Shown here piece after piece: positions 1-20,000 of a stretch of DNA of 20,000 nt. The notes beneath the pieces were generated by a model. That model made no database searches and had not been told where the DNA came from. It saw only the letters and a list, made by a program, of their open reading frames with translations. Source of the DNA: an uncultured virus (IMG/VR IMGVR_UViG_3300032560_000008) (Duplodnaviria > Heunggongvirae > Uroviricota > Caudoviricetes); the IMG/VR virus record IMGVR_UViG_3300032560_000008; one strand, given 5' to 3'. How positions within the stretch are numbered: the stretch's first letter is position 1; each line of letters opens with the position of its first letter. Position numbers and translations under genes: made by a program.

Positions 1-4
1 TTCC

Positions 5-166
5 TCACCATTTTAGATCATCCATGGCCTGAACACCGCCATTTTCTACCTGATTAACATGATTCCAGACCCGATACCCAACCTGATACCAAGCCTGATA
101 CCAGACTTGCCAACTGACCTGATTATAGACCTGATCCCTGACTTTATCAATACTTTTCTTTACCAT
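5..166 (-). CDS. Small QVxx-repeat protein, paralogue 2 (53 aa, not in ORF track)
   Basis: Manual translation MVKKSIDKVRDQVYNQVSWQVWYQAWYQVGYRVWNHVNQVENGGVQAMDDLKW*; its start overlaps the upstream stop (ATGGTAA) and its stop overlaps the next ATG (ATGGTGA, 5-11). Confidence 0.75.
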   Translation of the reverse strand: MVKKSIDKVRDQVYNQVSWQVWYQAWYQVGYRVWNHVNQVENGGVQAMDDLKW

Positions 167-295
167 CTTAAATCATCCCAACCCTGATACCAGACCTGAA
201 CCTTGACATGATTCCAGGCCCGACTCCAGACCTGATCACCGACCTGATACACAACCTCATCATTGACCTGTCGTCTGACTTGATTCCAGACCTTT
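60..295. repeat. Degenerate 12-nt coding repeat (consensus about CAGGTCTGGTAT on minus strand)
   Basis: Recurrent acctgatacc/ccagacctga units on the plus strand that encode Q-V-x-x tetrapeptides in two ORFs. Confidence 0.7.
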
Positions 296-327
296 CCTCC
301 AACTTGACAAATCTCGTGAAATATCAT
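160..327 (-). CDS. Small QVxx-repeat protein, paralogue 1 (55 aa, not in ORF track)
   Basis: Manual translation MIFHEICQVGGKVWNQVRRQVNDEVVYQVGDQVWSRAWNHVKVQVWYQGWDDLRW*; ATGA overlap with the stop of 324..740. Confidence 0.75.
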   Translation of the reverse strand: MIFHEICQVGGKVWNQVRRQVNDEVVYQVGDQVWSRAWNHVKVQVWYQGWDDLRW

Positions 328-740
328 CGTATTTGCTCTGCTATCATTTTATAACCTTTTGCATTGGGATGCACACCATCCGATGAGATTACTGGAATAT
401 AAATTATCCTGTCATGATGTTCAGAGGCCACACTTTTAACGATTTCCTGCACATATGGTTTGATAGCCGGTACAATCCAAAACACAGTATCGGCTTGCAC
501 TCGGTTGCGAATCATTTCCAAATCCTGTCGAGAACCTTGTTCAGAGTCGTTGCTGCCCAAACTGATGACAACAGTTTTTGCAGTCAAGTCTGCATTTGCA
601 TAGCGATGAAGCCAAGCATGACTGGTGATACCACTGCTTGCATACACAGCACATTCTGCACGATACTGATGTGTGCCAACTGCTATGCTGTCACCTAAAA
701 TAAGACATTCAAAAATCATTTTGATAAAGATCTTGATCAA
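324..740 (-). CDS. SGNH/GDSL hydrolase family protein (probable start ATG at 719)
   Basis: Block I GDSIA, block III LGSND, block V DGVHP. Confidence 0.85.
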   Translation of the reverse strand: MIKIFIKMIFECLILGDSIAVGTHQYRAECAVYASSGITSHAWLHRYANADLTAKTVVISLGSNDSEQGSRQDLEMIRNRVQADTVFWIVPAIKPYVQEIVKSVASEHHDRIIYIPVISSDGVHPNAKGYKMIAEQIR

Positions 741-760
741 GAGTCATTCTTATTCCTCTT

Positions 761-955
761 TTAAGACCATGGTGTGCACCAGGTAATATTGATAAACCAC
801 AAACCAAAACTTTTGTGGAGACCTGCATCATACCACATATCTTCGCGGCCCCAGTATCTCACCTCTGGCTTTAACCAATTCCACCAATACACATACCACC
901 AATGTGGATCACGATCAGGTCCACCCCAGGTTATGCCTATCCAACTAATTTTCAT
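761..955 (-). CDS. Hypothetical Trp-rich protein
   Basis: 64 aa, coupled to the upstream ORF by ATGA overlap, same strand as neighbours. Confidence 0.6.
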   Translation of the reverse strand: MKISWIGITWGGPDRDPHWWYVYWWNWLKPEVRYWGREDMWYDAGLHKSFGLWFINITWCTPWS

Positions 956-1350
956 TTGTATTTTTTCAATAATTCCAATGCAGTTTCTATATCAAAAGAG
1001 TCCCATTTGTCACAATGTCCTCCAGTCCAGGTTTCTGTGTTATACAATGGTGACTCAGGATTTTTACAAATGGCTGGGTCAGACCGTGTTGAATCTGAAA
1101 CTTGCCATGATATACAGGTACGGCACTGACCCCACCAATCATAATGAAGTCTCAAACTTTCTTTTTTTGTCATAATATCGGCACTGTGTCCACACTCAGG
1201 GCACTTCCATACAGGATCAAGCGTCAATTGAGCATGGTCAATTAGACCCGCTGGGCTACCCAACCCGCGTTTGGCAGCATCACGAGTTGTGGGGTTAATG
1301 CCTATCCCTTGTTTCATTTCAACTTTGCATCGTGGGCACAACATTTTCAA
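952..1350 (-). CDS. Hypothetical Zn-ribbon/Cys-rich protein
   Basis: CPRC...CPEC pair, plus a second C-terminal cluster CRTC...C...C. Confidence 0.65.
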   Translation of the reverse strand: MKMLCPRCKVEMKQGIGINPTTRDAAKRGLGSPAGLIDHAQLTLDPVWKCPECGHSADIMTKKESLRLHYDWWGQCRTCISWQVSDSTRSDPAICKNPESPLYNTETWTGGHCDKWDSFDIETALELLKKYK

Positions 1351-1391
1351 TCAACTTCTACAACTCTGGCAGTGCCTTGCTCATCATCCAA

Positions 1392-1667
1392 TTATTTTTC
1401 AACGATCACATATTCTACAATGGTTTTTTCTCGAGGTTCAACTTGATAAACAGAAATATCTTCAGGTCCTTTATCTTGCATTTCAGTTGAACCTCGACCC
1501 CATGAAATCATCCAAAATGTGTTGTCAATTTTGTTGCGATATATTTGAGAATAATAAGTAGTCCATCTTGATTTTCCATCAATTTTTGCTACAGTTACTT
1601 CTTCATAATTGTCAACTTCGTCATTGTCGTCCCATTTTAAAATGGCTTCGGCTACTTCTTGTTTCAT
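1392..1667 (-). CDS. Hypothetical phage protein
   Basis: 91 aa with GAGGA SD upstream; WxRGSTExQ-type motif resembling small myophage proteins. Confidence 0.75.
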   Translation of the reverse strand: MKQEVAEAILKWDDNDEVDNYEEVTVAKIDGKSRWTTYYSQIYRNKIDNTFWMISWGRGSTEMQDKGPEDISVYQVEPREKTIVEYVIVEK

Positions 1668-1678
1668 TTTATTTTCCT

Positions 1679-1927
1679 CTAAAGTTTCACATATTCAAGA
1701 TTTTCTAACTTATACAATTCTTCCAATAGCATTTGCTCTGCTGCTCGTGCTTCATCCCAATACAAAGTCAATTTCTTATTGGATCCACTGTCTGTGTATT
1801 CCATTTGTGCATCATATCGTTCGGCACGTTGCTGTCTTGAAGTATAGTTAAACCACAATTTACCTAGATTGGTTTCTGAAAATGCTTTTCTTGCAGCCTG
1901 GTAATTCACGATATCTTGATTAGTCAT
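1679..1927 (-). CDS. Hypothetical protein (start moved to MTNQD)
   Basis: ATG at 1927 overlaps the end of the upstream ORF; helical composition. Confidence 0.65.
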   Translation of the reverse strand: MTNQDIVNYQAARKAFSETNLGKLWFNYTSRQQRAERYDAQMEYTDSGSNKKLTLYWDEARAAEQMLLEELYKLENLEYVKL

Positions 1928-2123
1928 CTGTACTTTCCCATGCATGATGAATGATAACCCAATCTTCTAGACATTCTTCAAAAGAATAAGTGGCATCAAC
2001 ATGTTCTTTGCCAAACTTGGCATACATCTTTTCAAGCCAAAATGGATAGTAATCTTTTCTGATTTCATCTTCTGACATTGTATCCACATCACCGTCAGGC
2101 AATTCATAACTATAATAACGCAA
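1920..2123 (-). CDS. Hypothetical phage protein
   Basis: 67 aa, TTG start after GGAG; SEDEI...YYPFW...CLEDWV..H.AW pattern. Confidence 0.7.
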   Translation of the reverse strand: MRYYSYELPDGDVDTMSEDEIRKDYYPFWLEKMYAKFGKEHVDATYSFEECLEDWVIIHHAWESTDD

Positions 2124-2126
2124 AAT

Positions 2127-2375
2127 TTAATCTCCGTCAAACATTTGTTGAATTTTATAAATTGCCCAATCAGTGTCACCTTCACACTGCTCAATGACAT
2201 TGATGCATTTTTGAATGATCAGGAATGCAAACTTGATTCTGTCAAAGTGATCATAATAAACTGGTTCTCCTGAAGGTTTGTAAATGGGTTTCGGTTCCAT
2301 CATAGAAGGATCAATATAATGACTTTGTCTCTTGGTGGTAGCGGCATCAATACATTTTTGTATTTCATTGTTCAT
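2127..2375 (-). CDS. Hypothetical protein (FAxLIIQKC motif)
   Basis: 82 aa, tightly packed; shares a motif with 2792..3064. Confidence 0.7.
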   Translation of the reverse strand: MNNEIQKCIDAATTKRQSHYIDPSMMEPKPIYKPSGEPVYYDHFDRIKFAFLIIQKCINVIEQCEGDTDWAIYKIQQMFDGD

Positions 2376-2526
2376 TTTTTGAAAGTTCTTTATTCAAAGT
2401 GTTTATTTCTTCCAATAATGATATTATACGAGTTGCTGCTTGTGCTACAATATCACTATCGACATATCTGCCTTCATCATCCAATCGCAATGCAAGCAAT
2501 TCAAGCCGTTCCGTTAGCGGTGTCAT
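2365..2526 (-). CDS. Small hypothetical protein (53 aa, not in ORF track)
   Basis: MTPLTERLELLALRLDDEGRYVDSDIVAQAATRIISLLEEINTLNKELSKNEQ*; fills the gap, ATGA-coupled to 2523..2789. Confidence 0.65.
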   Translation of the reverse strand: MTPLTERLELLALRLDDEGRYVDSDIVAQAATRIISLLEEINTLNKELSKNEQ

Positions 2527-2789
2527 TTTCCAATACCTTTGTAATTTTTACAGTTATCAGCACCACAATTATGTGCACAACCAATGGGACATTCTTGTTT
2601 TGCTAGTTCTTTCATTCGCTTTAATAATTTATTAAGTGGATCTATTTTCATTGATCTACAACAAGAAATAGTAATGGGATGAAACTCCTTTCCAGAATCT
2701 GATACTTCCACAACATCCAGATAATTATTGAAAAAATCCTGAATACATAGTTTCAGTTCATAAAGGTCAGCAATTTGATCATAGTCCAT
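2523..2789 (-). CDS. Hypothetical phage protein
   Basis: 88 aa; SDSGKEFHPITISCCR motif and Cys-rich C-terminal tail. Confidence 0.7.
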   Translation of the reverse strand: MDYDQIADLYELKLCIQDFFNNYLDVVEVSDSGKEFHPITISCCRSMKIDPLNKLLKRMKELAKQECPIGCAHNCGADNCKNYKGIGK

Positions 2790-2791
2790 TT

Positions 2792-3064
2792 TTACTCACA
2801 TTCATCTTCTTCATTAAGAAGTTCAATACCAAAATGCTTCAACAAATCTTCTGATTCTGGATGAGTCCAATCATCAGCTGCATCATTATACTCAGCATTG
2901 CTATTCAAAACCTTAATACATTCCTGAACAACCAAATAAGCTAGCTTTGTGGGATCGAGGAATTGTGTTGTCCTAACTTGGACCGGTTGATCTTCGTGCT
3001 GAACTAGTTCGTTTTGATAAACCCAACATTGTTCCACTAATTTATTCACTAAATCATTATTCAT
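2792..3064 (-). CDS. Hypothetical protein (LAxLVVQEC...LLKHFG motif)
   Basis: 90 aa, GGAG upstream, tightly packed. Confidence 0.7.
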   Translation of the reverse strand: MNNDLVNKLVEQCWVYQNELVQHEDQPVQVRTTQFLDPTKLAYLVVQECIKVLNSNAEYNDAADDWTHPESEDLLKHFGIELLNEEDECE

Positions 3065-3065
3065 T

Positions 3066-3311
3066 TTAATCCTCCAACTTATTAATCAGATTTTGACAAA
3101 GTTTCCGCCACTCATCACGTTGAGTTTTGATCTTATCATAACTCAATTCATTATAGTCATTTGCAATGAACAACACCAAATCACGATACTGATTGAGCTT
3201 TTCAAGTTCAAATGCAGCTGCTGTTAGTAATGAAGGTGATTTATGATAGGACGGAAGGGAATTCTCTGCTCTTAGTTGATTAATCAATTTCAATGTATCA
3301 AAAAACATCAC
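3066..3311 (-). CDS. Hypothetical protein
   Basis: 81 aa; start overlaps the primase stop codon. Confidence 0.65.
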   Translation of the reverse strand: MMFFDTLKLINQLRAENSLPSYHKSPSLLTAAAFELEKLNQYRDLVLFIANDYNELSYDKIKTQRDEWRKLCQNLINKLED

Positions 3312-4330
3312 ACCTTACTCCAAGTTGCCAAAGCCAATTTGGCTGCCAATTCTCTATAAGTATTTGTATCAATGATGTGCTTTATAAAGTCAGGGCTTAG
3401 ACCTTCCAGAACCATATCATTTACATCTTTAATATCAAGATTAGATGGGAATATACATACATTATATCCCTGAATTATGCATTTGTCAATCTTTTTCTTT
3501 GTTTCATGGCTTCTAGGTTCATTATCATAGCAAATAACTAGATTTTCTTTTGGTAATGAGCTAATAGTAGAAACTAGATCACCGCCTGCAGTTGCAATAG
3601 AATTTGGAATAAACATAGAATCAAAAGGTCCTTCAAAAACATATACTTTTTTATTGAAATCTACTTCATCTAGACCAAAAATCTTAGGTTTACTCTCGTC
3701 ATTTACTAAAGTAATATATCTAGTTTTACTTAGAGGAGATAAGGATCTTCCTTGAAAAGCATGCATGCTCTTATCTTTATCAAAGAAAGGAATGACAATT
3801 CTCCCTTCATCATGTTTTAAAGCATTTTTATCAAACTTAGAAGGAATTAGTTCATTTGACCATGCAAAGAAATTGGGACACCAAAATATTTTTGCATGAA
3901 ATGGATTTGGTATCTTCCTTTCTGAAATATAAATTTTAGCAGGATGATCGTAGGGAAGTTGACTAATTTTTTTAAGACCTTTCAGTGGCCCAGACTGAAG
4001 GAATACAGGCCGCTTCATCTTCTCGATGAAAGCATTTAGACTTTCCTTACCATCATTCTTATTTTTTAATAATTCTAATTTATATTCGGAAAATAATTGA
4101 TAATCTACAGATTTGAGAAATTTCTCAAATGAAGTAGTAAGTGTGCAATTATGACAATGAAACAATGTCACACCTTGCTTGGTGTAAATATATGCTCTGG
4201 CTTTCCGTTTATCAACTTGTGAATCACCACAAATTGGACATGAAAAGTTATAGGTATTTCCAGACTTTTTGGAATAATTCCTTAGTCTGTTTGACAGTGT
4301 AGATATATATTTGTTTTCTAACCAATTCAT
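3308..4330 (-). CDS. gp61: DNA primase, T4 gp61-like
   Basis: N-terminal Zn finger CPICGDS...CHNC, FQGR motif, TOPRIM motifs EGPFDS, DNEPR and KDVND; 340 aa as expected for gp61. Confidence 0.96.
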   Translation of the reverse strand: MNWLENKYISTLSNRLRNYSKKSGNTYNFSCPICGDSQVDKRKARAYIYTKQGVTLFHCHNCTLTTSFEKFLKSVDYQLFSEYKLELLKNKNDGKESLNAFIEKMKRPVFLQSGPLKGLKKISQLPYDHPAKIYISERKIPNPFHAKIFWCPNFFAWSNELIPSKFDKNALKHDEGRIVIPFFDKDKSMHAFQGRSLSPLSKTRYITLVNDESKPKIFGLDEVDFNKKVYVFEGPFDSMFIPNSIATAGGDLVSTISSLPKENLVICYDNEPRSHETKKKIDKCIIQGYNVCIFPSNLDIKDVNDMVLEGLSPDFIKHIIDTNTYRELAAKLALATWSKV

Positions 4331-4338
4331 AATAATGA

Positions 4339-4363
4339 CTCTATTGTTTTAAGCTCAATAGAG
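4339..4363. repeat. 8-bp inverted repeat CTCTATTG-N9-CAATAGAG between promoter and primase start
   Basis: Perfect arms at 4339-4346 and 4356-4363. Confidence 0.7.
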
Positions 4364-4391
4364 ATTATACACCATCCAATTGAAAAGTCAA
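4364..4391 (-). promoter_or_regulatory. Sigma70-type (early) promoter for primase and downstream ORFs
   Basis: TTGACT (4391-4386), 16-nt spacer, TATAAT (4369-4364). Confidence 0.75.
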
Positions 4392-4414
4392 TGGAATTGT
4401 TTCGGAAGATTCCA

Positions 4415-4846
4415 TCAACGCATAATGAGTGGATTTACTTTTAAAAATATTTGAATTCCATAATCAAGAATATATCCAATAACAGCACCAGAACCGATTG
4501 CAAGCCAAATCAACTTTTCAAGTTTTGTGATTTTGTCGTTTACAAGTCTATGTTGAATGTTTGCTTCACTTCGCATTTCTTTGACTTCTTCTAAAATTTT
4601 GGCATCTCGTTCGTCGATTGTATTATAGATTTTATCAACATGAGCGTCCATATCTTCTCTTCTTTTCTCTAATAATTTTAGAATGAAATCATTTGATTTT
4701 TCTTGTTGTGTGATTCTATGTTCTTGAACTGCTAATAGCTTTGATAGATCGGAAGCAACTCCAGTAAGTTTTTCGATAGCATCTTCCATTTTTGAAAATC
4801 TAGATTCATTAATAGGAAGTGGTTCTATTGGTACAACGGCCATCAT
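4415..4846 (-). CDS. Coiled-coil protein with C-terminal TM helix (XhlA/holin-associated-like)
   Basis: Heptad-rich body, hydrophobic tail LIWLAIGSGAVIGYILDYGIQIFL; SD TAGGAG. Confidence 0.7.
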   Translation of the reverse strand: MMAVVPIEPLPINESRFSKMEDAIEKLTGVASDLSKLLAVQEHRITQQEKSNDFILKLLEKRREDMDAHVDKIYNTIDERDAKILEEVKEMRSEANIQHRLVNDKITKLEKLIWLAIGSGAVIGYILDYGIQIFLKVNPLIMR

Positions 4847-4852
4847 ACACTC

Positions 4853-5008
4853 CTATGAAGGTTTCTTTTTCTTATTTTTAAGCAAAGGATCATAACCTTG
4901 AATTGGTCCTGCTGATGTGGAGCCCATTCCAGAAGCGCCTACAGCATTTGTTGGAACTGCCGATTCTGTCTCAGCAATAAAATCCAAAAAAGATAAAAGA
5001 TTATTCAT
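4853..5008 (-). CDS. Small protein with capsid-targeting-like N-terminus (51 aa, not in ORF track)
   Basis: MNNLLSFLDFIAETESAVPTNAVGASGMGSTSAGPIQGYDPLLKNKKKKPS*; overlaps the upstream stop; FxxFIAE motif, Gly-rich middle, poly-Lys end. Confidence 0.75.
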   Translation of the reverse strand: MNNLLSFLDFIAETESAVPTNAVGASGMGSTSAGPIQGYDPLLKNKKKKPS

Positions 5009-5402
5009 TGATACTTAACCTCAGTGCTTTGATTATTCCAGAATCCATAGGTATAACATCTGTATAAATTATAGTTTCATCACCGATATTATATATGACA
5101 TCAGGAAGTGCATCAAGTAATACCAAAAAAGGTTTCACATATTCAAATTCATTTTTTAATTTTAAATATAAAATTCTGACCGTGTGATTTCTAAACACAT
5201 TCCGTAACAATATAATATGATTTAGAATCAATCGTTCTTTCAGTTCACCACATTCTTTATACTTAAAGATAAGTTTTTTGATATATCTTATCTTGTTTAA
5301 ATCTTCCATAAACTCTTCGGTAGATTCACAATGCGGATTATCATAATATTTTGCACAATATAGTAAAAAATTACTATCAGTTAAAAATTCAAATTTAGTC
5401 AA
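5001..5402 (-). CDS. Conserved T4-like phage hypothetical protein
   Basis: TTG start; LY.AKYYDNP.C...EF.EDL.KI.YIK...LKERLILNHII motif, recognised from memory as common in T4-like myophages upstream of primase. Confidence 0.8.
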   Translation of the reverse strand: MTKFEFLTDSNFLLYCAKYYDNPHCESTEEFMEDLNKIRYIKKLIFKYKECGELKERLILNHIILLRNVFRNHTVRILYLKLKNEFEYVKPFLVLLDALPDVIYNIGDETIIYTDVIPMDSGIIKALRLSINE

Positions 5403-5412
5403 ACTACTATCT

Positions 5413-5658
5413 TTATTGCGGTTCGGTCTTTGATTTAATTAAAAGTGAAGCACCGGCAGTGGTGAACATAGTACCACACGCGGCAGCAAATTCCATCGGG
5501 TTGAAATCCTTTTGCATAACCATAACCTTATAAACTTCCAATGTAAAAAATACAAAAAATGATAATGTAGTCAAAACACGAATAATATCAACAGACATGT
5601 CATTTGAACCGGTAAACGCGGTCTGAATAGCATATCTAAAGTTGATACGTGTTTTCAT
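5413..5658 (-). CDS. Two-TM membrane protein, holin-like
   Basis: 81 aa with two hydrophobic segments and a short charged C-terminus. Confidence 0.55.
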   Translation of the reverse strand: MKTRINFRYAIQTAFTGSNDMSVDIIRVLTTLSFFVFFTLEVYKVMVMQKDFNPMEFAAACGTMFTTAGASLLIKSKTEPQ

Positions 5659-5659
5659 A

Positions 5660-5953
5660 TTAGAAAGTACTCATCGTTGTTCTAATCCATGAATTGTTTG
5701 CAATACAAACATAAAAATGTGTTGCATCATATGCAAACTGTCCCTTCACACCAGTCGATGAGGAATTGGAAGGAACAGTTGCTGAAAATGTAGATACATT
5801 TTGTGTTGAAATTAGAACATTTGCAAAATTTTGAAGTGTGATTGTTTGAACATTTGCAGTTGTGTTAGCGTTTACTAACACGACAACTCTATCAGTAAGA
5901 GCCATCGTGTTAGCAACAACTAAATCACTAATCTTTTTAGCATCATTAGCCAT
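5660..5953 (-). CDS. Putative virion structural/fibre-associated protein
   Basis: N-terminal KKISDL and C-terminal GxxGQFAYD...YVC...W.R motifs typical of phage fibre/structural proteins. Confidence 0.7.
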   Translation of the reverse strand: MANDAKKISDLVVANTMALTDRVVVLVNANTTANVQTITLQNFANVLISTQNVSTFSATVPSNSSSTGVKGQFAYDATHFYVCIANNSWIRTTMSTF

Positions 5954-5972
5954 AATATCGACTTTCGTTTAA

Positions 5973-6965
5973 TTACGCGATTGGATCAACTGCTGAATTG
6001 GACTGAGTAATATTTGCTGTTCCATATACACCAGTAGTTGTAACACCATTCACACCTAGTGAACCCATAGCAACCAATGTTTCATATGTAACACGACCTG
6101 TTCTGCCACCGGTACCTTCTCTACGAACTACCCAACCCGAATGTGTAGCCTGAGGATATACAGAACCAACATCAACATAACCTGTGGCTGTATCACCCTG
6201 GATTGTATGACCAGCATGTTCAGTTGAGGAAGCATTTGCCGTTAGTAGAAGATTAGCACCACCTGGTGCAGCAGAAACTGCAAGAGAAGAGGCATTCACG
6301 AATGAAATATAATAATATGTGTTTGCAGTTAGACCAACGATTGCTGTATTTCCAGCAGCAACAGCATAGTAGAATCTATCATTTGCCTGCCAATAAGAAT
6401 TAGCAGAAGCTAGAAGAATTGTATTAGCTGAAGCATTGATATATGTTGAATTGGCGCCAATCTGAATTGCAGCAGGAGCAGCAATAGCAACTGTTGGTGC
6501 AGTGATATAACCAGCGCCAGCAGTCTGAGGTAATAAAGAATCAATACGACCGGCATTCCCTGTTGTATTAGCATGAGCATTCACAACACCTGAAGATCCA
6601 CCATTTGTTACGGTCAAAGTAGCAGTAGCATTAGCCTGATAACCAGAACCACCAAATGTTACATAACCAAGAACAATGCCACCACCTGATGTGCTTAGCA
6701 TTGTTGCATTTACACCAAAAACCCCAACGGCCATATTATTGATAAATGCACCTACAGTTGTATTGCCAAACATATTATAATCTACGTTTGCACGTGAACC
6801 TGGTGATGTATTGCCAAAATGAGCATTTGCATCCATTGATACTGGATTGATACCATTCCCCGAGCCCTTTGCTAGAGCATAAGTACCAATTGGAGCACCA
6901 ACTGAACTTTCTTTTGTAGTTGAAGAATTGGCAGTAACTGCCTGATCGTTTTGTCCCCACTGCAT
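5973..6965 (-). CDS. Putative virion structural protein (Ala/Gly/Asn/Thr-rich beta protein)
   Basis: MxWG start, GSGY/GAGY repeats, C-terminal HSGWV...GGRxGRVxYETLVAM motif of T4-like structural proteins; SD AGGAG. Confidence 0.75.
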   Translation of the reverse strand: MQWGQNDQAVTANSSTTKESSVGAPIGTYALAKGSGNGINPVSMDANAHFGNTSPGSRANVDYNMFGNTTVGAFINNMAVGVFGVNATMLSTSGGGIVLGYVTFGGSGYQANATATLTVTNGGSSGVVNAHANTTGNAGRIDSLLPQTAGAGYITAPTVAIAAPAAIQIGANSTYINASANTILLASANSYWQANDRFYYAVAAGNTAIVGLTANTYYYISFVNASSLAVSAAPGGANLLLTANASSTEHAGHTIQGDTATGYVDVGSVYPQATHSGWVVRREGTGGRTGRVTYETLVAMGSLGVNGVTTTGVYGTANITQSNSAVDPIA

Positions 6966-6992
6966 TTTTGTTCTCCTAAAGAATCTTTTTAT

Positions 6993-7000
6993 TATTTATT
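6993..7000 (-). promoter_or_regulatory. Probable T4-type late promoter (AATAAATA, 1 mismatch)
   Basis: Intergenic, about 28 nt upstream of the 6965 ATG. Confidence 0.5.
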
Positions 7001-7008
7001 AAAAGTGA

Positions 7009-8466
7009 TTAGTGACCCATTGCTTTAAGCATTGATGCACGACTAGCGCGAATAGCTGAAACAAATGCTTCCTTTTCCGCGGGCGTTCTTTTGACATTAT
7101 GTGCATTATCAAGCATACGAGCAACATCAGGTGTCAACACTGTTTCTTCACCGTTCTCGTGTTTTAGTGTTGTTTTAGCACCACCAGCCATAGAATTACG
7201 GGCTTGACGAATTCTATTGATTACATTAGAATTTGCTTCCGTATCATCATCTTCTGGCTTTTCAATAGGATTCTTTCGTGGTCGACCGCGACCTTCATCT
7301 AATACTGATTCTTCACCAAAAATTTTCTTTGTAGCACCCTTTATAATCTTTTCAATTTCCTTTGCACGACCAGGATGTTCTTGTGTGTTATGAACTTCTA
7401 AACTTTTTTCATTGCTTTCCTTCATACCGTGTGCGCGAAGTTCTTTAAAATCTTCAGCATCAATCTTCTTAGGATTACCAGCTAGTGCAGCAATTTTCTT
7501 CTGCTTTGGTGATAATTCCTCTTTCATTCCGCAAGTGCACATTTTCTTTTTGCACTTCTTGCATTTTTCCTGAAGATAACCAGATGTTGTCGGTCCAAGT
7601 CCTCTGGAACCGCCTTGATCATTTGTGTTATATGATTGCTTGCCATCACTTGAACCATATGGTGCTTCATTTAAACCAAGTGAAGCAGCTAATTCTTCAA
7701 GTGTTTCAAGTTCATCATCAGAAAAGTTTACATCTTCCGCCATCTTTTTCTGTTCATTTTTTTCTTTATTTACTTTTGATTTTTCCTTTTCTTCCTCTTC
7801 AGATCCACTTTCCTCACCATCAATGTCCTTATTATCCTTTTTAACTTCTTCATTAGCAGTTAACTGCTTTAAAGAAGGTTCAATCTTTACATCAGTCTTA
7901 CCACCAGCAGTAATCTTCTTTGGATCACCAGGATGAGATTCCATGGTCTTTTCCAAAATTGCTCGGGTAGTTTCAATGACTGAAGTAGGTAGACCAAATT
8001 TATTATCTGAAAACACGGCTTGTTTCTCCTCTAAAACTTTTGATACAATACTTGCATTTCTTCCAAGAGTTGATTTTTCTGAAGTTGGTTCTGCTGAATT
8101 CTCTCGTGCAACATTCTCAACTTTTCTACGTTTTTCAGTACCTTCTGGAACTGAATCAGTTTCTTTTTCTTCTTCCGCATATACTTTGCCAGTATGTTTC
8201 CGAATTTTTTCAGCATGTTTTCTATCGGCAATAGTATCTTCACGTTGTTTCTTTGCATTCTGAGAAGCATTTCTTGCAGCATCATCTTTATTTTGCACAC
8301 GGATATTTGATAAATGCTGAAGTCTGCCAATTGGTCTACCAGGACCTTGCTGGATAGGACTGCCAATATCTGTGCCTGTTACATTCCCTTTCATGTGGGA
8401 ATAACCAGTAGCACTTTCTTTTACAACAGCCCGAATAACGTTTTCTAGTGATCTATATTTTTCCAT
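7009..8466 (-). CDS. Large charged low-complexity protein, probable prohead core/internal polyprotein (start moved to MEKYRS)
   Basis: Many hydrophobic-x-E sites (VKE, LEE, LNE, LQE, MKE, LDE), EELSPKQKKI...KIDAEDFKxLR module, CxxC/CxC cluster, AT-hook GRGRPRK. Confidence 0.7.
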   Translation of the reverse strand: MEKYRSLENVIRAVVKESATGYSHMKGNVTGTDIGSPIQQGPGRPIGRLQHLSNIRVQNKDDAARNASQNAKKQREDTIADRKHAEKIRKHTGKVYAEEEKETDSVPEGTEKRRKVENVARENSAEPTSEKSTLGRNASIVSKVLEEKQAVFSDNKFGLPTSVIETTRAILEKTMESHPGDPKKITAGGKTDVKIEPSLKQLTANEEVKKDNKDIDGEESGSEEEEKEKSKVNKEKNEQKKMAEDVNFSDDELETLEELAASLGLNEAPYGSSDGKQSYNTNDQGGSRGLGPTTSGYLQEKCKKCKKKMCTCGMKEELSPKQKKIAALAGNPKKIDAEDFKELRAHGMKESNEKSLEVHNTQEHPGRAKEIEKIIKGATKKIFGEESVLDEGRGRPRKNPIEKPEDDDTEANSNVINRIRQARNSMAGGAKTTLKHENGEETVLTPDVARMLDNAHNVKRTPAEKEAFVSAIRASRASMLKAMGH

Positions 8467-8470
8467 TTTT

Positions 8471-8908
8471 TTAACTCTTTGTGATTGACCGGAGCATCCA
8501 AGCATGCTTATGGTGCTTGTCGATCCTGTCTTGGAGGAAATTTGCTAGGCCTACACAATCAGTTTTTTCTGCTAATTTTTGAGCAGTTCTAAGCTCATTG
8601 ATTAAAGCATTATTATTAATTTCAAGTTCTTTGACCATTTTTAATGCTGTAGGAATATTAATCTGATCTTCAACAACACTCAACTGAAGAAGTCTTGAAA
8701 GACTGCCAGGAGCATATGCATCTAACGTACGAATTTCTTCTGCAATTTTATCAACTGCTTTCCATGCATCAGTATAAATTGTTTCAAAAAAGGAATGGAG
8801 TTGAGGGAAATATACTCCCTCAACATTCCAATGAAACCCATGACTCTTTAGATAGAAAGCAAATGTGCTAGCTAGCACAACTTTCATCTTTTCAATTAAT
8901 TCATTCAT
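8471..8908 (-). CDS. dps: Dps-family ferritin-like protein
   Basis: HWNVEG.YF.QLH.FFE..Y...D.IAE.IR ferroxidase signature and C-terminal KHAWML; 145 aa. Confidence 0.92.
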   Translation of the reverse strand: MNELIEKMKVVLASTFAFYLKSHGFHWNVEGVYFPQLHSFFETIYTDAWKAVDKIAEEIRTLDAYAPGSLSRLLQLSVVEDQINIPTALKMVKELEINNNALINELRTAQKLAEKTDCVGLANFLQDRIDKHHKHAWMLRSITKS

Positions 8909-8911
8909 AGA

Positions 8912-9094
8912 TTATACAATCTTCTTAACGTCTGTTGTTACGGTATTTGCTGCAGTTGCAATATCCTTCTTGGCAGTTGCAACTGCAGTTTCTTCAATCT
9001 TTGTCACTGTTTGCTTATTTTCAATTAATTCACGAATCATATAATATACCACACAAGCGCCCAATGCACCTAATACTAAGTATAATACTTCCAT
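8912..9094 (-). CDS. Small membrane-anchored protein (start moved to MEVLYL)
   Basis: N-terminal TM segment VLYLVLGALGACVVYYMI followed by a Thr/Ala/Lys tail. Confidence 0.65.
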   Translation of the reverse strand: MEVLYLVLGALGACVVYYMIRELIENKQTVTKIEETAVATAKKDIATAANTVTTDVKKIV

Positions 9095-9095
9095 T

Positions 9096-9302
9096 TTATT
9101 TCCGTCCCTTGTGTTTGAGTTCATGTAAATGGTTTACATATTCATCAAGTTCTTGCATAAACTGTTCTTTACTTATCATATGTATCTCTGGTCTATTTAT
9201 TATTTTTTTCTTTTGAATTATTATTGGAGGTTCATTTTCAATTAGTCTAGTCTCATCACACCCAAGCATATTTGTAATTTTTTTCCAAATACCCTTTAGC
9301 AT
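9096..9302 (-). CDS. Hypothetical protein (start moved to MLKGIW)
   Basis: Strong SD AAGGAG upstream of ATG 9302; the longer track ORF overlaps 9325..9486. Confidence 0.65.
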   Translation of the reverse strand: MLKGIWKKITNMLGCDETRLIENEPPIIIQKKKIINRPEIHMISKEQFMQELDEYVNHLHELKHKGRK

Positions 9303-9324
9303 GAGATGCTCCTTTATTGAGTTA

Positions 9325-9486
9325 TTATTTTCCTCCACCTCCGGAACTACCGCTTTTACCCGGATACATCTTCTTAATTTTACCATCGGCCATACGAATA
9401 GGCACTTTATGAATAATCATTTCGGTGCCATCAGCTTCTCTAACTTTGAGTTCAGTAATAAACTCTTTGAATTTTAACAATTCCAT
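9325..9486 (-). CDS. Small protein with capsid-targeting-like N-terminus (53 aa, not in ORF track)
   Basis: MELLKFKEFITELKVREADGTEMIIHKVPIRMADGKIKKMYPGKSGSSGGGGK*; alternative TTG start at 9480 gives MLKFKEFITE. Confidence 0.75.
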   Translation of the reverse strand: MELLKFKEFITELKVREADGTEMIIHKVPIRMADGKIKKMYPGKSGSSGGGGK

Positions 9487-10055
9487 GCCCTTCTCGACCA
9501 ATAGTTAGCACTTGTTTTCTTTGTTAAATTTCCTTGTCCAGATGATCTAGCACAATATGATCGTTTCCGAGCAGGAATATCCTTCTTAATACTGAGATGT
9601 TTATCACCAAAGTTCACTTTTTTGACGTTACCAGTTTCAGGATCTTTGACATATACCTTAGACTTTTTAACGTCGCCTTTCATCGGCTTATTTAGGGGAA
9701 CTTCTTTCCCGTGATAAAGTGCTTCTTTAACTACTCTTTTGACGATTTGACCAGGTGTTTCTGATTTATAAGTATTTGCAAGAGATGTTGAACCGTCAAA
9801 TCTTGAATCTGCATCAGATGAATTTACAGATTGTTTTTCACTATCCTGAGGTGTTTTAATATGCTTTGAAGATGCATGAGCATGATCAGAAGTTTCTGGT
9901 TTTTTTGTTTCTTCTGTTTGTGAATTTTTAAAATCGGCTTGTGTAGGTGCACCCTTGGAGCCTGGTTTTCTCATATGTTCCCCAGATCCATGTTTAATAC
10001 GTTCACGTTTTGCATGAATATTATACCAAAGGCCTTTTCTTTCTTCCGTCATCAT
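9474..10055 (-). CDS. Conserved basic phage protein of unknown function
   Basis: Modules GLWxNIHAKR...MRKPGSKGAP and LNKP...KKSKVYVK...KKVNFGD...YCAR...ANYWS, joined by Glu-containing linkers. Confidence 0.8.
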   Translation of the reverse strand: MMTEERKGLWYNIHAKRERIKHGSGEHMRKPGSKGAPTQADFKNSQTEETKKPETSDHAHASSKHIKTPQDSEKQSVNSSDADSRFDGSTSLANTYKSETPGQIVKRVVKEALYHGKEVPLNKPMKGDVKKSKVYVKDPETGNVKKVNFGDKHLSIKKDIPARKRSYCARSSGQGNLTKKTSANYWSRRAWNC

Positions 10056-10062
10056 CTTTCCC

Positions 10063-10701
10063 CTATTTTTTACTTATTTTTTTCTTTTCAAACTTTTTCA
10101 TACCATTCTGAACATCTCTCATCATTTCATCTTTTTGATCTGGTGTCATATTTGATGGTGCTCCAGCATGAAATGTTTCTTTATCACCCCTTTCTGCCGC
10201 GGCTCTCATTTTGGTTCCGGAAATACCTGTTACATCTTCCGCGTCTGGATCTCTTTCACCTGCCGATACAACATTGATCCCTTTAAAATTATAATAGCCA
10301 TGGGCACCAGTTTGTCCATTATACTTGTGTATGAGATTCCGGAATCCTTCCACTCTATCTTGACCACCAACAACAGTTACATGTGTTACACCTTGTTTGT
10401 GAAGATTTGCAAGATGATGAAGCAAAGTTGGTTGTTCAACAGATGATGTAGATATATTCATATCTGGCCATGCTCTTTTGGCATGTTTGAGTTTTTGTTC
10501 AGGTGTGAGTGGATTTTTAGCATCATGAGAATGTGATAGTACTATTGAATGACTACCACCAACTTTTTTTGCTTCACTCTTTACTGTATCAATAACTTCT
10601 CCATGACCTTCCGTAGGAGGTTGGAATCGGACGGAAGGAGCAGTTACATGATGCTTTTCATATGATTCAAAAATGATCCTTTTAATTCTACTTAGAAGCA
10701 T
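10063..10701 (-). CDS. HIGH-superfamily cytidylyltransferase-like nucleotidyltransferase (start moved to MLLSRI)
   Basis: RFQPPTEGH (HxGH variant), KNPL, VVGGQDRV, SAGERDPD and ISGTKMR motifs. Confidence 0.85.
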   Translation of the reverse strand: MLLSRIKRIIFESYEKHHVTAPSVRFQPPTEGHGEVIDTVKSEAKKVGGSHSIVLSHSHDAKNPLTPEQKLKHAKRAWPDMNISTSSVEQPTLLHHLANLHKQGVTHVTVVGGQDRVEGFRNLIHKYNGQTGAHGYYNFKGINVVSAGERDPDAEDVTGISGTKMRAAAERGDKETFHAGAPSNMTPDQKDEMMRDVQNGMKKFEKKKISKK

Positions 10702-11917
10702 CAGAAGTCCCTTTCTTCTGAAATGCACCAGAACCAGTCAAATTGGCCTGAGCAAACCCACCTTCACCACGATTTACAAACTTGGTCATATTACCTTCTT
10801 TATCAACCGCAACAGCACCTTCAGGTAAAGTAGGTTTTCCATTGATGCTATTCTCAAACTTACTATTTTTGGCCATTACACCAGTAAGAATATTTTTGGC
10901 TTCTTGGAAATGATGATGAAGATCAAGTATTTTCTTGAAATGTTCTTTGTTGGCATTCACGTGATCTAATTTCTTAGAGAAATCTTGTTTCTTTCTATCA
11001 ATCGCTGCTTGTGTTTTAAGTTTAGAAATTTCCTTTTCATGTCGATCTTTTAGGAAATTCATATAACCTTCAGTAGAAGGTTTACCACCTTTTCGTACTT
11101 GATCATTTACATGAGATTCCAAAGCCGCTTCATGACCATGAATTGCCTCAAATGCTTCAGGCTTCATACTCTGATATGTTTTTCTAATTGCTTCTTTATG
11201 CATAGCAAATTTCTTTTGTTCTTCTGGAGTATAATTGTTTGTATTCACCTTTTGAGTAGGATCAATATTATTAACATCCGGATGATCTATGAATTCAGCT
11301 CTTCTTTTGGCACTCAAAGGTGTTGCCGACATATTCTGTAAAGGCCCTTTACCTTTATATTCTGTATGCATTACAACACCGATTTTTGAATTTGTTACTT
11401 TTCTTCCTTCAGCAGAATTTTTATCAGTAGAATATGTAATTGTATTTGGAGTAAAACTAATCTTTCCACCATTTTTCTTAATATCACCCTTTCCATGCAT
11501 CATATCACCTTGAAAAACACCACCAGTCTTTGGCATAATTTTTGGAAGATGATATAGTGCTTCTTTGAGTTTTGACACCAAACCTGGGGCATGACCATGG
11601 TTTCGTTCAATATCTTCATTTGTATAATTGATTTTTGGATTTTTATTAAAAGCAGATTTGGAAGCTACAAAGAATTTTCCAGTTTCTGGATGTGTTCCAT
11701 ATACTATACTTGGAGCACCATCATATTTTGTTGAAATATGAGTTGATGTTTCTTTCCCAAGAAGATGATTGTGCGCATCATCTAAAAATTTTGATGCTCT
11801 TCTTACACCTTCATGACCATCATAAAGAATATTATCTTCTAGATGACGAAGATGAGTGAGAGGTTTACCTGTAGCAGATTCTTCATTCTCTATAAGAAAA
11901 TTTCTAAATGTTAACAT
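10688..11917 (-). CDS. Conserved T4-like protein with ATP-dependent ligase-like covalent nucleotidyltransferase motifs
   Basis: HLxHLED N-motif, motif I TKYDGAP (KxDG), FQGDMM, late EGAV (motif IV-like) and KFVNR (motif V-like). Confidence 0.7.
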   Translation of the reverse strand: MLTFRNFLIENEESATGKPLTHLRHLEDNILYDGHEGVRRASKFLDDAHNHLLGKETSTHISTKYDGAPSIVYGTHPETGKFFVASKSAFNKNPKINYTNEDIERNHGHAPGLVSKLKEALYHLPKIMPKTGGVFQGDMMHGKGDIKKNGGKISFTPNTITYSTDKNSAEGRKVTNSKIGVVMHTEYKGKGPLQNMSATPLSAKRRAEFIDHPDVNNIDPTQKVNTNNYTPEEQKKFAMHKEAIRKTYQSMKPEAFEAIHGHEAALESHVNDQVRKGGKPSTEGYMNFLKDRHEKEISKLKTQAAIDRKKQDFSKKLDHVNANKEHFKKILDLHHHFQEAKNILTGVMAKNSKFENSINGKPTLPEGAVAVDKEGNMTKFVNRGEGGFAQANLTGSGAFQKKGTSDASK

Positions 11918-11918
11918 T

Positions 11919-12914
11919 TTATGAATGTCCTAAATGTTTTGCAAAATCTTGTAAATGGTCATCACGATCTAAATTTATAGGACTTCTAATTAAACCGTGT
12001 TTTCCATGAATTTGAAACATAACAGTTCTGGATCTTTTATTACCTTCTTGCTTTTGACGAATGGTCCATTTTCCTTTTCCTTTTAATCTTGGGAGTCCAA
12101 AACCAGTTTTATCTTTACTTCCTACTCTATATGTTCCATGACCTTCACCTATGTGAACAACATCAGCATCATGATCTTTCAAATACGCTTCAGCTGGTGA
12201 TAAATCCGGGTGTGGCATTGTAATGCTTCTTGCTCTACCTGAAGCAGTAGTTTCAACTGCATCCGGATCCGGATGATGTTTATTCATATATTCTAAAATA
12301 CCTCTTTCTTCTATTGCTTTAGCATATTCTGGTCTTGCATCTCGTAATTCATCGGGAATATGCCATCCCACCTTACCTGTTTTAGGATGTTTTCCAAATT
12401 TAATTGTACCTTGTCCAAGTGCCGCGGTTTCGTTTAGCTTTACTTCACCATTATATATAGCCCGGCCTTTATGAATTGTTCCTTTCTTTTTATTTAAAAA
12501 TGGGACATCTGTTCCAGCTGTAGAACCTGCAGGATTATGGCCGGGAGGTACAAGACCTATATTTCTACATCTATTAAAAAAATGTTTTTCATACTTATGG
12601 CCTTCATTTTCTGTTTGGGCCCCAGGCTTATCTAACTTTGAAATAGGCACAGTAATTTTTTTTCTTGAGCCAGGTCGACTTACTGTTACATGATGGACAC
12701 CTTTATCATCAATATGATGAGAATGTAATGTTACTTGTTCACCTACATTTAAATCATCATGTTTTGAGGCCATAATATGTGTGCCTTGCTTTGAATGCTT
12801 AGCAGCTCCGGACAAATATGGTTTTACATATTTTTCAAAATGACGATTGCCTACAAAACCAGAAGCCGTCATTTTAGATTCTGCAATGATTTGAAATTCA
12901 GTAAATTTTAACAT
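11919..12914 (-). CDS. Putative PD-(D/E)xK nuclease-fold protein with His-rich N-terminal domain
   Basis: GHKYE helix, then AGSTAGTDV, then GEVKL (E...D...ExK pattern). Confidence 0.55.
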   Translation of the reverse strand: MLKFTEFQIIAESKMTASGFVGNRHFEKYVKPYLSGAAKHSKQGTHIMASKHDDLNVGEQVTLHSHHIDDKGVHHVTVSRPGSRKKITVPISKLDKPGAQTENEGHKYEKHFFNRCRNIGLVPPGHNPAGSTAGTDVPFLNKKKGTIHKGRAIYNGEVKLNETAALGQGTIKFGKHPKTGKVGWHIPDELRDARPEYAKAIEERGILEYMNKHHPDPDAVETTASGRARSITMPHPDLSPAEAYLKDHDADVVHIGEGHGTYRVGSKDKTGFGLPRLKGKGKWTIRQKQEGNKRSRTVMFQIHGKHGLIRSPINLDRDDHLQDFAKHLGHS

Positions 12915-12927
12915 CTATTTTCAATCC

Positions 12928-13695
12928 CTATTGATGTCTGATAGTTTTAATTGTTGTTTGGCCTGTGTGATCATTATGTGTAACTATATGTGAATATAGT
13001 CTAACACCTGGATGATCTTCTTTGAGTTTAGCAAAATGTTCATGATTCCCCAAATCATCATCATAAAGATGAATTTCATTATAACCATGTTTCTTTATAA
13101 GATCTGATAATACTTTTCTTTTTCTATCACCTGTAGAAGTACCTTCAACATTCCCTGCTCTGTATACATGTGTTTTAGATATATCTATACCATATTTTTT
13201 CATCGTATGAGCAAATTTTTGCTTATCATCAAGATCTGATCGAGCAGTAAGTATTGAAGTATTATGACCAGAATTTTTCAATCTATTTAATAAATTGATC
13301 ATTTTTGGAATTGGTTTAGCAGTGCTTGCAAATTTCTTAGATGATTTAAAATCCTTGAAATCGTATCGTTCACCCGGATTTAATTTATTTTTATTAAATT
13401 GTTGATTAGACAAACTTTTTACAATATTGCCATTTGAATCACGAACATGGATTCTTAATTTTTTCGGATCATGTGCAAATAGTGTCTCGTCAACATCAAA
13501 AAAATGAGCAGTTTTTTGCACTGATTCTTCAAAATAAGCTTCAAGTTCTTTTGATACAACATCATTACCTTTGCCAAAAAAATGAGCAGTTGCTGCAACT
13601 GCATTAGGATCTCTTTTAATTGAATTAAAATGCTCTCTTTGATCTGGTGTCAATTCTTCAGAAAGAATATTTTTTAATTTAGAGAATGTTAGCAT
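12928..13695 (-). CDS. HAD-superfamily phosphatase (PNKP/RNA-repair HAD-like)
   Basis: Motif I FDVDETL, motif II ILTAR, motif III Lys (DRKRK), motif IV LYDDD. Confidence 0.85.
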   Translation of the reverse strand: MLTFSKLKNILSEELTPDQREHFNSIKRDPNAVAATAHFFGKGNDVVSKELEAYFEESVQKTAHFFDVDETLFAHDPKKLRIHVRDSNGNIVKSLSNQQFNKNKLNPGERYDFKDFKSSKKFASTAKPIPKMINLLNRLKNSGHNTSILTARSDLDDKQKFAHTMKKYGIDISKTHVYRAGNVEGTSTGDRKRKVLSDLIKKHGYNEIHLYDDDLGNHEHFAKLKEDHPGVRLYSHIVTHNDHTGQTTIKTIRHQ

Positions 13696-13730
13696 AAATT
13701 ACATCCTAAGCAATAAAAGGAATTTTGATC

Positions 13731-13738
13731 TATTTATA
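13731..13738 (-). promoter_or_regulatory. T4-type late promoter TATAAATA for the HAD/nuclease/ligase operon
   Basis: Perfect gp55 consensus about 35 nt upstream of ATG 13695, with TAGGA SD in between. Confidence 0.85.
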
Positions 13739-13774
13739 AAAAGAAAGGTCGACCCTTTCGAGCCGACCTTCTTT
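13738..13774 (-). terminator. Intrinsic terminator with GAAA tetraloop
   Basis: AAGGUCGGCUC-GAAA-GGGUCGACCUU (11 bp including 2 G-U) followed by UCUUUUU. Confidence 0.85.
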
Positions 13775-13884
13775 AAAAGCATACAATGCCGGGAGGAACC
13801 CCACCTATGATCCCCGACTGTTCCTTTGCTATTATAGTCTCTGTGCCTCTTACGCTTCATGAAGCGCATAATGTATGCTCATGT
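13738..13884 (-). ncRNA. Putative late-expressed structured small RNA (~145 nt)
   Basis: Own late promoter and terminator, GC-richer than flanks, closing stem AGCAUACA/UGUAUGCU, internal hairpin and two further complementary pairs; no SD-led ORF. Confidence 0.7.
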
Positions 13885-13889
13885 GAATT

Positions 13890-13897
13890 TATTTATA
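13890..13897 (-). promoter_or_regulatory. T4-type late promoter TATAAATA driving the putative ncRNA
   Basis: Perfect consensus in an AT-rich intergenic context with no CDS before the next terminator. Confidence 0.8.
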
Positions 13898-13933
13898 CAA
13901 TAAAATTGTTATTATTTTAAAATAATATTTTTT

Positions 13934-14143
13934 TTATTCAATAGCTTTGTAATCTTTATATCGGTCATCACGGTTACCAGGATTTAATCTTACAATATTC
14001 AAATTTTCCTTTCTGATGACTTCAAGAACACGATATGCTGCTCTATCACATGTTACTTGCCTAATAAGTACTCCTTCAAAATCTTCAATTTCATCTTGAA
14101 TAGCACATGAAATTAGTTTTGACAATCTTTCTCTGTCTACCAT
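13934..14143 (-). CDS. Hypothetical protein
   Basis: 69 aa, TAATG-coupled to the gp41 stop. Confidence 0.65.
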   Translation of the reverse strand: MVDRERLSKLISCAIQDEIEDFEGVLIRQVTCDRAAYRVLEVIRKENLNIVRLNPGNRDDRYKDYKAIE

Positions 14144-15546
14144 TATTTAAAATCCCTAAAATCTCGTGAAAACTTAGATTTCTTCTTCCCTCGTTCTGAA
14201 TCTTCGTGTCCAAAGCCAGAGTTGTCAAATATAGGCTTATCATCCATAATATCTTCTTGAGCAGATTGTTCAACATCATACAGTTTCATTTTAGGTTTAT
14301 CAACACCTATAACAAACCGTTTGTTGAAATTTAGATCATTGTAACGATTCTTAAGTTGTTTCACCATATATTGATTTAATGCTGCCAATTCTTCATTTGT
14401 CATAATAGCAAACATTAGATCGGCAGTTGCAGGGAGTCCAAATGATTCTGAAGTGTCACCTAGATCAACATCCGAACTGGAGTAACCACTACGAGTAGTC
14501 TGAGTAGCAGAGACAATAGGCACATCAAACTCTACGGCCAGACCTCTAAGTTCTTCTGCAATCGCTTTCACATACATGTATGTGTTTACATTTGATGTAT
14601 ATTTCAATCGAGATGAGGCACAGATGTTTAGATAATCAATATAGATGATGTCTGGTTTAAAGTTCTTTTTAATTTTCAATTCATTTAAAAGATACCTGAA
14701 ATTTGCAGAACCTGCAGAAGCAGTTGGATATTCCTTGATGATAAGTTTTCCAGGGGTCTTGGAACAAATTCTTTTGATCTTTTTGTCATATGCTTCTTTT
14801 GTAAGAACTGAAAGATCGTCCATAGTTACATCAAGAAGATTAGCATCAATTCGTTCTGCAATTCGTTCTTCACTCATTTCCATCGTGATATAAAGAACAT
14901 TTTTACCTTTCAAAAGATGTGATGCAGCAAAATGACACATCACTAGTGTCTTACCAACACCAGTGCCACCAAGTATAACATTAAGTGTTTTATTTGATAG
15001 ACCACCTTTTGTTATTAAATTAAAATATTCTAGATCAAATGGAATTTTATTTTCTACACGATGATAAAATTCATATCGAGCATCAGAATCCTCATCCCAG
15101 TTATGACCAATGGAAGAATCAAAACTTACTGCCAAAGCATCAGAAAGAAGTTGAGGAATAGAACCTTTTGATTTGATTTTATCTTGATTATCTAGAATTT
15201 GAATTGAAGCCATAATTGCATTATATACGGCCTTTTCTTGAACCCACTTTTCGGTGGATTCTGTAAGCCATTCTAAATTTGTTTCAGGATCAAATTCAAA
15301 TTTTTCAATTATTTCCTTACAATTTTTATAGGTTGTTTCGTCAATTTTATCCTTGTTTCTAAGTTCAATCTGAAGTACTTCTTGTGTTGGGAATGAATTA
15401 TACTTTTGAACATATGCTTCAATTAGCCCAAAACAAGTCTTTTCAAAATTATCAAGAAAATACTCAGACTTTAGAAAAGGAATTACTTTACGACCATAAT
15501 CTTCTCGGAAGACCAGATTACTAAGTACTACTCGTTCTATATTCAT
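14143..15546 (-). CDS. gp41: Replicative DNA helicase, T4 gp41-like (DnaB family)
   Basis: Walker A GGTGVGKT, YITMEM, IKEYPT, Walker B IYIDYL, AEELRGL, SESFGLPATAD and QLKNRY. Confidence 0.97.
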   Translation of the reverse strand: MNIERVVLSNLVFREDYGRKVIPFLKSEYFLDNFEKTCFGLIEAYVQKYNSFPTQEVLQIELRNKDKIDETTYKNCKEIIEKFEFDPETNLEWLTESTEKWVQEKAVYNAIMASIQILDNQDKIKSKGSIPQLLSDALAVSFDSSIGHNWDEDSDARYEFYHRVENKIPFDLEYFNLITKGGLSNKTLNVILGGTGVGKTLVMCHFAASHLLKGKNVLYITMEMSEERIAERIDANLLDVTMDDLSVLTKEAYDKKIKRICSKTPGKLIIKEYPTASAGSANFRYLLNELKIKKNFKPDIIYIDYLNICASSRLKYTSNVNTYMYVKAIAEELRGLAVEFDVPIVSATQTTRSGYSSSDVDLGDTSESFGLPATADLMFAIMTNEELAALNQYMVKQLKNRYNDLNFNKRFVIGVDKPKMKLYDVEQSAQEDIMDDKPIFDNSGFGHEDSERGKKKSKFSRDFRDFK

Positions 15547-15562
15547 TTAAAACCTTTCTGTG

Positions 15563-16606
15563 TCAGAAAGTTTCTTCTGTATTCATAATTTTCTTATCAG
15601 AGAAAGAATACTTATTTTTGATCCACGTTGCAAAATCGGTAGTTGATAAAATATCCTTCCAGAATTCTGAATTGTTAATGAAGTCTCCTGCTCTCATATT
15701 TGATCCAAGTTCACCCGTAGTCCTATCGACCTTGCAATACCAACCATTCTTGGGCTTTGCAATATATCCACCTTCTAGCGCTAGATCAAGAAGACCAGAC
15801 CAACGATTGATACCAGAATCAAAATTTACTGTAATTGGAATCTTAGACTTTTCACGAACAAGCCGAGACTTTTCAATATTGATAATAAAATGATACCCTA
15901 AAAGATCCTTATCATCCTTATCTTGTTGACGACCGATAATCCAAATATCATTTGCAGAGTAGTATACTCCAGTTCCGCCTGACACAATTGGTTTAGAATA
16001 CATCTCTTGTGTCATATAGATATGATTGACCACAACCATAGGAATATCTTTTAAGGTAAGATGTGGTGTCACCATACGGAATAGCGACTTAAGTTGCTTA
16101 GCACGAGTCATATCTGCGGCAGATTTACCTGCCTCAGCATCATCTACTTCCTTCTTTGATGCAAGATTGCCAACGGAATCAACAACAATCATCACACGAT
16201 CTTCACGCTTGATTTCCTTAAGTTGTCTCATAATATCAAACTTAAGTTCCTCAATATCCGTAATAGGAGTATGAACAACAGAATTCATATCAATATCAAA
16301 TGATGAGAAATATGATTCAGGTGTTCCAAATTCTGAATCATAAAATAGAATAATTCCATCCTTATATTTCTTAAGGAAAGCAGAGGCCATCAAAAGAGAA
16401 AAAGCAGTCTTGAAGTGCTTTGATGGTGCTGCAAGAACAGTAAGACCTGGCATGAGACCACCATCAATGGAACCGGAAAGGGCAACATTAATCAGCGGAA
16501 CAGTAGTTGGAATCATATCCTTCTTGCCGTATACCTTACTGTCCGTAAGAGTTGCAGTTGCATCAATCGTTGAATTCTTAATAAGACGTGCTTTTATATC
16601 AGACAT
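15563..16606 (-). CDS. uvsX: RecA-like recombinase UvsX
   Basis: NVALSG, Walker A variant APSKHFKT, YDSEFG, DSVGNLASKKE, DMTRAK and SGGTG; SD GGAG. Confidence 0.97.
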   Translation of the reverse strand: MSDIKARLIKNSTIDATATLTDSKVYGKKDMIPTTVPLINVALSGSIDGGLMPGLTVLAAPSKHFKTAFSLLMASAFLKKYKDGIILFYDSEFGTPESYFSSFDIDMNSVVHTPITDIEELKFDIMRQLKEIKREDRVMIVVDSVGNLASKKEVDDAEAGKSAADMTRAKQLKSLFRMVTPHLTLKDIPMVVVNHIYMTQEMYSKPIVSGGTGVYYSANDIWIIGRQQDKDDKDLLGYHFIINIEKSRLVREKSKIPITVNFDSGINRWSGLLDLALEGGYIAKPKNGWYCKVDRTTGELGSNMRAGDFINNSEFWKDILSTTDFATWIKNKYSFSDKKIMNTEETF

Positions 16607-16628
16607 ATTTGTTCTCCAGATTTTTTAT

Positions 16629-16656
16629 ACTATATCACTTTAGTTTGGATTATCAA
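16629..16656 (-). promoter_or_regulatory. Sigma70-type promoter for uvsX
   Basis: TTGATA (16656-16651), 16-nt spacer, extended -10 TGaTATAGT (-10 at 16634-16629). Confidence 0.6.
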
Positions 16657-19154
16657 CCAAAGAAATTCATCAATGTGTTTCGTTTTTCAACTGACCATCC
16701 AATTACGTCGAGAATACCTTTGATTGGTTCCACAAAGGTCTTTTCAAACTGTGTGTCATAGTCGATGTATTTTTCAAGACCAAACTCCTTGGGCAAATCA
16801 TCAAGTACTGCTATGACATTTTCACGAATTGGATTTGGCACTTTTAGATAAGCAAACTTGATCTTATCACCATCACCAATAGTCATATACTTATCAAGCA
16901 GATTTTTTTCCTTGAGGAGATTATTGAAAAGAAGAGCACCACGAACTTGAATGGGTGTCCCAGAAGCATAGATACTATTTTTATCGGTATACTTATCAAT
17001 ATTATTCATACCCCGAGGAAATGCAACCTCCTCGAAAGGAAGAGTAATAAAATATTTCTTGAAATCTGAAATATATTGCTGCACGGATTCTTCATCCTTA
17101 TTCATAATCATTTCAAGAACAGTTTTAATATTCTTCCGACATACCTTTGGTGTTGATGACCGAACTGCCTCAATACCTTGAATTTTTAACTTGGGTTCAG
17201 AGTATTGCACACCCTCAATGTTCCATGCATTGAGAATATACATTTTTTTGGCTTTCCATATTCCTTTATCAGCAATGGTCTCTCGTTTCATCCTCATTTT
17301 TTGTTGATATGCATTTACATAGTCTGCCAATTCCTGATATGCTTTATCCATAAAAGGTTTGATTTTCCTTTCACAGAATGCATCAAGAATTTTAGTGATC
17401 CTGACAGGATCCGTTTCATCAAGAGTTTGCACAAGATTATTCATTTCAATATAGGCCGAATCAGTATCAGAAGCAATTACATAGTCTACATTTGATGTGT
17501 TTAGAACTTTATTCAAATAGCCATTGATCTTCATCTCGATCCAACGAATGGTTAGCTGGCCAGATGATGTAATTGCCTCGGCAAGATTGAAATCAAACCA
17601 ACGGAAATATTCATTTGCCAGAGCACCATAAGCAGAGTTTAGAAGAATTTTCATGGCAAGTTGTCGATTGTGATACCGTGAAATTTCGTTTGAAACTAGT
17701 CTCCGTTTTTCATTTTCAGTTTCTGGAATAGTCTCAAGTTGTTTCTTGGCATCAAGCATTTTCTGTTTAAATTCTACACGTTCGTTATAAATGGATTCCA
17801 TGAGAGCAGCAAGGAATCCTTGTTTATCACGTCGATACCGAGTACCATTAGCAGCATATGTATAGTCATCCGTAAAAGATAACTTGCCATTGAGAATAGC
17901 ATCTATGGAAGGAGATGATTCCTTGCGCATCACATACGTATCAGGGGAGATATTATAGCCCATAATCAAATGAGGATAAAGACTGTCAAGATCGAATGAA
18001 ACTACCCAACGATTCATTCCAGTCTTTACATCTTTTACGTGACCACCCATCAATGATTGGAGTGACTTACCTTTCTTGAATTGATGAATGACTATTGCTC
18101 GATCAAGCAGATAGTTGTGAATAATAACATCCCAAGGTCTTACTGTTGTAAACATATCATTATAATTGACTTTTGCTCGATATGCCAGAGCCACAACAAG
18201 TTCAATGAATTTTAATTTTTCCTCGAACATGTCAATCAATTCAACATCTCGAATGTTGTAGTCGATAAACAGTTCAAAATTTTTCACATATAAATCATTC
18301 AGTGATCCATATTGTGAATAATCAAGTTTCTTGACACCAAGTTCCTCTTCTGCAATAGTATCCAACTTGTAATTTTCATGGTTTGAGAATGAAAACTTAC
18401 GATACAGATGATAGTAATCTAGAACATTGATGCCAGCAGGTGTAAATGTCTGGTTTGTTTTACCACGAATTTCCACCGAATTTTCGATGAGAATTCCCCA
18501 AGGTGATAACTTTTCAGCATCTTTAACACCAAGAACATTTGTGATACGATTTACTAGATATGGAATATCAAAGAATTCAATATTCCAGCCAGTAACAATA
18601 TCAGGGGAAAACCGACCAGACTGCCAAACATGTAGAAATTTCGATAGCAATTCATATTCATCTTTGCAATGAATATAAGTGATTTTATCAGACTTAGGTT
18701 TGTATGGCTTCAAACCAAATACAACCTTTTCACCACGTCGAGAAATGGTGATAGCAGTTACCTCTTTATCGGCCTTAAGAATATCTGGAAATCCACCGCT
18801 AGAATCGGTCTCAATATCTAATGAAATAATATTGATCTTACTAGGATCGTACTGAATATCTCCATGATATTCATCATAGATAAAAAGATATTTAAAGTCA
18901 TTCAGGCCATAGACTTCAAAGTTGGCTACATCATCATAGCGCTTTACAAAGTCACGGGCATCAGAGATAGAATCGAACAAAAGTTTTTCAACCGGTTTCC
19001 CATCGAGTGTATGGAATTCCGTTTGAGCATTCTTCTTGGCCGGGAGAAACATATAAGGCTTGTAGTTGATTACTTTTGAAACTCTTTCAGTTCCATTATA
19101 ACCGCGGAGATAGATTTTATTTCCACGCTGATATACATTTGTGTAAAATTTCAA
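16653..19154 (-). CDS. gp43: Family B DNA polymerase, T4 gp43-like (TTG start)
   Basis: ExoI DIET, ExoII GWNIEFFD, ExoIII YNIRD, polymerase motifs DLDSLYP, KILLNSAYG and SDTDS; uninterrupted 833 aa; SD AGGAG. Confidence 0.98.
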   Translation of the reverse strand: MKFYTNVYQRGNKIYLRGYNGTERVSKVINYKPYMFLPAKKNAQTEFHTLDGKPVEKLLFDSISDARDFVKRYDDVANFEVYGLNDFKYLFIYDEYHGDIQYDPSKINIISLDIETDSSGGFPDILKADKEVTAITISRRGEKVVFGLKPYKPKSDKITYIHCKDEYELLSKFLHVWQSGRFSPDIVTGWNIEFFDIPYLVNRITNVLGVKDAEKLSPWGILIENSVEIRGKTNQTFTPAGINVLDYYHLYRKFSFSNHENYKLDTIAEEELGVKKLDYSQYGSLNDLYVKNFELFIDYNIRDVELIDMFEEKLKFIELVVALAYRAKVNYNDMFTTVRPWDVIIHNYLLDRAIVIHQFKKGKSLQSLMGGHVKDVKTGMNRWVVSFDLDSLYPHLIMGYNISPDTYVMRKESSPSIDAILNGKLSFTDDYTYAANGTRYRRDKQGFLAALMESIYNERVEFKQKMLDAKKQLETIPETENEKRRLVSNEISRYHNRQLAMKILLNSAYGALANEYFRWFDFNLAEAITSSGQLTIRWIEMKINGYLNKVLNTSNVDYVIASDTDSAYIEMNNLVQTLDETDPVRITKILDAFCERKIKPFMDKAYQELADYVNAYQQKMRMKRETIADKGIWKAKKMYILNAWNIEGVQYSEPKLKIQGIEAVRSSTPKVCRKNIKTVLEMIMNKDEESVQQYISDFKKYFITLPFEEVAFPRGMNNIDKYTDKNSIYASGTPIQVRGALLFNNLLKEKNLLDKYMTIGDGDKIKFAYLKVPNPIRENVIAVLDDLPKEFGLEKYIDYDTQFEKTFVEPIKGILDVIGWSVEKRNTLMNFFG

Positions 19155-19180
19155 AATGCAAGTCTCCTACTAATACTATT

Positions 19181-19209
19181 ATTATATCACGTTTGTAGGA
19201 AATTGTCAA
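19181..19209 (-). promoter_or_regulatory. Consensus sigma70 promoter for gp43
   Basis: TTGACA (19209-19204), 17-nt spacer, extended -10 TGaTATAAT (-10 at 19186-19181). Confidence 0.9.
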
Positions 19210-19823
19210 CAACCAAATACACTCAGAGCTTTATCATATAGCCGTTCTCTTTCATTTAAACCAAGCTTATTCCCGTTGATGGTGATGGTAGCTTTAATTA
19301 TATCTTGTGCATCGGCATCTTTATTGAGATTATATTTGTTCCAATACCATACAGCAGATTCCACTGCACCTTCTGGTGTTTCAAGATAAGAGACAGCAGA
19401 AGTAACATCAGCATTAATACTGGTTGCAAATTCAGTATAAAGGGATCTTCCTGTTAGCTGAATTAGACCTCTACCTCTAAAGAGATATCCATCACCAGAT
19501 TCTTCATTTCCATTTCCCATTCTATTAGAATATATTCTATTTCCAATTTTCTCTGGGTTGTGCGCATAAAGAGAAACATTTGTTTCTGTAAAATGTGATG
19601 GAAATACTTCTAGAAGTCTCTGTGCGGAATAATTCAGATTTTCACGAGTATATGTGAAACCACCAGATTCATGACCAACTTGTGCAATAAACATTGCAAC
19701 ACGAAGTTCGGTGTTGATATTTCCACCTTCTAGAAACTTATTCAGCGGAGGAATATATGAATTGAGTATAGTTTCATTTGTTGTTTCAAACATGCTTTGT
19801 AGTTGTACAAGTGTAATTTCCAT
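19206..19823 (-). CDS. Glycoside hydrolase family 19 endolysin/chitinase
   Basis: FIAQVGHESGGF..RENL catalytic region, Y.NRMGNG, FRGRGLIQLTG, A.WYW and T..ING motifs. Confidence 0.92.
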   Translation of the reverse strand: MEITLVQLQSMFETTNETILNSYIPPLNKFLEGGNINTELRVAMFIAQVGHESGGFTYTRENLNYSAQRLLEVFPSHFTETNVSLYAHNPEKIGNRIYSNRMGNGNEESGDGYLFRGRGLIQLTGRSLYTEFATSINADVTSAVSYLETPEGAVESAVWYWNKYNLNKDADAQDIIKATITINGNKLGLNERERLYDKALSVFGC

Positions 19824-19835
19824 AACATATTCCTT

Positions 19836-19864
19836 AAAAGAGTAGAGGGGCCGAAGCCCCTCTA
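19836..19864 (-). terminator. Intrinsic terminator with C(UUCG)G tetraloop
   Basis: UAGAGGGGC-UUCG-GCCCCUCUA followed by CUCUUUU. Confidence 0.85.
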
Positions 19865-19870
19865 TTTAGA
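19863..19870 (-). promoter_or_regulatory. Possible late promoter TCTAAATA overlapping the terminator 5' arm
   Basis: One mismatch to TATAAATA, about 40 nt upstream of the endolysin ATG. Confidence 0.5.
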
Positions 19871-19994
19871 GTAGATGTAATGATTTAAGCTCGTGTAGTT
19901 TAAATCTTAGTTGTTTATAATCAGAGCATGAATCCAACTTTGTGGATCGTTCTCTGAAAAAGCTAACAAGTCTATTGATAAAAGTTTTAAGCAT
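19866..19994 (-). CDS. Small hypothetical protein (42 aa, not in ORF track)
   Basis: MLKTFINRLVSFFRERSTKLDSCSDYKQLRFKLHELKSLHLL*, ending immediately before the terminator; SD lies outside the window. Confidence 0.5.
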   Translation of the reverse strand: MLKTFINRLVSFFRERSTKLDSCSDYKQLRFKLHELKSLHLL

Positions 19995-20000
19995 TTTTCA

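Follow-up and report, generated by a model that had tools for sequence, protein, structure and literature searches.

The minus strand of an uncultured T4-type lake phage carries, between the gp41 helicase gene and the genes that follow it, a short element (13731-13897 of the 20,000-nucleotide stretch of DNA analysed here, referred to as the window) in which a TATAAATA box leads into a GC-enriched body that is followed by a strong terminator and then by another TATAAATA. This arrangement raises the question of whether the element is a gene for a structured RNA in its own right and, if it is, whether that RNA would act on the genes around it or elsewhere. The results identify a structured RNA gene, and the element coordinates given in an earlier note on this DNA were all confirmed when the minus strand was read (Table 1).

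The body of the element differs from its surroundings both in composition and in folding energy. Its GC content (13739-13889) is 0.457, compared to 0.355 across the window and 0.28-0.29 in the flanks, and only 1.9% of 151-nt windows reach this value, which bears out the GC enrichment described in the earlier note. Its minimum free energy is -47.8 kcal/mol, compared to -35.5 +/- 3.9 for shuffled sequences (z = -3.17), and none of 200 shuffles folds as low.

The number of TATAAATA boxes is not informative in itself: the window contains two, both of them the copies that bracket the element and both on the coding strand, while shuffles average 1.9, so that the significance of the boxes must come from their placement and from their conservation in relatives. 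An NTAAATA box occupies the same place upstream of the RNA in 76 of the 77 distinct family members that can be evaluated (in 48 of them it is a perfect TATAAATA), and its end lies most often 7-9 nt before the first helix, P1. The T4-type late promoter is described in a passage of PMC2988020 as an 8-bp TATA box that lies roughly one turn of the helix before the start and is unaccompanied by a -35 element, and its sequence is given in a passage of PMC3037559 as TATAAAT; the perfect box in the window, conserved in relatives, corresponds to such a promoter in sequence and suggests that the RNA would be made late. Among 23 listed sequencing runs, no RNA run containing this sequence was found. At the other end of the element, the hairpin AAGGUCGGCUC-GAAA-GGGUCGACCUU (13770-13745; 11 pairs, including two G-U) is followed by UUUCUUUU, giving the GC-rich hairpin and U-tract of an intrinsic terminator. 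It is the longest terminator-like site (12 pairs) within 10000-17000, all 10 pairs of its core stem covary, and a run of at least four T closes the element in 77 of the 78 distinct members. The two boxes and the 11-bp GAAA terminator that had been proposed from the window alone are thus present where they were reported and are conserved in relatives.

Table 1. Positions of the RNA gene, its parts and the two downstream genes discussed in the text.
Feature	Position	Strand	Remarks
Late-promoter box 1 (TATAAATA)	13890..13897	-	9 nt upstream of P1
Predicted primary transcript, ~146 nt	13739..13884	-	5' end predicted from usual T4 late-promoter geometry, 3' end from U-tract
P1, 5' strand (GAGCAUACA)	13872..13880	-	9/9 helix pairs change on both sides (71 distinct sequences)
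P2 hairpin UGCGCUU-CAUG-AAGCGUA	13851..13868	-	7/7 pairs compensatory; 95.6% of cells paired
Conserved junction J2/2a, GAGGCAC	13843..13849	-	family consensus G-W-GGCA-M (alignments)
Variable arm P2a	13826..13842	-	weak in window, at most 3 bp (CUA/UAG)
Conserved junction J2a/3, GGAAC	13820..13824	-	family GGAAY; GGAA identical in all 27 (motif-independent MAFFT alignment)
P3, 5' strand GUCGGG	13813..13818	-	100% of cells paired; 4/6 pairs compensatory
5' bulge of P3, GAUCAU	13807..13812	-	alignments
P3a (AGG/CCU) closing 7-nt loop UGGGGUU	13794..13806	-	covariation
P3, 3' strand CCCGGC	13788..13793	-	pairing statistics of 71 distinct sequences
P1, 3' strand (UGUAUGCUU)	13777..13785	-	pairing statistics of 71 distinct sequences
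Intrinsic terminator, 11-bp stem + GAAA loop + U-tract	13739..13770	-	covarying stem, T-tract in relatives
Late-promoter box 2 (TATAAATA)	13731..13738	-	would restart transcription for downstream genes
HAD-family phosphatase gene, 255 aa	12928..13695	-	first gene after RNA in window; Pfam Acid_phosphat_B E = 2.3e-8
DUF6267 protein, 409 aa, ligase-like nucleotidyltransferase	10688..11917	-	Pfam DUF6267 E = 8.6e-89

Neither covariance-model searches nor a tRNA search places the RNA in a known class. Rfam 15 gave no match at the gathering score anywhere in the window; at 19 member loci its sole match was a tRNA lying beside the L364 copy, and in E-value mode over 13600-14000 the best candidate, IS102, scored 20.4 bits (threshold 46; E = 0.26), which is noise. 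ARAGORN found no tRNA or tmRNA gene in the window, and although the fold described below is a four-way junction, its 7-bp P2 stem and its bulged and extended P3 differ from the canonical arms of a cloverleaf. With a box and a terminator bracketing a structured RNA, these results agree with the earlier view of a discrete, non-tRNA species of no assignable family. Resemblances to 5S rRNA, SRP RNA, a hairpin ribozyme substrate site and CsrA sites were considered by eye and rejected, because the positions do not correspond and there is no Rfam match. A literature search covering listings, abstracts and a few passages of openly accessible papers found no description of this RNA, and within the same scope no paper on DUF6267.

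The predicted RNA is a member of a previously undescribed family which is common to many related phages. The homologues detected with a covariance model built from the window's sequence lie on uncultured T4-type (Kyanoviridae-like) viral contigs, and the family comprises 78 distinct full-length sequences and at least 119 motif-bearing viral contigs. Models R1 and R2 match the window at full length (13739-13889). R2 gives 31 full-length matches (E <= 3e-10) in 82 sources gathered by means of the DUF6267 gene, and it matches all of the 80 motif-bearing viral contigs examined, as against one of 80 bacterial-genome loci with the same motif (80 examined out of at least 120 such stretches), the exception being L225, a 1.7-kb contig. 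This difference indicates that R2 recognises far more than the motif; the remaining bacterial stretches were rejected as chance matches without R2 support at the 80 loci examined. A distant-mode blastn search with 13650-14000 against 50,697 phage records found no match, and a search for related loci by means of the HAD protein produced one stretch that matched the pattern and none that was confirmed.

The distribution of the family was also mapped in a set of 67 loci which does not depend on the motif, obtained with the C-terminus of gp41 as the query. The RNA is present in 12 of these 67 nearest gp41 relatives, and is therefore an accessory module; in L328, a close gp41 relative, only a terminator and a TATAAATA are found at its site. 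The RNA-positive loci cluster together on gp41 relatedness, but because the clustering is a UPGMA of p-distances without support values, the reading that they represent mostly one clade with losses is tentative. The comparison with relatives, which the earlier note had suggested, recovered homologues and, in 71 distinct sequences, strong covariation.

The fold predicted for the family, as shown by covariation, is a four-way junction of P1, P2, a putative short variable arm and P3, the last of which bears a 3-bp extension and a UGGGGUU loop. In the helix-pair statistics of the 71 distinct sequences, 35 of the 37 modelled base pairs change on both sides, and 94.5% of cells are paired, compared to 65.3% in shuffles and 43-50% with slid partners. 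None of 500 shuffles matches any of the covariation measures, although such shuffle-based statistics are inflated by the kinship of the sequences. The top 15 column pairs by MI-APC all lie inside the proposed helices, and from a MAFFT alignment not fitted to the model RNAalifold again predicts P3, P3a and the terminator. The closing stem as first drawn, AGCAUACA (13879-13872) with UGUAUGCU (13785-13778), falls within P1. P2 has a 7-bp stem in the family and a loop of 3-7 nt, while the P2a segment, folded in isolation, forms a hairpin of at least 3 bp in 51 of the 78 distinct members and has 0 kcal/mol in the window. An extra hairpin is inserted at the site of the P3 5' bulge in L364, L337 and L345. 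In P3a (A13806-G-G13804 with C13796-C-U13794) the closing pair is CG in 33 of the 71 sequences, AU in 24, UA in 12 and something else in 2, and in L337 and L345 the second pair is A-U in place of G-C; this pair ranks fifth among all column pairs by MI-APC.

The conserved unpaired nucleotides are located in the junctions, on purine-rich strands (G-W-GGCA-M and GGAAY), and in one loop, a pattern which is typical of RNAs that are read by their shape. The invariance of GGAA and GGTGGGGTTCC in the 80 sequences collected by a pattern requiring both is a product of the way in which they were collected, because the pattern demands those letters; in the 27 motif-independent sequences GGAA is retained throughout and the 11-mer GGTGGGGTTCC in 22, with alterations in L005 and L008, which extend to the loop (UGGUGGUU), and in L337 and L345, where only the stem changes. 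The invariant 7-nt loop would suit a base-pairing seed equally well.

Two interleaved pairings, which would give either a pseudoknot or alternative conformers, had been proposed in the earlier note, and they fare differently. GUCGGG/CCCGGC, which is P3, covaries strongly, whereas AGGAAC (13825-13820)/GUUCCU (13799-13794), although complementary in the window sequence, shows no covariation and competes with the covarying P3a stem, to which the CC of GUUCCU belongs. Of the 71 sequences, 52 leave the outer pair of AGGAAC/GUUCCU open; its last pair is mostly U-G, and its GGAA/UUCC core is uninformative either way because it never varies. In addition, there are no nucleotides between GUUCCU and CCCGGC in the window, which on our own reading makes the linker too short for the classical H-type geometry.

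The neighbourhood of the RNA bears directly on whether it acts on adjacent genes. The RNA lies on the coding strand directly after the gp41 gene in 72 of the 78 distinct members, while the first gene downstream falls into 28 clusters among these 78, and this variety indicates that the RNA is autonomous and not a leader. In L082 the ORFs on either side have no relation to those of the window, yet the RNA is retained with compensatory changes. A late box follows the terminator within 70 nt in 56 of 75 evaluable members, and most of the other 19 have, as judged by eye, a sigma-70-like promoter there. The 28 clusters and the 19 members without a late box do not fit the earlier description of the RNA as heading the late cassette.

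The best explanation of these observations is that the element is a self-contained gene whose product, a structured RNA of about 145 nt, acts in trans, most probably as a platform or decoy for protein late in infection; the probability of this reading is estimated at about 0.55. The T4-type late promoter box would set the start a few bases before P1 and the strong intrinsic terminator would end the transcript, and with its ends so placed the primary transcript would be essentially the folded RNA. The second promoter would restart transcription for whichever gene follows. The RNA would then act in trans by means of its shape, most probably by offering one or more proteins a platform to bind or a decoy, and regulation of the neighbouring genes by it is improbable. 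A trans-acting, protein-bound RNA is accordingly our best guess. What the comparison of relatives establishes is the family, its fold, the conserved order of promoter, RNA and terminator, and the lack of dependence on which genes lie downstream, whereas late timing, the ends and stability of the transcript, and action through bound protein are inferences.

A small protein, c1, which is the RNA's one consistent neighbour, usually accompanies it, although c1 is absent from the window, where an unrelated 69-aa protein is encoded at 13934-14143. Among the 67 motif-independent loci, 12 carry both c1 and the RNA, 53 carry neither, two carry c1 alone and none carries the RNA alone, a co-occurrence which is confounded by relatedness because the RNA-positive loci cluster together. 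When ORFs are called permissively, only five of the distinct RNA sequences whose upstream DNA is long enough for a judgement lack c1. An HMM of c1 has no match in the window or in the gp41 regions of Melnitz-3, S-MS29 and HTVC008M, and a c1-like ORF noticed by eye in HTVC008M was dropped for want of such a match. The AF2 model of c1 (pLDDT 84.5) has best structural matches that are uninformative (YaiA, Z 5.2; Foldseek E >= 0.07), and these are evidence neither for nor against RNA binding. It is possible, though we advance it tentatively, that the RNA is one half of a small mobile module of c1 and RNA which is gained and lost by T4-type lake phages, perhaps as a late ribonucleoprotein, or that it is a decoy or substrate tied to the ligase and phosphatase genes which counters host RNA-targeting defence or re-tools host translation.

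The same data bear on the rival explanation that survives best, in which the element would be the 3' end or a 3'-UTR element of a gp41-c1 unit, serving as a stabilising or regulatory tail or a binding site for c1, perhaps with release of a 3'-UTR-derived RNA, and the late box would be a mere second route of expression. Its position on the same strand directly after gp41 and after c1, its co-occurrence with c1, and the terminator that the RNA-less L328 keeps right after gp41 are all in keeping with this. The explanation is nevertheless unlikely, because the late box before P1, which a mere 3'-UTR element would not need, is retained in all but one of the evaluable members, and because each partner is found without the other: the RNA without c1 in the window, the L002/L003/L007 group and L091, and c1 without the RNA in L367 and L373.

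Slightly less likely is a base-pairing sRNA which presents the invariant UGGGGUU loop as a seed for AACCCCA-like sites in phage or host mRNAs. A 7-nt loop on a covarying stem, in a unit with a stand-alone promoter and a terminator, would be suited to such a role. AACCCCA, however, is not enriched in the window, where there are three matches (one of them the complement of the RNA gene itself) compared to 1.6 expected, a number equalled in 40 of 200 shuffles. Seed-presenting sRNAs also normally need less than a four-way junction with conserved junction nucleotides, which is more than the presentation of a seed usually requires.

A further rival would make the RNA a substrate, cofactor or decoy of the HAD phosphatase and DUF6267 proteins, either cut and re-ligated or diverting a host RNA-cleaving defence. 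DUF6267 is encoded within 3.5 kb downstream in 47 of the 78 distinct members and the HAD phosphatase in 17, and the latter protein also matches PHROG 415 “polynucleotide kinase” (E = 1.4e-10). DUF6267 has an invariant K64-x-D66-G67 in 27 aligned sequences, corresponding to the KxDG of ligase motif I. The top Foldseek matches of its AF2 model (pLDDT 84) are DNA ligases, at E = 0.04-0.3 only, while the top VIA-align matches are RNA ligases, with Z-scores of 6.7-8.7 over 180-205 residues (5cot 8.7, T4 Rnl2 7.8, REL1 7.4, Trl1 7.2), values which the tool itself notes as middling, so that the ligase assignment is correspondingly qualified. PDB sequence searches with DUF6267 (single sequence and profile) and with the 331-aa protein gave nothing meaningful. 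In relatives, DUF6267 is found fused to a cytidylyltransferase-like domain. The difficulty is that cultured Kyanoviridae commonly carry DUF6267 (471 phage records), while the RNA is absent from Melnitz-3 and S-MS29, whose whole records were searched, and from the gp41 region of HTVC008M; the link between the two is therefore not obligatory. The scarcity of the RNA among the nearest gp41 relatives, the retention of DUF6267 in L328 and the unrelated small genes that come next in the L113-type subgroup point the same way. The suggestion of the earlier note that the RNA is the substrate or guide of the enzymes encoded downstream is thus not sustained as a general rule, and we regard this rival as improbable.

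A cis-acting leader or riboswitch, in which a ligand would decide between termination and read-through from promoter 1, is very unlikely. Terminating riboswitches share the layout seen here, in which an intrinsic terminator comes directly after a conserved junction of several helices whose unpaired nucleotides are also conserved. In the present RNA, however, the terminator does not depend on the aptamer-like fold: its stem is self-complete and, on our own reading of the alignments, a variable spacer of about 2-25 nt lies between it and P1, and by eye the strands of P1 and of the terminator showed no similarity that could support an antiterminator. Moreover, a promoter generally follows the terminator, and the downstream genes are not conserved and have no common function. 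Little credence can likewise be given to a catalytic RNA such as a new class of self-cleaving ribozyme. Self-cleaving ribozymes are often found in phages, and a multi-helix junction with highly conserved unpaired nucleotides would befit one, but no ribozyme family in Rfam 15 matches, cleavage would serve no evident purpose in an RNA that has a promoter and a terminator to itself, and no conserved candidate cleavage site was found. Finally, that the element encodes a small protein can be dismissed: although an ATG-initiated 56-codon ORF (13699-13869) overlaps it in the window, that ORF crosses the terminator and has no PHROG match, the longest overlapping sense ORF ranges from 0 to 128 codons among the 78 distinct members (six having none) with no conserved translated ORF among them, the listed ORFs, on our own reading, translate the invariant core in two or more frames (GGVPP, VGFRP), and the substitutions compensate for pairing and not for coding.

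The trans-acting RNA preferred here can be set beside several known systems. T4 rnaC and rnaD (species 1 and 2 RNAs; 139 and 119 nt) are likewise discrete small non-tRNA RNAs of a T4-type phage, but unlike the present RNA they lie in the T4 tRNA gene cluster, and they are processed from tRNA precursor transcripts instead of being expressed from their own late promoter; to our knowledge their function is still unknown. R2, run with filters off over T4 68000-76000, found no match at rnaC/rnaD, the best hit being a terminator-like stretch (E = 0.14). The nearest cultured relatives of the RNA-bearing phages are Kyanoviridae, and structured RNAs of that family include the glnA, manA, wcaG and PhotoRC-II motifs of T4-like cyanophages, which a passage of PMC10665884 treats as known, cis-regulatory ncRNAs of these phages. 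The present RNA differs from these motifs in having its own promoter and terminator, varied neighbours and no Rfam 15 match. Stand-alone structured RNAs that serve as protein-bound scaffolds include the phi29 pRNA and the bacterial Y RNAs (YrlA), and Y RNA genes adjoin RNA-repair genes such as RtcB, a setting which loosely resembles that of the ligase-like gene here. No such Rfam family is matched by the present RNA, no Ro/TROVE family was found among the neighbour proteins scanned, and T4-type phages, so far as we know, package their DNA without a pRNA.

Stand-alone structured phage RNAs are few, and those that are understood, such as the phi29 pRNA, have revealed unexpected mechanisms. The present family combines strong covariation with an unusually clean late promoter-RNA-terminator architecture, and its patchy occurrence among close relatives lends itself to comparative and genetic work, for which a construct of about 145 nt, the candidate partner c1 and the nearby ligase-like enzymes provide handles. 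Should it be no more than a stable by-product, or a sponge for proteins in general, the RNA would be one more orphan motif. If it is part of a ribonucleoprotein or a counter-defence RNA, it would open up a new side of the T4-type phages that are abundant in aquatic habitats, and the c1-module or decoy reading, if true, would represent a new functional class of phage RNA.

The RNA element is a real and autonomous gene for a small structured RNA. The RNA family to which it belongs, together with the fold and the gene architecture of that family, is established in this analysis, and it is new, being absent from Rfam 15 and from the literature searched. Re-reading of the minus strand showed that all of the coordinates assigned to the element in an earlier note are correct. 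The late box TATAAATA occurs twice in the 20 kb, both times at the element and on the coding strand; because two copies are what chance would produce, the weight rests on where they lie and on their conservation. Between positions 10000 and 17000, no other terminator-like site is as long as the terminator of the element (12 pairs). The GC content of the RNA body is 0.457, compared to 0.355 for the window, a value reached by only 1.9% of same-length stretches, and the folding energy of the 151-nt RNA is -47.8 kcal/mol (z = -3.17), a level to which none of 200 shuffles descended. The element is present once in the 31.4-kb viral record (estimated 18% complete) that contains the window. The closest cultured relatives by gp41, at about 60% identity, are Kyanoviridae (cyanomyoviruses, OM43 phage Melnitz and pelagimyophage HTVC008M), and window DNA was detected in metagenome runs from lake and freshwater.

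Features of the window and of related loci (L-numbers), with coordinates
Feature	Location	Strand	Remark
UvsX-like recombinase gene	15563-16606	minus	
gp41/DnaB-type helicase gene	14143-15546	minus	PHROG 19, E = 2.8e-123
69-codon ORF	13934-14143	minus	no family; between gp41 and RNA element
Terminator	13770-13745	minus	followed by U-tract
HAD-family phosphatase gene	12928-13695	minus	next after RNA element
331-codon ORF	11919-12914	minus	no Pfam/PHROG family; between phosphatase and DUF6267 genes
DUF6267 gene	10688-11917	minus	
Cytidylyltransferase-like ORF	10063-10728	minus	overlaps DUF6267 gene
c1 example	L073:3165-3377		homologues in other members, not in window
DUF6267 fusion	L024:4992-6980		
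gp41 helicase, lengthened	L082:3319-5556	minus	ORFs of 581 and 146 codons
Site without c1 and RNA	L328:2094-2175		close gp41 relative
tRNA gene	L364:2909-2995	minus	Rfam 62.5 bits; opposite strand, 5 nt from 3' end of RNA copy

The core 18-mer retrieved one further viral contig, L082, in which the order is identical (gp41, then TATAAATA, RNA, terminator and TATAAATA), while the closing stem and the first hairpin consist of other letters, and neither flanking ORF is related to those of the window. The gp41 of this contig is much longer, its P-loop region and a later motif being interrupted by extra sequence that, by eye, looks like one or more intein insertions. A covariance model made from the window sequence alone (R1) produced 31 matches in 82 sources gathered via DUF6267, all upstream of DUF6267 and on the same strand, and a rebuilt model (R2) recovered these 31 at E <= 3e-10; two weak R2 rows, with E = 0.53, were left out. 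A degenerate core pattern found at least 119 stretches in IMG/VR, where all 80 loci fetched contained a full-length R2 match, and at least 120 stretches in bacterial and archaeal genomes totalling 596 Gb, where only 1 of 80 fetched loci contained a true match, on a 1.7-kb contig assigned to a MAG. This difference acts as a specificity control, and the family thus belongs to phages. Homologues in relatives, whose absence would have counted against the earlier note, exist: the family alignments comprise 78 distinct sequences out of 111 loci, some of which are one contig fetched twice.

Covariation among the relatives is strong. Across 71 distinct sequences, standard pairs fill 94.5% of cells, compared to 65.3% after shuffling and 43-50% when partners are slid; changes on both sides are seen in 35 of the 37 pairs, and 0 of 500 shuffles attain any of five measures. 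Both-sided changes affect all 9 pairs of the closing helix (P1), all 7 of the first hairpin (P2), all 10 of the terminator core, and 4 of the 6 in the second stem (P3), in which 100% of cells are paired. The pairing picture in the smaller motif-independent set, which was gathered without use of the RNA core pattern, agrees. A scan of mutual information over every pair of columns, blind to the proposed structure, has only helix pairs in its top 15 places. The bases flanking GG-UGGGGUU-CC covary (CG 33, AU 24, UA 12, other 2), which means that P3 resumes beyond a 5' bulge of 4-6 nt as a stem of 3 bp with a 7-nt loop. This stem (P3a), exposed by the scan and the alignment, had been overlooked in the first reading; its second pair changes from G-C to A-U in L337 and L345, and its third does likewise in L005 and L008. 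RNAalifold was also given a plain MAFFT alignment, of 27 sequences and unfitted to the model; it recovers P3, P3a and the terminator but misses P1 and P2, both of which MAFFT misaligns. The AGGAAC/GUUCCU pairing proposed earlier gains no support: its outer pair is open in 52 of 71 sequences, its core is invariant and its CC is contested by P3a; a tertiary GGAA:UUCC contact is conceivable.

The arm between P2 and P3 is variable: folded alone, it forms a hairpin of at least 3 bp in 51 of 78 sequences, and is weak in the window. An additional hairpin is inserted at the P3 bulge in L364, L337 and L345. Three stretches of unpaired letters are conserved: G-W-GGCA-M, which follows P2; GGAAY, which precedes P3; and the UGGGGUU loop. 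The search pattern behind 80 of the sequences itself required GGAA and GGTGGGGTTCC. Among the 27 sequences obtained independently of the motif, all keep GGAA, the 11-mer GGTGGGGTTCC is altered in L005, L008, L337 and L345, and the loop differs only in L005 and L008. At alignment columns 50/62 (about 13848/13839 in the window), in a poorly aligned region, the variable base of G-W-GGCA tends to match a base a few positions later, a covariation by identity rather than complementarity (GAG...AGAG, GUG...AGUG, GCG...GAGCC).

A conserved translated ORF, which the earlier note had named as a refuting alternative, was not found: the sense ORFs that overlap the element are anywhere between 0 and 128 codons long, six members have none, and by reading of the ORFs the core falls in different frames. 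The claim that the element is not a tRNA likewise stands, as ARAGORN reported 0 genes and Rfam 15 at gathering score had no match in the whole window. In E-value mode the 401 nt around the element gave only noise, and the sole Rfam match on 19 member loci was an adjacent tRNA. The structured RNAs that PMC10665884 lists for T4-like cyanophages (glnA, manA, wcaG and PhotoRC-II) have no match here either. With filters off, R2 had no match in the T4 region with rnaC and rnaD or in the gp41 regions of Melnitz-3, S-MS29 and HTVC008M, nor did it match the entire Melnitz-3 and S-MS29 records.

Of 77 evaluable distinct members, 76 have an NTAAATA box immediately upstream (perfect TATAAATA in 48, ACTAAATA in 18), its end most commonly 7-9 nt ahead of P1, and 77 of 78 members have a T-run at the RNA end. 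According to PMC2988020, the TATA box of T4 late promoters is 8 bp long and precedes the start by about one helical turn; this geometry predicts a start a few bases before P1 and a transcript of about 146 nt. The RNA gene is probably expressed late, and we infer both the timing of transcription and the transcript ends from these signals. A second late box follows the terminator within 70 nt in 56 of 75 members, while the other 19 mostly have, by eye, a sigma-70-like TTTACA-N17-TATAAT, so that a late-promoter RNA can precede early-type genes. The 19 include L134, L113, L148 and L096, and where such promoters occur they lead into small genes.

As to function, we favour, at slightly better than even odds (about 0.55), an RNA that is read by its shape, bound by protein and active in trans. 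Most members encode directly upstream a protein of about 65 aa (c1) with the motif LN-GGGFDGWTP-FF and no family, and its association with the RNA is striking, although confounded by relatedness: in 67 motif-independent loci both are present in 12, neither in 53, c1 alone in 2 and RNA alone in 0. Under permissive ORF calling, c1 is missing in only five distinct RNA sequences with enough upstream DNA (the window, L002, L003/L147, L007 and L091/L161), and in the window its position is taken by the unrelated 69-codon ORF. The c1 structure model is confident (pLDDT 84.5) and has three strands plus helices, and its structural matches included nothing informative. That the RNA is instead a 3'-element of a gp41-c1 unit, gp41 lying upstream in 72 of 78 distinct sequences, is ranked below the trans-acting reading, as is a base-pairing sRNA.

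A ligase-linked substrate or decoy also ranks lower. DUF6267 lies within 3.5 kb downstream in 47 of the 78 and has an invariant K-x-D-G, and the best structural alignments of its model (pLDDT 84) are to RNA ligases (Naegleria RNA ligase, Z 8.7; T4 Rnl2, 7.8; REL1, 7.4; Trl1, 7.2; T4 Rnl1, 6.7), while Foldseek ranks DNA ligases best, weakly. The protein thus looks like an ATP-dependent nucleotidyltransferase of RNA-ligase type, and with the PNK-like HAD phosphatase, which is downstream in 17 of the 78, the pair looks like nucleic-acid end-processing chemistry. Relatives encode DUF6267 and a cytidylyltransferase-like domain (PHROG 3041/395) as one fused protein of 600-700 aa; in the window this C-terminal part is a separate ORF. 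The sole PDB sequence matches of the 331-aa protein are two 'RNA ligase1' chains at a non-significant E of 0.26-0.36. However, DUF6267 is a widespread gene among cultured Kyanoviridae, and the RNA is missing from the ones examined, so that a dedicated RNA-enzyme link is only possible. A riboswitch and a ribozyme are likewise placed below the trans-acting reading.

The first downstream gene falls into 28 different clusters among the 78 distinct sequences, the majority without Pfam or PHROG function. When motif bias was removed by fetching the best 80 relatives of the gp41 C-terminus, 67 of them had 900 nt or more of downstream sequence and 12 of these 67 contained the RNA, and in a gp41 UPGMA without support values these 12 mostly share one neighbourhood, while the closest relatives of the window (L327, L328 and L357) all lack it. 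After the gp41 stop, L328 has only a terminator hairpin and TATAAATA before a 360-codon gene and DUF6267, so that the RNA gene behaves like a cassette subject to insertion and deletion. It is an accessory indel module at the boundary of the replication genes and a variable region.
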